Position numbers and translations under genes: made by a program
The notes under the pieces: generated by a model
The model's input: only the letters and a program-made list of their open reading frames with translations
What the model was told of the DNA's origin: nothing
Database searches by the model: none
Sequence record: PQ863256.1
Direction: 5' to 3' (one strand)
DNA from: Escherichia phage Ptacy1479
Length of the DNA stretch: 64,000 nt
In this document: positions 1-64,000 of the stretch, one piece after another
Position numbering within the stretch: position 1 is the stretch's first letter
Layout of the letters: each line of letters begins with the position of its first letter

Positions 1-130
1 AATATGACTAGTGACATGCCCTTAATGTGATGGTGCCTTTATGACATGCCCTTTACTTCAGCGTACACGGGTTGTTGGTATGAGGGTGCCTTTACGGGTA
101 GGTCTTATGATGTGCCCTTTATACTCTTAT
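1..130. repeat. array of five RTGCC(C)TTTA words (three as TGAYRTGCCCTT) upstream of the first ORF; possible packaging, terminal-repeat or regulator-binding array
   Basis: copies read directly at ~12-23, 32-41, 42-54, 85-94, 107-119. Confidence 0.4.
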
Positions 131-146
131 TCAGAGGAGAAGAATT

Positions 147-413
147 ATGAATTTAGTATTAGACTTTTTATCAGAGTTGATTCCACGGTTCAGAACGGAG
201 AAATGTGCCTTCATTAAAGAATCCTCTGATAAGTATGGAGATGGTGAGATGATGGAACTCACTTGCATTGGTCGTCTGGTTGATTTGGATGATGAAACAG
301 ATTTTGATGTTACGATGGATGTTAGCAGTTTAGGTTGGTTATTCTTCAGAGCATTCGTATCGTACAAATATGAAACATTTAAAGATTACAGTAAGGGAGA
401 TACAGATGAATAA
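147..413 (+). CDS. hypothetical acidic protein
   Basis: ATG with GAGGAGAAG Shine-Dalgarno; 88 aa ORF. Confidence 0.45.
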   Translation: MNLVLDFLSELIPRFRTEKCAFIKESSDKYGDGEMMELTCIGRLVDLDDETDFDVTMDVSSLGWLFFRAFVSYKYETFKDYSKGDTDE

Positions 414-981
414 TTTAATTAAAGCGATGGACCTTAACGAGTATAATTCACAGCTGTGTCGCTCTGGCTGTAGCTTACAACATTTAGAGACTATGGGAAA
501 TGTTTCAGGACTGGCTGTACAAGATTTATATAGTGGAAGTATTCTTAAACCAAATATTACGGAGAACAAAAACATGTTAGATTTGATTCATACTACTCGC
601 CCTAACTCTAAAACTAAAACTAAAACACAACCATCTACTCTGGAAGTAGTTGAATATGAGTCTACTAAACATGATCACCTCCCTGACTATGCTCGTGCAA
701 TGATTGAGATGATTGAAGAAGCTGAATATGAAATGCTCCATGATTACATTACCTCCAAAGATGAATGGCATCGTGATGTTCGAATCGAAGAGGATGGTAC
801 AGAAACAATTACGTGGATTCACAAGAGTGAGCTAGTAGACGACGCACTGCGAGACTACGAAAAATTTTTGGTCGACGGCTCTATTCTTTTAGAGGAAGAG
901 AAGGGTGTAGAACTTCCGTGGGAGGGTGAGACGGTTGCTCTTGGTAAAATGTTTAACCTGTCCGTTGGTGATTGTAAGTAA
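406..981 (+). CDS. hypothetical protein (start revised from track 370 to in-frame ATG 406)
   Basis: AGGGAG 8 nt upstream of ATG 406, which overlaps the stop of the previous ORF; terminator follows. Confidence 0.5.
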   Translation: MNNLIKAMDLNEYNSQLCRSGCSLQHLETMGNVSGLAVQDLYSGSILKPNITENKNMLDLIHTTRPNSKTKTKTQPSTLEVVEYESTKHDHLPDYARAMIEMIEEAEYEMLHDYITSKDEWHRDVRIEEDGTETITWIHKSELVDDALRDYEKFLVDGSILLEEEKGVELPWEGETVALGKMFNLSVGDCK

Positions 982-986
982 TGTTT

Positions 987-1007
987 GCCTCCGTTGGGAG
1001 GCTTTTT
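987..1007 (+). terminator. intrinsic terminator-like hairpin (GCCTCC-GTTG-GGAGGC + TTTTT)
   Basis: perfect 6-bp GC stem plus T-run read directly. Confidence 0.55.
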
Positions 1008-1037
1008 GTGTTGTTGATAATGTAGAAGGAGTATAAA

Positions 1038-1511
1038 ATGTTTGGAGAAAACGGAGAACTCACGCCTGCACAGGTAGCTGAGATTACAGGAAGACTACCC
1101 GGAGTAACGGAAGAACTCGAAAGCCGTGGTATGAACCCAAGCAATGGGAAGTTTCAAAAGGGAAATAAATTCGGACGACCCAAAGGTAGTAGAGGTAAAC
1201 TGACACAATTAATGTTGGACCGTGTTGCTGCAAGTCATTTGTCTCCTGATGAAGTGTTAATTCAAATTTACGAAGATCCTAATATTCCACCTGATCTTAG
1301 ATTCAAGGCTGCATCAAAAGTTGCAGATCTGGTATATCCTAAGGCGGCCTCTGTTGAAGTTAAGATTGAGGAAGAGAATGTAATCAACGAAGAATCATTG
1401 AATGCACAAATCAAGGACTTCTTGACTGGAGCACTTGGTATCGACGTTATGCCTCCAGAAGAAGACAACTCTGAGGACGCTGAAAAGGGGGAGGAAGCGG
1501 ACGAGAGTTAA
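1038..1511 (+). CDS. putative terminase small subunit
   Basis: 157 aa, basic N-terminal segment, directly upstream of large terminase; assignment by position. Confidence 0.4.
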   Translation: MFGENGELTPAQVAEITGRLPGVTEELESRGMNPSNGKFQKGNKFGRPKGSRGKLTQLMLDRVAASHLSPDEVLIQIYEDPNIPPDLRFKAASKVADLVYPKAASVEVKIEEENVINEESLNAQIKDFLTGALGIDVMPPEEDNSEDAEKGEEADES

Positions 1512-1580
1512 GTAAAGGAAAGAAGGGGAGGTTCTTTGACGAAGGGACTTTCCCTTTTCTATTTTTAAACTGGAGGAAGT

Positions 1581-3122
1581 ATGTCATTAGATAAACAAAT
1601 TTATGAAGCTCTAACTGGTAACAATCTTAGTGTAAATGAAAAGAAAGCACTATTGAATATGTTGAAAGAGCGTGACCAATGGAGGAAGTATAATAGGATT
1701 TTGTCTTTCAAGGCGTATGACTTCCAAAAGAAATTTTATGCAGCAGGATTGAAGCATCGCTTTAGATTCTTGTGTGCAGCGAACCGTGTTGGTAAATCTT
1801 ACAGCGAGGCATACGAGTTTGCTTGTCATGTCACAGGTCGCTACCCAACTTGGTGGACAGGATATAAATTTAAAAGACCTATCTTAGCATGGGCAGTTGG
1901 TATTACAGGGGATTCCACAAGGAAAGTATTGCAAAAGGAGTTGTTTGGTACACCTATCGGAAAGGATACAAATTTATTGGGGACAGGTGTCATTCCTCGT
2001 GATGCTATCGTCATTGACACGATAGAACGAGATGGTAACAAACTTCAAATCGTACAAATTAAACATCAAAATGAAAGAGGAGAGTTTGACGGTTTAAGTA
2101 CATTAGAATTCCGTTCAACCCAACAGGGTGAACACACATTGATGGGTGCAACAGTTGACTACATTTGGTTAGACGAAGAAGATCCATACGAGTCTATGGC
2201 TATATTCGCACAGTGCGTCACACGTACACTCACAACTAAAGGTCTAGTTACAATTACGGCTACACCAGAGAACGGTTTAACTGAACTGGTAGATAAATTT
2301 ATGAAAGGTGAAGGGGATGAGAACACAGGTTCTCTATATTTCCAGAATGCTTCTTGGTGGGATGCTCATGCAGACCTAGGTGGACATATCACTGACCAAG
2401 ATATAAAAGATATGACTGAAGGTATTCCAGCGTGGCAATTAGAAATGCGTTCGAAAGGTATGCCATTGTTGGGAAGCGGTTTGATATATGATGTATCGGA
2501 TGACACAATTAAATGTGAACCATTCGAAATTCCGGATACGTGGAAACGTGTCTGTGCAATTGATATTGGTATTGATCACCCAACTGCTGCTGTTTGGACA
2601 GCTTACGATGCAAACACGGATACTATCTATGTTTACGACTCATATAAAGAAGGTGGCTTTACTCCAGTGTATCATGCTCCAGCTATTAATGGTCGTGGTC
2701 AGTGGATTCCTGTCATCCTACCGCATGATGCGGACAATATTGAGAAAGGCAGTGGCTCATCTGTTGCTCAATTCTATAAGAATGCAGGAGTTAATGTGCA
2801 GAGTGAGACCTTCTACAACAAAATTGGAATGGATGGTAAAAAGAACTTCTTTGTAGAACCCGGAATCACAGATATCCGAGAAAGAATGATGAGTGGACGC
2901 TTTAAAGTCTTTAACACAGCCGCTAACGCTAAGCTATTCGAAGAGAAAGCTAGATATCACCGTAAGGTTGGTAAGATTATTAAAGAACATGATGACTTAA
3001 TGGATGCAATGCGCTATTCAGCGTGCTCTGTTACACATCGTGGTCGCTCTAAGCATGACGTTAGCTACGGAAGTGCTTCTCTATATGAGGCAAACGTAAG
3101 CAGATGGAATCAGAGCTACTAA
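1581..3122 (+). CDS. terminase large subunit
   Basis: 513 aa; Walker-A-like AANRVGKS near N-terminus, acidic nuclease-type C-terminal half; precedes portal. Confidence 0.85.
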   Translation: MSLDKQIYEALTGNNLSVNEKKALLNMLKERDQWRKYNRILSFKAYDFQKKFYAAGLKHRFRFLCAANRVGKSYSEAYEFACHVTGRYPTWWTGYKFKRPILAWAVGITGDSTRKVLQKELFGTPIGKDTNLLGTGVIPRDAIVIDTIERDGNKLQIVQIKHQNERGEFDGLSTLEFRSTQQGEHTLMGATVDYIWLDEEDPYESMAIFAQCVTRTLTTKGLVTITATPENGLTELVDKFMKGEGDENTGSLYFQNASWWDAHADLGGHITDQDIKDMTEGIPAWQLEMRSKGMPLLGSGLIYDVSDDTIKCEPFEIPDTWKRVCAIDIGIDHPTAAVWTAYDANTDTIYVYDSYKEGGFTPVYHAPAINGRGQWIPVILPHDADNIEKGSGSSVAQFYKNAGVNVQSETFYNKIGMDGKKNFFVEPGITDIRERMMSGRFKVFNTAANAKLFEEKARYHRKVGKIIKEHDDLMDAMRYSACSVTHRGRSKHDVSYGSASLYEANVSRWNQSY

Positions 3123-3127
3123 AGTAA

Positions 3128-3157
3128 GGGGGAGGTTTGTCCTCCCTTCTTTTATTT
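3128..3157 (+). terminator. terminator-like hairpin (GGGAGG-TTTGT-CCTCCC + T-rich tail)
   Basis: stem-loop plus TTCTTTTATTT read directly between terminase and portal. Confidence 0.45.
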
Positions 3158-3183
3158 AAGCTATCAACCGAGGGAGAGAATAG

Positions 3184-5427
3184 ATGGCTAAGCAAAAATA
3201 TAGTGAAGAGGTGTTGGACGAGTTACGTGTTGACCTTCAACGTCGTTTTAATTACGCTCAAGGATACGTGGACATGGCTGTTAAGGGCTATGCTCGTGAA
3301 GCTTGGGAATATTTCTATGGTAACTTACCTGCACCAGTAACTGCTGGCAGCTCTAGTTGGGTAGATCGTACTGTTTGGGAATCTGTTAACGGTACATTGC
3401 AAGATATTATTAACGTATTCTGTTCTGGTGATGAAGCAGTTACTTTCGTAGCTGACAACCAACAGGATTCTGATGCTGCTGATGTAGCAACTAAGTTAGT
3501 TAACCAAATTCTTCTGCGTGATAATCCGGGATACAATATTATCTCTTCTGCTGCACAAGAATGTCTGGTTACTCGTAACTCTTTTATCAAATATTATTGG
3601 GATGAGCAAACTTCTACCCAAACTGAAGAGGCTGAAGGTGTACCACCGGAAGCACTGGCTGCATATGTTCAGGGGTTAGAAGCTGGTGGACTCAAGAATC
3701 TGGAAATCTTCACTGAAGAAAATGAAGACGGTACAGTAGATGTTAGAGTTACTTACGAACAAACTGTTAAACGTGTGAAAGTTGAATATGTTCCTTCAGA
3801 GCAAATCTTTGTTGATGAACATGCTACCTCTTTTGCAGATGCACAATATTTCTGTCATCGTGTACGTCGTTCTAAAGAAGATCTGGTTGCTATGGGCTTC
3901 CCTAAAGACGAGATTGAAGCATTCAACGACTGGACAGACACGATGGATACTACTCAATCTACAGTTGCTTGGTCTCGTACTGACTGGCGTCAGGATATTG
4001 ATGCTGATATTGGTACAGATACCGAAGACATTGCTTCTATGGTTTGGGTTTATGAGCACTACATTCGTACTGGTGTTCTAGATAAGAATAAAGAGTCTAA
4101 ACTCTATCAGGTTATTCAAGCTGGTGAGCATATCCTTCACACTGAAGAAGTAACTCACATTCCGTTTGTAACCTTCTGCCCGTATCCGATTCCGGGTTCC
4201 TTCTATGGTCAATCGGTCTATGACATTACGAAAGATATTCAAGATTTACGTACCGCGTTAGTTCGTGGTTATATTGATAACGTCAACAATGCTAACTATG
4301 GTCGATATAAAGCTCTTGTTGGTGCATACGACCGTCGCTCTCTGCTTGATAACCGTCCCGGTGGAGTGGTTGAAATGGAACGTCAGGACGCTATTGACCT
4401 GTTCCCATACCATAACCTACCTCAAGGTATTGACGGCCTCCTAGGTATGTCTGAGGAGCTTAAAGAGACTCGTACAGGTGTAACTAAACTTGGCATGGGT
4501 ATCAACCCTGATGTGTTTAAGAATGATAACGCTTATGCAACTGTAGGCTTGATGATGAATGCTGCACAGAACCGTCTCCGTATGGTATGTCGTAACATTG
4601 CTCACAACGGTATGGTTGAATTGATGCGTGGTATTTACAATCTTATCAGAGAAAATGGTGAAGTTCCTATCGAGGTACAAACCCCTCGTGGTATGATTCA
4701 GGTAAATCCAAAACAATTACCAGCTCGTCACAATCTTCAAGTTGTTGTAGCTATCTCTCCTAATGAGAAAGCAGAACGTGCACAGAAATTGATTAGCTTG
4801 AAACAGTTGATTGCAGCAGATGCACAGTTAGCACCTCTCTTTGGTTTGGAGCAAGACCGTTACATGACTGCACAGATCTTTGAGTTGATGGGTATTAAAG
4901 ATACTCATAAATACCTTCTGCCTCTGGAACAGTATCAGCCTCCAGAACCTTCTCCGATGGAAATCCTCCAGCTTGAGATGACTAAAGCACAGGTTGAGAA
5001 CGTACAGGCTTCTTCTCAGAAGATGATTGCTGATGCATTCGACCAACGTGAACGTACTACATTCGAACAGCAGAAAGCTGCGGATGAATTAAGTCTGCGT
5101 CAGGAAGAGTTGCAGTTCAAGCAAGAAAATGCAGCAGATGCAATGACTCTGGAAAACCGTAAAGAAGATAACAATGCTACTCTGGAACAAGCTAAGCACA
5201 AGTTAGCTCTTATGCAACAGCAGGTCCGTCAGTATGAATCTGTACTGAAAGAATTGCAGATGGTTATGTCTCATCAAGTAGACCAAGAGAAGATTGTTCA
5301 GCAAACTCGTGTTCAGGATAAAACTTTGGAACTCCAAAAGAAAGAGGCTAATGTAACTAAGAAAGAGCAACAAGCTTCTCTCAAAGATTCACGGATTCCA
5401 GGCAAACGTCTTGGAAGTAAAAACTAA
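3184..5427 (+). CDS. portal protein
   Basis: 747 aa between terminase and scaffold; C-terminal coiled-coil; size and position typical of portal. Confidence 0.8.
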   Translation: MAKQKYSEEVLDELRVDLQRRFNYAQGYVDMAVKGYAREAWEYFYGNLPAPVTAGSSSWVDRTVWESVNGTLQDIINVFCSGDEAVTFVADNQQDSDAADVATKLVNQILLRDNPGYNIISSAAQECLVTRNSFIKYYWDEQTSTQTEEAEGVPPEALAAYVQGLEAGGLKNLEIFTEENEDGTVDVRVTYEQTVKRVKVEYVPSEQIFVDEHATSFADAQYFCHRVRRSKEDLVAMGFPKDEIEAFNDWTDTMDTTQSTVAWSRTDWRQDIDADIGTDTEDIASMVWVYEHYIRTGVLDKNKESKLYQVIQAGEHILHTEEVTHIPFVTFCPYPIPGSFYGQSVYDITKDIQDLRTALVRGYIDNVNNANYGRYKALVGAYDRRSLLDNRPGGVVEMERQDAIDLFPYHNLPQGIDGLLGMSEELKETRTGVTKLGMGINPDVFKNDNAYATVGLMMNAAQNRLRMVCRNIAHNGMVELMRGIYNLIRENGEVPIEVQTPRGMIQVNPKQLPARHNLQVVVAISPNEKAERAQKLISLKQLIAADAQLAPLFGLEQDRYMTAQIFELMGIKDTHKYLLPLEQYQPPEPSPMEILQLEMTKAQVENVQASSQKMIADAFDQRERTTFEQQKAADELSLRQEELQFKQENAADAMTLENRKEDNNATLEQAKHKLALMQQQVRQYESVLKELQMVMSHQVDQEKIVQQTRVQDKTLELQKKEANVTKKEQQASLKDSRIPGKRLGSKN

Positions 5428-5436
5428 GGACGTCGA

Positions 5437-5673
5437 ATGAACATTAGACATCAATTTAATAAAGAGCACGCCGCCGCTTTGGCGGCTCTCAACCTTAACG
5501 GCAGTCTTGACGCAGCATTAGAGGCATTGAAAGAAAGACTCATGACAGAGATAGTTCAAACAGAACCTCATGAGAATAAGAAACGCGAAGATTGTTATCA
5601 AAAGTATAAAATGGTTGGTAGCTTAAAAGAGGTCATAAAAGCTGCTATCAATAGTGCAGGAGATGTTTCATAA
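5437..5673 (+). CDS. hypothetical small protein
   Basis: TAAGGA 7 nt upstream of ATG; 78 aa. Confidence 0.45.
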   Translation: MNIRHQFNKEHAAALAALNLNGSLDAALEALKERLMTEIVQTEPHENKKREDCYQKYKMVGSLKEVIKAAINSAGDVS

Positions 5674-6758
5674 TGCCACAAGATAATTATATTGACCCGA
5701 ACGATTTTAAATCTTTCCTCCAACTGGATGACCTGAAAGGTTCTTTCAAAGAAGAACTCGGTCGATTAGAATCTGAACAAGAACCAGAAGTGGACATTGA
5801 CGATGAGTTCCCGGAAAAAGACGGTGACGATTTCGACTTTGATACCGACCTTCTCGGTGAAAGCGATGAGCTTAAGTTCGAAGATGAAGATGGTTGGGAA
5901 GGTCGTGAAGAGGAAGGCGAAGTCGAACAAGATGAGGAAGAATTTGATGAATCAGACGAAAGCTCTGAAGCAGATGAGGACGACTCAAGCGATGCAGGAT
6001 ATGAAGATGATTCTGCTGACGGTGAAGGTGAAGTCTTTGATGTAGACTACGAAACCGTTATCACCCTTCCTGATGGACGTGAGATGACTATTGAAGAACT
6101 TTCTAATGGCTATCTTACTGGTGCTGATATGACAGAACGAGAGACTACTCTTCAGCGTCATATGGAAGCATTCGAGGAACGTGTAGTAGGTTTGAAGGAT
6201 GTATTAGAACTAGCGTCTTTAGAAGCAGACCGAGTAATTGAAGATTATAACGGTTTTGATTGGGACAAGCTTGCAGTAGAAGATCCTCAAGCGTATGTTG
6301 AAAACAAACGTTTCTTAGAGAAGTACACAGCTCGCCGTCAACAGCTTGAACAGGCTCAGGTCCGTATTAAGCAGGAAGCAGCAGCTAAAGAGCAGGAAGC
6401 TTTCCAAGCCAAGAGCATTGAATGTGTTAATATTCTGAAACGTGAGATTCCAAATTGGGATGAAAACTTATATCAAAACTTAATGCAATACGCAATTGAC
6501 TTAGGTGCTACTGAAGAAGAAGTATTGAAGGAAAACCGTCCGTCTATTTTCCTAGCTCTCCATAAAGCATACCAATTTGATAAAGGTAAGCAACAGGTGA
6601 TGGCTAAGATTAAACGTCCCGGTGCTCCACGCAAGGTTGTGAAGTCTGATGCTGCAAAGTCTCGTACTTCCAATAAGCCCGACAACGCTAAGGTTGCCAA
6701 GGCATTCGCAGAGGGTCGCGTTAGTCACGAAGACGCATTCAAATTCCTCGTAGATTAA
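5673..6758 (+). CDS. scaffolding protein (putative)
   Basis: very acidic D/E-rich N-terminal half, coiled-coil C-terminus, located between portal and capsid. Confidence 0.65.
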   Translation: MPQDNYIDPNDFKSFLQLDDLKGSFKEELGRLESEQEPEVDIDDEFPEKDGDDFDFDTDLLGESDELKFEDEDGWEGREEEGEVEQDEEEFDESDESSEADEDDSSDAGYEDDSADGEGEVFDVDYETVITLPDGREMTIEELSNGYLTGADMTERETTLQRHMEAFEERVVGLKDVLELASLEADRVIEDYNGFDWDKLAVEDPQAYVENKRFLEKYTARRQQLEQAQVRIKQEAAAKEQEAFQAKSIECVNILKREIPNWDENLYQNLMQYAIDLGATEEEVLKENRPSIFLALHKAYQFDKGKQQVMAKIKRPGAPRKVVKSDAAKSRTSNKPDNAKVAKAFAEGRVSHEDAFKFLVD

Positions 6759-6798
6759 TCGACAAATTAATTATTAATAGTATAGGAGCTAACATAAC

Positions 6799-7860
6799 AT
6801 GGCTAATCCAACTTTATTTGTATCGTATGACCAGAATGGTAAAAAACTTTCTTTTGCTAACTGGATTTCTGTTCTGTCCCCTCAGGATACCCCGTTCGTA
6901 TCTATGACCGGTAAAGAGTCTATCAACCAGACCATCTTTAGCTGGCAGACCGATGCATTGGCAAGCGTTGACGCTAATAACGCACACGTCGAAGGCTCTC
7001 GTGCTGAAGACGGCGAAATGAAACCGACTGTTATCAAATCTAACGTTACTCAGATTCTGCGTAAGGTTGTTCGTGTTTCTGATACTGCTAACACCACCGC
7101 TAACTACGGTCGTGGTCGTGAACTGATGTATCAGCTGGAGAAGAAAGGTAAAGAGATCAAACGTGATCTCGAGAAGATCCTTCTGTCCGGTCAGGCTCGT
7201 ACCGACGTTCTGGCGGACCAGTACCTGACTAACTCTGCAACTGATCCTGATGTTGTTGGTCTGAACGACACCCATGCAGCTCGTAAGACTGGTGCTTTCC
7301 AGTTCCTGTGTGCTCACGGCGGTCTGTCTGGTGGTTTTGTTGACAAGACCAAAAATGGTCCTGCTGACCCAGATACTGGTGCAGTAACTGTTAAAGTTGC
7401 ACAGAATGCTTCTAACCCGACCACTAACATTGGTTTCGACGAAGCTGATATCTTTGATATGACTCTGCAACTGTACACCGCTGGTTCTGAAGCAGATATC
7501 ATCATGATTAACCCGGCTCATGCTAAGATCTTCGCTGGTCTGCAAGAAAATACTCAGGGTTCACGTAAGCGTATCTTTGAGAACACCAAGCAGTTCATCT
7601 ACGAAGTTAACAGCATCACTGACCCGCTGGGCCAGAGCTACAAAATCATCGTTAACCGTTGGATGCCTACCGATGCAGTTTACTTCTTCCGTAGCGCTGA
7701 CTGGACTCAGATGGTTCTGCGTGCTCCGAAACGTACTGAACTGGCTAAAGATGGTTCTTACGAGAAGTGGATGATTGAGATGGAAGTTGGTCTGCGTCAC
7801 CGCAACCCGTATGCTTCCGGCGTTCTGTTCACTGCTGCGGGAAAGGTAGCGGCGGCGTAA
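6799..7860 (+). CDS. major capsid protein
   Basis: 353 aa after scaffold; followed by strong terminator; carries frameshift site at 3' end. Confidence 0.8.
   Translation: MANPTLFVSYDQNGKKLSFANWISVLSPQDTPFVSMTGKESINQTIFSWQTDALASVDANNAHVEGSRAEDGEMKPTVIKSNVTQILRKVVRVSDTANTTANYGRGRELMYQLEKKGKEIKRDLEKILLSGQARTDVLADQYLTNSATDPDVVGLNDTHAARKTGAFQFLCAHGGLSGGFVDKTKNGPADPDTGAVTVKVAQNASNPTTNIGFDEADIFDMTLQLYTAGSEADIIMINPAHAKIFAGLQENTQGSRKRIFENTKQFIYEVNSITDPLGQSYKIIVNRWMPTDAVYFFRSADWTQMVLRAPKRTELAKDGSYEKWMIEMEVGLRHRNPYASGVLFTAAGKVAAA
7839..7845 (+). other. -1 programmed ribosomal frameshift slippery heptamer G GGA AAG
   Basis: X XXY YYZ in capsid frame, 13 nt before capsid stop; -1 frame open from 7779 to 8639. 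Confidence 0.6.
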
Positions 7861-8639
7861 CAGTAGATACCGTAACTGTTAGTCCTTCGTCGGTTGCAAG
7901 CCTTCCGACGGGGGCTACTCAGCAGTTTACAGCTACAGCAGAAATGAGCGACGGCTCCACAAGCACAACTGGATTTAATTGGTCCGTTGAAGGCGGTGGG
8001 GCTGTTTCTGTTTCTGGGCTATACACTGCACCGAGTGCGTCGCAAGAAACCCCAGCAACTATTACGGCTACTAAGGGTGGTAAAACAGGTACTGCTACAG
8101 TTCAGTCTATTTTTGAACCTGCTACTATCGAAGCCAAAGCTAACATTACTGGTAAAGTTGGTGGAAGCACTACAGCCTTTACTACAATGTTCACAGCAAC
8201 TAACTCCTCAGCAGAAGATTATACTTTTGTTGTAGCTCCAACGTCAGCAGGAACTGTTAGCGCAGCAGGAGTTTTAACTTTAAGTAACAGTGCAACAGGT
8301 ACAGTCACTGTTAAGGCTACCCATAAAACTCAGTCAGATGTTGAAGCCACTGTAACCTTTACAGGTGTTGTTGCTAAAGCTACCATCACAGCTAAAACTG
8401 TAGAGGCTAAAGTTGGTGGTGATGTAGTACCTTTTGCTGATATGTTTACGAGTAATAATGCTGCAACTAACTTCAACTATGTAGTAACTCCAACTGCTGC
8501 TGGTACAGTGGATAGCTCTGGTAATCTCACTCTTGCAGATGATCCGGGTGCTGAAACTGTTACAGTTAAGGCAACACATAAAACTCAAACTACAGTTACA
8601 GCTACTTGTTCTATTCCTGCTACTCCTAAAGCAGTATAA
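7845..8639 (+). CDS. Ig-like (BIG2-type) domain extension, predicted to be made only as a -1 frameshift fusion to the major capsid protein
   Basis: -1 frame has no ATG/GTG/TTG before 7944, yet the Ig-like domain begins upstream of that Met (VDTVTVSPSSVASLPTGATQQFTATAE). Confidence 0.6.
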   Translation, partial: GSGGVTVDTVTVSPSSVASLPTGATQQFTATAEMSDGSTSTTGFNWSVEGGGAVSVSGLYTAPSASQETPATITATKGGKTGTATVQSIFEPATIEAKANITGKVGGSTTAFTTMFTATNSSAEDYTFVVAPTSAGTVSAAGVLTLSNSATGTVTVKATHKTQSDVEATVTFTGVVAKATITAKTVEAKVGGDVVPFADMFTSNNAATNFNYVVTPTAAGTVDSSGNLTLADDPGAETVTVKATHKTQTTVTATCSIPATPKAV

Positions 8640-8675
8640 TGTACAGTAACTAGTGAAGAGATTGCATAAGAATAA

Positions 8676-8704
8676 AGCCGCCTTCGGGTGGCTTTTCTTG
8701 TTTT
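8676..8704 (+). terminator. rho-independent terminator after capsid module
   Basis: AGCCGCC-TTCG-GGTGGCT followed by TTTCTTGTTTT. Confidence 0.7.
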
Positions 8705-8726
8705 AAGACCTATACAAGCTAGTGTG

Positions 8727-8735
8727 TAATGTATA
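8727..8735 (+). promoter_or_regulatory. TAATGTATA phage promoter-like element, 33 nt upstream of ATG 8769
   Basis: exact 9-mer recurring upstream of several genes; recalled as the phiEco32-type middle/late promoter motif (unverified). Confidence 0.5.
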
Positions 8736-8768
8736 TTCTTTGTCTACATATAACAAGGAGGACAACCT

Positions 8769-9521
8769 ATGGCAATGCCAGATGTTCAATATCCCATCAA
8801 TACCTATGGGTGGCTAAAGAAGGCCGTGGCCCTCTGGGCGGATAGGGACGATGATGAATTTGTTAATCAAATTCCAAACTTTATTAACTTTGCAGAGAAA
8901 GAGATTTACCGTAACTTACGTATTCCTCCTCTGGAAAAAGAAGTGTATCTCAGCATTAAAGACGGAGTGGCTTTTATTCCTCCGGATTATTTACAAGCTC
9001 AGTGGATGATGAGAGCTAAAGATGGATCGATATTTCAAGTAACCTCTCCAGAAGAGATCAGCTATCGAAAACAACATGGTACAATAAATCCGTCTCACTG
9101 GAACAATCAACCAGTTAACTATGCTCGTTTTGGTTCTCGCTTTTTATTCTATCCGCTGATTAATGCCGACACCCCTGTCTATCCTGATGATGGGAGTCCT
9201 GCCATTCCAGCAGAGAATTCTGTGATTCTGAGTTATTATGCAGATCCTCCAGAGTTTCATGCAGATGAAGATACTAGTGCAATATTAACCATTGCCCCAG
9301 AGCTTCTTCTATATTTTACCCTTAGACATGCATGTCTTTTTGTTCAGGATGATAATGGTGTTCAAAAATGGTCTGCGTTAGGTAAGGCTATTCTTGATGA
9401 AATGGTTGAGCAAGATAAGAAACAAGAGTACTCAGGCTCTCCTATTGCGATACCTAATAATATGACCAGACTTCAGAGTAGCCTACCAGATATTTATGGA
9501 ATACGTACCTCTAGAGTATAA
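8769..9521 (+). CDS. hypothetical virion protein (adaptor/tail candidate)
   Basis: AAGGAGG Shine-Dalgarno; 250 aa between capsid and tail fiber. Confidence 0.5.
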   Translation: MAMPDVQYPINTYGWLKKAVALWADRDDDEFVNQIPNFINFAEKEIYRNLRIPPLEKEVYLSIKDGVAFIPPDYLQAQWMMRAKDGSIFQVTSPEEISYRKQHGTINPSHWNNQPVNYARFGSRFLFYPLINADTPVYPDDGSPAIPAENSVILSYYADPPEFHADEDTSAILTIAPELLLYFTLRHACLFVQDDNGVQKWSALGKAILDEMVEQDKKQEYSGSPIAIPNNMTRLQSSLPDIYGIRTSRV

Positions 9522-9530
9522 GGAGATTTT

Positions 9531-12500
9531 ATGATCAGTTACAACAACTCAGCACCTAATGCGGTTAATAACGTAGGTCAGTTTGGTGCTACAGAAGGCT
9601 CTATCGGTGCTTACAAATCAGCAGCTGAATATGCAGCTGATTCCAAGTATTGGGCGATGCTCTCTCAAAAGAACTATAACAACATTGGTGAGATTCTTAA
9701 AGAAGTAGAAAGGCTTTATGTAGAAGGTAATTTATTAAAAGAAGATATTGAACAACTCAAATCTGATTTTGAAAACCAAAACCAAATACTTCTCGGACTT
9801 ATTCAGCAAACTGGTGAAGCCATTGACAACACTAATACTGCTATTGGCGAAGCTAATGCAGCAACAGATCGAGCTAACCAAGCAGTGCAAGATGTTCTTA
9901 CTCAATTAGATAAGATTTCTAACATGTCTGTTGTTGCCACAACACTTCCTCCGGGAACTCCTGCAACTGGGAGTTTTGATAACAGTACAGGAGTTTTCTC
10001 TTTTGGTATCCCTGAAGGCCAGCCCGGTAAAGACGGCAAGGATGGTACAGATGGCACAATTTCTGACATTGGAGATGTTGCTATAAGTACTCCTGTCTTG
10101 GATGACTATGGGTTCTTTGTGGACAAAGATAATGGAGGCTTGTATCGAACTCCGATGAGTGAGATTGCTAAGCTGGTTCCGGCAGTGGTCAGTTTCAACG
10201 GTCGTACTGGTACTGTTGTTCCAGCTGCTGGAGACTACACAGTAAGTCAAGTTACTGGCGCAGCTGCTTCTGGGGTTAACAATGATATTAACCAGATTCG
10301 CGGGTTAACCACTGCCCTATCTGTGGCTCAGGGTGGTACGGCTGCTAAGAATGCAGATGACGCTAGAACTAACCTATCTGCAATGCTTGACTCTAAAACA
10401 GGGCTTGACGGAACAACAAATCTCAATGACTTAAACGGATTAAAGGCTGGGTTTTATTACCAACCTGCTTCTGCTAACGCAAAACCAGAACTTAATTACC
10501 CTATACAATTGGCAGGTTCTTTAGTAGTAGTCAAGACAGGTGCAGGTACAGGATATTCATGTAAGCAAGTTTATAGTCTATACAACAACCCTAACGTAAC
10601 ATACTCTCGTGCACTTAACGCCAGTGTAGGCCCAACCTCTCCTTGGTCTGAATGGAGACGTCACACCGCTATTGATAGAGTAGAAGAAGGTACTACTACA
10701 ACTAACCTCTACTCTCCGGGAGATGCTAAGATTCAAGTAGGAACATCAGGATTGTGGGGTTGTACTAATGGAATTAATTGGATTCCTTTGGCCTTGGCTC
10801 AAGGTGGTACTGGGGCAACAACAGCAGCTGGTGTTCGAACTAATTTAAGTTTGGATAGGGTTAGTCAAAATGAATCGACAACACGCTTGTATGGCCCAAC
10901 CGTGGGTCGCTTCTTTGAGTTACACACTAATGGAAATTGGGGTGTTTATGATTCCTCCTCTAGTAAATGGGTTCCGTTAGGTATATCTCAGGGGGGTACT
11001 GGTGCAACTACTGCTGACGCGGCTCGTATATCTCTTGTTGCTGCTAAGAGTGGGGCTAACTCTGATATAACCTCTATGACTAATGTGGTTAATTTCACTC
11101 AGTCTCCAACAATCCCTGATGCAGTGTCATCTAATGAACCTGTTGCTCTTGGACAACTTTCTACAGAAACTGCCGCTTTGGATACGAAGATAACAGAAGC
11201 TAAGGATGCTGCTGCTGCTGCTAACACCAATGCTAATAGCAGAGTTCTCACTTCACAGTTATCAGATACGTCTGAAGTTGCTCAAGGTGATGCTTTAGTG
11301 GGGGTTATGGCTCCTTTTACTGGTGCTACTGCTCGTACTCAGCATGACAAGAACCTTGATATAATCTCCATATCCGATTTTGGTGGTGGTACAAACTGGT
11401 CAGATAACGGTCCAGCTCTTCAGAGAGCAATTACATATGCAGCTTCTGCATCTGGTAACAATCGTGGCATGGTCTATATCCCTCCGGGAGTGTGGAATTT
11501 CACCTCTGGTGTAACTGTTCCGGGAAACGTCTCTATTAGAGGGGCTGGTGTTGGTTCAACCCAATTAAAAATAAATGCTGCTAACTTAGTTTTATTTGAT
11601 GTTGGTAACGGAACAAATAACCCGAACAACGTCAGTATCTCTGATTTGCATGTTCTTGTAAGTTCTACTTGCACAGCAAACCCTTTATTCCGTTTTAGAA
11701 ATGGATATAATTGTGGTATTGATAATATCCGTGTTGATGGACCTTGGTATGACCTTATCCACTTCCGTGGTGGCTCTGCTCAGTTCGTCTACCGAGTCTC
11801 GGATAGCATCCTAAACGGTACTTCAGCGAGCCGTCATACAATTACCATTGGTGAATCTTCATCAGACGGTGTTGTTCAAGATGTTTTCTTAACAAACTTA
11901 GTCCTTGGTGGAAGAACTACCGGATACGGTGTTTATGAAAAATACTCTTCTGGAGTTTATGCGACTAATGTTGATTCTCTCAACGTTAACGTAGGTTGGG
12001 CTTGGGAACCTGCTACTGGATGTTACTGTAAAGGAAGTTTCTACACTGCAATTCTTGGTGATACCAACTCTACAGCTGGTCTTAGAATTAGACCTCAGGC
12101 TGGTACGACAGTTAATGACCTAACCTTCAATGGGTGTTGGGCAAGCTCCGCTGGGTCTAACAGCTCTCATCACGGTTTGATCATTGACAGTTCTGCTGGA
12201 ACTGTGGCAAATATTAGTTTTAACGGACTTACTGCTGTGAACAATAAAGGTCATGGTGTTTACATTAATGGGTCTACTACTGGGTATGGTTATGAGTTCA
12301 CAAACCTTAGTGTCTCTAATAATAGTCAGGCTGGTGCCTCTCTGTGTAGTGGTGTAAAAATCGTAGCTGGTTCTTCTCACATAAACATTTCTAATGGACA
12401 TGCGGGTGGTACACTCGGTTTAGGTACAAATAACCAAGCCTATGGTATTGATGTTGAGGCTGGTACCGGTAACTCTATTAAGATTGTAAATATGGAAATG

Positions 12501-12809
12501 AACAATAACAAGCTCGGTGCCATGAACTTTGGAGCAACTGGTCCTTTCAACAGGATTGAAGGGTGTTCTCCTTTCAGAACTCGTATGAAAGGTGCTGTTG
12601 AATTAAAGAATGGTACATCTTCTATAACAGTCAACCCCGGACTGAACAGGCCATTCGGTGGTGCTGATGTACAGGTTACTCCTACTACTGACCTAGGCGC
12701 TTTGCGTTATTGGGTTACTCAGAGTGGCAATAGCTTCACTATCAACACCAACGCTAATGTTAGTGGTGGTCAATGGTTCTCTTGGGCTGTCGATGCATCT
12801 TATAGTTAA
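9531..12809 (+). CDS. tail fiber / tailspike protein with beta-helix (pectate-lyase-like) domain
   Basis: 1092 aa; three copies of QGGT(G)A..A..AR.NLS motif; Gly/Ser/Thr/Asn-rich C-terminal region typical of beta-helix. Confidence 0.75.
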   Translation: MISYNNSAPNAVNNVGQFGATEGSIGAYKSAAEYAADSKYWAMLSQKNYNNIGEILKEVERLYVEGNLLKEDIEQLKSDFENQNQILLGLIQQTGEAIDNTNTAIGEANAATDRANQAVQDVLTQLDKISNMSVVATTLPPGTPATGSFDNSTGVFSFGIPEGQPGKDGKDGTDGTISDIGDVAISTPVLDDYGFFVDKDNGGLYRTPMSEIAKLVPAVVSFNGRTGTVVPAAGDYTVSQVTGAAASGVNNDINQIRGLTTALSVAQGGTAAKNADDARTNLSAMLDSKTGLDGTTNLNDLNGLKAGFYYQPASANAKPELNYPIQLAGSLVVVKTGAGTGYSCKQVYSLYNNPNVTYSRALNASVGPTSPWSEWRRHTAIDRVEEGTTTTNLYSPGDAKIQVGTSGLWGCTNGINWIPLALAQGGTGATTAAGVRTNLSLDRVSQNESTTRLYGPTVGRFFELHTNGNWGVYDSSSSKWVPLGISQGGTGATTADAARISLVAAKSGANSDITSMTNVVNFTQSPTIPDAVSSNEPVALGQLSTETAALDTKITEAKDAAAAANTNANSRVLTSQLSDTSEVAQGDALVGVMAPFTGATARTQHDKNLDIISISDFGGGTNWSDNGPALQRAITYAASASGNNRGMVYIPPGVWNFTSGVTVPGNVSIRGAGVGSTQLKINAANLVLFDVGNGTNNPNNVSISDLHVLVSSTCTANPLFRFRNGYNCGIDNIRVDGPWYDLIHFRGGSAQFVYRVSDSILNGTSASRHTITIGESSSDGVVQDVFLTNLVLGGRTTGYGVYEKYSSGVYATNVDSLNVNVGWAWEPATGCYCKGSFYTAILGDTNSTAGLRIRPQAGTTVNDLTFNGCWASSAGSNSSHHGLIIDSSAGTVANISFNGLTAVNNKGHGVYINGSTTGYGYEFTNLSVSNNSQAGASLCSGVKIVAGSSHINISNGHAGGTLGLGTNNQAYGIDVEAGTGNSIKIVNMEMNNNKLGAMNFGATGPFNRIEGCSPFRTRMKGAVELKNGTSSITVNPGLNRPFGGADVQVTPTTDLGALRYWVTQSGNSFTINTNANVSGGQWFSWAVDASYS

Positions 12810-12817
12810 TTCTAATA

Positions 12818-12837
12818 ACCCTCTTCGGAGGGTTTTA
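12818..12837 (+). terminator. terminator-like hairpin after tail fiber gene
   Basis: ACCCTC-TTCG-GAGGGT followed by short T-tract. Confidence 0.5.
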
Positions 12838-12905
12838 GTAGTACTTAAGTGCTACAGCTAATGAATTCAATATGAATGAAAGGTTAATATATAGGAGACA
12901 CTAAG

Positions 12906-13124
12906 ATGAAAATGATGAAACAAGCTGTATATGGTTTAGTTTGCTTAGGTGCTGGGGTTGCTGTATCAACAGCAGTTCCTGTTAGTGCAGTCCATCCATT
13001 AGTCACTACCCCTGCTCCAGTGGAGAAACTTAGTTCACAATGCAAGCAGCGAACCATTCAAAACAATTTGGTTGTTATTTGCCCTGATGCTGAATCTAAC
13101 GCTCTGAGAAAGATACTACCTTAA
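12906..13124 (+). CDS. small protein with N-terminal hydrophobic segment (holin or lysis-accessory candidate)
   Basis: 72 aa; MKMMKQAVYGLVCLGAGVAVSTAVPVSA hydrophobic stretch; directly upstream of endolysin. Confidence 0.4.
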   Translation: MKMMKQAVYGLVCLGAGVAVSTAVPVSAVHPLVTTPAPVEKLSSQCKQRTIQNNLVVICPDAESNALRKILP

Positions 13125-13153
13125 TTTAAAGGGACCATGAAAGGAGGTTAGAA

Positions 13154-13645
13154 ATGGATAACGTCGCATTGCCACCTGTACAATTAAACTTAAGCCCAGC
13201 TGGAATGGAATTCATCATGAAGCATGAGGGTATGAGAACCAAGGCTTATAAAGATTCCGCAGGTATCTGGACGATATGTGTAGGGGCTACGCGCGATATG
13301 AATGGTTATCCGGTTAGGCAAGGATTAACATATTCTATAGAGGATTGTCTAGCTCTGCTAGATAGAGACACACAAGACTCTGTTCGTGCTACTCAGAAAA
13401 ACATAAGGGTTCCTTTGCTAGTTCATGAATTTGATGCACTCACATCCTTCAATTTCAATGTTGGGGGCGGTGCACTAAGCACATCTAAGCTGAGGAAAGT
13501 TATCAATGGAGAAGTTAAGGGTGACATATACTCAGAGTTTCTTCGTTGGGATAAAATTACGGTGAAAGGAAAGAAGCAGAGAAGTCAGGGTCTTCATAAC
13601 AGAAGGGTTGCGGAAGCTGATCTTTATACCGAAGGTAAATATTAA
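13154..13645 (+). CDS. endolysin, T4-type lysozyme (GH24)
   Basis: E..KD..G.WTIGVG catalytic pattern (HEGMRTKAYKDSAGIWTICVG); 163 aa. Confidence 0.85.
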   Translation: MDNVALPPVQLNLSPAGMEFIMKHEGMRTKAYKDSAGIWTICVGATRDMNGYPVRQGLTYSIEDCLALLDRDTQDSVRATQKNIRVPLLVHEFDALTSFNFNVGGGALSTSKLRKVINGEVKGDIYSEFLRWDKITVKGKKQRSQGLHNRRVAEADLYTEGKY

Positions 13646-13657
13646 TGGAGGTGCCTT

Positions 13658-14461
13658 TTGGCTATTGAAACTAATGCGGTCGTCATTACTGACCTGAACC
13701 CGCTCTATCCCAGAGATAGGGATTATATCTACGAAGGGGCGGCTCAAATCCGCCTCATCAAACAAACACTAAAGAACACATTCCCTAATGTCACTGAACC
13801 TGTTGAGATTGATTCTGATACCTTTAAGATCATGTCAGAGAAACTCAAATTTACCGGTGATGCAATGGATGTTGGCGGTCTTATGATTAAGAACGCTGCT
13901 CCGGGAACTGGAGATAAAGATGTTGTTACTAAAGGCCAGATGGAGGCTTTTATGAACAACTGGATGGAAAATAAAGTATTCCGTATTGGGTCTTACTATA
14001 TCACTGAAGAAGATGTTAATCCAGGTGATTCTGTCTCTCTTGGATTTGGCTCTTGGGCTAAAGTTACTGGCGTTATCATGGGTACTGGTGTGGTCAACCC
14101 TGATGGTACAGTTCCTAATGCCTCTAGGGTTGAGTTTACTTCTGGGGCTACTGGTGGTAGGATCTTCAACACAGTTCAGACAGAGAACTTACCGTTGATG
14201 ACTATTAATGGTTCGAGCTTTTCTGTTTCCAGTAACACTCACGCACACAACATTAACTTTGGTCGTGGGGATGCTAGCGGTCACAACAGTTCCCCTAACT
14301 GGTATAGTCCCGGTTCTGGATTTACCCACAGAACAGAGTCTGATACTCACACCCACACAATATCTGGTTCTGTTAGTTTTGGACGTGACGACATATCTCG
14401 TCAACCTATTAACACTTTGCCACCATTCAGAGCGGCTCATATTTGGAGACGTATTAGCTAA
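13658..14461 (+). CDS. hypothetical tail protein (TTG start)
   Basis: GGAGGTG upstream of TTG; Gly/Ser/Thr-rich, His-rich C-terminus. Confidence 0.5.
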   Translation: MAIETNAVVITDLNPLYPRDRDYIYEGAAQIRLIKQTLKNTFPNVTEPVEIDSDTFKIMSEKLKFTGDAMDVGGLMIKNAAPGTGDKDVVTKGQMEAFMNNWMENKVFRIGSYYITEEDVNPGDSVSLGFGSWAKVTGVIMGTGVVNPDGTVPNASRVEFTSGATGGRIFNTVQTENLPLMTINGSSFSVSSNTHAHNINFGRGDASGHNSSPNWYSPGSGFTHRTESDTHTHTISGSVSFGRDDISRQPINTLPPFRAAHIWRRIS

Positions 14462-14470
14462 GGAGGAATT

Positions 14471-17400
14471 ATGGCGTTGTATCCAATAAAATCACTCGGT
14501 GCTGTCGGTGTTATTGCTGACCAAGCACCTACTGATTTAGCTCCTAATGCTTTCACTAACGCTATAAACGCTCGGTTTGTTGAGCAGAGAGTTTTTAAGA
14601 CGGGGGGCAACGCCCCTCTTTCTTACGTAGATGAAGATAAAGATTTAACTCCTCTGTCTTTCATATCTATGCCTTTCGATTACTATAGTGCAGGTAATAG
14701 CTTTCTTATTGTAGGCACTGACAAGAAGCTATATAAACTGACAGATGAAAGCTTGACTGATATCAGCAGAAAAGTCGCTACGGTGACTAAAAAAGCCTCT
14801 GCTACTATCAAAATATATCCTGTAGTCTCTAAGATTACCCCTAAAGAGTCTACTATTTCCATGAACTTCAATCAAACTAAATCTTTAGAAGTTACAATCT
14901 CTCCGGAAGATGCTAATAACCCTGAACTTGTTTGGAGTGTTAGTAACTCTTCTTACGGTCAGGTTACTGTAGACCCTACTGACTCTAAGAAAGCCTCTTT
15001 GACCTCTTTGAATAAAGAAGGCAATCTTGTAGTGACAGTCCAGACTAAGGATGAATCTGTATCAGCTCAGATTGCTGTCAACATCATCGATGGGGATTCA
15101 GGTATTTTCTTGAGTCAAGATACCATAACCGTTCGTAAAGGTGGGAATACCACGATAACTGCGGTGACTGGTAAGACTCCTGTAAGTTGGTCTACTACCA
15201 ATGGTTCTATCGTTTCTGTGACCCCTAATGCTAACACACTCACGGCAGTACTTGTAGCTAATGGAGAAGGGACAGCAACTATTACAGCGGATAATGGAAC
15301 AAAAGCTGCATCATGTGTTGTTAATGTAATCCCACAGATTGATAGCATCACTCTGAGCCAAACAGATGTTACCATTAACAGAGGGACTCAATATATCCTT
15401 ACAGCTACAGTATCTCCAACGAATGCTCCTAATAAAAACATAACATGGACTTCCTCTAACCCGAATATTGCTACAGTATCTGGTACAGGTACAGAGGCAA
15501 CCATTACTGCGATTACAGCTGGCTTCACTGAGATTACCGCTACTACTCAAGAAGGCAACAGAACCGCTGTCTGTATAGTTCGTGTAGATTTGTCTGGAAG
15601 GATGATGAGAACCTCTCTTATGGCTACGTCTTCTACTGAACCAGATGCTCCAGAAGTGGTTGAGGATATAGTAGTTCCTGAGTCAGAAGAGGTTTTGTAT
15701 TTTGCATCACCTTCCTCTGGGATATATACTACTGGAATGTCTGAAGGAAATAGCTTCTATGATTACTCAAACGTGGATGACATGGAGGGTTTTGCAAGAG
15801 CTTCTCTTTTTGCCACCCCTTTAGATTCTGTAACGTTAGATGTAGTTAGTGCTTCTCTGGATGTAGGGGAGGAGATTGTTATTACAGCTACAGCTTCTCC
15901 AGAGGGTGATTATTCTTACTTGTGGTCTGTGGATAAGACTGGGTATGTCTCCACTACTTCTGTAACTGGCAAGTCTATCAAACTTACAGCTCTTCGTAAA
16001 GGTGAGATTAACATAACATGTTCTGTCAGTCAAATGACGCAGAGGGATTATGATGCGTTTGATGATTACCCTTGGTATCATGCTGTTATATCAAACTGTG
16101 TTGTTGCTACCACTCACTATGAAACCCCTCAAGTAAAAGAGTTCGAATCTGAATATTTTACCGATCTTCCGGGATGGGGAGAACAAACAGTAGTGGATAA
16201 CGATGGGAACCCCTCGGTTAAGAAGTTCAACTGGAAGTGTGAAAGGGTTCGCTCTTTTAATAACAGACTCTTTGCTCTGAATATGAGGGAGTCAAACGCT
16301 TCTGGTGTTACAACTAACTACCCGCTTCGTCTTCGTTGGTCTAATTTTGCTAATGAGAACAAAGCTCCTACTCTGTGGGATGACTTTGCCTATGATCGTT
16401 TAGTAACATCTGACTTGGCTTCGAACATAGTGGGACAGACTGAGGCTCTAGAAAATGGTTATGCTGGTTACATTGATTTAGCAGACTCTAACGGGAGTTT
16501 AATTGATATCCTACCTCTTAAAGATTACTTATTCGTTTACACAGAGTTTGAAACGTATATTGGTTCTCCAACTAATAACACGTACCAACCACTGATGTTC
16601 AAGAAACTCTTTAATGATTCTGGTATCCTTGCCCCAGAGTGTGTAGTAGAAGTTGAAGGCAGTCATTTCGTTGTTACTCAGAATGATGTGATCTTGCATA
16701 ATGGTGCAACTAAGAAGTCAATTGCTTCCAACCGTGTTAAGAATATGTTGATTAACGAGATATGTCTGGTCAACCCGTTAGCTACCAGAGTTCACTTACA
16801 TCAAGATAAAAAGGAGGTTTGGATTCTTTATGTAGGTCCGGGAGAGCCTAAGGAAAGCTATGCTTGTACTAAAGCCGCTGTATGGAATTATGAGTTTGAT
16901 ACTTGGTCTTTCCGTACTATTCCTTATGCCCAATGCATCGGTTTGGTTGATCCTCCTGTTCTTGAAAGAGGTCCAATTTGGGCTGACTTCCAAGAGATTT
17001 CTTGGGATGACCCATCAATCAAGGAGCTTGTCTGGAGAAAAGATGCAACAAACTTCCGTCAGAGGATAACCATAGTAGGTTCTTTCTTACGTGGATTCTA
17101 TCAAGTGGATATTGGTGCTTTAGATTATTTCTATGATAGGCTCAATGACACTGTTATAGAAAAACCCTTGGAGATGAGGTTAGAGAGAACAGGCATTGAT
17201 TTTGATAACGTCACTAATGAATGGAATCAGAAGCATGTCAACAGATTCAGACCTCAAACCACAGGTTCTGGGACTTACATATTCGAAGCAGGAGGTAGTC
17301 AATTCTCAAACGAATATGGTCATCCACACACATCTAAAACATACACAATCGGTGTTGATAGGCATGTCTCTGTGAGACTGAACCATCCATACCTTTTCTA

Positions 17401-17482
17401 TAATGTTATAGATAATGATGTTAACAGTAATGCTGCTATCAATGGTTTAACGATAGAGTTTGCTGTTGGCGGGCGGAGATAA
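14471..17482 (+). CDS. structural protein with tandem Ig-like (BIG2) domains
   Basis: 1003 aa; at least three BIG2-like repeats in N-terminal third. Confidence 0.6.
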   Translation: MALYPIKSLGAVGVIADQAPTDLAPNAFTNAINARFVEQRVFKTGGNAPLSYVDEDKDLTPLSFISMPFDYYSAGNSFLIVGTDKKLYKLTDESLTDISRKVATVTKKASATIKIYPVVSKITPKESTISMNFNQTKSLEVTISPEDANNPELVWSVSNSSYGQVTVDPTDSKKASLTSLNKEGNLVVTVQTKDESVSAQIAVNIIDGDSGIFLSQDTITVRKGGNTTITAVTGKTPVSWSTTNGSIVSVTPNANTLTAVLVANGEGTATITADNGTKAASCVVNVIPQIDSITLSQTDVTINRGTQYILTATVSPTNAPNKNITWTSSNPNIATVSGTGTEATITAITAGFTEITATTQEGNRTAVCIVRVDLSGRMMRTSLMATSSTEPDAPEVVEDIVVPESEEVLYFASPSSGIYTTGMSEGNSFYDYSNVDDMEGFARASLFATPLDSVTLDVVSASLDVGEEIVITATASPEGDYSYLWSVDKTGYVSTTSVTGKSIKLTALRKGEINITCSVSQMTQRDYDAFDDYPWYHAVISNCVVATTHYETPQVKEFESEYFTDLPGWGEQTVVDNDGNPSVKKFNWKCERVRSFNNRLFALNMRESNASGVTTNYPLRLRWSNFANENKAPTLWDDFAYDRLVTSDLASNIVGQTEALENGYAGYIDLADSNGSLIDILPLKDYLFVYTEFETYIGSPTNNTYQPLMFKKLFNDSGILAPECVVEVEGSHFVVTQNDVILHNGATKKSIASNRVKNMLINEICLVNPLATRVHLHQDKKEVWILYVGPGEPKESYACTKAAVWNYEFDTWSFRTIPYAQCIGLVDPPVLERGPIWADFQEISWDDPSIKELVWRKDATNFRQRITIVGSFLRGFYQVDIGALDYFYDRLNDTVIEKPLEMRLERTGIDFDNVTNEWNQKHVNRFRPQTTGSGTYIFEAGGSQFSNEYGHPHTSKTYTIGVDRHVSVRLNHPYLFYNVIDNDVNSNAAINGLTIEFAVGGRR

Positions 17483-17486
17483 CAAC

Positions 17487-17514
17487 AAGGGGCTTCGTGC
17501 CCCTTTTATTGTTT
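17487..17514 (+). terminator. rho-independent terminator
   Basis: GGGGC-TTCGT-GCCCC followed by TTTTATTGTTTT. Confidence 0.65.
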
Positions 17515-17525
17515 TGGAGGAACTT

Positions 17526-18536
17526 ATGGGTGCAGGTGGTTTTCGTAAGAACACAGGTCGCAACAACACCACACTCCCGTACAACGTTGGGTTTCTCAAT
17601 AATGTACAGGATACAGAAAATTATAACGTAGCCGTATACGATGAATTACAGAAAGTAAGTACAGCTACTAATCAGATGTTCCAAGCTATAGATGAAATTC
17701 ATGATGAAATAGATGTTCGTATCAAAGCTCTAAATGCGATGAATCTACAGTTTGATGAACTTGAGAATAGAATCACTACAGAGATTGAAACTGCTATTGC
17801 AGATATTCAAACACAGATGGGTAATCTATCCACTGATGACATTTGGGATAACTCGGTACAACCACCTGTCAAGCTTGAAAGTTCTATCTCAGGGATTAAG
17901 ACTAGCATTGAAGGGAATGATCTAAAGATTCAAACTGTGCAAGGTATCGTCAATGACCAAGGGGAGGAGATAGCTCTAGTTCAAACAGAACTCACTTCAC
18001 AAGGGCAACAGATTACCGATGTTGATGGAAGAGTAACTACAGTTCAGAACTCTCTTTCTCAGTATATGAAGCTATCTGAATATGAAGCTACTTGGGGTGT
18101 TAACTCTTCTGTAAACGGAAAATATGCTGGTGTTAAATTAACTAACAATGGAGTTAACAGCCAATTCCAAGTAACAGCAGATAAATTTGTTGTTGGTAAT
18201 GGAACAACAGGGAACACTCCTTTTGTTTTTGAAAACGGTAGAGCAAAAATGGAGTTTGCTGACATAAAGAACGTCAACATAACTACTGCTCAGATCGCTA
18301 ACGCTAGAATACAGTGGGCCCAAATTGATAATGTCAACATCACAAACGCACAGATTCAGAGTTTGTCCGCTGATAAAATTACAGCTGGTTCTATGAGTGG
18401 GTCTAATTGGAGACTAACTGTTGGTGGTGATTTTGTCATGGGTGGTACGGGTGGTTCTCAGTTGTGGATGAATGGAAACAGAATAGATTTTTATGATGGA
18501 AGTGGTGTTCTCAGAATAAGAATAGGGAGTTGGTAA
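17526..18536 (+). CDS. tail fiber-like protein (start revised from track 17460)
   Basis: GGAGG 6 nt upstream of ATG 17526; track start lies inside previous gene and terminator; coiled-coil plus NVNIT repeats. Confidence 0.5.
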   Translation: MGAGGFRKNTGRNNTTLPYNVGFLNNVQDTENYNVAVYDELQKVSTATNQMFQAIDEIHDEIDVRIKALNAMNLQFDELENRITTEIETAIADIQTQMGNLSTDDIWDNSVQPPVKLESSISGIKTSIEGNDLKIQTVQGIVNDQGEEIALVQTELTSQGQQITDVDGRVTTVQNSLSQYMKLSEYEATWGVNSSVNGKYAGVKLTNNGVNSQFQVTADKFVVGNGTTGNTPFVFENGRAKMEFADIKNVNITTAQIANARIQWAQIDNVNITNAQIQSLSADKITAGSMSGSNWRLTVGGDFVMGGTGGSQLWMNGNRIDFYDGSGVLRIRIGSW

Positions 18537-18537
18537 C

Positions 18538-19572
18538 ATGGCTTATGGAATATGGACAAGACCTGTCGGTCCCGGACCTGCGGCAGCTTCTGATATTTAC
18601 ATTGACAGTAATTCTACTTTCCCTCAATTTAAGAACAGGGTTAGTGGTAATTACAACTTTAATGGGGGTAGTAGAGATTTCCCTATTTCTGGATGGGATG
18701 GCTCAGGCCAAATCGTTGTAGTTCCTACCGGCTCTTTGTGTTGGCAATGGGAAGTACCTCCTAATCTTGTCCCTGATGTGTATGTTGTAAACAATATCAG
18801 TATTGTAAATAACTCAACTTTCAGGGTTAGCATAAACATGAATCCCGGAAGTAACCCGCTGTTTGACGTAGCTTTCAACGTGTATCAAATATGGCCTAGA
18901 GCCAATAGAAACTATGGTATAACCTTTTCAAACACAGCTGATTACTTCTCTATATCAGATGCTGGAGTTGTTGGTCAATGCATTTGGGCTTGGGAAGGAA
19001 ATATTAATGGCTCTATGCAAGTTCCTGCCATTAGTGGTTTTGATATGTCAAGAGCTTCGGTATTTGCTAATTGGTCTGGAGGGCAAGGTTTACTATACGA
19101 TGCAGGTAGTCGTAATATCAGAGTTTATCAAAATAGGACATACGACAATGGAAACAACAACCAAACAGGTACAATTAATAATGTTAGGGTTGCAGTATTC
19201 TGTGACGGGGCTGGAGTCCCTACGCACAACGGTGGATTGAATATCTACTCACCTAATGGATCTCAATGCGTATTTTCTACCTACAGGACGCCTTTTATAG
19301 TTGATCGTTTTATGGCGATGAGTGGAGGGAATACTGGATTATCATACCCTATGATTCCTCTGACAAATGGGGCTGGTTCGATTAGAGGTCAAGCTGGTAG
19401 TTGGTATTTCCAACACGCAAGATCCCATATAATGAACGGGTCTTCTTTTGGCACAGGGTATGGTCGATATATGTTCCAGTGGGATAGAAGTTACGATATG
19501 GGTGGTGGTGGAGCTATCTCCCTTCAGGTTCCAGTGCTAGATGCTAGGAAGATTTTTAGAAGCATACAATAA
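18538..19572 (+). CDS. hypothetical virion protein
   Basis: 344 aa; start coupled to previous stop. Confidence 0.5.
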   Translation: MAYGIWTRPVGPGPAAASDIYIDSNSTFPQFKNRVSGNYNFNGGSRDFPISGWDGSGQIVVVPTGSLCWQWEVPPNLVPDVYVVNNISIVNNSTFRVSINMNPGSNPLFDVAFNVYQIWPRANRNYGITFSNTADYFSISDAGVVGQCIWAWEGNINGSMQVPAISGFDMSRASVFANWSGGQGLLYDAGSRNIRVYQNRTYDNGNNNQTGTINNVRVAVFCDGAGVPTHNGGLNIYSPNGSQCVFSTYRTPFIVDRFMAMSGGNTGLSYPMIPLTNGAGSIRGQAGSWYFQHARSHIMNGSSFGTGYGRYMFQWDRSYDMGGGGAISLQVPVLDARKIFRSIQ

Positions 19573-19581
19573 GGAGAACTT

Positions 19582-20364
19582 ATGGCAATTAGAATGGGTA
19601 TAGAAGAACTAGACCCGATGGTTCAACAGGCTTCAAAGAAGTATGGTATACCAGCTGCTTTGATTCATGCTGTAATTCAAAGGGAGTCTAGTGGTCGTCC
19701 TAAGGTGGCTTCCGGAACTGGTCCTGTTGGTTTGATGCAGATCAGTAAAGGATTAGCCAAAGATTATGGTTACAAGCTAGAAGATAGGCTTGACCCAGCC
19801 AAGAATATCGATATGGGTGTTCGTTACATCAGAGATAACCTGAAAGCTTTTAATGGTGATGTTAGGAAGGCAATGGTTGGCTACTCAGAGGGAACTGGTG
19901 GTGCTAAGCAGATGTTCGCTGGTAAGAAAGGATTTACCCCTCAGGCTCTTGACTCAATGAACAACAAACACTTTCTTCCTTTCTATGGTGATGCAGCTTC
20001 TCAGATTGCTAACCCTATTGGGGCTTTACAAGCTGTTCAACCAGTTAATCAGTTTAATCCTGACTTGTTAGACAGAGAGAAGGCTGCACAAGCTCCAACT
20101 CAGGCAGAGATTGCTGCTTCTAAGACAGGTGCTTTAGGAGGTAATCCTGTAGAGTTCTACTCTGATGAAGTGCAGGAAGGAGAAGATCAGAAGCCTCGAC
20201 AGAACTTTGGTAATGCAGTATTAGGGGTAGCTGCTATGCTTGCTGGTAAACCTCCTACTTCTCAAACAGTTCAGAGGGCAAGTGCACCACATGCAGCAGG
20301 TTCTCAGTACAGTCCACAAACACAAGCAGTGCTCAGACGTTTGGCTAGCATTGGTGTAAAGTAA
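19582..20364 (+). CDS. virion-associated lytic transglycosylase (SLT domain)
   Basis: RESSGRP...GLMQI SLT motif. Confidence 0.75.
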   Translation: MAIRMGIEELDPMVQQASKKYGIPAALIHAVIQRESSGRPKVASGTGPVGLMQISKGLAKDYGYKLEDRLDPAKNIDMGVRYIRDNLKAFNGDVRKAMVGYSEGTGGAKQMFAGKKGFTPQALDSMNNKHFLPFYGDAASQIANPIGALQAVQPVNQFNPDLLDREKAAQAPTQAEIAASKTGALGGNPVEFYSDEVQEGEDQKPRQNFGNAVLGVAAMLAGKPPTSQTVQRASAPHAAGSQYSPQTQAVLRRLASIGVK

Positions 20365-20383
20365 TAATCTTTAAGGAGGACTT

Positions 20384-21436
20384 ATGTCTTTATTTGGAAA
20401 ATCAGCTTCTAGCAAAACCACAGTGGCTCCTTCCTCTCAGGTTGATGCCCTGCTGAAGCAGATTGTTGCTAATGCTCAGAATATGCAGAACAACGATCCG
20501 GGATTCATTTCCCAACAGCTGGCTGGGTTTAATGGCAACCAACAGGGTGCTCTGAATAATTTGGCAGCTTCTACAACTCAGAAGCAACTAGCTGATATGT
20601 ACACGCCTCGTACTCAGCAAGGGTTGGACCAACTAAACTCTCTTGCCCAACAGTATCAGGATATCATAAACGGTGGCGGTATAACTGCTGATGGTGTTAA
20701 TAACTTTAATAAAGGGTTGAATAATTCAGCTCTTGCTCAAGCCACTAGTAAAGCAGCTTCCAACGTATCTCTCGGGAATGGCTCTGATTCAGGTTCTCTT
20801 CGTAGAGCTGCTGCTCAGGGTGCTGCTTTGAATGGTGCTAATACAAACCTAGCTCGAACTATCAATGGAAAGAATATGGGAATTAATGCCCTTCAACAAG
20901 ACCAAAACTTCCAGAGAGGGTTACTTGGTGCTCAGTCGGGGTTAGCTGGACAGAATCTTAATCTTGGTGCACAAGGTGTTCAGGAAACCCAACAAGCTAT
21001 CCAGAATCAACTCTTGGCTGGTAATTTACAACAGCGACAAGATCAAGCTCAAGCTGACATTAATTGGCAGAATGCTATTGGCTCTAGGCAGTATGGATGG
21101 AATCAGCTTAACAACCAGCTTAATGTATTAAACAGTGTAAGTCCAATGGCTGGATATACAATTAAGAATGCCGCTCCGGGTGTTAACACAGGACAGCAGA
21201 TTCTTGGTGCTGGTATTACTGGATTAGGTATTGCAGGTCGTATGGGCGCTTTCTCTCCTAACCAGCAGACTCAAAATGCTTGGAGTTCCTATAACAACTC
21301 AGGTGGGCAATCTGGAATGGCTGGTCCTATGATTGGAGGTTCTAATCTCTCTCAACAGAGAGGTCAGTCTAACTGGTTATCCACAGCAGGTAGTAATATC
21401 TTAGGTGGTGTCTTAGGGGCATTCGGAGCAAACTAA
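20384..21436 (+). CDS. Gln/Asn/Gly-rich internal virion protein, paralog 1
   Basis: 350 aa; N-terminus MSLFGKSASSKTT and NNLAAS motif shared with next gene. Confidence 0.55.
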   Translation: MSLFGKSASSKTTVAPSSQVDALLKQIVANAQNMQNNDPGFISQQLAGFNGNQQGALNNLAASTTQKQLADMYTPRTQQGLDQLNSLAQQYQDIINGGGITADGVNNFNKGLNNSALAQATSKAASNVSLGNGSDSGSLRRAAAQGAALNGANTNLARTINGKNMGINALQQDQNFQRGLLGAQSGLAGQNLNLGAQGVQETQQAIQNQLLAGNLQQRQDQAQADINWQNAIGSRQYGWNQLNNQLNVLNSVSPMAGYTIKNAAPGVNTGQQILGAGITGLGIAGRMGAFSPNQQTQNAWSSYNNSGGQSGMAGPMIGGSNLSQQRGQSNWLSTAGSNILGGVLGAFGAN

Positions 21437-21448
21437 AGGAGATTTGAT

Positions 21449-22417
21449 ATGGGACTTTTCGGAGGCGGGGGTAGTAAAACTACTTCCCAAATGATTCGCC
21501 CTGAATACATTCAACAGTATATTGACCAGCTTAACAAGCAGATTGGTAATACCAGTTCAGGGGATTATGTTTATCGAGATAATGTAGGGTTTAATAACAA
21601 CCAGACAGAGGCACTTAACAACTTAGCACAATCTGGTGCTCTAGGAACTCTCTCACAGCAGTACATGGATGCAGCAGGTCAAGGGTTAGGGTATCTAGAT
21701 AATGCTTATAAAGGCTATCAGAGCCTCTCTGGACAAGGTGGGATTACTGGAGAACAGATTGGTGCTCTCGCTGGTCAACTGTATGATGATGACGCTGTGC
21801 AAGCAGCTATAACAGCTAATAACGAGCAGGTTCAACAGAACTTGGCACGTAATGCTCTTCCTCAGTTAGCTCAACAGTTTGCTGGTCAACAAGGATCAGG
21901 TGCTCGTATGGCTAAGTCTTTTGCCCAAGGTGATGCTCTGAATCAGATGCAAGGGCAAGCAACAGATATTACCAACAGTGCCTATAACTCGGCTATTAGC
22001 CAAGCTGAAAGCATCCTCTCTGGTAATAGACAGAATCAGGCAGCTGCTCTCTCAGGTCTTTCTAATATTGGTTCTAACCTTTCTAACCTAGGTCAGCAGG
22101 GTGCTAATTTGTCTCAACAGCAAATGATGAATCAATGGAATGCAGGGTTGCAGCAACAACAGCAACAACAGAATGAATATGATAATGCCTACCAGAATGC
22201 TCAGAACGCAGCTAATTGGGGATGGCAGGATATCAACAACCAACTCGGTGCAGCAGGCGTACTTAACGGTGCTCTCGGACAAACCACAACTACTAAAACA
22301 TCTGGTGGCAAAGGTGGTTTCCTTGGTGGAGCTATGAGTGGTGCAGCAGCTGGCTCTTCCTTTGGGCCTTGGGGCGCATTAGCTGGGGGTGTAATCGGTG
22401 GGTTGGCTAGTACTTAA
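21449..22417 (+). CDS. Gln/Asn/Gly-rich internal virion protein, paralog 2
   Basis: 322 aa; N-terminus MGLFGGGGSKTT; Gly-rich hydrophobic C-terminus. Confidence 0.55.
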   Translation: MGLFGGGGSKTTSQMIRPEYIQQYIDQLNKQIGNTSSGDYVYRDNVGFNNNQTEALNNLAQSGALGTLSQQYMDAAGQGLGYLDNAYKGYQSLSGQGGITGEQIGALAGQLYDDDAVQAAITANNEQVQQNLARNALPQLAQQFAGQQGSGARMAKSFAQGDALNQMQGQATDITNSAYNSAISQAESILSGNRQNQAAALSGLSNIGSNLSNLGQQGANLSQQQMMNQWNAGLQQQQQQQNEYDNAYQNAQNAANWGWQDINNQLGAAGVLNGALGQTTTTKTSGGKGGFLGGAMSGAAAGSSFGPWGALAGGVIGGLAST

Positions 22418-22430
22418 TTAGGAGATAAAT

Positions 22431-24086
22431 ATGCAACAGACAACTTACGCTCAGGTCAGAAGTCGTGACCCGAGAAATACTTTCTATGGTGTTAATCCGG
22501 GAGCGGCTTCGGCCTCTCCTTATATGGCTAGACCAACTCAGACAGCAGATATTTCTATGTACCAACGTCCTGCTGTACCTTCATCTCTTGCGGGTCTTGT
22601 CTCTCAGGCAGAAGAAGATCAGAATGCTATGATTAATCCTGGATTCCAGCAACGTCTTATGGAACAGCAGAATCAAGGAACCCCTACCAGTCTTCAGGGT
22701 ATTGACATTGGAGCACCAGCCCCTGTAGTGGCTAATCCTAACCTATCCACTGATCAAGGTTTACAAGATGCAGGGCTTATGCCTAGTGACCCTCTTCCGG
22801 TAACACCTCCCCCTAAACCACTAGAAGCTGGTCCTATGGAGTTTACTCCCTCTCAGGTGGAACAGGCACAAGGTGTGATTAACACTCTTGCTCAAGGACA
22901 AGACACTGGTGATGGGATGGCTGCTGCTACTCGTGCTAAAGATCAAGAACGTGTTAACAATGATATCTTACAGGTTGCGAAAGCTAAAGACCCCTCAGAA
23001 GCTTGGAACAAACTACAGAAAGAACCATTCTACCAAAACTCTAGTTTCTATACAGGTTTGATGGGTGTAGGTCTTTCAATCATGTCAGGTAAGTCTCCTA
23101 TCGAAGCTTTCCAGATTGGTCAGGGAATGGCTAATCAGGATGAGACTAAGAAACAACTAGAAGCTAACCGTGATGCTCTGATAGAACAAGGTTTCTCTCA
23201 AGACTCAATTGCAGCTGCTATTGCTAATGGAGACCCGTCCCTGCTGAAGATGAAGGCTGTAGACCCTGCTCAGAAAGAAGCGTTGTATGCTGCTCGTGAA
23301 GAACGACAGAATGCTGAATGGGATAGACGTCAGCAGATTCAAGAACAGACTATGCGTGAGCGTGCTGATGAAACTCGTCGTGCCGCTGAAGAAAGAGCCA
23401 ACATGAACTTCGAACGTCAGAAAGAACTTATTGGTTATCGTGATCAAGTTAAGGCTGAACGTGCTGAACAAGCTGCTCAGAGTTTTAACTTTAACCCGAA
23501 AGAAGTTCGTCTTGCTCAGAACACAGCTGAAGGTACAGTTGCTAAGCAGTGGGCAGAGAAAGGTGGTCTGTTTAACCAGTCCAACAAAGACTTGGATTTG
23601 GCTGACAAGGCTGTTAAGGATAAAGATTACCAGACAGCTCGTTCTGCTTACATGCAGGCTATCATGAACTCCGCAAGGGCTGAAATCGGTGCTACTCGTT
23701 CTCTTACCGAAGAAGACTTGGGGCACTTTGCAGAAGACCCATCAATCTTTGTTCGTGTTGGCAACAAGTTTGCACTGAAATCTGGGTGGCGTCCTACTGA
23801 TTCAGCTCTTGCTTATGCTCGCAAGCAAGCTAACGTTGGTCACACCTCTGCAATGAAAGGCGTTGCTGATGCTAAGAGAGCTACTATCGAAGCGTACATT
23901 GGTTCAGGTATGGATAAGAAGAGAGCTACTGCATTGGTTAACCGTGCAATTCCTTCTGGCGGTTTCTATGACCCTCTCGGTGTTTTCTCTGATGAAGCAG
24001 AAGAGTATGTTGGTGGTGCAGCAACCAACCCTAAACTGAACGGTGCTTTATCGGCTGTTGAAGACACTAGCTGGTTCACGCAATAA
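22431..24086 (+). CDS. hypothetical internal virion protein
   Basis: 551 aa within structural block. Confidence 0.5.
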   Translation: MQQTTYAQVRSRDPRNTFYGVNPGAASASPYMARPTQTADISMYQRPAVPSSLAGLVSQAEEDQNAMINPGFQQRLMEQQNQGTPTSLQGIDIGAPAPVVANPNLSTDQGLQDAGLMPSDPLPVTPPPKPLEAGPMEFTPSQVEQAQGVINTLAQGQDTGDGMAAATRAKDQERVNNDILQVAKAKDPSEAWNKLQKEPFYQNSSFYTGLMGVGLSIMSGKSPIEAFQIGQGMANQDETKKQLEANRDALIEQGFSQDSIAAAIANGDPSLLKMKAVDPAQKEALYAAREERQNAEWDRRQQIQEQTMRERADETRRAAEERANMNFERQKELIGYRDQVKAERAEQAAQSFNFNPKEVRLAQNTAEGTVAKQWAEKGGLFNQSNKDLDLADKAVKDKDYQTARSAYMQAIMNSARAEIGATRSLTEEDLGHFAEDPSIFVRVGNKFALKSGWRPTDSALAYARKQANVGHTSAMKGVADAKRATIEAYIGSGMDKKRATALVNRAIPSGGFYDPLGVFSDEAEEYVGGAATNPKLNGALSAVEDTSWFTQ

Positions 24087-24106
24087 GACCTAAGTCCTGC
24101 CTTCTA

Positions 24107-24115
24107 TAATGTATA
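24107..24115 (+). promoter_or_regulatory. TAATGTATA promoter-like element, 38 nt upstream of ATG 24154
   Basis: exact 9-mer; the track ORF start at 24109 is the ATG inside this motif. Confidence 0.5.
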
Positions 24116-24153
24116 TAGGGGGTAGGACATTTTTATTTATAAAAGGAGACGTT

Positions 24154-27100
24154 ATGGCTAACATTAAACCGTGGGAAGAAGCTTCCAAAGCTCCTGCGTA
24201 TCTGAATGCCTCTCCGGAGCAACAAGCTCAAATGAGAGAACAATATAAGGCAGCAGGTGGCTCTATTCCTGAGGAACAACCAGTAGCACAACCACAACAA
24301 GAAGAACGTGGTGCTATAGGTGAGTTTGCTCAAGGTGTGTCAAATGCTCTTCAATCTGGTGGTGCAAATATTGCAGCTAGTGCTGCTAAAGGTATTGGTG
24401 GTTTAGTTGAGATTGGTGAGAATCTAGCTGGAACACAAACTAGTTATGGTAAGCGTATCCAAGAGAACTCTCAGAACCTTCTGAAAGAGCGTATGGATAA
24501 GATTGAGGATGGGGTTGGTAAAACTGTTGGTCAGTATGCTGGCGTTGCTGGTGATATTGGTATGACTGTTGCTAACCCATTGGCTGCTGCTGCTATCATC
24601 GCAGGTCGTGAGACAGGCCGTGCATACGCAGACCAAACCCCTGAAGAGGGAGAAGATAAGTCTATTCTAGATGCGGCCTTAGTGGGTGGTGCTAACTATG
24701 CGGCTCAGAGAATCCTTCCGGGTGCTGTTGGTACGGCTGAGTCCACACTTGGACGTATTGGTCAGAACGTTGCTAGTAACGCAGTGGCTGGTGCTAAAGG
24801 TGGCGCTCTTGTCGGTGCTGCTGAAGTTCAGAACAAGTATGGCGATGATAATGATCTAGCTAAGACATTGGAAGGTGTTATCGAAGAAGGTGCTATGGGT
24901 GCTGCATTCGGTGGTGCAGTTGGTGGGGTTCATGGTTTGATTAGCCGTCCGGATTCTGCTGTCTTCAAGAATACTCCAGAGTATGCGAAGACTGATATTG
25001 CTGCTGATGATGAACTAATTCGCAGTGCTAAGAATATTGATGAATTGAAAGAAGCCTATTCTAAAGCTGAAACTGCTAACGCTGCTTCTGCTCTGAATCT
25101 TCTGGATGAGAATGGATTCCGTATTACAGATGCTGTTGCTGTAGATTCTCCTGCTGCTCAGCGTATTCTTAATACTGACCAAGCTCGTGCTGAGAAGGCT
25201 GCTTCCGTTCAGAAAGAACATTCCAACATTCCGGGCCTTAATCCTTTAGCTTCTCCTGCTAAGACTCGTGGTAAAGCCTTCGCTGATAACGAGCACAACC
25301 AGAAGCAGGCTGTTGCTATGAAGGATGCAATGGCTGATTACACCAAAGACAACACTAAAGCTCTTACGGATGTTCTAGATAACCTAGACCGTGAATTAAC
25401 ATCTCTCCGAGCTTCTGGTGATTTTACTGGTAGTCCGATTGATATTAAGAATCGTACACAAGCCGACCGTGACTTCATTGATGCTTACAAGACTTTCTAC
25501 AACGAAGCAAACAGATTCAAAGCTCGTGAAGGTGAAGACTTTAACAACTTTGTAGAGAAAGCTGCTGAACTACAGAAGATGGCTGATAATGTCTCTCCAG
25601 AGATGAAGAAAGCTATCAGTGGGTTGAAGAAACTGAAAGGTATGCCTGAAGGTTTTAATCCTATCCAAGATGCTTACACTCTGAACAATACAGCTAAGTT
25701 CATGAGCAACCAAGATCGTGGTTGGACTTCCCTGACTGATGATGGATTCCGTGAGGCTTCTTCACCTAGTCTGGTAATGAATACTCTTGGTGCTGCTAAG
25801 TATGCTCTGAATCGCTTCTCTTCTCAGCGTGCTCGCTCTCAACGTGTTAAGCAACAAGAGTCTAACAGTGAAGCTATCCGCTCTCTTGCTCGTGGTGATT
25901 TGGAAGTTGCTCGTGCTAAATCTACTGCCGAGGAAGCTCGTGCTAGGATGGAAGAAGAACCAGTTGTTGATGACATTAAATTTAAGACGCAAAATGACGT
26001 AGAAACCGAACCGGTTCGGGAGCCTTCTTCTAGTACTGTGACGGAAGAAAATCTTCCTTCTTCTGCTCCTCAAGAAACTCCTCTTACAGCTCGTGATTTA
26101 GTTGCTCAAAGACGTGCTATCCGTCAGGCTGAACAGCGTCGCGCTGAAGAAGAGGCAGCTGCTGCTCAAGAAGCTCCGGTCGAACAAGCTCCACAGGCTG
26201 AACCTCTCCCTGCTCGTAACCCTCTAGAGGAGCGTCGTGCAATGGAACAGCAACGTGCTCAAGAAGAGGCCGCACAGGCTCCAGAACCAGCCGTAGAGGA
26301 ACCAACAGTCAAAGCTGAGCCATTACCTGCTCGTGCTCCTAAAGCTCCTAAGGAAGCTGTACAGGACGTTAAACCGGCAAGTGGTGTAGAACGTTTAGCT
26401 GCTATGTCTAGTGCTGCTCGTCAGGCTACCAAAGATCGTGCAGAACGTTTTGCCCGTTCTCTGTACTCTAAGGCTGCTAAGGCTAAAGCTACTGCTGAAA
26501 ACTTCTTGGCTTATAAGGGTGATCCTAAGGAATTGATGCGTCGTATTCGTCAGGAAGACAATGCTATCAATACTGAACGTCATGAAGAAATGGCTCGTAA
26601 CCAGCTGGCTTCTCAGCAAGGTATTGCTACTGCTAAGAACAACACTGTACGAACTAATTTTGCTGAATGGGTTAAAGAACGTGGTCTGCCAGAAGACATT
26701 GCTACTAAGGCATTACGTGCTGAAGAGAAAGGTTTAGGTGGGAACGTAACTAACTTGGATAGTCTGAAACGCCGTGCTGAAAGGTTGTATCAGAAGCAGC
26801 GTGAGGATGAATTTGATAGACTGTACCAACAGGCTCTAGAAGAGAACAAAGCTTTCGATAACAAGAATGCTCCTAAACTGATTGACCAGAAGAAAGAGCT
26901 TCAGTCCGAGATTGACGCTTTGATTGATTCAGAACCTTTACGTCCTGCTCAGAAAGATGCTATGCGTAAGCTGATGAATGATTTTGTAGATGGGAAGTTT
27001 AAATCTTCAGAGAAGGCTGGTAGGGAAGAGGCTTTGGAAGTTGGTCAGATGAAGGATATTTGGGATGGGTTTATTAATACCTACAACAGAGAAGTGAATG

Positions 27101-28575
27101 CCTTCAACAAAGCTAACAAGAACTCTCAGTACGAAGCTGCTGCTAAGCACTTACAGGCTCGTGAAGAACGTCTTGCTACCCTCAGGAAAAAGGCTCAGGC
27201 TCGTTCAGATGCTAAGGCTGCTGTTGAGAATGAACGTAAAACTCTAGAGGCTATTGCAGCTCAGAAGAGTGAGATTGAGAAGATGATGGAAGGTTTACCT
27301 AAACCTGTTCGTGAGGCTCAGGAATCTCGTACATTGAAACAGTTGGCTGCTCACCACGATAAGAATTCTCCAGTTCCTCCAGAGAAATTCCGTAGTTATA
27401 TTGAACGTATCCACAACGCCGAGTCAGATTACCTTGATCGTCAGCGTCGTTTAACTGATGCAGAGGAAGATGCTCGTCAGGCTAAGTGGAATAAGATGTA
27501 TGAGCAAGCGGAAGAGATGAACCGTAAGTTTGATGTGGACAAGAGAGTTAAGCGCAGTGAAGAGCTTAAAGCGGCCCAAGAGCGTGAGAATGACCTTATG
27601 GCAGTACAACGTCAACGTGATGACATTCATCGCCGCCTGATGCGTACTATGGAAGATAAGGGCATATCTAGAGAGGATGCTGAAGCATTTGCTGGTTCCT
27701 ATATGGACAACCGTTATGCACTTCTTGAGAAGCCTATGACTCCTACTGAACATCAGAATGCTCGCTCTCGTATCGAAGCTGATGTTGAGAAGTTTGCTAA
27801 GAAGTACGAATCAATGACTCCTATCGAGAAAGAGATTGTTAAGGTTACTGGAGATACTGAAGGTAAGCTTGATAACTTGGATGCGGATACTAGGAAGGCT
27901 ATTGAGGAGGCTCAGAAGGTTGACTCTGATATTAAGAAACTGCAAGAGGAAGAGATGGAGATGGAGAAGATTCGTTCTGCTCTGCCTGACGATGAAAGAT
28001 CTCAAGCAAATTCTGATATCTTGGAAAGCATTAAACAACAGGAAGAGGTCTTTGCTGATAAAGTAGAGAAAGCTTTCTTGAGTGGGAAAAGCTTGGATGA
28101 ATTGGTTAGTGTGGCTGAAGTTTTAGACAGGGTTCATGGTGCAGATAAGGCTGGTAACAACCGTCGCTTTGTACGTGCATTGCAGACTGCTGCTGAAAAC
28201 AAGAAGAAGTATGGTGATAATCCGGTAGCTTGGTTTAGTGCTGATGATTACTCTGCCATTGCTAAACTTGGTGCTTCTTCCGCAGGTGGTAACAAATCCA
28301 GAGCACTGGAGAAGATCTTTGGTTCTACAGCTGAACAGGCTAAGAGTAAGTTGCTTGGTAGGGATGATGTAGCGAAGATGAGACGTGTGATTGAAGAGAA
28401 CCCTGATATTAAGATTCCTTCTTACAAGACAACGAATCGTACTGAGTACTTGCAGTTCTTGGAGAAGTTTAATGACGAAGGGAAGCCGAAGATTAAACGT
28501 GGCTCATTGTCAGAGAAGCTTGAACGCAGTAAGCGTCAATCGAGACTCCGTGTAAGAGTTCGACCTAAGGAGTGA
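24154..28575 (+). CDS. large internal virion / ejection-type protein (1473 aa; start revised from 24109)
   Basis: AAGGAG upstream of ATG 24154; long coiled-coil and Ala/Glu/Arg/Gln-rich low-complexity regions. Confidence 0.6.
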   Translation: MANIKPWEEASKAPAYLNASPEQQAQMREQYKAAGGSIPEEQPVAQPQQEERGAIGEFAQGVSNALQSGGANIAASAAKGIGGLVEIGENLAGTQTSYGKRIQENSQNLLKERMDKIEDGVGKTVGQYAGVAGDIGMTVANPLAAAAIIAGRETGRAYADQTPEEGEDKSILDAALVGGANYAAQRILPGAVGTAESTLGRIGQNVASNAVAGAKGGALVGAAEVQNKYGDDNDLAKTLEGVIEEGAMGAAFGGAVGGVHGLISRPDSAVFKNTPEYAKTDIAADDELIRSAKNIDELKEAYSKAETANAASALNLLDENGFRITDAVAVDSPAAQRILNTDQARAEKAASVQKEHSNIPGLNPLASPAKTRGKAFADNEHNQKQAVAMKDAMADYTKDNTKALTDVLDNLDRELTSLRASGDFTGSPIDIKNRTQADRDFIDAYKTFYNEANRFKAREGEDFNNFVEKAAELQKMADNVSPEMKKAISGLKKLKGMPEGFNPIQDAYTLNNTAKFMSNQDRGWTSLTDDGFREASSPSLVMNTLGAAKYALNRFSSQRARSQRVKQQESNSEAIRSLARGDLEVARAKSTAEEARARMEEEPVVDDIKFKTQNDVETEPVREPSSSTVTEENLPSSAPQETPLTARDLVAQRRAIRQAEQRRAEEEAAAAQEAPVEQAPQAEPLPARNPLEERRAMEQQRAQEEAAQAPEPAVEEPTVKAEPLPARAPKAPKEAVQDVKPASGVERLAAMSSAARQATKDRAERFARSLYSKAAKAKATAENFLAYKGDPKELMRRIRQEDNAINTERHEEMARNQLASQQGIATAKNNTVRTNFAEWVKERGLPEDIATKALRAEEKGLGGNVTNLDSLKRRAERLYQKQREDEFDRLYQQALEENKAFDNKNAPKLIDQKKELQSEIDALIDSEPLRPAQKDAMRKLMNDFVDGKFKSSEKAGREEALEVGQMKDIWDGFINTYNREVNAFNKANKNSQYEAAAKHLQAREERLATLRKKAQARSDAKAAVENERKTLEAIAAQKSEIEKMMEGLPKPVREAQESRTLKQLAAHHDKNSPVPPEKFRSYIERIHNAESDYLDRQRRLTDAEEDARQAKWNKMYEQAEEMNRKFDVDKRVKRSEELKAAQERENDLMAVQRQRDDIHRRLMRTMEDKGISREDAEAFAGSYMDNRYALLEKPMTPTEHQNARSRIEADVEKFAKKYESMTPIEKEIVKVTGDTEGKLDNLDADTRKAIEEAQKVDSDIKKLQEEEMEMEKIRSALPDDERSQANSDILESIKQQEEVFADKVEKAFLSGKSLDELVSVAEVLDRVHGADKAGNNRRFVRALQTAAENKKKYGDNPVAWFSADDYSAIAKLGASSAGGNKSRALEKIFGSTAEQAKSKLLGRDDVAKMRRVIEENPDIKIPSYKTTNRTEYLQFLEKFNDEGKPKIKRGSLSEKLERSKRQSRLRVRVRPKE

Positions 28576-28576
28576 T

Positions 28577-28624
28577 AAAAGAAAAGCCCTCAAGGAGAAA
28601 TCCAAGAGGGCTTTATTTGTTTCT
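28577..28624. terminator. bidirectional terminator at convergence of + and - modules
   Basis: AGCCCTC...GAGGGCT stem flanked by A-run on one side and T-run on the other. Confidence 0.55.
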
Positions 28625-28769
28625 AAGTTTTAAAAACCATCAAATTCGTCATACATCCCAATTCTCTTCAGAGGTCTGGATGTTCATCTTCAAAGCACCC
28701 TGAGATGCCTCCGTAGAACCAATCTGATTTACTTCCAAGAATAACAACCTCTTCATTCATATAACCCCC

Positions 28770-28931
28770 TTAGATTGTGTTTATAAAATTAATAAGCTTC
28801 TCTTCACTTTCATCAAAAGCTTTTCCAGCTGCTTCCATCTCCCAAGTATCGGCATTGTCAATAAAGCTCTGAGCTTCTAATAGATCGTGGATTAAGTCGA
28901 AGAGTTTATTTTTATCTGATTGTGTGATCAT
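28770..28931 (-). CDS. small hypothetical protein (53 aa, not in track)
   Basis: AGGAA Shine-Dalgarno 6 nt upstream of ATG, 8 nt after upstream stop. Confidence 0.3.
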   Translation of the reverse strand: MITQSDKNKLFDLIHDLLEAQSFIDNADTWEMEAAGKAFDESEEKLINFINTI

Positions 28932-28939
28932 GTCAGTTC

Positions 28940-29167
28940 CTAGATTAAATCGTAATACTGAATAATGTCAGAGAGTTTGAACTCTCGAACCTCATCTTTC
29001 TCTACATCTATCGCTGTCATAATCCAACAAGGTTTGCCACCATTATGAAAACGGGAGCTAGCAACGGAGGTTCGGAGTGGAATAACGGACCGGTCAGCAA
29101 CCTCGCCTCTCCAATTGCGATAGCGAAAGCGAAGCACTTGTTGCGTAGATTTTTGATCATCACTCAT
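28940..29167 (-). CDS. hypothetical protein (start revised to Met36 of track ORF)
   Basis: AAGGAA upstream; overlaps stop of HNH gene. Confidence 0.4.
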   Translation of the reverse strand: MSDDQKSTQQVLRFRYRNWRGEVADRSVIPLRTSVASSRFHNGGKPCWIMTAIDVEKDEVREFKLSDIIQYYDLI

Positions 29168-29561
29168 TTCCTTTTTTGAATTGTTTTCTTGCATCATTTT
29201 CCATCTTAGTTTTAATCTTATGACAAGGGTCTTTACACAGAACTTGAAACCCATCTTTCTCACACAGAGCACGAGAGATTATTTCATCCCAAGTGGCTTC
29301 ATGGTCAAGAGGAACTATAGGCTCTATGTGATCAATAGCCATATCCTTTACAGGGTGGTCAGAACCACACATGGCACACTTAAAGTGCATTGCCAGTCTA
29401 CCTGTCTTTGGATTAATCTTCTGCTCTGTCTTGGCGTCTGCTAGTGCATCGAACATGGGCTTCCACTTTCTAGTCAGAGAACGAATCCCTGACTTGATGA
29501 AAGAGTTGTAACGAGCTTCAGTCCACATTCCACTACAGCGAGTCTTCTCAGACTTCGCCAT
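29160..29561 (-). CDS. HNH endonuclease
   Basis: CAMCGS...AIDHIEPI...LCKDPCHK motif arrangement. Confidence 0.6.
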   Translation of the reverse strand: MAKSEKTRCSGMWTEARYNSFIKSGIRSLTRKWKPMFDALADAKTEQKINPKTGRLAMHFKCAMCGSDHPVKDMAIDHIEPIVPLDHEATWDEIISRALCEKDGFQVLCKDPCHKIKTKMENDARKQFKKGNE

Positions 29562-29727
29562 AATCAGCTTCTTCCCAAACTCGTTTGTTTACACGATGGC
29601 TCACTTTGCCCTCACGAGGAATACGACCAGTTCGCTGATCAAACAGTTGATGTTTAATCTTTTGGTCTTTACGAGATTCACGATTGGAGGAGTTTTCATC
29701 ATATGAACGATAATCAAATTTACCCAT
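29548..29727 (-). CDS. small basic hypothetical protein (59 aa, not in track)
   Basis: AAGGAT 8 nt upstream of ATG; fills gap between flanking genes; stop overlaps next start. Confidence 0.4.
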   Translation of the reverse strand: MGKFDYRSYDENSSNRESRKDQKIKHQLFDQRTGRIPREGKVSHRVNKRVWEEADYGEV

Positions 29728-29740
29728 TATAATATCCTTA

Positions 29741-30559
29741 TTACCAAGATTTATCTAACCATGTCCAGTCGAACAGGTCTTCCGGAGTCTGACCAACAAA
29801 GAGTAGCCGAGCATTCTCAAGCATCTTCTCTTCATCTTCAGTATCGAACTTCTTATAATATTCCATTCGTACTATATGATACATGGTCCACTTATCTGTA
29901 ACACCAGCCAATAGTTTAGCTGCTGCTTTCTTCCCTATTCCTTGACGTCGAAGCTGGAGCTTACCACCCCACATAACTTCTTTACGTTCTCCACACCCGG
30001 GGATATTATCTGTACCATCTCCAATAAGCATCTGATAGAAGAAATTTTGCCATGAAACTAAATCAGATACGTAGTGAGGAGGAACCTCTTTCTGTCTTTC
30101 TCCACAAGCCCAACGATAATGCCATCCGGGAGTTATCAACAAATCTTTGTCTCTAGTACAGATGATAGTGTTCTTATCTCTACGTTGCCTTTCAGCTAGT
30201 GCATCATCAGCCTCTCTCCCAAATACATCTATGTATTCATATTTACCTTTAATGTAATCACCAACGTTTTGCCAGTGAAAAGGCCTTTCTCCGGGAGGTC
30301 TATTTGCTTTGTAGTCTTGCTGCTTAGCAACATCGAAACGGAAGTTACCACCTTCGCTGAAGTAGAACACAATCTTACTACAACCTGATCGAGCTATGAT
30401 TGTATCAATCTTATACTGAAGTCGTTCAATCATGAAATTGTAATCAACTGGAACACGTCCTGTGTCAAGAAAGGGATGCTCCTGAGTAAGAGCACCCACT
30501 TCATATCGAAGAACGTCAGCATCCACTATAGCTACTTCAGGGAGCTTAACGTCTTCCAT
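29741..30559 (-). CDS. 5'-3' exonuclease / flap endonuclease (FEN family)
   Basis: ICTRDKDLL and GDGTDNIPGCGERK...AAAKLL (H3TH) motifs. Confidence 0.8.
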   Translation of the reverse strand: MEDVKLPEVAIVDADVLRYEVGALTQEHPFLDTGRVPVDYNFMIERLQYKIDTIIARSGCSKIVFYFSEGGNFRFDVAKQQDYKANRPPGERPFHWQNVGDYIKGKYEYIDVFGREADDALAERQRRDKNTIICTRDKDLLITPGWHYRWACGERQKEVPPHYVSDLVSWQNFFYQMLIGDGTDNIPGCGERKEVMWGGKLQLRRQGIGKKAAAKLLAGVTDKWTMYHIVRMEYYKKFDTEDEEKMLENARLLFVGQTPEDLFDWTWLDKSW

Positions 30560-30560
30560 A

Positions 30561-31087
30561 TTATTCTCCTAGCAGCTTACGTATTCCATTGCGGAAATTA
30601 TCGTACTCTTCAGGGTATTCAAACCCACACTCAAGAAGAGCATAGTGAACAACCTTCAACAAATCCTGAACCTTATTCTTATCTTTGTGTCGATAAGCAT
30701 ATTTGATCATGTTGGTTTGTTGGAAGTTCAACTGTGGGTTTGCATGATAAAACTCAACAGGTTGAATGATTTTAGATTCCGGGTTATAGTGTGCCCCACC
30801 AACCATAGTATCTAAAGCTGGACTTCTTTTGCTGGTTTGTTCGGTTGTAGGCTTAAAACTAACCACAGGAACAGATGAGTAGATTGGGTATTCTTCGCCT
30901 ACTGGTGGTTTTACTATCAACCTTTTCATTGTATACCGAATCTCTGTATCAGAGGAACCGGATGAAATCTCTTCAATAGATTTACGATAACTGTCAATAA
31001 TTGCACGTAACATAGAGATTGTTTTAGTCTTCTCTTTTAATTTCTCTGTTAGTACAATAACTTCTGCTTTTTTGGATTCAAACTCGG

Positions 31088-31097
<10 letters not shown>
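30561..31097 (-). CDS. hypothetical protein with DUF3310-like C-terminal domain
   Basis: GGAHYNP...IKYAYRHKDK...HYA pattern recalled from phage DUF3310 proteins. Confidence 0.4.
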
Positions 31098-32381
<1,284 letters not shown>

Positions 32382-32626
32382 AATGCATCTCTTTATAAAC
32401 AGTTTCCGTGTTCTTCTTCCAGTTAGATAAACCGGTAAGAACTCTCTGAGCAACTTCATCAGCTGCCCTACTTCTTTCAATCTCTAACTCTTGTTGATGC
32501 TTTTCTTTATCCAGATTGTTACTGTCTGTTCTGTACTCATTAAACTTCATGCCACCAAAGAATACAAGAGCTGAAAAGATAACAAATCCTAGATTATCAC
32601 TTAAAGTGCTTTGCATATTGTCTCCA

Positions 32627-32652
32627 ACGAAAAAAGCCACCCGGAGGTGGCT
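32627..32652 (-). terminator. rho-independent terminator after SSB-like gene
   Basis: AGCCACC-TCCG-GGTGGCT followed by TTTTTTCGTT on - strand. Confidence 0.7.
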
Positions 32653-32673
32653 AAGCTATAACAAGGAGAGTTA

Positions 32674-33420
32674 TTAGAATGGGCTATCGTTGTCGTCTTC
32701 ATAAGTAGAAGCAGGCTCTTTATCAATCGTAGGGATTGAAGGGGTAGCTTCTTTCTGCTCTGTTTCAGAAGCACGAGTAATTTCACGACCAGCCAGAGGC
32801 ATGTTCTTAGCGTCATTAGCTTGAGTAAGCAGGTTGCGCTGGAACGGGAACATCAGTTGATAGGATGCTACGTTCTCATCGGTTTCAGCATACGGTTCGA
32901 AGAATACCAGAGGACTACGAGCTTCACCAACTGCTGCACGATATTTGGTTGGGATTGGAGAAATGGTCTTGATGGAGTTTTTAACTTCACCAGCTTTGTT
33001 AGTATAAGAGTTAACCAGAATGTTAACAGGCTGACCTAACAGAACATCCTTGAACCAAGACAGATCACCTTTCAGTGCTTGAATGCTTGGGTCAATCATC
33101 TTGCAAAGATCAAGAATACCAGAGTTCTTAGCTCGTGGGTTTACATCATAGCTCTTGAACTGGCAAGCCGGACGTGGTTCTAATGCCTTACCATCGGAAT
33201 CTTTACCAGTAGCATCAACACCAATCAGCTCGAAAGCCAAATCCATACGGAAAGCCGGATTCTTAGGGGTTACTGCTTTGGTCTTCGGGTCAATCCAAGG
33301 GTCACGATTGTGAACACCCAAACCTACTACACGAACGATACGTGCTTCGTATTCACCATCAGGGATTACATCGTAGTTGGATTTACGGGAAGCAGTTGCG
33401 ATAGTTGGAATCATAGACAT
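32674..33420 (-). CDS. single-stranded DNA-binding protein (putative)
   Basis: 248 aa; acidic C-terminal tail ending ...EDDNDSPF, typical of SSBs; own promoter and terminator. Confidence 0.5.
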   Translation of the reverse strand: MSMIPTIATASRKSNYDVIPDGEYEARIVRVVGLGVHNRDPWIDPKTKAVTPKNPAFRMDLAFELIGVDATGKDSDGKALEPRPACQFKSYDVNPRAKNSGILDLCKMIDPSIQALKGDLSWFKDVLLGQPVNILVNSYTNKAGEVKNSIKTISPIPTKYRAAVGEARSPLVFFEPYAETDENVASYQLMFPFQRNLLTQANDAKNMPLAGREITRASETEQKEATPSIPTIDKEPASTYEDDNDSPF

Positions 33421-33479
33421 ATTGTAATTTCCTTATTTAGTTTGAAAGATTGTTGCTCTCTTTGAGCGGTTATGTATAG

Positions 33480-33488
33480 TATACATTA
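33480..33488 (-). promoter_or_regulatory. TAATGTATA promoter-like element about 60 nt upstream of SSB-like gene
   Basis: exact 9-mer on - strand. Confidence 0.45.
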
Positions 33489-33551
33489 CGCTTATACCGA
33501 TAAGAGTACTATATAATATAAGTATCTTTGGTAGTAGATATAACACACTAG

Positions 33552-33560
33552 TAATGTATA
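33552..33560 (+). promoter_or_regulatory. TAATGTATA element on + strand, divergent from the 33480 element, facing a non-coding AT-rich region
   Basis: exact 9-mer; no + strand ORF downstream. Confidence 0.4.
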
Positions 33561-33836
33561 TATTGTATAGCTGATAAAGTTATTGCAGGCTTGTATATTG
33601 GGCAATTCACAGAATCCCTTGCAAGTACCGAAGGGCAGGAGCCACCTGCGAGATAAAAATAGAGAATTAAGGAATCCTTGATTTAGGTTGTAGGGACTCC
33701 TAGGGACTTTGATTCTCTAATTAAAAGAATAATAATTACTTATTACCCAAATAATTAACTAACTTACTTAAACCAAATTCAAGAATAATAGATAAAAAGA
33801 TTATTCCTAATAAAGCCAAGAAGTAAACAATATAAG
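33561..33836. other. AT-rich non-coding region with tandem TAGGGACT repeat and hairpins; candidate origin or regulatory region
   Basis: no ORF of 60 aa or more on either strand; flanked by divergent promoter-like motifs. Confidence 0.3.
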
Positions 33837-34001
33837 TTACCATTCAAGTAAACCTTTAAAATTAGATTTTTCTACTATCCTCTGATAACGAAGATTAGAA
33901 TCAGCTTGTTTCTTTAACATCTCATTATATTGATCTCTGATAGAGTCTTTATGAATTACAGGTTCTTTAAATAATGAGATCTTGTTCTTTTCTTCTTTCA
34001 T
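33837..34001 (-). CDS. small hypothetical protein (start revised to Met29)
   Basis: AGGAAGG 8 nt upstream of ATG 34001. Confidence 0.45.
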   Translation of the reverse strand: MKEEKNKISLFKEPVIHKDSIRDQYNEMLKKQADSNLRYQRIVEKSNFKGLLEW

Positions 34002-34470
34002 CGAAAACCTTCCTAATCTCTTGCAGAGAAACAGCTTTATAATTAATTTGCTCCATTGATGTACAGAAATATCTCCAATCATCAATTACATGATTATGTG
34101 TATGAGCATAAATATTAAACTTCCCTCTCATCTCATCAGAGTGAATAGGAATGTGAGTTATCCAAAACTCTTTATATTTATAATCACCAGAGATTCTACG
34201 GAAGACTTTCATCATATCAGGGAGAAGTTCTAATCTGTCATGATTTCCTAAGACCAGATGTTTCTCTCCTTTTACTTCAGCGATGATATCAAGGGCATAC
34301 TTTTCAAACACCCAATCACCAGTAAAGAAAATTTTATCACGCTTAGTTACATGATCAAATGCAGCTAGAATTGCTTTGTCATGTTCTTCGATGGTTTTAA
34401 ATTGCTTACGAAAACTACAGATGTTGCGATGGCCTAAGTGACCGTCTCCTGCAAAATAAACTTCAGCCAT
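33967..34470 (-). CDS. calcineurin-like metallophosphoesterase
   Basis: GDGHLGH, GDWV, GNHD, HTHNH motifs in order. Confidence 0.8.
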   Translation of the reverse strand: MAEVYFAGDGHLGHRNICSFRKQFKTIEEHDKAILAAFDHVTKRDKIFFTGDWVFEKYALDIIAEVKGEKHLVLGNHDRLELLPDMMKVFRRISGDYKYKEFWITHIPIHSDEMRGKFNIYAHTHNHVIDDWRYFCTSMEQINYKAVSLQEIRKVFDERRKEQDLII

Positions 34471-34479
34471 AAAGACCTC

Positions 34480-34695
34480 TTAGATAGTACACCCATCGCA
34501 AGTTAAATCACCTAGAAGGGATAGAGAAAGTAATCTGGATTGCTCATCACTGTATAATTGATCAATCTCTTCTTTAAGTTTTGCCAACTCTGTGAAATTG
34601 ATAAGTTGACCATGTTCAAGACAGTCTGTTTTTAGTATAAATAAAACTTCAGCGTCTGTTGAATCTTCACTTGAATATTTATCAATGTATTCCAT
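34480..34695 (-). CDS. hypothetical acidic protein
   Basis: TAGGAG upstream of ATG; 71 aa. Confidence 0.5.
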   Translation of the reverse strand: MEYIDKYSSEDSTDAEVLFILKTDCLEHGQLINFTELAKLKEEIDQLYSDEQSRLLSLSLLGDLTCDGCTI

Positions 34696-34710
34696 TTTTA
34701 CTCCTATTAA

Positions 34711-34854
34711 TTATGACCAAGATTTAGCTTTTACTTCGACGTATGTTTTAACTTCACCTTTCAAGACTTCCTGAGAAGTCTTTGCACTTTCCTCAGAGTG
34801 ATGTACAACGGTGATCTCTTTCTTTCCAATCTTATAAGTGTGAATCCAAATCAT
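34711..34854 (-). CDS. small hypothetical protein (47 aa, not in track)
   Basis: ATGA start/stop overlap with upstream gene; fills gap. Confidence 0.35.
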   Translation of the reverse strand: MIWIHTYKIGKKEITVVHHSEESAKTSQEVLKGEVKTYVEVKAKSWS

Positions 34855-35018
34855 ACTTCTTCCTTATATTCCCAATTTCTTTCATAATACCCAGAGTTGT
34901 AGTTTAGGGCGCACTTCTCGGCCTCTTCTATGTCGTCAGTGTTTAGGATATTTACCCATCCTCCAACTTCATCAAAACCTTCTTCTACTTCGTTAAACCA
35001 TACGCTATACTTTTTCAT
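34851..35018 (-). CDS. small acidic hypothetical protein (start revised to Met12)
   Basis: ATG overlaps stop of upstream small ORF (ATGA). Confidence 0.4.
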   Translation of the reverse strand: MKKYSVWFNEVEEGFDEVGGWVNILNTDDIEEAEKCALNYNSGYYERNWEYKEEV

Positions 35019-35191
35019 CGAGAAGTTCTTCCCCAATCTTTTACATAGCATCGCCCGTTAACCCACTTTGTCTCTGACTTAAACTCTTGAGACAATCTCA
35101 CTTCACAGTCTTCTCTACTGGCATCTCCTCCGATATCAATCAGATATAGGAATAGGGCTATACCTAAAGACCAAAGAATTATCTTCTTCAT
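35015..35191 (-). CDS. small membrane/secreted protein (58 aa, not in track)
   Basis: MKKIILWSLGIALFLYLI hydrophobic N-terminus; ATGA overlaps at both ends. Confidence 0.4.
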   Translation of the reverse strand: MKKIILWSLGIALFLYLIDIGGDASREDCEVRLSQEFKSETKWVNGRCYVKDWGRTSR

Positions 35192-35580
35192 CGAATCACC
35201 AAAGGCTCTTCAGAGTACACAGGAGCGGCTATTTCTACAGGAGGTGCTGCCCTAAGGTCATTAAGTCTTACGCCCTTCAGCATACCGTCTAGGTGGTCCT
35301 TTTTGGGGATTCCAACAGGGAAGTCGTCAATCCAGATATCTACAAAGAAACCTAGCTGCCGACATACCTCATCCTTCTGGACACCATTGCAAAAGATGAT
35401 AGGAATTTGCAAACACTCTGCATCAATCTTAATATCGTGATTATCATACCCATTAGGTTCTGCAAAGCGATAAGTTACAAAACGTACATCATAGCCTTTT
35501 TCTTGCATTAAAGCCACCACAGAGCGCCACAGCTTTTTATCTGAGGTGTAAGTGTCATCGTAATCTAAACCAATATTCAT
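35188..35580 (-). CDS. HAD-superfamily phosphatase / 5'(3')-deoxyribonucleotidase-like
   Basis: N-terminal IGLDYDDT (DxDxT) and WIDD motifs. Confidence 0.55.
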   Translation of the reverse strand: MNIGLDYDDTYTSDKKLWRSVVALMQEKGYDVRFVTYRFAEPNGYDNHDIKIDAECLQIPIIFCNGVQKDEVCRQLGFFVDIWIDDFPVGIPKKDHLDGMLKGVRLNDLRAAPPVEIAAPVYSEEPLVIR

Positions 35581-35714
35581 TCCCCTAACTCCTCATGTTC
35601 GTGACCACAAATAGGGCATTTGTATAAATGGACAGGTGTTTCGAAGATCTCTGACCATTGAGTATCTATCCTTTTAGATACCGAGCCACATTTATCACAT
35701 TCAGATTCTAACAT
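35577..35714 (-). CDS. small zinc-ribbon protein (45 aa, not in track)
   Basis: CDKCG...CPICG; AGGAT Shine-Dalgarno; ATGA overlap with downstream gene. Confidence 0.4.
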   Translation of the reverse strand: MLESECDKCGSVSKRIDTQWSEIFETPVHLYKCPICGHEHEELGE

Positions 35715-35726
35715 TTCTAAATCCTT

Positions 35727-35756
35727 TAGACAAGAAAAGCCGCCCGAAGGCAGCTT
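35727..35756 (-). terminator. terminator-like hairpin
   Basis: AAGCTGCC-TTCG-GGCGGCTT then TTTCTTGTCT on - strand. Confidence 0.5.
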
Positions 35757-35761
35757 CTTAT

Positions 35762-35938
35762 TTAACTGTTCACTTTAGCTTCAAGTGTTTCATTTTCAAT
35801 ACTCAAGTCAATCACTACACCAGTAAGCTCAACGACTGCTTGGCGAAGTGCATCTTTACCCATAGAGTGTACTTGAGATAAGAAGAAAGCTTTACCTTCT
35901 TCCGTGGATAGGGTTTCTTTCAGTTCAGTTGCAGTCAT
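35762..35938 (-). CDS. small hypothetical protein (58 aa, not in track)
   Basis: GAGAGGAAAAGA upstream of ATG; coordinates approximate. Confidence 0.3.
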   Translation of the reverse strand: MTATELKETLSTEEGKAFFLSQVHSMGKDALRQAVVELTGVVIDLSIENETLEAKVNS

Positions 35939-36117
35939 TCTTTTCCTCTCTCTCTTTCCATAATTCAGCCAGTTCTAAATAATATTGTGCTTCATCAGCA
36001 CGTCCTTGTTCACTACAGATGGCGCTTTGACGATAACACCAATCCGATGGCATCTCTTCCACTTCAATCTCCTTGTTACGAACTAATCAATAAGAATAGT
36101 TCATTCGTCTTGTTTGT

Positions 36118-36309
36118 TCACTCTGCCAATGCAGGTATCTCTAATCTCTTAATTGTGAATGCTTTGTCTGGAAACTTTCGAACTAGCTCCGCTGCTTTGC
36201 TAATCGCTAAGTTCTCTGTTTCAAAGATACAGAATTGACCATTCAGAGCGGTAATAGTGGAGCCACCACTGAAGATGGCCCAAGATTTATAATAACCACG
36301 AACACTCAT
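36118..36309 (-). CDS. hypothetical protein (start revised to Met16)
   Basis: AAGGTGG 4 nt upstream of ATG 36309, just after polymerase stop. Confidence 0.45.
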   Translation of the reverse strand: MSVRGYYKSWAIFSGGSTITALNGQFCIFETENLAISKAAELVRKFPDKAFTIKRLEIPALAE

Positions 36310-36317
36310 AACCCACC

Positions 36318-38162
36318 TTAGTGCGTATGCATCCAGTTGAGTCCAATCTGACAATCAGAGGCCAGAGGACATTCCATGTTCAAGTACTCACCCGCTTTCT
36401 TAACACAAAGCTCAGTGTGTTCTTTGAGTTTCTGTACATCATTACGATTCACTGAGAATTGGCCCTCATCATGCATATCAATTACCTTAGCACAACGAAC
36501 CCCATCCCTCTCAATCCACTTGTTTAGGAACATCATAGCATATTTCATAACAACAGCACCAGCACATTGCAGTAGAGTGTTAAGTGCTTTATGAACCATA
36601 ACCTTACCAGTGGCATCTCGTCTCATTGTAATCTTACGACCATCAACACCAATCAAGTATCCTTGAGCAGCTTTCTCTGTCATACGATCAATGAGGATTG
36701 CAATACATGGGTTCTCTGCCAAGAAACGTGCTCGCATCACTGAACCTTCTTCAGCCCCACCACCTACAATTGAACCAAGCTTAGCGTCGCCAGCACCGTA
36801 GTTGAATGCATAGATAAATGTTTTAGCGTTGTCACGAGTAGGAAGACCAGCAAGTTTCTGGTTATGGGAGTGGATATCACCTTCAAGGAGAATATCACGA
36901 TACATAATAGCAGAAGCTAAACCACGTTCTGCCAGAGCTTTCTTAGCCGGATTGTTCTCTTCAATTGCCTCAGCAAGCATATCTCTACACTCTTTAATGA
37001 GGTAGTGAGCGAGCATACGAAGTTCAAGTCCAGAACCATCATACCCTAAGAATACTTCTTTACCAGCGGGTATGTAATATTTGTAAGCACCTACAGGTTT
37101 GTCTTTCTTCCTCGGCTTACCTTTCTCATAAATTACGTTAGTACCTTTTCGTATATAACAACCATCAGGAACAACGTTAGTAATAACGAAAGGACGAGAA
37201 TGATCACTGTCTGAGTTATAGTCAGACTCAAACAAACTGCGACACTCGTGACCAAACAAACCACGGGAGGGAATATTAACCACGATACGATGTTTGAATC
37301 GAAAAGTTGGCGTAGCGCAGCTGTTAGCTTCTGCCGAAAGTTTACCATCTTCGCGTTCCTTTGCTATGAGTCCACTGATAAGACCTAGCCTGTGAGCCGC
37401 TACAACGCGTCTCTTAAGCAAACTTCCGACACTCCCTAGATCACCCCCTAGCCCCTCTTCAAGAGTCTCCTCGAGGTTTGTAGGAGCTGTAGGCCACTTA
37501 TTTGATGTGGCTAGTGCTTTCTTAATCTCATCAAACGTTACAGGATTACGGCGATTAGGGTTCAATCCCAAACCAAATACGTAAGCCTTCATATAGTTCT
37601 TAGTTTTAAACCTGAAATGCTTTTCTAAGAACTTCTTAATATCAGCGTCAACCATCTCGGCTGTCTGCTTTTGCTTAGCATTGCCTCTCATCCAAGCAGT
37701 ATACCATGCTTGGTATGTTCCATACTTTCGCATATCTTTCTTAATTTCGAAAGTATTCCAAGGTTTCTTAGATACGTTAAACTCTGGAGGAAGAAAGCCC
37801 TCATCCATAAGAGCCTCTTTAACTCGTGCATCTTTCGATGGGTCAAAGTCTACGTATTCGACACAGGTGAATGCTCCACCAATATCTTCTCTCTTCAGCC
37901 CAACCCTATCACAATAGGCTTGAGGCCACTTCTGTAAAGCTCCAGACTTCTTAAACGGCTTCATGTAAGTAGAGCCATCTAATCTCATCTTAGGTAAGAG
38001 AGGAATCAACTCTCTGTCAATATTAACAATAATCTCTTTAAGGAGGTGAACATACCACCGAGCATTTCTTCGGTTGAAACTCACTCCGTGCTTTGCTTGC
38101 TTAGAGATTATATCAGCGACAGTCATCTCTGTCAAAAATGGAAGAGCGTCCGGGTTGCTCAC
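36318..38162 (-). CDS. DNA polymerase, family A, polymerase domain only
   Basis: motif A DGSGLELRMLAHY, motif B RDNAKTFIYAFNYG, motif C VIDMHDEGQF; no exonuclease motifs in this ORF. Confidence 0.8.
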   Translation of the reverse strand: MSNPDALPFLTEMTVADIISKQAKHGVSFNRRNARWYVHLLKEIIVNIDRELIPLLPKMRLDGSTYMKPFKKSGALQKWPQAYCDRVGLKREDIGGAFTCVEYVDFDPSKDARVKEALMDEGFLPPEFNVSKKPWNTFEIKKDMRKYGTYQAWYTAWMRGNAKQKQTAEMVDADIKKFLEKHFRFKTKNYMKAYVFGLGLNPNRRNPVTFDEIKKALATSNKWPTAPTNLEETLEEGLGGDLGSVGSLLKRRVVAAHRLGLISGLIAKEREDGKLSAEANSCATPTFRFKHRIVVNIPSRGLFGHECRSLFESDYNSDSDHSRPFVITNVVPDGCYIRKGTNVIYEKGKPRKKDKPVGAYKYYIPAGKEVFLGYDGSGLELRMLAHYLIKECRDMLAEAIEENNPAKKALAERGLASAIMYRDILLEGDIHSHNQKLAGLPTRDNAKTFIYAFNYGAGDAKLGSIVGGGAEEGSVMRARFLAENPCIAILIDRMTEKAAQGYLIGVDGRKITMRRDATGKVMVHKALNTLLQCAGAVVMKYAMMFLNKWIERDGVRCAKVIDMHDEGQFSVNRNDVQKLKEHTELCVKKAGEYLNMECPLASDCQIGLNWMHTH

Positions 38163-38178
38163 TTTATACTCCTTTAAA

Positions 38179-38601
38179 TTATTGGTAAAGTAAATCTGTA
38201 AATGCTTGGTTATCTTCTACTACATTCAGCATGGTTGCTTCATCACTATAAGCCCTAACTGTCCCGTTGACAACTGTCCAAGGAGGGGGCGGAGGAGGTG
38301 TATGTGCAGCTCTGGCTTCACGAGGTTGTTCTCGTACTAGATGATCCACAACCCTCTGACCAGCAAGTTCCTCTCTTTCTCTAATAGATCTTTGGATGTA
38401 AGCCAGCTTCATACCCCAAGCTTCTTCAAACTCTTGAGGGTGCTTATCACTGATAACCACATACTGTCGCTCTGGGCGTCCTGCCCTAATATCTGACAAT
38501 AATTCATGGAACAAGTCAAGCTCATGTTCAGTGAGACTTTCTTCGATATCATCCCACTTGAGAACTAGGAAACGGTTTTGATATCTAGTTGGTAATGGCA
38601 T
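38179..38601 (-). CDS. hypothetical protein with poly-Pro tract
   Basis: 140 aa; PPPPPP segment. Confidence 0.45.
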   Translation of the reverse strand: MPLPTRYQNRFLVLKWDDIEESLTEHELDLFHELLSDIRAGRPERQYVVISDKHPQEFEEAWGMKLAYIQRSIREREELAGQRVVDHLVREQPREARAAHTPPPPPPWTVVNGTVRAYSDEATMLNVVEDNQAFTDLLYQ

Positions 38602-38604
38602 AAC

Positions 38605-38889
38605 TCAACCTTTTGGGAATGGCATTAAAGATTCCATAGCAGCTTTAATTTCGCTATTGATCCGTGAATCTCGATAAGAGATAAACTTACCTTTGCTGTC
38701 ACGTAGCATCACATGGGTTCTGGCTGTTTTGTGAGGGAGTAATGTGATACTGGTCGGGATAGCATCAACCCCCACAGAGTATTTGTCAATAGTCTTGCTT
38801 TCAGCCAACAGATAAGACCAAGTACGCGGTTTCTGCTCCGGGCGGTTGGGGTATGTATCTCGAATCTGTACCATAGCTAACATATTCAT
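38605..38889 (-). CDS. hypothetical small protein, tandem paralog A
   Basis: shares KTARTxVxLR...GKFISY...E.L.PFP.G with next gene. Confidence 0.5.
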   Translation of the reverse strand: MNMLAMVQIRDTYPNRPEQKPRTWSYLLAESKTIDKYSVGVDAIPTSITLLPHKTARTHVMLRDSKGKFISYRDSRINSEIKAAMESLMPFPKG

Positions 38890-38890
38890 A

Positions 38891-39145
38891 TTAAACTCCT
38901 TCAGGGAATGGGATGAGATTTTCTACTGCAACACGGAAAGATTTTTCTACGTTCTTATTCTTATAAGAGATGAATTTTCCATCAGCTCCGCGAAGGAGTA
39001 CATTAGTGCGAGCTGTTTTTGGGTTTTGTTGAATCATAGAACGAATGATGTGCTCTGAACCTCTGTGGTTATTGGTGAATTTCCAACTGGTGGTTTTACC
39101 GGTACGGGTTACATCAACGATATTTACGATTTTTACAATAGACAT
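38891..39145 (-). CDS. hypothetical small protein, tandem paralog B
   Basis: paralog of 38605..38889. Confidence 0.5.
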   Translation of the reverse strand: MSIVKIVNIVDVTRTGKTTSWKFTNNHRGSEHIIRSMIQQNPKTARTNVLLRGADGKFISYKNKNVEKSFRVAVENLIPFPEGV

Positions 39146-39214
39146 ATTTATTACCTAAGAAGTTTATTTTGGTTTATATAAAAGAAAAGGCCACCTGATT
39201 AGGCAGCCTTTGTT

Positions 39215-39508
39215 CTAGAGACGAAGCCAAGTTTGATAGTCAGCTTCAGTGTAATGGTTGTTCCGAGAGTTGTTTTTCATTTCCTTGAGAGTAGCTCTCA
39301 GGTCGATGTTATGCTCTCTCCTTGTTCTATTCGGGTCTGTATCTTCTAATAGATGGGAGTGATCACTACAAGAGTAGTGCTTATAGTGGTCCCTGTACCC
39401 CCTATTTGTAGAATACTTGGTCATTAAAGTTGCAACTCTTTTTACACCCTCTGCTTTACAGAATTTACAGTAAGTGTGAATTGTACATCTTTTTGTTTCT
39501 GCTGACAC
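39215..39508 (-). CDS. Cys/His-rich small protein (putative zinc-binding)
   Basis: 97 aa; CTIHTYCKFCK...HYKHYSCSDHSH. Confidence 0.45.
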   Translation of the reverse strand: MSAETKRCTIHTYCKFCKAEGVKRVATLMTKYSTNRGYRDHYKHYSCSDHSHLLEDTDPNRTRREHNIDLRATLKEMKNNSRNNHYTEADYQTWLRL

Positions 39509-39518
39509 TATAACCTCT

Positions 39519-39833
39519 TTATGAGCTTAAAGCTCCTTTGCGTGCTCCAGCTGCTTTTCCAGCTCGATCACCACTTTTGCCGCCGTTTGAACGGTTTGAG
39601 CTGACTGATTCAACACGTAAGTTGCTTGACGCATTAGAACCTCCAGACTTGACAGCTCGTTTGTGTCCAACATCTTTACCTCTGACAGCAGCTTTTCCAT
39701 CGCGCTTTTCAACGATGCGACGTGCACGGTGGCGCTGAGCATCTCCGCTCTTGCTCCCAACGCCTGTCTCACCACGGGCAATTGCGGTACGTCTTTCTTG
39801 TGCATAATCTCTCTTTCCTACATGATCTGCCAT
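39519..39833 (-). CDS. small highly basic Gly/Arg/Lys/Ser-rich protein (DNA-binding candidate)
   Basis: AAGGAG 7 nt upstream of ATG; promoter-like motif upstream; codon third positions fit genome better than the overlapping frame. Confidence 0.5.
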   Translation of the reverse strand: MADHVGKRDYAQERRTAIARGETGVGSKSGDAQRHRARRIVEKRDGKAAVRGKDVGHKRAVKSGGSNASSNLRVESVSSNRSNGGKSGDRAGKAAGARKGALSS

Positions 39834-39869
39834 TTAAAACTCCTTAATATATCAGTGTACACTAAGGAG

Positions 39870-39878
39870 TATACATTA
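39870..39878 (-). promoter_or_regulatory. TAATGTATA promoter-like element, 36 nt upstream of ATG 39833
   Basis: exact 9-mer on - strand. Confidence 0.5.
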
Positions 39879-39887
39879 TGAATGATG

Positions 39888-40076
39888 TTAAAACTCTGCT
39901 AAGTACTTAATATCAGAGGCATATACCTCATCAAAAGAAATAGGCTCTCCGTTGTAGAGGAGTTCTATTTTCAGTATACCAGAGCATTTGGTGTCTTTAG
40001 AGTCAACTCTGATAGAGAGTTTATCAACTATATGAGCTTTAATCTCTTCTATCATTAACTCTTGAGTATTACTCAC
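39888..40076 (-). CDS. hypothetical small protein (start uncertain: GTG 40076 or ATG 40055)
   Basis: GGGAGG 5 nt upstream of GTG; track start 40136 overlaps upstream gene by 68 nt. Confidence 0.3.
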   Translation of the reverse strand: MSNTQELMIEEIKAHIVDKLSIRVDSKDTKCSGILKIELLYNGEPISFDEVYASDIKYLAEF

Positions 40077-40254
40077 TCCACCCTCCCGGTGGTACAAAAT
40101 CATCAGGAACGTCAATGATAGTAGGTTCTCCATCATTCATGCAGGTGTCTTCATTGAACTCTTCACACTCAAAACATGCTCGTTCGATATTTTTGTAGAA
40201 GTCGATGGTTGCTGAACCATCACCACAATCTCGGATAACTAAAGCGACTTTCAT
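40069..40254 (-). CDS. hypothetical small acidic protein
   Basis: 61 aa track ORF coupled to PhoH stop. Confidence 0.4.
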   Translation of the reverse strand: MKVALVIRDCGDGSATIDFYKNIERACFECEEFNEDTCMNDGEPTIIDVPDDFVPPGGWSE

Positions 40255-40994
40255 TTATCTTGTTCCTTTTCCATAGCTTTAACAATGGCTTTACAGAAAC
40301 CAGAACGAACAATGTCATCTGACTCACCGTCTACAATCTCAGCAAACTCATACAGATCATGTTCATCAATAAAGTTAGTAGCCCAAGTCAGGCCACTCTC
40401 ACGACCACGCATATCATGCTGGTTTGTATCACCCATGCAAAACAGCTGAGAGGTTTCTCCCAATCGAGTCATGATGGAGAAGGCTTCATCCTTAGTTGTG
40501 TTCTGGAACTCATCTACGATAACAATAGCATCATTGAAAGAACGACCACGGAGGTATTCCAGAGGTACGAACTCGATGTTGCTATTACCAAGTTGGCATT
40601 CATAGAACCCCTTACCATATCGCTGAGTAATAACATCAATGATAGGCATCAGGTAAGGTTCAAACTTCTCACGCATTCCTCCCGGAAGTAACCCAAGAGA
40701 ATTGCCCATGCCAACCGAAGGACGACTCAGAATGATCTTCTGAATCTTACCACTCTTCAGTGCATCGATAACCGTGGAAGTGATTACAAAGGTCTTACCA
40801 CAGCCCGCAGGAGCGTCTGTGAACACAACTTGTTTAGTCTTAATAGCATTGAGTAGCTCAGACTGAAACTGGTTCTGAGGGACTACAGGCTTTGCTAAAA
40901 CCACCTCTTCATACTCTCGCTTACCTTTACGAGTAACAAGTGCTTCCCGACGAAGGTCTTTCCGTGATTCTTTCCGTGATTGACGACGACTCAT
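40251..40994 (-). CDS. phoH: PhoH-like ATPase
   Basis: Walker A APAGCGKTF; MGDTNQHD motif. Confidence 0.8.
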   Translation of the reverse strand: MSRRQSRKESRKDLRREALVTRKGKREYEEVVLAKPVVPQNQFQSELLNAIKTKQVVFTDAPAGCGKTFVITSTVIDALKSGKIQKIILSRPSVGMGNSLGLLPGGMREKFEPYLMPIIDVITQRYGKGFYECQLGNSNIEFVPLEYLRGRSFNDAIVIVDEFQNTTKDEAFSIMTRLGETSQLFCMGDTNQHDMRGRESGLTWATNFIDEHDLYEFAEIVDGESDDIVRSGFCKAIVKAMEKEQDK

Positions 40995-41188
40995 TTACGC
41001 TCTCCAATTTCTTCGTAATGACACTCAGTAGTTAAGCAGTCTTTACAGATTGCTGTATAAACCCTGACGTTAGTAAATCGTTTGTTCTTCCCTTTGGTTG
41101 GAGAGCCTTTGGCAAGCTCTCTGATAACCTTGTTACTTAAATGAAGGTTTGTTCCTTCACATCTAGAGCACTTCACCACAATGTCCAT
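40991..41188 (-). CDS. small zinc-ribbon protein
   Basis: CSRCEG...CKDCLTTEC. Confidence 0.4.
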   Translation of the reverse strand: MDIVVKCSRCEGTNLHLSNKVIRELAKGSPTKGKNKRFTNVRVYTAICKDCLTTECHYEEIGERK

Positions 41189-41373
41189 TCAGTAAGAGAC
41201 CACAGGGAGTCACCTATGTGGGCATTGTCATTCCTGATGAGGTCTTTGATTTTATCAACATCAGTTAAGTGAGTCACATTCAAAATATCCTCAACATCCG
41301 GGGTATATTTAAATATGGCAATAATACTGTTGTGATCTTCAGCATATCTTTCTAGAACATAAACTACACTCAT
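41173..41373 (-). CDS. hypothetical small protein
   Basis: 66 aa track ORF. Confidence 0.4.
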   Translation of the reverse strand: MSVVYVLERYAEDHNSIIAIFKYTPDVEDILNVTHLTDVDKIKDLIRNDNAHIGDSLWSLTEWTLW

Positions 41374-41576
41374 AAGGCATCAACCTCTCTCAGATACCAC
41401 CATTTAAACTCAACACCTTTACGACCACCACCATTCATAACCCAACGCATCATCTCATCAGGTATTCCAAAAGGTTTAAGTTTCGCATAGTTAGGTTTTT
41501 CTAAGAACACAGCTTCAAAATACTCACCATCTTGATCATACTGGTTGATTGCTCTTGTTAGTACCCATACTTTCAT
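41370..41576 (-). CDS. hypothetical small protein (start revised to Met38)
   Basis: purine-rich AAAGAGAAGAG upstream of ATG 41576. Confidence 0.35.
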   Translation of the reverse strand: MKVWVLTRAINQYDQDGEYFEAVFLEKPNYAKLKPFGIPDEMMRWVMNGGGRKGVEFKWWYLREVDAL

Positions 41577-41892
41577 TACTCTTCTCTTTATGAAGTCTAT
41601 AAACAGCTGTCGCCATGCAAGCAACAGCTTCATTATGCGGAAGGTGCATCCCTGTAGAACCATCCCAATCTTTGAACTCATTGTCAAAGACTCCGGTAGG
41701 TTCTGGATACAGAGCTTGCAGCTCCACTAGATCATTAGCAACTTGTTGCCATTTATCATCAGACCAGATAGGGTCATCCAACCAGTAATACAAATAGGAA
41801 TGGATGATCAATTGCCTTCTATGCCGATTGATTACTTCAGCGGGACTTATTTCACTTCCATTTGAAGTCCTAAATGTATTACCGTCGATCAT
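41536..41892 (-). CDS. hypothetical protein
   Basis: 118 aa track ORF. Confidence 0.45.
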   Translation of the reverse strand: MIDGNTFRTSNGSEISPAEVINRHRRQLIIHSYLYYWLDDPIWSDDKWQQVANDLVELQALYPEPTGVFDNEFKDWDGSTGMHLPHNEAVACMATAVYRLHKEKSNESMGTNKSNQPV

Positions 41893-42095
41893 TATGAAAA
41901 TTTCCGTTCTGTTAAAAAGTATATAACTTCACTATCTGGAGACCGAACTTTCTCTCCATTTACTAATTTCTTAGCATCTTCATATGAAGCACAATCCAAA
42001 GCAGGGTTATCAGGTGTTGGCTTCCCTAGGAAATATTTCCAAGTCCAACGCTCTCCGTCATCATCTTGACAGTCAAGAGTCCACAATGTTTTCAT
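41892..42095 (-). CDS. hypothetical small protein
   Basis: 67 aa; ATGA coupling at both ends. Confidence 0.4.
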   Translation of the reverse strand: MKTLWTLDCQDDDGERWTWKYFLGKPTPDNPALDCASYEDAKKLVNGEKVRSPDSEVIYFLTERKFS

Positions 42096-42277
42096 TTAAC
42101 AACCTTAAATTTGAATGTTGTTGGGTGATAATAGTGCAACCTGTTGATAGTATGCTTTGTTTCAAGGTATGTCCTACAGGAGTGGCACATAACATGAGAC
42201 AAACCAGTCACAGGATTGGGCTTAAAATTGATGATAAGCTTCTCTTTCTTACAGAAGCTACAGACTTTCTTTTCCAT
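42092..42277 (-). CDS. small Cys-rich (CxxC...CxxC) protein (start revised to Met24)
   Basis: GGAGAAAAG upstream of ATG 42277. Confidence 0.4.
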   Translation of the reverse strand: MEKKVCSFCKKEKLIINFKPNPVTGLSHVMCHSCRTYLETKHTINRLHYYHPTTFKFKVVK

Positions 42278-42491
42278 CTTTTCTCCAGTGGTCAACGAAT
42301 TGCTGAAACACTTTATGGTCGAAGGTGAAACCACGAGCAATCCCACACTCTACGAAAGTAGAAGGCATATAGTCTACATCACCTTTAGATGTATGACCAT
42401 AAACTTGAATAAGCTTTTTAATCTTACCCTTCTCTCTTCGAGGAAGCATCCTAAATGCCTCCTGAATATCTGTAATATGTTTGACTTTCAT
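42258..42491 (-). CDS. hypothetical small protein
   Basis: AGGAAT upstream of ATG. Confidence 0.45.
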   Translation of the reverse strand: MKVKHITDIQEAFRMLPRREKGKIKKLIQVYGHTSKGDVDYMPSTFVECGIARGFTFDHKVFQQFVDHWRKDGKESL

Positions 42492-42503
42492 CAGAAATTC
42501 CTG

Positions 42504-42635
42504 CTAATCCTCTGGATTATGAGAACAGCAATACTCACATACTCCGCAACATGGACAAATTTCTACACTTGGGTCATATGCATCATCCACTGTCATTCCG
42601 CACTTGGTACAGAACACGTCGTCATCTTCTTCCAA
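42504..42635 (-). CDS. small zinc-ribbon protein (43 aa from TTG; not in track)
   Basis: 8 Cys (CTKCG...CPCCGVCEYCC); GGAG 9 nt upstream of TTG; fills gap after ThyX-like gene. Confidence 0.3.
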   Translation of the reverse strand: MEEDDDVFCTKCGMTVDDAYDPSVEICPCCGVCEYCCSHNPED

Positions 42636-42637
42636 TA

Positions 42638-43294
42638 TTAAATCTCCAATGTTTTCTTCAGAGCTGCCCACGAGATTGGGTAGATCTTAGTCATCTCTTC
42701 GTCTACAGATTTAGCAAACACTCGAACTTCATATTGAGCGTGAGAGGAGAGTCGCTGACGACACAACTCAAACCAGCCATACAAAGAACCGGTCCACACC
42801 CACTCAGTGATCATCCCCTGAGGAAGAACAAATCGAGCTTGCTCTGGTGCAATAAATTCAATCAACTTGTCATATGCTGCTAGAGAAGCTTCATATGCAT
42901 CATTAATCAGCATTAATGCTTCAGCTCGTTCTCCGTCGATGAGTTGAATCCCTGAACCTGCATGGAGGTCCGAAGGTCTCGCAAAAATCTCTTTAGGGAT
43001 GAAGACTTCAACTGCTCCATCTTTATACCGCCGGGACATTTCGTTCCACGAGAATCCAACCTGATGCTTGCCCAACTGTCTCGCAATTGCGATAGGTGCT
43101 TTGCATCGGAAACTGACTTGCGGGTGTCGGAATGGGGTAACATGCTTCTCTCTTGCGAGGAAGTTGATGAGACGTTCATCACGTTCATTTAAATCACCTT
43201 CACGGGTTACGCCAAAGGAAACTCGAGCTGCGTTTACTACGCTACGATCACTTCCCATAGCTTCGATTAATGTTGCTTGTAATTGTTCATTCAT
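42638..43294 (-). CDS. thyX: flavin-dependent thymidylate synthase ThyX-like, with KHQ in place of the RHR signature
   Basis: ThyX-like along its length (ARVSF, KAPIAIARQ, SHAQYEVR) but RHRX7S position reads KHQX8S. Confidence 0.65.
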   Translation of the reverse strand: MNEQLQATLIEAMGSDRSVVNAARVSFGVTREGDLNERDERLINFLAREKHVTPFRHPQVSFRCKAPIAIARQLGKHQVGFSWNEMSRRYKDGAVEVFIPKEIFARPSDLHAGSGIQLIDGERAEALMLINDAYEASLAAYDKLIEFIAPEQARFVLPQGMITEWVWTGSLYGWFELCRQRLSSHAQYEVRVFAKSVDEEMTKIYPISWAALKKTLEI

Positions 43295-43309
43295 CCGTGA
43301 ATTTCCTTA

Positions 43310-43519
43310 TTAATATTCCTTGATTGGGGATACCACAAAACCACCAAGAGGTGAGGTAAAAGATTTATGTAAGCTTATTTTGCTATAAATCTTTGGAGCC
43401 ATCTTAAGAGCCTTCTTAAAACGACGAGCATCTTTACGAGTAGCAAAATGCTCTGTAACAGGTATAGAATGGTCTTGGTAGATATAATACATCACCGTCC
43501 AGTATTTTCCCATAATCAA
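43310..43519 (-). CDS. small basic protein, member of 4-copy paralog family
   Basis: shares W.V...F.TRK.AR.FKK...H pattern with 44996/45205/45414. Confidence 0.45.
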   Translation of the reverse strand: MIMGKYWTVMYYIYQDHSIPVTEHFATRKDARRFKKALKMAPKIYSKISLHKSFTSPLGGFVVSPIKEY

Positions 43520-43788
43520 ACACCTAGTGCAGTAGTTAAAAATGCTTTCAGGTTTGCCTCAGTCTGCATACCAGAGAGGCTGTAGTGTGCGCCACTGTTA
43601 CGGTCAGGTACGACGAAAGCGGGTATGCTTCGTACACCATATTTAACAGCTTGTTCACGACCATCTCCTTCAAGGATATTGATCTCTTCCACTTCTACAT
43701 CAAACTCCCTAACAACCCTCTCAAAGGTGGGAGCCATTGCTTTACATGGAGCACACTGATCACTATAAAACTTAATTACTTTAGACAT
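43516..43788 (-). CDS. thioredoxin
   Basis: 90 aa; CAPC active-site CxxC at residues 12-15, thioredoxin-like size. Confidence 0.7.
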   Translation of the reverse strand: MSKVIKFYSDQCAPCKAMAPTFERVVREFDVEVEEINILEGDGREQAVKYGVRSIPAFVVPDRNSGAHYSLSGMQTEANLKAFLTTALGV

Positions 43789-43796
43789 GTAAATCC

Positions 43797-43976
43797 TTAT
43801 GCAGTCAGGAGGTGAAGCAGGAACGGGATAACAACAGCTACGATAACCATGATGGTTGATGCTGTTTGAATCTCACCTTTCTTATCAGGGGTTTCTTCAA
43901 TAAGCTTACCAGAAGCCCAATAAATACCACCACCAATAAAGATAGCCCAAATACCCCATACGATTGCTGATAACAT
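43797..43976 (-). CDS. small two-TM membrane protein (59 aa; not in track)
   Basis: MLSAIVWGIWAIFIGGGIYW and IMVIAVVIPFLLHLL helices; TAAGGA upstream of ATG. Confidence 0.4.
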   Translation of the reverse strand: MLSAIVWGIWAIFIGGGIYWASGKLIEETPDKKGEIQTASTIMVIVAVVIPFLLHLLTA

Positions 43977-44037
43977 ATATCTATATCCTTATAAATAAGT
44001 TCGCCCCACCTCGGGTTAGGAGACAGGGCGGAGGTTT

Positions 44038-44601
44038 TTAGTAAGACACGTCGCCACTTGAATGGGACATGTTGCTCTTGACGAAGTAGCAATACTTGCC
44101 AAGACCTTCATTAATTTCTTGAAGCATACTCTGATCGACAGGGTAGGATGCTAAATCGCCATCAAACTCATCCATCTTCTCAATAATACACATCAAGGTC
44201 ATGCACATATCAGAGAGCATACCGTCCATGTCTAGATCAGCATTACCCTCTGAAAACCAAGCATGGGAGAGGTAGTTAGCCGCTGTAGCATCCACCTTAA
44301 CACAGTGATATCGCATACGTTCAGCAATACGATCTCCTACTTGTCGTGCGTAATCTTCCATCTCATCAAACATACCATGAACACCCTGAAATCCTGCACC
44401 AGAGACGTTCCAGTGGTAGTTTTTAGCTTTGATATGCAAGAGTTCCATGTTAGCTTGTAAGCAGCTCAGGATGTGTTCTAGGCTGTTTCCACTAATCATA
44501 CCCTGCATTGTTTCAAGGCGAGAGATTGAAAGCTCAGACCGGTCTAACACACTATAGCTGTCACGACCAATCTCAGGTAAATCAAAAACATTCTTATGCA
44601 T
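44038..44601 (-). CDS. dps: Dps-family ferritin-like protein (start revised to Met17)
   Basis: KAKNYHWNVSGAGFQGVHGMFDE...DRIAER with ferroxidase-position His, His, Asp, Glu conserved. Confidence 0.7.
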   Translation of the reverse strand: MHKNVFDLPEIGRDSYSVLDRSELSISRLETMQGMISGNSLEHILSCLQANMELLHIKAKNYHWNVSGAGFQGVHGMFDEMEDYARQVGDRIAERMRYHCVKVDATAANYLSHAWFSEGNADLDMDGMLSDMCMTLMCIIEKMDEFDGDLASYPVDQSMLQEINEGLGKYCYFVKSNMSHSSGDVSY

Positions 44602-44923
44602 TTGGGTTTTCTCCATCAAGTTCAACTGAATTAGCAACATTACGTGCAATATTATCCATTACCTGCTGGGTAATTACGATGCAGTTCTGCGGGTCTACTG
44701 ACTTAGAACGCCCCATTTCAGGGTCATACACCTTAACTCGTTTAGCAGTTGAACCTGTAACCTGAAGAACCTTCAATAGATATCCCTGATTACCAATAGA
44801 CCAAGCAACAACATCACGATTCTTGATAAAGCGACCAAGCATATCACGATGATAAAACTGTTGCATCACCTTGGATTTTGTAATCTCTTCAGTGGGCGGG
44901 GCCACTTTACTCAAATCTAACAT
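44594..44923 (-). CDS. hypothetical protein
   Basis: AATGTATA-containing element about 39 nt upstream; 109 aa. Confidence 0.5.
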   Translation of the reverse strand: MLDLSKVAPPTEEITKSKVMQQFYHRDMLGRFIKNRDVVAWSIGNQGYLLKVLQVTGSTAKRVKVYDPEMGRSKSVDPQNCIVITQQVMDNIARNVANSVELDGENPNA

Positions 44924-44962
44924 AACTCTCTCCTGTAAAATACAAATTCTTATTGTACTCTA

Positions 44963-44971
44963 TATACATTT
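44963..44971 (-). promoter_or_regulatory. AAATGTATA variant of the promoter-like element
   Basis: 8/9 match to TAATGTATA, similar spacing to ATG 44923. Confidence 0.35.
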
Positions 44972-44995
44972 GAGAGTTACCATATCTACTACCAA

Positions 44996-45205
44996 TCAGT
45001 AGTAAATTACTTTAGACATAAAAGAACCCGAGCTAGGGTCTTCGTACCAGCGATGAATGTCAGCACTTTTAACAGTTCCTATTAGAGCTTTCACATTCTT
45101 TTTAGCGACACGAGCCTCTTTGCGAGTGTTAAACAGTTTGATATTATCTTTACCTAAGTGTTGTTTCTGTTCCCAAACAACACGAACAGCCCACATCTTT
45201 TTCAT
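44996..45205 (-). CDS. small basic protein, tandem paralog 1
   Basis: 69 aa; TRKEARVAKK motif. Confidence 0.5.
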   Translation of the reverse strand: MKKMWAVRVVWEQKQHLGKDNIKLFNTRKEARVAKKNVKALIGTVKSADIHRWYEDPSSGSFMSKVIYY

Positions 45206-45414
45206 TAGTAATGTACCTTTCCGCTGATATAAATACGACCAGAGGAATACTCCTTGGCCTTATGGATACTAATGCTCTTAGTTAAGTCCATATTGAACAT
45301 AGACTTTTTAAAATCTCGAGCTTGTTGACGGGTGGGCAGTGCAGTCATAGTCATACCACCTGATGCCCACTTAATCTTCGCTAACCAGAACTGTCTCATG
45401 GTGATTGGTCTCAT
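45205..45414 (-). CDS. small basic protein, tandem paralog 2
   Basis: 69 aa; TRQQARDFKK motif. Confidence 0.5.
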   Translation of the reverse strand: MRPITMRQFWLAKIKWASGGMTMTALPTRQQARDFKKSMFNMDLTKSISIHKAKEYSSGRIYISGKVHY

Positions 45415-45611
45415 TAATAATAAACCTTACTATTTGCCATAAAAGCACCTTCGCTATTCATGAAAGCTTTACCAATACTAACCTTGTTAAGTCTAAAAGT
45501 AGACTTGTATTGATTTTTGACCCTACGTGCGTGCTCTCGAGTATTAACAAAATCTACAGCTACCAACTCTCCAGACGTGTTATCATGTACACGAACAATC
45601 CACTTTTTCAT
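45414..45611 (-). CDS. small basic protein, tandem paralog 3
   Basis: 65 aa; TREHARRVKN motif. Confidence 0.5.
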   Translation of the reverse strand: MKKWIVRVHDNTSGELVAVDFVNTREHARRVKNQYKSTFRLNKVSIGKAFMNSEGAFMANSKVYY

Positions 45612-45835
45612 TTTACTAAACCCTTCATATAATCATAAAGATCATTAGAGGCTTTACCCCATTCAAGGTGCTTCTTATCCATATAACTCTTACAGGCTTC
45701 TTTACTGCTCTCAACGCATATATCAAATTGATGACATGCTCGACCAAAAGTTATAGCTTTTAACTGAACTTCGGTAGTTAAACCTTTAAGCTCTTGAAAC
45801 TCTTCTTCAGTCATTTTACACACCTTTGGATGCAA
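45608..45835 (-). CDS. hypothetical small protein
   Basis: 75 aa track ORF. Confidence 0.4.
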   Translation of the reverse strand: MHPKVCKMTEEEFQELKGLTTEVQLKAITFGRACHQFDICVESSKEACKSYMDKKHLEWGKASNDLYDYMKGLVK

Positions 45836-46349
45836 CTACACCTTCAGAGTTATTATAACGACCCTTCACTGCATAGGAATCATCACCAGCGTGAGAGTGT
45901 TCAAACATAACCATTTGACCAACACGCATCCCAGCACGAACTCGTAAGCTGTGGTGCTTGGTTACGTTGTGGAATTCAAATGTCAGCTTACTACTATTAA
46001 ATCCTGCATCAGCCCAACCGGCATGGAGGTGGTTCAGGCCACAACGAGCCATAGATGAACGCAGAACAAATAGACTTGAGATATTATCTGGAAGATTAAA
46101 CTCCTCCATAGAGTGAGCCAAGAAGAACTGACCCGGAGTGATAACCAAACCCTCTTCAGGAATCTTTACTTCCTTCCACTGAAGATTCTCTTTCGCATCA
46201 ATATCAACGATGCCATCAGCCTGTTCTTCAACAAGGATAGTATCACCAATACGGATATCCACACTAGCAGCGTTAACATACTTATGCTCCGCATCCAGAT
46301 AGCCATTGTCAATTACATCATGCAGTTCAATACTTCCTAGTAAACTCAT
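45816..46349 (-). CDS. dcd: dCTP deaminase (dUTPase superfamily)
   Basis: HAGWADAGFNSSKLTFEFHN...GMRVGQMVMF pattern. Confidence 0.75.
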   Translation of the reverse strand: MSLLGSIELHDVIDNGYLDAEHKYVNAASVDIRIGDTILVEEQADGIVDIDAKENLQWKEVKIPEEGLVITPGQFFLAHSMEEFNLPDNISSLFVLRSSMARCGLNHLHAGWADAGFNSSKLTFEFHNVTKHHSLRVRAGMRVGQMVMFEHSHAGDDSYAVKGRYNNSEGVVASKGV

Positions 46350-46361
46350 TCTTTTTCCTTA

Positions 46362-47708
46362 TTAGCGAATGTTTTGTGAATTTATTAAGTGGTCCAGTTC
46401 TCCACCAACCTGAGGCTCTAATACTTCAGGATTGTTGGCAACAAACCGATCAGCGAGACTGCGGCTGACAGTCTCAGCAAGTTCGTCATGAGAAGGAGTA
46501 TCAAGATCGGAGAGACTACCTACCACATCTTGAGCCACGCCTTCATCAGTCCAGATAACACGAGAAGGGGCGTTGATATCACCAACAGCGAAACCTTGAC
46601 CAGAGAACTGGTGACGGCTAACAGTAAAACCATTTGATCGACCACGAGAAGGACTAGATATCCATCTCTCCATAGAATCCCTTGTAATACCAAGAGCTTC
46701 TTCAAAAGATGTTCTACGAGTAGGGCTTTCTCTTCGTGACTCTTGTGCTCGACGCATTGCAGGGGCTACAAACACCCCTTCAATTGCATTGTGTCGGTTA
46801 GGTTCTTCCCGACCAAGCAGATCACCACCCGTGTTGGTTGTTAAGTTTGTCAACCCTTCAGACCAATATGCTCTTATCTGACTAGAGCCATGAACACTTG
46901 ACATTAACTGAATCTCTTCATAAGGGATTCCAAAGAATCGACTCATGTCACGATTAACACAATACTGAGCACTTGTTGTGTCCTCAATAAGAGCAACCTG
47001 ACCTCGTTCGTTGACCAGATGACTAACTGGTTGAGGTGTGGGAAGGTATCGAGTTTGGGCCATGTATTGATGTGCAGCTGCTGGAGAGGAAAATCTCAAC
47101 ACTTGCGAGTTAGGCCACTTCTTGTGAACATACCTGATTTCACGACTAGAAACAACCACTGGACAAGGGGCGGTCATAGCCAAATATCCATGAGAAGTCA
47201 TGAATAAGTTGTCAAGAGTCATCGCACCACGACACATCATAGGAAAATTATCCAATACCTCTTCAATAGAAGTAGGATAATTAAACATGAATTGGATACG
47301 AACCCCATTCCACTGAAACTCAATAATATCAGTGAATGTTAATTGAGAACTCCCAGCATAGGATTCGTTTGTAGCTTCAGCAAGAAGGGATGCATATTCA
47401 ACATCTTGTGACTCTAGCCATTCCTTCACATTACTTTCAATCTCTCTTCCAAGAGCTTGCCAACGATCAGTTGGGACGAAAGTATTTTGAGTTCTTGGTG
47501 TTTGTCCTCTGACAATAAAGATATCAATGTCATGTGGAGCTGTGTTATTAAGCACAGCATCACGAACAGCCCCACCAGTAATGATGGGACAGATACCGTC
47601 TGGAACTAAATTGTTGTTAATCAACTGTTCAATGAAGTGACGACCAACAGTGATATCAGGTTGTTGAGCAACCTTATCTTCAATTTGGTTAATCGGGATA
47701 ACAATCAT
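46362..47708 (-). CDS. nucleotidyltransferase with CCA-adding / poly(A) polymerase-type head domain (start revised to Met20)
   Basis: IITGGAVRDAVL...HDIDIFI matches GGxVRD...DxD head motif; C-terminal half Ser/Arg-rich, unassigned. Confidence 0.55.
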   Translation of the reverse strand: MIVIPINQIEDKVAQQPDITVGRHFIEQLINNNLVPDGICPIITGGAVRDAVLNNTAPHDIDIFIVRGQTPRTQNTFVPTDRWQALGREIESNVKEWLESQDVEYASLLAEATNESYAGSSQLTFTDIIEFQWNGVRIQFMFNYPTSIEEVLDNFPMMCRGAMTLDNLFMTSHGYLAMTAPCPVVVSSREIRYVHKKWPNSQVLRFSSPAAAHQYMAQTRYLPTPQPVSHLVNERGQVALIEDTTSAQYCVNRDMSRFFGIPYEEIQLMSSVHGSSQIRAYWSEGLTNLTTNTGGDLLGREEPNRHNAIEGVFVAPAMRRAQESRRESPTRRTSFEEALGITRDSMERWISSPSRGRSNGFTVSRHQFSGQGFAVGDINAPSRVIWTDEGVAQDVVGSLSDLDTPSHDELAETVSRSLADRFVANNPEVLEPQVGGELDHLINSQNIR

Positions 47709-47709
47709 T

Positions 47710-48264
47710 TTACATTTTCCAATATAATGAAGGTGGGTCGTAAGGGTCAAATCCCGTGAGTTCACACAAGAAAAGATAAACCTTAACAGTTAAGTTAACG
47801 TCCTGTTCACAATAAGTAAACATATCTTCAGTGAAAGCATCCCATGCTTCCTCTTGCTCACCGTAATCACCTTTAAGTTCCTCTAAGAACTCACCCCATT
47901 GCTTCAAACCATGACCTCTTGGGCCACGTCTAGGGTCGCCTTTCGGGTACTCAGGACTGTCACCAATACGGTCAGGTTTAAGATATCGACTAAGACATAA
48001 AGTGTCAAAGACGTTAAAATGATATTTAATCAAAGAAGGATACATCTTCTTCAGAGCAGGTAAGTCGAAGTCAATGATATTATGACCAACGAGCACATCA
48101 GCTTCTGTAAGTTTACGAATCCCATCTTCAATTTGGTGAGGCCGATAGCCCCACCTTTCACCAGATTCAACATCGAAGATATAAATACACCATACTCTAG
48201 TTATGTCATCGTACAGTGCATTACTCTCGATATCAAATGCAAACACTTTCTTTTTCTTTACCAC
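47710..48264 (-). CDS. 3'-5' exonuclease (DnaQ-like), stand-alone proofreading domain
   Basis: FDIES (Exo I), GHNIIDFD (Exo II), YCEQD (Exo III). Confidence 0.7.
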
Positions 48265-58448: not shown

Positions 58449-59642
58449 TTATTTTCCTAAAAATAATCCGCTCATAACACCATCCCACTCAGAGGACGGA
58501 ATCACTGAATACTCCGAACTTTGGTCCAGAGTTCCACTACTAAATCGCTGAACAATGTTATAGATGTTGAACAGATCTTTAGTCTCAGCACGAATGCCGT
58601 AGATTAACCTGTCAGCTGTTCTTTCATTTTTAGACACGCGACGGGTAAAGTTAACCAAAAGATTATCACCTTTAAGTATCTCTGACCCATCTTTTACTAG
58701 ATCGGGGTGCATCACTGGCAAGAACATTGAGTTGTTAACTCGCAATTCTGCTGTTTCGTCGTTCTCATAATGAATCCACTTAAAGTCTTCATCACGGAAG
58801 TGACCGCATCCATCTCTGTATGACTGTTGACGCCAAGGAACTTGAAATGCTTCAGCGTATTTATCAGCCATGCCGACTGTAAACAGCGACGCTGGGAAGA
58901 TACAAGCATCCCAATCGTTACCAACCAGAGTTGCTTTCTTTTCCCCTAAGAGGTTAGTGTAAGTGCTAACCATTCGTGAGTAAGCATAAGCCTGAAGGAT
59001 TGTCCAGCCTTCAACCAACCATTTATGAAGGAAGGTTTCAACTTGACTCTCTTCATCTTCACAATAGAAGGTTCGGTCTAGCATCAAATAGAACAGACAA
59101 CGATCAGCAGGGATGTTCTCAGTTGCTACCCCCATAAAACCTTTCTCGTGCCAGCGTAAACAGGAGGGACGATCTTTATCCACAAATGCTTCCATAGCTT
59201 CCAGTACAGCACGAGGTGTGGTTCGATGTTCAGGGTTTTTGTCGTTCCAACGTTCGATGTTATTTTTAAGCTCGCCTTCATGATCAATTGCACCCCAACC
59301 TAAAGCTGCGGATATAGGTTTTTCATCACGCCAACGTCTAAAACCTAACATCTTCATGTGAGTTCCGGAGTTCCAGATATGCTTGATTTTACACATATCC
59401 ATCTCTCGGCTTAATAAGAACTCTTCCCCATCAGCACTACGAACGTTAGCTTCTTCATGCCACACTCGAACGTGCATATTCCACCCATGAGTTGCCTCAT
59501 ACATGTTAGGGTCGAAGTATTCATCTTCGTCATCATCTTCATCAACGCCACCATTATAGTTGCGAAGCTGAAGGAACCCATAACAAGGAGGATTGACCGT
59601 TAAAACATTACCTTCAGTATCTTCTAATGTTACTGGAAACAT
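58449..59642 (-). CDS. hypothetical protein in enzyme cluster
   Basis: 397 aa; acidic N-terminal tract, Cys/His/Trp-rich; no motif recognised. Confidence 0.45.
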   Translation of the reverse strand: MFPVTLEDTEGNVLTVNPPCYGFLQLRNYNGGVDEDDDEDEYFDPNMYEATHGWNMHVRVWHEEANVRSADGEEFLLSREMDMCKIKHIWNSGTHMKMLGFRRWRDEKPISAALGWGAIDHEGELKNNIERWNDKNPEHRTTPRAVLEAMEAFVDKDRPSCLRWHEKGFMGVATENIPADRCLFYLMLDRTFYCEDEESQVETFLHKWLVEGWTILQAYAYSRMVSTYTNLLGEKKATLVGNDWDACIFPASLFTVGMADKYAEAFQVPWRQQSYRDGCGHFRDEDFKWIHYENDETAELRVNNSMFLPVMHPDLVKDGSEILKGDNLLVNFTRRVSKNERTADRLIYGIRAETKDLFNIYNIVQRFSSGTLDQSSEYSVIPSSEWDGVMSGLFLGK

Positions 59643-59653
59643 TACACCAACCT

Positions 59654-60016
59654 CTATTGGTTTTTAATCAACTCAATCGATTTACGGATATAGAGAATAT
59701 CTCGGAAGTTTCGATAGTTGTTCATAAATTGATGCTTCTGGAAAGTAGCTTCTTCCAGAGCTTTCTTTGCGTCTGCGTAGCTTTTACGGGCAAGATGTAC
59801 AACCCGTTCTGGTAGCATGTTTGCATGACGGATGACATACTTGTGAGCTTTCATGTTGCTTTGCTCACGAGCAATCTTACCTTTAGCAACTTTGATACCA
59901 TTTGCAATCCAAGCAAGTTCCTGCTCAAGCTCATCGTTGGACATTCCACCGAGGTTTGATGCAACCTTGTTCAGAGTTTCAATATTAACGTTGCCCTTGA
60001 TGGGACGTGTATTCAT
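59654..60016 (-). CDS. hypothetical protein
   Basis: 120 aa; CAGGAG upstream of ATG. Confidence 0.45.
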   Translation of the reverse strand: MNTRPIKGNVNIETLNKVASNLGGMSNDELEQELAWIANGIKVAKGKIAREQSNMKAHKYVIRHANMLPERVVHLARKSYADAKKALEEATFQKHQFMNNYRNFRDILYIRKSIELIKNQ

Positions 60017-60018
60017 AC

Positions 60019-60171
60019 TTACTCCTGTTGTTTACACTCGTCAATAACCCACTGATAAGTGGATTGCTCAGAAAAGAAACACTGAATAAATCCAGATGTT
60101 CTCTGCGTTACCAGTGCTAGTGCACAAATCACTACCGCTGCTGCTAGCAGTTTTAAATCTAATTTAGACAT
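60019..60171 (-). CDS. small membrane protein (50 aa; not in track)
   Basis: GAGAGGAAAT upstream of ATG; hydrophobic LLAAAVVICALALV; terminator hairpin just upstream. Confidence 0.4.
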   Translation of the reverse strand: MSKLDLKLLAAAVVICALALVTQRTSGFIQCFFSEQSTYQWVIDECKQQE

Positions 60172-60624
60172 ATTTCCTCTCATTGAATTTAAAAAAGGAC
60201 TCTCCGAAAAGAGCCAAGCTTTAAATCCAAAAAAAAGATATTACCCAATATCTGTGGATAACCTGCTCTTAAAATATCTATCCGACGGATGTTTGAGGAA
60301 CACTCCTCGCCCTAGCATCGGCCCCATACGGGAAATATATTAAGATTAGGTTAGTTGAGTCAGAATAACTCACATAGCCCTCCGAGGAAGGCTATAGGCG
60401 TTACTACAACTAAAAATCACCTGATTTTACAAAACTATCACTAAGAATTTCGTCAATCTCTTTGCTAGTCAAATCTTTCCTGAACCAGCAACAAGGAACA
60501 TCCACTCATTGACCAGAGTTGTTCTCTACAGAACATCGATTCCCTGTCTTACTCTTGCATTTATAGGATTTTCCTTTATCTAGGCGATAGTGTAATCTGT
60601 AAACGACAGACACAAGTGTTATCA

Positions 60625-60858
60625 TCACTCGCCTTTCTTAGCACGATCTTTGGCAGTTTTGCCAGTGCGGATTCGATGAGAAACGTTAACCAGAGTGCCA
60701 CCATCAACTACGGTAACGCTCTTGTTTTTAGCCAGATCGAACACAGTCTTCTCTGTGCCGCCCAAGCGAATTTGCTTAGGCTCGCTGAAGGTTTGGGTTG
60801 ATTTGGATTGGAACTGGAACGGTTGACGGATTGCGTCGATTGCGCTTACTTTAGACAT
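60625..60858 (-). CDS. hypothetical small basic protein
   Basis: 77 aa track ORF. Confidence 0.4.
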   Translation of the reverse strand: MSKVSAIDAIRQPFQFQSKSTQTFSEPKQIRLGGTEKTVFDLAKNKSVTVVDGGTLVNVSHRIRTGKTAKDRAKKGE

Positions 60859-61090
60859 AGGGGAAATTCCTTAAAAAGTCATGGCTGCGTAGAGGGAATT
60901 CCCTACGCAAATTGGGCTGCCCACAGAGAGGCGTCATAGTACTAAAAGGAGGAGAGAAGAGGGCTTATTTAGTTACCTTTTTTCTGTCCGTTTACAAACC
61001 AGATAATTGAGCCGTCAGGCTGTCGTTGACCGAAGCCTTTTTGGTTAATCATATCGTCATAAGAATATGCTTTACGTCTCATTTGTTTTC

Positions 61091-61333
61091 CTATGGAGTT
61101 AAGATAATTTCAGCCTTACTAAACTTCTCACCAACTTCAAGAGTATCAGCAACAGGACGAGGCACACCTGTACCCAAACAAACAGCCCTTCGATACCCTC
61201 CAGTCACAGGCATCATCAAATAGATGACCTGATTATCATCTTCTTTTAAAGTGAAGATATCAGCGATCGCTAGATCTTTAACAAAGAGTTTCTTTTCTTC
61301 TTCATGATGAACTTTGATATGTATTGTGCTCAT
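61091..61333 (-). CDS. small protein, tandem paralog array member 4
   Basis: shares V.L.TL..G..F...R.V.L..G...V.PV pattern with neighbours. Confidence 0.5.
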   Translation of the reverse strand: MSTIHIKVHHEEEKKLFVKDLAIADIFTLKEDDNQVIYLMMPVTGGYRRAVCLGTGVPRPVADTLEVGEKFSKAEIILTP

Positions 61334-61335
61334 GC

Positions 61336-61587
61336 CTACTCCTGAACCACTGACATACGAATCATTTCTACCTGATCATCAAGACCTTTAACAGATAATA
61401 CACCTGTGGAAAGGTTTATCACAGGAACCCAGCCACTGGCTATGCGAATGTTACCAGAAGCATTTTCAACCCTCATGTAATACTGAGGAGAAGCACTTCC
61501 GTTCTGAACTACGAAGGGGTTTCCGGGAATGATTGTTTCCAATCGTACCGTAGTATCCTTTTTCTTAGGGATGATTTTCATTAGCAA
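61336..61587 (-). CDS. small protein, tandem paralog array member 3
   Basis: same family pattern. Confidence 0.5.
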   Translation of the reverse strand: MLMKIIPKKKDTTVRLETIIPGNPFVVQNGSASPQYYMRVENASGNIRIASGWVPVINLSTGVLSVKGLDDQVEMIRMSVVQE

Positions 61588-61829
61588 TCACTCACTAAAA
61601 GTTCTGCCGACACAGGAATAACTTGGCACCAGCTAGACGGTGCTGTTACGTTACCATCAGATAGACGGAGAGAGAGTACTCGATCAGAGTTAACGGTTAC
61701 ATTAGGACTTTCAGATACAGTCCCTTTGACATAGAGAGTAGCACTCTCGGGGAATTTAAACACTGCTCCGCTGGGAAGGGTGTTGAGATCAACCTTGGTC
61801 ACTTCTTCTTTCTTGTGAGTAATCTTCAT
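61581..61829 (-). CDS. small protein, tandem paralog array member 2
   Basis: same family pattern. Confidence 0.5.
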   Translation of the reverse strand: MKITHKKEEVTKVDLNTLPSGAVFKFPESATLYVKGTVSESPNVTVNSDRVLSLRLSDGNVTAPSSWCQVIPVSAELLVSDC

Positions 61830-62080
61830 TTAGAATCCTTAATAACGTTAGCTTCAACCTTAACAGGAATAACAGAGATGCCCTCAACGGGGCCACTTAA
61901 GTGTCCATCTTCCAGTCTAACACACACGACTCGATCTCGTGCAACTTCTACCCAATTAGTAGATGCCGCAGTACAGACCATATGAATTGGACCGTTCTCT
62001 TCCAGCCGGAAGGTATCGCCCTTCTTCAGAGTGTGGAGTTTCACAGTCTTGATAGTTTTGTTCAATTCGTTAACTTTCAT
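61826..62080 (-). CDS. small protein, tandem paralog array member 1
   Basis: same family pattern; ATGA coupling to next gene. Confidence 0.5.
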   Translation of the reverse strand: MKVNELNKTIKTVKLHTLKKGDTFRLEENGPIHMVCTAASTNWVEVARDRVVCVRLEDGHLSGPVEGISVIPVKVEANVIKDSK

Positions 62081-62088
62081 ATTGATTC

Positions 62089-62400
62089 CTATTTGAGTTT
62101 CAGGCTAATATTAAGGTGCATACATGCCCTGTTCTGTACAGCAGCATAGCTTCTGCCGAGCATGTCAGCCATTCTCTGAATAGACATAAACCCGGCATTA
62201 CGGATAAGGAACTGGTCTTCTTCTTTAGACCACTTAACTCGGATTACAGCTCTAGAGATACCAAACTTAGTGCAAGCTGTATTAACTGCATTCTCCGTTA
62301 CATTCATAATCTGAGCAACCTCTTGAACAGAGTACTCTTTGATTAGTCTCCGAAGATTTTCAATCTGTATCGGAGTCCATATAGTTCTTCGAGCTTTCAT
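62089..62400 (-). CDS. DNA-binding protein with two HTH-like segments (putative transcriptional regulator)
   Basis: YSVQEVAQIMNVTENAVN and MSIQRMADMLGRSYAAVQNR. Confidence 0.5.
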   Translation of the reverse strand: MKARRTIWTPIQIENLRRLIKEYSVQEVAQIMNVTENAVNTACTKFGISRAVIRVKWSKEEDQFLIRNAGFMSIQRMADMLGRSYAAVQNRACMHLNISLKLK

Positions 62401-62692
62401 ACATCCTCCAATTAAATATTTATATAAGACTTGCTTAGATAAAGATTCAATAAAATAGGGGGAGGGGACGAATCCTCCCTTATCCTATTAATTAATATTG
62501 CATGTAAGATCTAACAATCGGTTGCCTTTGTAGGAATAAGCGTTATGCTAATCCAGCACTAAACTCCCGCCCCCCTTAGTGGGCTGGGTTATTAAAGGGT
62601 AACGCCCTTATGGGCTAGTTACGTGAATGTTAGTTTGATAGGAGATCTGAAGTCCTATCTCAAAGGACTCTCGTAAGAATCCTTCACGATAG

Positions 62693-62878
62693 TCACGCTT
62701 TGAGCGTGGTACAGATTAATGTTGCATGTCTTTGGTTATACAGTTCGAAGTAACGAGGCTTGCTCCAGTCTCTGTCTCTGGTAAATGATTGAAGGATGAA
62801 GTGTCTGTCACACCCAAGCCACTCAGAAACATCCATCGCTAGACGTATAGGAGAACCTCTGAACTCTTTCCTTTCCAT
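62693..62878 (-). CDS. hypothetical small protein
   Basis: 61 aa track ORF. Confidence 0.35.
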   Translation of the reverse strand: MERKEFRGSPIRLAMDVSEWLGCDRHFILQSFTRDRDWSKPRYFELYNQRHATLICTTLKA

Positions 62879-62887
62879 CCTAACCTC

Positions 62888-63121
62888 TTACTTTTTGACG
62901 GGAAGAATCATATCCCACAGCCATGCCCACAAAATAATGGATATAAGAATCACAGCAACGATGGGCCATAGAAAAACTATAATCGCTATCTTTGATAAGT
63001 TTGGTTCGTTACCCCACCCTCTGAACTCGACACTACCTTTTACATCGAGGAGTTTTATCAGAGCTGAAACTGTCACCATACCTATCAAGTAGACAATCAA
63101 GATACTAACAAGACTGGTCAC
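62888..63121 (-). CDS. two-TM membrane protein (GTG start)
   Basis: LVSILIVYLIGMVTVSALI and IAIIVFLWPIVAVILISIILWAWLW helices; GGAG 9 nt upstream of GTG. Confidence 0.45.
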   Translation of the reverse strand: MTSLVSILIVYLIGMVTVSALIKLLDVKGSVEFRGWGNEPNLSKIAIIVFLWPIVAVILISIILWAWLWDMILPVKK

Positions 63122-63278
63122 AAGGTTGATCTCCGCATGTTTTACAAATTACTGGTGAATAACTACAGGCAGGGTAGACAGAAACCCCATCCCACGTCTC
63201 ACACCCACAATCAGGACATGTGCCGTTTGATTCCATGTCATCATCGTCATCTACTTCACCGCCACCAAAACAACTCAT
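63105..63278 (-). CDS. small Cys-rich protein (57 aa; not in track)
   Basis: AGGGAG 7 nt upstream of ATG; CPDCGCE...CKTCGDQPC. Confidence 0.4.
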   Translation of the reverse strand: MSCFGGGEVDDDDDMESNGTCPDCGCETWDGVSVYPACSYSPVICKTCGDQPCDQSC

Positions 63279-63287
63279 ATGAACTCC

Positions 63288-63509
63288 CTAGTAATTTACG
63301 CCGGTGAGAGTAGCATGTTTCATGGGAACTACTTTAGCGTGTGGAAGAAACCCATCCGTTTCACCATTGGTCAGGTTTACAGCTTTCTGATACCCACCGC
63401 GAAAGGTTGTTGTTTTTATCCAAAAACACCCATTCCATTTAAACACATCACCTCCTGAGAGAGTGGACATTTCTACCGGAGGTATTCCCTCAGTTGCATT
63501 AATTATCAT
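63288..63509 (-). CDS. small protein, fifth member of the ~80-aa paralog family (start chosen at Met18)
   Basis: VEMSTLSGGDVFKW aligns with VKLHTLKKGDTFRL of 61826..62080; start uncertain. Confidence 0.4.
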   Translation of the reverse strand: MIINATEGIPPVEMSTLSGGDVFKWNGCFWIKTTTFRGGYQKAVNLTNGETDGFLPHAKVVPMKHATLTGVNY

Positions 63510-63747
63510 AGCATGTATCCCAATACATATAGTTAACATACGTTCTCGGTTTGAGTCCATATATAATGAAGTGAGTCTTCTTAATTCTTTCCTTCAGTGT
63601 GTAATAAAGGCCATCACTGAAGTTACCAATCTTCACTTGGAAACGTAAGGAGCGAGCATCCATTCGAAGCATAGAGTTTAACTGGAACTTACTACTCCCA
63701 GCCATCTCTTCAAGAAGCTTCTTCGTATTCCAATAATGAGCTGTCAT
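63499..63747 (-). CDS. hypothetical small protein (start revised to Met26)
   Basis: AAGGAG 8 nt upstream of ATG 63747, 1 nt after upstream stop. Confidence 0.45.
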   Translation of the reverse strand: MTAHYWNTKKLLEEMAGSSKFQLNSMLRMDARSLRFQVKIGNFSDGLYYTLKERIKKTHFIIYGLKPRTYVNYMYWDTCYDN

Positions 63748-63748
63748 A

Positions 63749-63982
63749 CTACCACTCCTTACCGGTCGTAGTCGTAGAACCACCACACCACTGCGCATCT
63801 GACAAGGTTTTAGTTTCCTCATCTACTGCTGCACCGTTCAGGCATGAGATACCATTGTAACGCATATCAATTTCACCAGAAGGAACCTTCTCGCCTTTGT
63901 GCCAACGAGAAACACAAACACCTTCCACTGCTACTGCACACCATCCATCAGGACGGCTCTGTACGCAGCCTGTAAGGGCCAC
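63749..63982 (-). CDS. hypothetical Cys-rich small protein near window edge
   Basis: 77 aa track ORF; upstream context truncated by window. Confidence 0.35.
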   Translation of the reverse strand: MALTGCVQSRPDGWCAVAVEGVCVSRWHKGEKVPSGEIDMRYNGISCLNGAAVDEETKTLSDAQWCGGSTTTTGKEW

Positions 63983-64000
63983 ACAGACAAGGAAGATACA

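Follow-up and report, generated by a model that had tools for sequence, protein, structure and literature searches.

An acidic Dps-family mini-ferritin, with a ferroxidase site intact by sequence, encoded by a phiEco32-like phage of Escherichia coli

Introduction

Why would a strictly lytic phage of Escherichia coli carry its own mini-ferritin? The question is raised by an open reading frame of Escherichia phage Ptacy1479 (PQ863256.1), of which a stretch of 64,000 nucleotides, called here the window, was analysed. The window belongs to a Kuravirus (Gordonclarkvirinae; phiEco32-like prolate podophage of E. coli), and across the 3 kb surrounding the gene, 96% of the nucleotides are shared with Escherichia phage Paul and 91-95% with numerous further Kuravirus genomes. 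An initial annotation, made from the sequence, had described the product as a phage-encoded mini-ferritin of the Dps family, and the identity to phage Paul bears out that it is phage-encoded.

As an annotation, the Dps assignment is not new. The protein shares 97.9% identity with phiEco32 gp67 (YP_001671812), whose record carries the text "DNA binding protein; member of the Dps family", a family label that dates from the 2008 genome record. The gene thus adds little as a discovery: the Dps label has been attached to it in phiEco32-like phages since 2008, and two papers discuss it (PMC4281155, PMC7881722). No functional study, biochemical or genetic, of any phage Dps was found in the literature searched.

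Results

The gene, its start codon and its conservation

The open reading frame, as delimited mechanically, covers 44649..44038 and encodes 203 aa from a TTG codon. The ribosome-binding site, the N-termini of the homologues and the RefSeq annotations led us to discard this start and to adopt the ATG at 44601. A GGAG lies 9 nt 5' of the ATG, within the 3' end of the upstream gene, and phage Paul has a ribosome-binding site annotated at the corresponding place. The homologues likewise begin with MH(K/N)N, and the identical 564-nt CDS is found in the RefSeq annotation of phages Paul and phiEco32. The ATG is located inside the final codons of the upstream frame (ATGCATAA), with an overlap of 8 nt and the upstream stop at 44596..44594. 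Therefore, the ribosome-binding site, the homologue N-termini and the RefSeq CDS support a start at Met17 of the longer frame, overlapping the upstream stop, as had been proposed. The resulting protein has 187 aa, a mass of 21.2 kDa, a pI of 4.72 and the N-terminus MHKNVFDLP. The strand of the gene had been left unstated in the initial annotation, of which all the other observed details were confirmed. The features of the locus are collected in Table 1.

Table 1 Features of the Dps locus and the evidence on which each was placed.
Feature	Position	Strand	Evidence
Dps-family mini-ferritin CDS, phiEco32 gp67 orthologue	44038..44601	-	Pfam, phmmer, PHROG, AlphaFold2, Foldseek
Residues 58-95: end of helix A and helix B with ferroxidase ligands and W64	44317..44430	-	alignments
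42-residue net-acidic N-terminal extension of the Kuravirus-type clade	44476..44601	-	alignment, composition
GGAG ribosome-binding site	44611..44614	-	spacing; annotated in phage Paul
gp68-like CDS, 109 aa, pI 8.8	44594..44923	-	phrog_10984, E 1.9e-64
AAATGTATATA, -10-type element of middle promoter P68	44961..44971	-	position, near-identity to phiEco32
Terminator-like hairpin (weak evidence), 8 nt after the Dps stop	44002..44030	-	folding
gp66-like hydrophobic (membrane) protein, 59 aa	43797..43976	-	phrog_9296, E 3.6e-34
Thioredoxin, 90 aa, CAPC active-site motif	43516..43788	-	PF00085, E 1.3e-12

Pairwise dN/dS values of the Dps gene within the group are 0.03-0.05, and the gene is under strong purifying selection. 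Three plus-strand frames antisense to it (44263-44460, 44429-44557 and 44508-44765) were rejected as genes: none shows homology, and the dN/dS of the minus frame is about 0.05.

Family membership, fold and ferroxidase site

We examined the family assignment by profile, sequence and structure comparison. In the HMM search that the initial annotation had proposed, the protein matched PF00210 (Pfam Ferritin) with 30.3 bits, above the gathering cutoff of 24.5 (E 4.4e-7), although only residues 55-109 align; this is its sole Pfam match. A phmmer search against all PDB chains gave 59 matches at E<=1, nearly all of the Dps family, with a best E of 4.1e-9 and the best alignments spanning residues 51-176. 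The highest ranking of these are Mycobacterium smegmatis Dps2, Bacillus subtilis MrgA and Bacillus anthracis Dlp-2 (E 4e-9 to 1e-8). The protein also matches PHROG 3636 (E 4.7e-55), and a profile search recovers thousands of Dps proteins.

The AlphaFold2 model, built on an alignment of 73 homologues, has a mean pLDDT of 89, exceeding 95 over residues 41-176. The predicted fold is a four-helix bundle with the Dps topology (helices A 41-65, B 71-98, C 125-150 and D 154-176); the long B-C loop holds an additional short helix (107-112), and the fifth E helix of 24-mer ferritins is absent. The best 50 Foldseek matches of this model in the PDB are all Dps proteins, many of them with an rmsd of 1.1-1.6 Å over about 135 residues, and the TM-score reaches 0.91. 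The best solved relatives, M. smegmatis Dps2 (2z90, 4m35) and B. anthracis Dlp-2 (1jig), share 24-26% identity with the phage protein (E about 4e-9 to 1e-8), superpose with an rmsd of 1.1-1.3 Å over 134-135 residues and have identical ferroxidase ligands. The features that set the phage protein apart from them are a 42-aa acidic N-extension, an 11-residue C-tail, 5 Cys, 8% Met and a Y-P-V-D pore motif.

The peptide on which the initial annotation had drawn, KAKNYHWNVSGAGFQGVHGMFDEMEDYARQVGDRIAER, corresponds to residues 58-95 and contains the ligand spacing H-x11-H-x3-D-x10-D-x3-E. Residues H63, W64, H75, D79, D90 and E94 align with H51, W52, H63, D67, D78 and E82 of E. coli Dps, and with H31, W32, H43, D47, D58 and E62 of the Listeria innocua protein; both reference sequences agree with their published numbering. 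All six residues are invariant in the phage homologues (16/16), down to 48% identity. Five of them (H63, W64, H75, D90 and E94) are invariant in 73/73 sequences including bacterial Dps at about 25% identity, while D79 is replaced by Glu in some of the bacterial homologues of this alignment. The alignment of the ligands and their invariance agree with the earlier statement that the ferroxidase-site residues are all conserved. Since these ligands come from two subunits, their conservation implies that the protein would form at least a two-fold dimer.

Profile, PDB matches, predicted structure and conservation together uphold the Dps-family call (InterPro IPR002177): as judged from sequence and model, the product is a Dps-family mini-ferritin with an intact ferroxidase site.

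In Dps proteins with an acidic, ferritin-like three-fold pore, conserved Asp residues of the C-D loop and of the beginning of helix D serve iron entry. The corresponding region of the phage protein is rich in acidic residues (D145, E146, D148, D150 and D156). In the Kuravirus-type clade, however, the usual D-x-V-T pore motif has lost its Asp and reads Y-P-V-D, and because of this alteration iron entry may differ.

Relatives, distribution and database labels

The genes of phiEco32 (gp67), SU10 (gp67) and Paul (gp069) are the same gene as the one described here, with 96-98% amino acid identity and the same 564-nt CDS, and they share the neighbours gp68, gp66, thioredoxin and ThyX as well as the P68 promoter region. 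There is no difference of substance from these phages, and the window represents another Kuravirus isolate, with about 96% nucleotide identity to Paul. Records with a copy of the gene at >=80% identity number 97, and those with the surrounding 3 kb number 98. It is thus found in essentially every Kuravirus/Gordonclarkvirinae record, and also in Grimontviridae, Lahexavirus and other phages. The initial annotation had called the accessory function unusual. This description does not hold for a gene that is long annotated as Dps-family and is, under strong purifying selection, essentially universal in this strictly lytic group of E. coli phages.

The Dps proteins of Grimontviridae and Lahexavirus (7-11, Privateer, Cronobacter, LAh_9 and BUCT695) are 31-44% identical to the phage protein and lie in the same nucleotide-metabolism neighbourhood. 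At 146-156 aa they are shorter, and in place of the long acidic extension they have short N-tails. E. coli Dps (1dps) has the family and the ferroxidase ligands in common with the phage protein, but its sequence similarity is only marginal (E 0.1-0.16), among the weakest of the PDB matches. In profile searches the scores run from 125 to 345 bits for the phage clade and then drop to 82 bits for bacterial Dps, and an exhaustive phmmer search over 1.84 billion representatives returned only 13 proteins below 1e-10. All three NCBIfam equivalogs compared gave scores below their cutoffs, namely NF006975 (34.5 vs 114 bits), NF041388 (33 vs 170) and NF052461 (18.4 vs 300); the enterobacterial model is the one with the cutoff of 114 bits. 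As these scores are far under the cutoffs, the phage protein is not an orthologue of any characterised Dps.

A recent capture of the host dps was considered and rejected, given the weak match to E. coli Dps, the equivalog score far below cutoff and a GC content of the gene (0.433) like that of the window (0.424). The weak similarity to E. coli Dps together with this equal GC content instead argues for an old phage lineage of Dps.

The labels attached to the gene in databases are of two kinds. Among the matches listed, 14/60 records carry 'integrase' or 'putative integrase'. An integrase identity was rejected, since Ferritin is the sole Pfam match and there is no catalytic domain of a tyrosine or serine recombinase, so that the label is a misannotation. 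This mislabelling is widespread and appears not to have been stated before. It could wrongly flag such lytic phages as temperate where lifestyle or safety screening relies on these labels. The second label, 'DNA binding protein', is found in phiEco32, Paul, SU10 and PHROG 3636, and is misleading in another way, as the Kuravirus sequence does not support it (see below).

Upstream partner, promoter and expression

The overlapping upstream gene, which encodes the gp68-like protein, is translationally coupled to the Dps gene. Its product has no match in Pfam, NCBIfam or PADLOC, and its dN/dS is 0-0.06. Homologues with 31-37% identity lie directly 5' of the Dps gene, with TAATG-type junctions, in Privateer, LAh_9 and BUCT695, and a 72%-identical copy is found directly 5' of Dps in uncultured 100-kb contigs. 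The coupled gp68-like gene is common to most Grimontviridae/Lahexavirus Dps loci; in phage 7-11 the homologue adjoins thioredoxin, not Dps. The pairing of the two genes is conserved across divergent phage lineages, a point that has apparently gone unstated. Together with the virion report from Privateer given below, this coupling may bear on why a lytic phage carries its own mini-ferritin.

The AlphaFold2 model of the gp68-like protein is a small five-stranded beta-barrel with a C-terminal helix (pLDDT 68). A Foldseek search of the PDB with this model gave generic SH3-like barrels (Tudor, KOW, PWWP) at E >= 0.014, which is not significant. Naming a function from these barrel matches was rejected, the E value and the pLDDT being too weak. 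It is a guess that the acidic Dps shell uses the gp68-like protein as an adaptor.

The 72-bp gap 5' of the gp68-like gene carries AAATGTATATA and differs from the phiEco32 sequence at 1 nt. In phiEco32, P68 is a middle promoter dependent on gp36 and gp79 that has been used experimentally; gp36 is the phage sigma factor, while gp79 activates P68 and shuts off sigma70 and sigmaS transcription (PMC12276001). The reported middle promoter motif is tAATGTATAtA, and the middle-gene block comprises genes 25-68 (PMC4281155). A search of the whole window for the 9-mer TAATGTATA with one mismatch allowed found 18 occurrences against 18.7 expected, i.e. no enrichment. The assignment to P68 thus rests on position and near-identity to phiEco32. 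With the P68 site placed in the gap before the gp68-like gene, the Dps gene is, by sequence, the predicted second cistron of the first middle transcript.

Downstream of the Dps gene, a hairpin was found with an 11-bp stem, a 7-nt loop and the tail AACTTATTTA, which is a poor T-tract. Its stem is identical in SU7, where the loop is different. Because the hairpin is energetically unremarkable (-15.9 kcal/mol, z only -1.5), it is treated as a possible attenuator, on weak evidence.

[quoted passage not shown] As this sample was prepared by PEG only and contained these further proteins, the detection proves expression and not location.

Proposed role during infection

Considering the above, the phage Dps is probably a ferroxidase-active mini-ferritin of mid-infection, which would remove Fe(II) and H2O2 during phage DNA replication. 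The grounds for this reading are the family membership, the fold, the conservation of the ligands, the purifying selection, the promoter context and the expression of the orthologue. By analogy with the family, we infer dodecamer formation, ferroxidase activity and a protective role. The roles that the initial annotation had suggested, in protecting replicating or packaged DNA or in handling iron and oxidative stress, are plausible.

In the proposed mechanism, the gene would be transcribed mid-infection from P68 by the host RNA polymerase carrying gp36, and translated in tandem with the upstream gp68-like protein. Subunits would pair on the two-fold axis, H63 and H75 of one and D90 and E94 of the other (with D79) forming the ferroxidase centres, and twelve subunits would close into a hollow shell, like the dodecamers of 23 symmetry of the family. 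The Dps family prefers H2O2 as oxidant. Fe(II) would accordingly be oxidised preferably by H2O2 and the Fe(III) stored inside, so that both Fenton reagents would be removed while phage DNA replicates beside the flavin-dependent ThyX and other nucleotide enzymes. By the time the protein acts, host transcription would already have been silenced by the phage, leaving the host unable to switch on a dps and thioredoxin response of its own.

Simple detoxification does not account for the conserved acidic N-extension or for the coupled gp68-like partner, and the presence of the Privateer homologue in CsCl-purified virions hints at a role outside the cytoplasm.

Possible association with the virion

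A capsid-associated, packaged Dps is an unlikely alternative that is nevertheless suggested by published data. As Dps particles or as their subunits, the protein would sit in or on the long prolate head and shield the genome from iron and peroxide damage outside the cell, which can be likened to the ferritin-like cargo inside encapsulin shells. The Privateer homologue was detected by mass spectrometry in CsCl-purified virions, where only ten phage proteins were verified (PMC7881722). However, iron-loaded or DNA-bound Dps could plausibly co-band with phage in CsCl, and the detection in SU10, from a PEG-only preparation, speaks for expression only. The location of the gene in the middle replication and nucleotide module, and not in the late structural block, also argues against packaging.

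The N-extension of the Kuravirus-type clade could be a targeting or docking peptide. It has the conserved motifs MH(K/N)NVFDLP and S-x-x-RL(E/D)-x-M, with an invariant R28, and a helix is predicted at residues 19-37 with low confidence (pLDDT 60-70); the Privateer Dps, however, does not have this extension. The BFVD fold matches include putative Dps domains in long uncultured-phage proteins named 'Prohead protease', which would fit packaging, but when other long proteins with a Dps domain were scanned against Pfam and PHROG, only the ferritin domain and one PHROG of no named function came up. The more specific version, in which the Dps shell, perhaps with the gp68-like partner, is a virion component and the acidic N-extension its docking peptide, is judged quite improbable. 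If true, it would make the protein a phage counterpart of the ferritin-like cargo in encapsulins.

Charge of the termini and DNA binding

The initial annotation had taken DNA binding by Dps as established background. The Lys-rich N-terminal tail of E. coli Dps mediates DNA binding, and the phage protein is without such a tail. A Lys/Arg-rich DNA-contacting tail was sought at both termini and none was found. The N-terminal 42 residues hold 4 K+R vs 7 D+E, and the C-terminal 11 residues contain no K or R. A basic DNA-contacting tail is a feature of the DNA-binding Dps members, not of the whole family. The N-tails of the relatives in Salmonella phage 7-11, Proteus phage Privateer and Aeromonas phage BUCT695 are short and basic, with charges of +3 to +5, vs a near-neutral tail in LAh_9. 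This split between acidic and basic tails among the clades seems not to have been described.

We considered that the protein might bind or condense DNA, coating phage or host DNA, with iron chemistry being secondary; for the Kuravirus protein this reading is doubtful to a high degree. The database labels point to it, as do the basic N-tails of the 7-11, Privateer and BUCT695 relatives, which are like that of E. coli Dps. The SH3/Tudor/KOW-like barrel fold often binds nucleic acids, and the basic gp68-like protein, with its barrel model, could be an adaptor. These fold matches are, however, not significant (best E 0.014 with the pLDDT of 68), and the label seems to have been carried over from the name of the family. 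With a pI of 4.7, a net-acidic 42-aa N-extension and no basic tail, the premise of DNA binding does not carry over, and direct DNA binding in the manner of E. coli Dps is unlikely. The "DNA-binding" label is plausible for the 7-11, Privateer and BUCT695 proteins; given the acidic pI and the missing Lys-rich tail, it is unsupported for the Kuravirus form.

Nucleotide-metabolism neighbourhood and thioredoxin

The Dps locus lies within a replication and nucleotide-metabolism module in every lineage examined. The neighbours in Kuravirus and 7-11 are dCTP deaminase, ThyX, thioredoxin and PhoH, and those in Privateer are dCTP deaminase, thioredoxin and a small NrdD-like ORF just downstream. NrdD is found near Dps with NrdG/ATP-cone in LAh_9, with GrcA in BUCT695 and with ThyX in the uncultured contigs. 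No annotated ribonucleotide reductase is present in phiEco32-type genomes. A defence or anti-defence role was dismissed, PADLOC having given only a meaningless 13-bit match.

These neighbourhoods, always of nucleotide metabolism, with NrdD, NrdG, GrcA or ATP-cone genes beside or near Dps in LAh_9, BUCT695 and the 100-kb contigs and thioredoxin conserved alongside, would fit an iron buffer or donor for iron-dependent nucleotide enzymes in the dNTP surge (host di-iron NrdAB here, the phage NrdD/NrdG Fe-S proteins in the relatives) with thioredoxin as reductant, but this is the least probable of the readings considered, since phiEco32-type genomes have no annotated reductase of their own, being neighbours in a replication module is a weak argument for a common pathway, and no Dps is known to deliver iron to a ribonucleotide reductase.

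Returning to a mini-ferritin that removes iron and peroxide in mid-infection, the phage thioredoxin would provide the thiol-based part of this protection. The initial annotation had placed this gene about 250 bp downstream; it starts exactly 250 nt past the Dps stop, with the ORF of the membrane protein between them, and it matches PF00085, with TIGR01068 below cutoff.

The acidic extension and cysteine content of the phage Dps protein

The Dps-family mini-ferritin of Ptacy1479, the orthologue of phiEco32 gp67, presents the 42-residue acidic N-terminal extension of the Kuravirus type, whereas the shorter homologues of Salmonella phage 7-11 (MLGARPKRPAP), Proteus phage Privateer and Aeromonas phage BUCT695 (MARDMIRSRPSLRRESNS and MKQILTARPGSKRKAG, respectively) carry short, basic tails at the N-terminus. 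This difference in sequence suggests that the DNA-binding capacity differs between the Kuravirus-type and the short-tailed clades.

The protein contains five cysteine residues (Cys47, Cys100, Cys133, Cys138 and Cys171), of which Cys133 is almost invariant within the phage clade, and 8% methionine, with a DMCMTLMC stretch within helix C. The nearby thioredoxin exhibits a CAPC active-site motif instead of the canonical CGPC, and scores 46.8 bits against the NCBIfam thioredoxin equivalog, under the cutoff of 96.8 bits. A redox link between the two proteins is conceivable.

Organization of the locus

The gp68-like and Dps genes are translationally coupled, and the position of the former immediately 5′ of the latter is kept across phage lineages with just 31–37% identity. 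The gp68-like protein is basic and has no Pfam match; it is modelled as a small SH3/Tudor-like barrel with a helix. Past the Dps stop codon lies a hairpin, the 11-bp stem of which is the same in SU7, with a loop of different sequence and length. With an energy z-score of only −1.5, it may be a partial terminator delimiting a highly expressed gp68-gp67 unit.

Features around the Dps gene (all on the minus strand)
Feature	Coordinates	Description
Small ORF	43310-43519	phrog_4939
Thioredoxin	43516-43788	
Hairpin	44002-44030	8 nt past the Dps stop codon
Dps	44038-44601	
gp68-like CDS	44594-44923	109 aa, phrog_10984
Small ORF	44996-45205	phrog_4939
Small ORF	45205-45414	phrog_4939
Small ORF	45414-45611	phrog_4939
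467-aa protein	46362-47765	weak PolyA_pol head-domain match at most

The gp68-Dps-thioredoxin block is flanked by a total of four paralogous ORFs of 65–69 residues, which have in common a TR(K/Q/E)xAR motif and a C-terminal tyrosine; three of them form a tandem array in which the stop codon of one ORF abuts the start codon of the next. The gene of the 467-aa protein is placed between those of a dCTP deaminase and an exonuclease; its product reaches 20.8 bits against the PolyA_pol head domain, under the cutoff of 23, with no assignment for its C-terminal half, and its counterparts in relatives are annotated as nucleotidyltransferase.

Annotation and domain context of Dps homologues

Among the GenBank matches listed, the Dps homologue is labelled "integrase" or "putative integrase" in 14 of 60 phage records (e.g. 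PP989838, MN508615, MW741821, NC_070986, KP308307 and MZ398243). The sole domain in the mislabelled protein is ferritin-like. The label is a propagated misannotation, which could mislead lifestyle or safety screens.

Dps-fold domains were also detected in the BFVD predicted structures, within long proteins of uncultured Caudovirales called "Prohead protease" (A0A6J7XDU5, 333 aa; A0A6J7WPK9, 763 aa; A0A6J7WIS1, 432 aa). These putative fusions, if real, would place Dps domains inside the procapsids of some phages. Further Dps-fold-containing BFVD proteins from uncultured Caudovirales span 290–679 residues.

Follow-up and report, generated by a model that had tools for sequence, protein, structure and literature searches.

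The minus-strand gene at 46362..47708 of the window, meaning the whole 64,000-nucleotide stretch of DNA analysed, encodes a nucleotidyltransferase (NTase) of 448 amino acids followed by a stop codon, as read from the open reading frame list and a match to PHROG 12715. The explanation which accounts best for the observations, at a probability of about 0.4, is that of an active, lineage-specific enzyme of the Pol-beta superfamily, drawn from the class II branch, which would add nucleotides to the 3' end of a nucleic acid without a template. The family is tiny, the gene is the one fast-evolving member of an otherwise highly conserved replication operon, and the phages that carry it are restriction-resistant; for these reasons the NTase merits a test at the bench.

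The window is DNA of a Kuravirus, that is, a phiEco32-like coliphage, and on the evidence of its sequence the NTase gene corresponds, as orthologue, to phiEco32 gp73 and belongs to PHROG 12715. The profile of this group matches the protein over its full length (residues 1-434, E 3.2e-248), and Kuravirus proteins annotated as 'nucleotidyltransferase' are 82-94% identical to it. The ATG at 47708 is the correct start, as it lies 1 nt past the TAA of the upstream exonuclease gene and the N-terminus M-I-x-I-P that follows from it is kept in distant homologues. A longer GTG-started frame from 47765 is not required, the ATG accounting for the start. No matches to the NTase were obtained in PADLOC and NCBIfam searches, and a precomputed Pfam label on its orthologues, PF26128.2, was not reproduced in the Pfam search. 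Some 100 Kuravirus-type genomes already carry the annotation 'nucleotidyltransferase' for this gene, a PHROG family exists for it, and the authors of BASEL-II have drawn attention to it; hence, the observation as put down in the initial annotation is no discovery. The literature searched held no functional, biochemical or genetic study of an NTase of the PHROG 12715 type or of PHROG 1614.

The NTase gene lies within a tightly packed, same-strand string of replication and nucleotide-metabolism genes. Upstream of it is the gene for the DNA polymerase 3'-5' exonuclease subunit (phiEco32 gp74; 47710..48264, minus strand; Pfam DNA_pol_A_exo1, E 1.3e-8, and PHROG), preceded by the primase/helicase (gp75; 48258..50048, minus strand; Pfam DnaB_C and Toprim, and the phiEco32 annotation), which is the first of four conserved genes. 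Downstream, dCTP deaminase (gp72; 45816..46349, minus strand; Pfam DCD, E 3.6e-34, and PHROG) starts 12 nt past the NTase stop, so that the NTase gene is separated from its two neighbours by 1 nt and 12 nt. In every context examined, namely phiEco32, KBNP1711, ECBP2 and four metagenomic phage contigs, the genes follow one another as primase/helicase, polymerase exonuclease, NTase and dCTP deaminase. The gp36 promoter element of phiEco32 has the consensus tAATGTAtA (PMC8948821). Exact copies occur in the window at 8727, 24107, 33480, 33552 and 39870, and matches with one mismatch are at chance level. None of the copies in the window lies upstream of the NTase on the minus strand, the nearest minus-strand copy (39870) being downstream, and the gene is thus presumably read from promoters further upstream.

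Motif A of the catalytic head, IITGGAVRDAVLNNTAPHDIDIFIV (residues 42-66; 47511..47585, minus strand), holds the GG helix cap, R49, D50 and the catalytic D60 and D62, and its translation reads GGAVRD-x9-DID over residues 45-62. The open reading frame and the GGxVRD and DxD elements named in the initial annotation are therefore both in place, and the elements are those of the class II motif A. Across 25 family members which share 22-33% identity, G45, G46, R49, D50, D60, D62 and F64 are invariant. A putative third catalytic carboxylate is D127 (codon 47328..47330, minus strand), at the start of the strand 125-133 in the predicted model; no residue other than D or E occupies this position in the family alignment, and it may be equivalent to the third carboxylate of class II enzymes. 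The general features of the Pol-beta superfamily are present, which include the predicted NTase fold of a mixed beta-sheet lying against helices, a helix cap rich in glycine, and three carboxylates of which D127 is putative. With such conservation, the NTase is a real and probably active enzyme.

The likeness of this head to class II enzymes exceeds chance. The Pfam PolyA_pol head (PF01743) matches over profile positions 3-84 of 126 with E 5e-4 and 20.9 bits against a gathering cut-off of 23, and 4 of the 25 family members match it at E <= 0.01. The family profile finds the CCA-adding enzyme 6ibp among PDB sequences (E 1.6e-3), and hhalign of the family against the class II reference alignment gives E 6.7e-5 at a probability of 64%; against E. 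coli Cca or PcnB singly, hhalign aligned motif A only, or noise. This similarity in sequence does not reach beyond some 60 residues at motif A. An AlphaFold model built from 18 Kuravirus-only sequences was unusable (mean pLDDT 38) and was replaced by a model from the diverse 25-sequence alignment. With the latter, the top 43 Foldseek matches in the PDB (best E 4.8e-5) were, without exception, class II tRNA nucleotidyltransferases or poly(A) polymerase I, the superposition covering only about 160-170 residues of the NTase. The profile searches and structure prediction proposed in the initial annotation thus uphold its placing of a CCA-adding/poly(A) polymerase-type head on a phage enzyme: the predicted fold is class-II-like, and a fold of an unrelated NTase class, which was to have refuted that placing, was not found.

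Beyond the head, the parts which define class II enzymes are missing. In a reference set of eight class II enzymes, R90, R91 and D92 (RRD, motif B) as well as E130, D131 and R134 (EDxxR, motif D) are invariant. RRD is the ribose-discriminating motif of class II enzymes. It is absent from the NTase; the stretch that corresponds to it by the order of secondary structure, ..VLDNFPMMCRGAM.., lacks a conserved R-R-D among family members, and the hhalign profile-profile alignment to the class II references ends before the motif B position. EDxxR, the amino-acid template by which class II enzymes choose CTP or ATP, is likewise absent, and the nearest candidate for motif D, R-[DE]-x-x-Y-x-x-K-K at 189-197, aligns only in a forced hhalign extension of near-zero confidence. 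With both motifs missing, CCA specificity or strict use of rNTPs is not to be assumed. The alpha-helical body and tail domains which bind the tRNA elbow are not present in the NTase, nor is the set of neck, body, leg and basic RNA-binding C-terminal region of PcnB-type poly(A) polymerase I. An acidic core (pI 4.85) was considered as an argument against nucleic-acid substrates and dropped, since genuine CCA enzymes are just as acidic in their head and neck.

Three parts can be told apart along the protein by homologues, pLDDT and dN/dS. The conserved catalytic core comprises residues 1-210 (47079..47708, minus strand), that is, the head and the first neck-like helices. Homologues in a library of 1.84 billion proteins match positions 1 to about 210, core pLDDT is above 90, and core dN/dS within Kuravirus is 0.10. 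The head is followed by a basic neck-like helix (R189, K196, K197) with the core motif R-[DE]-x-x-Y-x-x-K-K-x-P at 189-199, in which Y193 and K197 are invariant in the family. Residues 211-290 (46839..47078, minus strand) form a lineage-specific folded extension of helices and W282-S-E-G-L, with pLDDT 70-94 and dN/dS 0.21; it has no Pfam or PDB sequence match, and the motif [WY]-[ST]-x-G-[LR] is found in most family members with long tails. The remaining residues 291-448 (46365..46838, minus strand) are a tail which is probably disordered, a call made from low pLDDT (25-63) in an alignment with almost no depth in the tail.

The tail is under purifying selection (dN/dS 0.33). Among seven Kuravirus genes, its alignment shows indels in 44 of 144 columns. 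The tail holds conserved islands (SFEEALGIT..S.ERW, QFSGQGF and LADRFVANNPEVLEPQ) and two tryptophans, W349 and W388, and its last 15-22 amino acids are variable, with alternative C-terminal endings among orthologues. The C-terminal ~300 amino acids had been described as unassigned and Ser/Arg-rich. They do not make up a single block: from residue 1 up to about 290 AlphaFold gives a fold of high confidence, and only 291-448, for which the 1.84-billion-protein library holds no homologues outside Kuravirus, are of low confidence. As to composition, the tail does contain 10.8% Arg and 10.8% Ser, but it is also rich in Gly and Glu and is not basic (net charge -7). Being net acidic, the tail itself does not suggest binding to nucleic acid.

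At 50% identity the family makes up 32 clusters in a set of 1.84 billion representative proteins, and it was seen here only on Gordonclarkvirinae-type phage contigs. A second word-indexed homologue search, made with the diverse alignment, returned mostly Kuravirus proteins and brought in only three further distant members (P0075-P0077). With its counterpart in KBNP1711 the NTase shares 34.9% identity, as against 94.5% for the primase/helicase, 84.6% for the exonuclease and 94.9% for dCTP deaminase, and the drop in nucleotide identity falls exactly at the borders of the NTase gene. Its dN in this comparison is 0.60 and that of its neighbours 0.024-0.094, which makes its evolution about 6-25 times faster; since dS is near saturation in the flanking genes too, these values fit replacement of a cassette and fast vertical evolution alike.

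These features could be best explained as follows. The NTase keeps the class II head with the helix cap GGxVRD, the metal ligands D60-x-D62 and the acidic position 127, and in place of the body and tail with which CCA-adding enzymes measure tRNA it has the private helical extension and the 158-residue net-acidic tail. The head would bind an NTP or dNTP with two Mg2+ and, needing no template, would pass the nucleotide on to the 3'-OH at the end of a nucleic acid. RNA would be a likelier acceptor than DNA, as poly(A) polymerase I and the CCA-adding enzymes have the nearest folds; tagging of RNA, one of the roles proposed in the initial annotation, is possible on this model. The tail, through its short conserved motifs, would most likely tether the enzyme to a partner or substrate. 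The far faster evolution of the NTase than of its neighbours suggests that it may meet a variable host factor, in host takeover or counter-defence, rather than being a fixed part of the replisome. What is left is a stripped-down CCA-adding/poly(A) polymerase head with none of the specificity elements, and for this reason the substrate is not to be read from homology.

The alternative that survives best, doubtful as it is, is a counter-defence or takeover enzyme whose acceptor is not a polynucleotide; such an enzyme would turn NTPs into a nucleotide signal or decoy, or would nucleotidylate (for example AMPylate) a host protein or small molecule. There is a precedent in the MNT-like phage NTases of BCP1 and Av05, whose products, cyclic dinucleotides, jam STING effectors (Ho et al., bioRxiv 10.1101/2022.06.09.495361). 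The very high substitution rate of the NTase would suit such a role, as would the absence of a recognisable nucleic-acid-binding domain outside the head. However, the MNT-like signature GS-x-AY[GAN]T-x4-SDxD and the NP-x-h2[DE] site are absent from the NTase, which has GGxVRD and DxD instead; the lack of a PADLOC match and the position of the gene in a replication operon, not in an anti-defence island, also speak against it.

A role directed at DNA is unlikely. On this reading, which would account for the restriction resistance of Gordonclarkvirinae, the NTase together with the neighbouring dCTP deaminase would introduce a covalent modification of the DNA or make one possible, as the authors of BASEL-II have suggested, or else it would nucleotidylate DNA ends. 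Such resistance is not explained by a lack of sites, as the window holds 35 EcoRV, 9 EcoRI, 10 EcoKI and 106 EcoP1 sites. The place of the gene inside the replication operon in every relative examined agrees with the suggestion, and without RRD the use of dNTPs is conceivable. Against this, no modification of DNA bases is known to depend on an NTase of the class II type. ThyX, too, is encoded by the phage, and dCTP deaminase with ThyX is an ordinary route of dTTP supply, which makes dU-containing DNA unlikely. Moreover, palindromes are strongly avoided in the window (observed/expected 0.60 for 6-bp palindromes; CCWGG 3 against about 75 expected), as is typical of DNA exposed to restriction, and resistance to restriction-modification is common to all Gordonclarkvirinae genera, yet the NTase differs by about 65% between them. 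A bolder proposal is that the NTase is the missing factor in this resistance or, more generally, a replisome-linked counter-defence enzyme which nucleotidylates phage DNA (ends or bases) or a component of host defence, with the Trp-studded disordered tail as its targeting module. It is a long shot; if true, a fast-evolving NTase derived from class II would be a new kind of counter-defence enzyme.

Repair of tRNA, in which the NTase would rebuild CCA ends removed by host defence nucleases, had been offered as an example in the initial annotation and is now very improbable. In its favour, the catalytic head is most like those of the CCA-adding enzymes and of poly(A) polymerase I, and the gene evolves fast in the manner of a conflict gene. 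A defence nuclease that cuts tRNA 3' tails exists in Cas12a3 (PMC12851939), and the CCA-adding enzymes of jumbo phages are viewed as RNA-repair functions (PMC7824862). Yet the RRD and EDxxR of the eight references have no counterpart in the NTase, about 165 residues superpose with no body or tail domain beyond them, the Pfam score is under its gathering threshold with no NCBIfam match besides, the 64,000-nt window contains no tRNA genes, and a host Cca is already on hand. Genuine phage CCA-adding enzymes, of which the Ptacy1479 NTase is not one, share 40-57% identity with E. coli Cca and come chiefly from large phages, the lengths of the records listed being mostly 84-360 kb (for example Aeh1, phi-pp2 and K64-1); a viral-contig locus search with E. 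coli Cca as query gave no match. Least probable is a catalytically dead or purely structural protein, for example a scaffold on the polymerase exonuclease subunit, since despite the tight translational coupling with the exonuclease gene, a long tail of the partner-binding type and the one peptide of the SU10 NTase detected in SU10 virion preparations (PMC4281155), a dead enzyme is not expected with metal- and NTP-binding residues of motif A invariant over 22-33% identity and a core dN/dS of 0.10.

Among known systems, the members of PHROG 12715 (phiEco32 gp73, SU10 gp74, NJ01_088) likewise have the polymerase exonuclease subunit on one side and dCTP deaminase on the other, and nothing essential differs from them; the Ptacy1479 allele has the less common C-terminal ending ...VGGELDHLINSQNIR. 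PHROG 1614, found in Autographiviridae and other podophages (LKD16 ORF16, Aeromonas phage phiAS7, Providencia phage PS3), comprises head-type NTases with GGAxRD and DxD as here. Its profile matches residues 34-156 of the NTase (E 4e-8), and in Foldseek among viral proteins its members were found with E 1e-6 to 1e-4 and TM 0.39-0.60 relative to the target. The genes for these enzymes, too, have replication genes as neighbours, that of Pseudomonas phage LKD16 ORF16 being flanked by helicase and ligase, but the enzymes are only about 190-215 amino acids long, without the 211-290 extension or the tail, and their sequence similarity to the Ptacy1479 NTase is confined to motif A. The MNT-like phage NTases, proposed for counter-defence, share with it the Pol-beta superfamily and a phage origin; they belong to a different clade and sit in anti-defence gene neighbourhoods, whereas the Ptacy1479 gene sits in a replication operon. 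Class II enzymes and poly(A) polymerase I (E. coli PcnB 3aql, B. stearothermophilus 1miv, E. coli Cca) possess RRD, EDxxR and a body with tail or leg; unlike them, the Ptacy1479 NTase carries its private 80-residue extension and a long tail that is probably disordered.

The gene considered here is the open reading frame at 46362..47708 on the minus strand, which encodes a nucleotidyltransferase (NTase) of 448 aa. In its region, nucleotide identity is 90-94% to the Escherichia phages Paul, SU10 and 1-6bf and to about 95 further records, which come almost all from Escherichia or Shigella phages, and the protein is 82.5% identical to the gene 73 product of phiEco32 (Gordonclarkvirinae, Kuravirus). 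In the phiEco32 RefSeq record, gp73 is already labelled 'nucleotidyltransferase' and stands between gp74 'DNA polymerase exonuclease subunit' and gp72 'dCTP deaminase'. Hence, the nucleotidyltransferase identity proposed in the initial annotation is borne out but is not new; the gene is annotated, its family carries a PHROG number, and a possible function has already been proposed in a publication. The ATG at 47708, one base beyond the TAA of the exonuclease gene, is the right start rather than an upstream GTG, since the M-I-x-I-P N-terminus is kept in homologues of only about 25% identity.

The order primase/helicase (48258-50048), 3'-5' exonuclease (47710-48264), NTase and dCTP deaminase (45816-46349), all on the minus strand, recurs in every context examined, namely phiEco32, KBNP1711, ECBP2, two IMG/VR contigs (82 and 88 kb) as well as Logan contigs between 18 and 71 kb long, all of which are phages of one broad type. 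The DNA polymerase, of family A, comes as two proteins, the exonuclease subunit being encoded about 9.5 kb from the polymerase-domain protein (36318-38162, minus strand), and distant relatives show the same arrangement. A Dps/ferritin-like protein is encoded at 44038-44649. At 44996-45611 (minus strand) three small ORFs in tandem (69, 69 and 65 aa) correspond to phiEco32 gp69-71. The two outer ones are paralogous, aligning end to end at 32% identity (E 0.002), and the one between them resembles its neighbours as judged by eye; every one ends in ..Y or ..YY, and none of the three has a Pfam match. Upstream of the primase/helicase, a conserved gene set (50100-54600, minus strand; also in the compared loci L002 and L003) encodes GATase-domain, ATP-grasp/RimK-like (397 aa) and GGACT/gamma-glutamyl cyclotransferase-like proteins, with an Amidoligase_2 protein also found in the corresponding set of relatives. 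The 397-aa protein of the window has no Pfam match, and the set looks like a candidate module modifying a peptide or metabolite.

The kinship of the NTase with class II nucleotidyltransferases is weak and local when judged from sequence. The motif-A peptide occupies residues 42-66, and the Pfam PolyA_pol head matched residues 43-126 with 20.9 bits, short of the 23-bit cut-off. The NCBIfam search gave no match, and the single sequence found nothing relevant in the PDB. A profile of 25 diverse family members reached a CCA-adding enzyme in the PDB (E 1.6e-3), and in hhalign it aligned with eight class II references (E. coli Cca and PcnB, with five enzymes from phages and one from an archaeal virus) over some 62 columns at and around motif A (E 6.7e-5, probability 64%). 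Most Kuravirus orthologues (including the proteins P0001 and P0002) carry the precomputed Pfam label PF26128.2, where local Pfam-A gives only PolyA_pol; no paper naming that accession was found in the literature searched. By predicted structure the link is clear. The shallow Kuravirus alignment gave no usable AlphaFold model, whereas the diverse alignment yielded pLDDT above 90 over 217 residues, with residues 1 to about 290 confident. The top 43 Foldseek matches in the PDB were all class II enzymes, and hence the predicted head is of the class II type, as the initial annotation had held, and not of an unrelated NTase class.

The same annotation had treated the remaining ~300 aa as one unassigned C-terminal half. 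Residues 211-290, however, lie within the confident fold, and most long-tailed members have a counterpart of their W282-S-E-G-L motif in the form [WY]-[ST]-x-G-[LR]; residues 291-448 form the tail proper. This tail is R/S/G/E-rich (net charge -7), with pLDDT of 25-63 and two weak predicted helices. Among seven Kuravirus genes, dN/dS was 0.10 for the core, 0.21 for residues 211-290 and 0.33 for the tail, where indels affect 44 of 144 alignment columns. By these values the tail is coding and constrained, and probably disordered. When 1.84 billion representative proteins were scanned with HMMER, the tail had no match outside Kuravirus; the whole query brought up no more than 32 proteins at E <= 1e-3, almost all of which cover positions 1 to about 210-300. 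Other family members bear tails of unrelated sequence, about 60 to 274 residues past the conserved core and 34-52% S/T/N/G/Q/P. From window residue 272 onward in the family alignment, there is an unusually high number of isolated tryptophans set among polar S/T/N/R/G residues (W 2.5% overall, up to 5 per tail), and in several members the chain terminates in W, F or Y (..WREVW, ..IRWQW, ..GGWTF, ..TTWDW, ..SEYDF), a pattern that may represent short binding motifs. Kuravirus NTases show two unrelated C-terminal peptides, ..EPQVGGELDHLINSQNIR in this window and Paul, and ..EPQTRTVRFADEAGRGISFDMETNN in phiEco32, SU10 and most others. Comparison of 46362-46430 (minus strand) with 7240-7314 of locus L001 excluded a frameshift as their source, the DNA there being merely divergent.

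The NTase diverges far faster than its neighbours. Against KBNP1711, amino acid identity is 94.5% for primase/helicase, 84.6% for exonuclease and 94.9% for dCTP deaminase, but 34.9% (41% in the core) for the NTase; against ECBP2 the values are 93.6%, 78.6%, 94.4% and 32.4%, and against phiEco32 99.5%, 97.3%, 97.7% and 84.5%, respectively. The comparison of KBNP1711 with ECBP2 shows the same pattern. At the nucleotide level the flanks are 80-90% identical, and identity drops to the 30-60% range exactly between 47708 and 46349. As dS against KBNP1711 is 0.8-1.5 throughout, while dN is 0.60 in the NTase core and 0.024-0.094 in the neighbours, the divergence is compatible with vertical descent at about 6-25x the neighbours' rate; replacement by recombination is also conceivable. 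Under either, the NTase, though present in every relative examined and constrained within a genus, behaves like an accessory, conflict-type gene.

The NTase thus combines a class-II-type catalytic head whose metal and NTP ligands are intact, a private extension and tail, its operon position and fast evolution. The best explanation, at a probability of roughly 0.4, is template-independent nucleotide addition at 3' ends. The enzyme would transfer a nucleotide to a 3'-OH, the acceptor most likely being a nucleic-acid end, and RNA rather than DNA. A nucleic-acid end is favoured because the closest folds are, by a clear margin, polynucleotide 3'-end enzymes. No functional demonstration for the family was found in the literature searched.

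A non-polynucleotide acceptor, with the NTase making a signal or decoy or nucleotidylating a protein, is unlikely, though it leads the alternatives. Phage NTases making cyclic dinucleotides exist (bioRxiv 10.1101/2022.06.09.495361), but theirs is a separate clade, marked by another active-site signature, and a PADLOC scan gave no match. Somewhat less likely still is a DNA-directed role, in which the NTase and the dCTP deaminase would modify DNA or its ends. Both enzymes have been pointed to in Gordonclarkvirinae, with dU-DNA as the simplest case suggested (PMC11990801). In favour of such a role, the window holds sites for the restriction-modification systems of the BASEL study (35 EcoRV, 9 EcoRI, 10 EcoKI and 106 EcoP1), so missing sites do not explain the reported resistance of these phages to restriction-modification. 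However, ThyX (42638-43294, minus strand; Pfam Thy1, E 1e-43) with dCTP deaminase forms the ordinary dTTP route, which argues against dU in place of T. Palindromes are also strongly avoided, as in DNA exposed to restriction: six-base palindromes reach 0.60 of the expected number, with 14 of the 64 missing altogether (the BamHI and PstI sites among them), and there are 3 CCWGG sites where about 75 would be expected and 142 GATC sites where about 240-300 would be. Moreover, the resistance extends over genera with NTases that differ by about 65%.

Repair of tRNA CCA ends, offered as an example of its function in the initial annotation, is improbable. As a scenario it is plausible in general: nucleases of host defence that cut tRNA tails exist (PMC12851939), and CCA enzymes of jumbo phages are viewed as repair functions (PMC7824862). 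True phage CCA-adding enzymes, however, are readily recognised; they share 40-57% identity with E. coli Cca (423 records, the NTase not among them) and occur mainly in large phages, the records listed being mostly of 84-360 kb. In class II enzymes RRD (motif B) and E-D-x-x-R (motif D) serve sugar and nucleotide specificity, and both are invariant in the eight references. Neither is present in the NTase, where the profile-profile alignment stops short of those regions, and so its nucleotide and sugar specificity is unpredictable. A forced extension paired R-[DE]-x-x-Y-x-x-K-K (189-197) with the EDxxRxxRxxRF helix at near-zero confidence, and this equivalence was dropped. Only 161-169 residues superpose on class II enzymes of 344-415 residues, leaving no tRNA-holding body and tail, and no tRNA gene was found in the 64,000-nt window; by the tests run, the NTase is not a CCA-adding enzyme. 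The alignment of 25 family members keeps G45, G46, R49, D50, D60, D62, F64, Y117, I128, Q139, P156, Y193 and K197 invariant and D or E at position 127, and a dead enzyme is very improbable.

The nearest viral predicted structures outside the family are podophage NTases of 186-215 residues (phiAS7, PS3, VEN, LKD16). They fall in PHROG 1614, whose profile also matches the window NTase (E 4e-8). For example, ORF16 of Pseudomonas phage LKD16 (9703-10302 of locus L018), annotated 'hypothetical protein', is a head-only NTase of 199 aa whose gene lies between helicase and ligase. From such cases, small class-II-head NTases seem to be a recurring feature of podophage replication modules; experimental studies of them were not found in the literature searched. 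The present family is of interest as a small one, private to one phage lineage, for its fast evolution within an otherwise conserved operon, and as a possible contributor to the restriction resistance of the phages that carry it. Compared with characterised systems, it keeps the class II head but lacks the elements that give class II enzymes their specificity.

Follow-up and report, generated by a model that had tools for sequence, protein, structure and literature searches.

Virulent phages carry short early genes for which no homologues of known function have been found, and ORFan screens have yielded small effectors of this kind with defined targets, namely LUZ24 gp4 (Mip), whose target is MvaT, and phiEco32 gp79, whose target is RNA polymerase. 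The family of small proteins that we describe here occupies the same niche, with no evidence of kinship to either effector. Its sole experimentally tested member, LUZ24 gp7, was one of 13 early proteins in the same screen and, unlike four of them, did not inhibit the growth of its host (PMC4635203). Gordonclarkvirinae often turn up when phages are isolated on a variety of E. coli strains, and the BASEL collection now includes isolates able to plate on K-12. These phages withstand both restriction-modification and the majority of the defence systems tried on them, with no known inhibitor, and the BASEL authors suggest that DNA modification may underlie the defence resistance of Kuravirus (PMC11990801).

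We analysed a 64,000-nucleotide stretch of DNA (the window) from Escherichia phage Ptacy1479 (PQ863256.1), a Kuravirus (phiEco32-like) coliphage. Five small ORFs singled out in a preliminary description, here called A to E, are all present on the - strand where it had placed them, and a regulator gene stands at the head of the tandem group:

62089..62400, - strand: D5-like regulator with two HTH motifs, equivalent of phi32_99 (phrog_323, E-value 1e-27; Sigma70_r4_2, E-value 3e-7)
61826..62080, - strand: paralogue A, 84 aa, type T7 (family HMM, E-value 5e-23; phrog_7832, E-value 1.5e-26)
61581..61829, - strand: paralogue B, 82 aa, type T3, orthologue of phi32_97 (family HMM, E-value 2.6e-20)
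61336..61581, - strand: paralogue C, 81 aa from ATG 61581, type T1, orthologue of phi32_96 (family HMM, E-value 1.5e-16; phrog_7431, E-value 6e-30)
61091..61333, - strand: paralogue D, 80 aa, type T2, divergent, orthologue of phi32_95 (family HMM, E-value 2.8e-3)
63288..63509, - strand: paralogue E, 73 aa, type T13, singleton at the phi32_104 position (family HMM, E-value 3e-15; phrog_6570, E-value 1.4e-15)

Tandem array 1 opens with paralogue A, which is preceded by an AGGA ribosome-binding site and comes directly after the regulator gene; the regulator is itself outside the beta-barrel family, and the same order of genes recurs in all six related genomes. The family has a further tandem array (phi32_113-115), in the part of the genome outside the window. 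The preliminary description had the tandem genes overlapping by ATGA or by 7 nt, which is correct for the stop of A and the start of B (ATGA) and needs amending elsewhere: C and D do not overlap, being separated by a 2-nt gap with a GGAG ribosome-binding site there, and B and C overlap by 7 nt solely if C starts at TTG 61587. Because all homologues begin MKII, ATG 61581 is the likely start of C and the TTG an unlikely alternative, and from this ATG the overlap with B is 1 nt (TAATG). E, which starts at 63509, shares 11 nt with the gene upstream of it. Promoter-like sites within the gene block are fewer than expected from shuffles (5 observed, 9.2 expected). The array had also been placed at the upstream end of the - strand region, which holds within the window, but the early promoters of phiEco32 lie ~10 kb further on. 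That these are small early genes agrees with published work, in which the block holding A-E is assigned to the early class in phiEco32, SU10 and YF01 (PMC8948821, PMC4281155, PMC9965538). No family member was detected in SU10 lysate proteomics.

The kinship of the five had been proposed from a shared sequence pattern, with shuffled controls as the check, and it stands: A, B, C and E are clear homologues and D is a divergent member of the same family. Identity among the paralogues is low (22-33%, with a maximum of 33%). In Smith-Waterman comparisons against 1000 shuffles, similarity nonetheless beats the shuffles for several pairs (z of 22 for A-B, 5.4 for B-C, 5.2 for A-E, 4.9 for B-E, 4.3 for A-C and 3.4 for D-E), while D against A, B and C, and C against E (z 0.5), are at chance level. 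A profile built solely from distant relatives outside the window, run against all 649 window ORFs, recovered A, B, C and E at E-values of 5e-23 to 3e-15 and D at 2.8e-3 (13.2 bits), with the next ORF at 0.6, and found no further family members in the window. Shuffled ORF sets, 20 in all, scored as high as 12.0 bits, which makes the 13.2 bits of D marginal when taken alone. Its membership is secured at the sequence level by profile-profile comparison and by its phiEco32 orthologue: hhalign aligns the 135-sequence family with the D family in register, at a probability of 93% (E-value 3e-7), and phi32_95, which is 51% identical to D, reaches 95.5% (E-value 1.5e-8) against the family. The PHROG to which D belongs, 12612, is also matched by 15 of the 135 family members. 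The quoted motif, V.L..L..GD.F ... V.L..G ... V.PV, coincides with the most conserved columns of the family; D is without the glycine of GD.F (G21) and without V.PV, in place of which C has VEMI.

Beyond the window, relatives form ~460 clusters at 50% identity, nearly all of them stand-alone proteins of 70-90 aa. Databases split these relatives into about ten separate unannotated families (PHROGs 7832, 7431, 6570, 12612, 8365, 9955, 16423, 34455, 29867 and 10911, each labelled "unknown function"), which we join here as one superfamily with a common signature: MKI ... V.L..L..GD.F ... YMK ... aVNL.tG.l..f ... VIPV.aE. Named members are Escherichia phage N4 gp21 and Pseudomonas phage LUZ24 gp7 (E-value 8e-14 against the family HMM), whose PHROG families are homologues of A-E and likewise stand-alone at 70-90 aa; PaP3 ORF65 is tied to the family through a fold match only. 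Copy number sets Kuravirus, with 8-10 copies, apart from N4, with one clear copy in the scanned region, from LUZ24, with one clear and one weak copy in the scanned region, and from phage 7-11, with 3-4 in the scanned region. No clear member was found in ~150 kb of T4, where Pin and Ndd.1 are weak partial matches; the N-terminal region of Pin, the Lon protease inhibitor, reaches an HMM E-value of 0.018 among 347 ORFs and an hhalign probability of 33% over 42 columns, a lead at most. Two-domain fusions occur in other phages (P0127, P0147, P0172, P0205 and P0239, with two matched stretches each). The top match of the exhaustive search, P0110 (3353 aa, E-value 2e-54), and other large proteins were rejected as relatives because they are repetitive proteins, several of them with Ig-like or fn3 repeats, in which short partial matches add up. 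A tblastn search with one central member, a method too insensitive for this family, returned only 5 phage records and no plasmid. Several Kuravirus paralogues are nearer to non-Kuravirus members than to one another, and no consistent neighbour gene across phages points to a pathway. The multigene family to which A-E belong is old and widespread among virulent phages.

The AlphaFold model of A (pLDDT 84, pTM 0.70) has five strands, and it suggests that family members are probably single-domain, five-stranded SH3-like small beta-barrels of ~80 residues, the assignment to a fold class being a weak one. The model of D, made from its own shallow alignment, is all-beta, with a pLDDT of 55 that is too poor for comparison. 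The nearest solved folds to the A model are SH3-like binding barrels: EF-P domain I, L2, FeoA/DtxR, Tudor/PWWP, VapX and the RNA-polymerase-binding domains of UvrD and CarD. Closest are the translation-protein SH3-like/KOW-like barrels (EF-P domain I, the eIF5A N-domain and the L2 C-terminal domain), with 50-70 residues superposed; the FeoA/DtxR C-terminal domain, Tudor/PWWP, the VapX antitoxin, CarD, UvrD and SPbeta YorP are of the same general fold class, and all serve as protein- or ligand-binding modules. YorP (PF09629) did not reach threshold and was matched by a single one of the 135 members, at a weak E-value of 0.096. Pfam EFP_N is matched by none of the five window proteins and by one of the 135 family members (E-value 0.024). 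Profiles from the 22- and 135-sequence alignments gave only chance matches to PDB sequences (E-values of at least 0.38), Pfam and NCBIfam scans of the five proteins returned nothing, and Pfam scans of the 135 relatives gave no consistent match. The conserved columns (M1, K2, I3, V13, L15, L18, G21, F24, Y33, M34, V54, L56, G59, V70, P72 and V73), judged from the sequence alone, look like core and turn positions. A-E are stand-alone proteins of 73-84 aa, and G21, F24, L56, G59 and V70 (A numbering) are 88-99% conserved in the 135 sequences. The segment between F24 and L56 is 18 to 41 residues long with near-zero conservation, and the hypervariable loop lies between strands 3 and 4. Family members spread in pI from 4.3 to 9.3 and therefore have no common nucleic-acid-like or nucleic-acid-binding charge. 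The variability of this loop could be mere lack of constraint.

Within Kuravirus the family is laid out as two tandem arrays plus singletons, array 2 having 3-5 genes, and the 8-10 copies per genome fall into 14 sequence types over 7 genomes. Even close relatives among these phages differ by exchange, loss or truncation of alleles: A is replaced by type T11 in phiEco32 and ES17, SU10 has no B, WFI101126 has a B shortened to 56 aa, and the T13 allele of E is <45% identical to T6, the allele at that position in the six other Kuravirus genomes compared (phmmer E-value 5e-16 between the two). Orthologue sets are under purifying selection, with dN/dS of 0.04 for A, 0.22 for B, 0.21 for C and 0.18 for D and a range of 0.04-0.27 over eight sets; with all values well below 1, nothing points to positive selection acting on whole genes. 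The dS of family genes is above that of most neighbouring genes. A-E are real genes under selection. To call the family diversifying, as had been done, is apt for the paralogues (at most 33% identical), the turnover of alleles and the raised dS, but not for the single orthologue sets.

What might such proteins do? We tentatively propose that they are cytoplasmic SH3-like barrels, made early, each of which binds or modulates a different host factor, and that they are conditionally useful accessory genes. Long polycistronic transcripts would carry the tightly packed genes A-E early in infection, with expression in part translationally coupled. The barrel would serve as a stable scaffold, on which the loop between strands 3 and 4, together with other exposed positions, gives every paralogue its own partner. 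Each paralogue would thus bind, and then modulate or neutralise, a different host protein, with components of anti-phage defence as the most plausible targets. We infer protein binding, host targets and a possible anti-defence role here; non-essential binders or modulators of host factors seem to us the most likely role, rather than host-killing shut-off factors. The lack of growth inhibition by LUZ24 gp7 counts against a shut-off toxin. The broad defence resistance of Gordonclarkvirinae is circumstantial evidence in favour of our proposal, though in Kuravirus a DNA modification may be its source. If these genes are conditionally useful accessories, phages may for that reason swap, lose and regain single copies. 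Against the proposal, dN/dS of the whole genes carries no arms-race signature, and we found no similarity to characterised anti-defence or host-takeover proteins in Pfam, NCBIfam, PHROG annotations, the PDB or the literature. With an E-value limit of 0.1, no PADLOC model matched any of the five proteins, nor N4 gp21 or LUZ24 gp7. A literature search on the early genes of phiEco32, on N4 gp21, on anti-defence in Kuravirus, on screens of phage accessory genes and on early proteins of SH3-like fold turned up no paper on these genes. More speculatively, and in our estimate unlikely, the barrel may be an evolvable binder scaffold whose loop is retargeted to host immune or housekeeping proteins, the 8-10 Kuravirus copies forming a cassette library that is exchanged by recombination and accounts for broad defence resistance.

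Other readings have to be set against this proposal. Small beta-barrels often oligomerise, and the tandem genes with their ATGA and TAATG junctions, as well as the two-domain fusions in other phages, would suit paralogues that are subunits of one hetero-oligomeric phage complex, such as an Sm/Hfq-like ring, with tandem order and coupling setting the stoichiometry. We consider this improbable: its composition would have to vary, given that B can be absent or truncated, that A and E can be replaced (by sequences <45% identical) and that array 2 ranges from 3 to 5 genes, and the scanned regions of N4 and LUZ24 contain a single clear copy each. As for an Sm/LSm/Hfq fold in particular, no N-terminal helix (indeed no helix of at least 4 residues) and no Sm motif is predicted, there is no LSM match in Pfam, and Sm chains superpose with a TM of ~0.2. 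Alternatively, a translation-protein SH3-like barrel might serve these proteins to bind RNA or ribosomes and so modulate translation, an equally improbable reading in our judgement.

The proteins could also be transcription co-factors acting with the adjacent D5-like HTH regulator, for instance by binding host RNA polymerase as the Tudor-like CarD and UvrD domains do. This seems to us more doubtful still, as array 2 and the singletons, which make up half of the family, do not adjoin the regulator, members are dispersed in phage 7-11 and have different neighbours in N4 and LUZ24, and the known polymerase factors of phiEco32, gp36 and gp79, are unrelated to the beta-barrel family. That the ORFs are meaningless filler, or their shared pattern chance, could draw on pairwise identities of just 22-33% and on the comparisons of D with A, B and C and of C with E that stay at chance. 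We reject this reading as having next to no likelihood, in view of shuffle z-scores up to 22, HMM E-values down to 5e-23 with a profile from unrelated phages, the ~460 clusters of full-length relatives, purifying selection and the confident structure prediction for A.

The result is solid and descriptive. It improves annotation by uniting about ten PHROGs in a single superfamily, one member of which has a confident structural model. If our proposal of conditionally useful binders of host factors is true, a considerable part of the early genes labelled "hypothetical" in Kuravirus would come down to a single fold, and a function would follow for one gene each in N4, LUZ24/PaP3 and further virulent phages that infect Gram-negative bacteria. 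The family would then also supply 8-10 defined candidates to account for why Gordonclarkvirinae resist defence systems.

The five small open reading frames on the minus strand were found as the preliminary description had placed them, four in tandem (A to D) and one apart (E), and they are listed here with the regulator gene upstream of the array.

61826-62080, minus strand: A.
61581-61829, minus strand: B.
Start most likely at ATG 61581, minus strand: C.
61091-61333, minus strand: D.
63288-63509, minus strand: E, whose start lies within the end of the upstream gene.
62089-62400: D5-like regulator upstream of the array, with two HTH-like halves (residues ~17-43 and ~57-93).

The tandem four had been described as overlapping by ATGA or 7 nt, and the ATGA junction stands for A/B. 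Because every homologue of C begins MKII, its start is most likely ATG 61581, and the B/C junction is therefore a TAATG overlap rather than the 7 nt implied by a TTG start; between C and D there is instead a gap of 2 nt, and a GGAG ribosome-binding site is present. The proposed similarity among the five also held in part against shuffled controls (Smith-Waterman, 1000 shuffles), with z = 22 for A-B, 4.3-5.4 for A-C, B-C, A-E and B-E, and 3.4 for D-E, but D against A, B and C, and likewise C against E, scored at chance level.

D was also missed by a profile built from A, B, C and E. A second profile, drawn solely from distant relatives in other phages, recovered those four at E 5e-23 to 3e-15 and placed D fifth at E 2.8e-3 (next open reading frame, 0.6), with a score of 13.2 bits, barely above 12.0 bits, the top score across 20 sets of shuffled ORFs. 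In profile-profile comparison, the 135-sequence family matches the D family in register, with 93% probability and E 3e-7; the phiEco32 orthologue of D (51% identity, E 1e-24) matches the family at 95.5% and E 1.5e-8, and 15 of the 135 members match D's PHROG (12612). Because of these three results, D is a divergent member, one in which the V.PV motif and the GD.F glycine have been lost.

A word-indexed search returned 99 clusters, all on Kuravirus-type contigs (~77 kb), and an exhaustive search with a profile, run over 1.84 billion representatives, gave 462 clusters with E no higher than 1e-3. Among the matches listed, nearly all are full-length, stand-alone proteins of 68-92 aa beginning MKI; there are a few two-domain fusions. 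The large proteins topping the exhaustive-search list, repetitive and in several cases carrying Ig-like or fn3 repeats, were discarded as relatives. N4 gp21 (E 8e-18) and LUZ24 gp7 (E 8e-14) are members at the sequence level, and structural matches to the AlphaFold model of A include PaP3 ORF65 and proteins of many Klebsiella, Erwinia, Proteus, Vibrio, Serratia and Pseudomonas phages. Two metagenomic contexts of family members resemble the accessory regions of virulent phages. The family covers ~10 PHROGs, none annotated, and sequence searches of Pfam, NCBIfam, PADLOC and PDB gave no match. Weak partial matches to the family profile were seen in T4, in the N-terminal part of the Lon protease inhibitor Pin (T4 stretch L014, 46897-47382; HMM E 0.018, hhalign 33%) and in Ndd.1 (T4 stretch L016, 47102-47317; HMM E 0.005, hhalign 17.5%), and could reflect a remote relationship or chance.

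The model of A, from a 22-sequence alignment, has five strands (pLDDT 84, pTM 0.70), and Foldseek gave no significant PDB match to it, the best being EF-P/eIF5A at E 0.11. The predicted fold class, an SH3-like small beta-barrel, is likely, but it points to no particular functional relative. The model of D, built on its own shallow alignment, is all-beta and unreliable (pLDDT 55). Read from the sequence and not from the 3-D model, the conserved family columns carry hydrophobic residues, glycine or proline, which would suit core and turn positions, and the F24-L56 segment, 18 to 41 residues long, is essentially unconserved.

Window positions 60000-64000 matched ~100 phage records, all phiEco32-like coliphages (genus Kuravirus, subfamily Gordonclarkvirinae), the closest being phage Ptacy1532 at 94.8% identity. 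In phiEco32 the counterparts of A-D, phi32_95-98, lie immediately downstream of phi32_99, the D5-like HTH regulator, and that of E is phi32_104; all are annotated "hypothetical protein". Of the 319 positions in the PHROG profile for the 'D5-like' regulator, the one at 62089-62400 aligns to the middle part alone, 91-190. Just upstream of its gene, a terminator-like GC-rich minus-strand hairpin (62460-62479, GGGAGG...CCTCCC then a T-rich run) lies inside a ~290-nt gap (62401-62692), unusually long for this tightly packed region. Elsewhere on the minus strand, 54941-59642 holds an amidoligase / COOH-NH2 ligase-type cluster (phi32_84-88 equivalents), which in related genomes has an annotated glutamine amidotransferase immediately upstream; Pseudomonas phage LUZ24 (gp14-19) and Salmonella phage 7-11 (gp102-105) also carry this block in their annotation, and it is a metabolic or modification module common to distantly related podoviruses.

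Six related genomes, scanned over their early regions, each hold 8-10 family members, and 14 sequence types are spread over seven genomes. The Kuravirus loci are as follows.

Array 1: downstream of the regulator.
Singleton: phi32_104 position.
phi32_109-type copy: some phages.
Second tandem array of 3-5 genes: downstream of phi32_116, past the window end (phi32_113-115 in phiEco32, stretch L003 11031-11733; equivalents in L004-L008, other Kuravirus relatives).

Turnover of copies is frequent among Kuravirus genomes. Another type occupies the A position in phiEco32 and ES17, SU10 has no B-type paralogue, and WFI101126 gp103 (L008 7517-7687) is a B-type cut to 56 aa, apparently by frameshift or deletion. 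The E allele (T13, 63288-63509) is <45% identical to T6, the allele common to all six other Kuravirus genomes, and 86% identical to its closest database cluster, P0042, which looks like cassette replacement at the phi32_104 position. Further afield, copies are fewer: the distantly related 7-11 has 3-4, dispersed (45 kb scanned), N4 one (first 20 kb), LUZ24 one clear and one weak, and T4 none in ~150 kb scanned. Since several Kuravirus paralogues are nearer to non-Kuravirus members than to one another, the repertoire is old rather than a recent burst. Across the orthologue sets, pairwise dN/dS ranges from 0.04 to 0.27, much as in neighbouring genes. Family dS is 0.22-1.24, exceeding 0.45 in 7 of 8 sets versus 0.03-0.41 for 7 of 8 neighbouring genes, which fits exchange of divergent alleles, not positive selection on point mutations.

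Published work assigns this uncharacterised block to the early class, transcribed from sigma-70 promoters of the host that lie at the right end of the genome (PMC8948821, PMC4281155, PMC9965538); no internal promoter signal stands out, and SU10 lysate proteomics detected no family members. In a set of 13 early proteins expressed in P. aeruginosa, four inhibited growth, and LUZ24 gp7, which belonged to the set, was not one of these (PMC4635203). Broad resistance to restriction-modification and defence systems is reported for Gordonclarkvirinae, without known inhibitors (PMC11990801); its tie to the family is circumstantial.

We speculate, as the best-supported though still tentative reading, that these small barrel proteins bind or modulate host factors in an accessory role, each paralogue with a target of its own, and possibly act against defence systems. 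Other proposals are weaker: the paralogues might form a hetero-oligomeric complex, but its composition would vary between phages, and a co-factor role for the adjacent regulator sits poorly with the dispersal of family members. Ribosome or RNA binding has the weak fold neighbours as its sole basis, against which stands the spread of charge across the family (pI 4.3 to 9.3). Explanations by chance or by non-coding sequence are refuted. The five-member family of the preliminary description is confirmed and extended, and its interpretation as host-takeover or anti-defence effectors is a reasonable guess. What emerges is a widespread, expanded and uncharacterised phage protein family, a common type of find in phage early regions.
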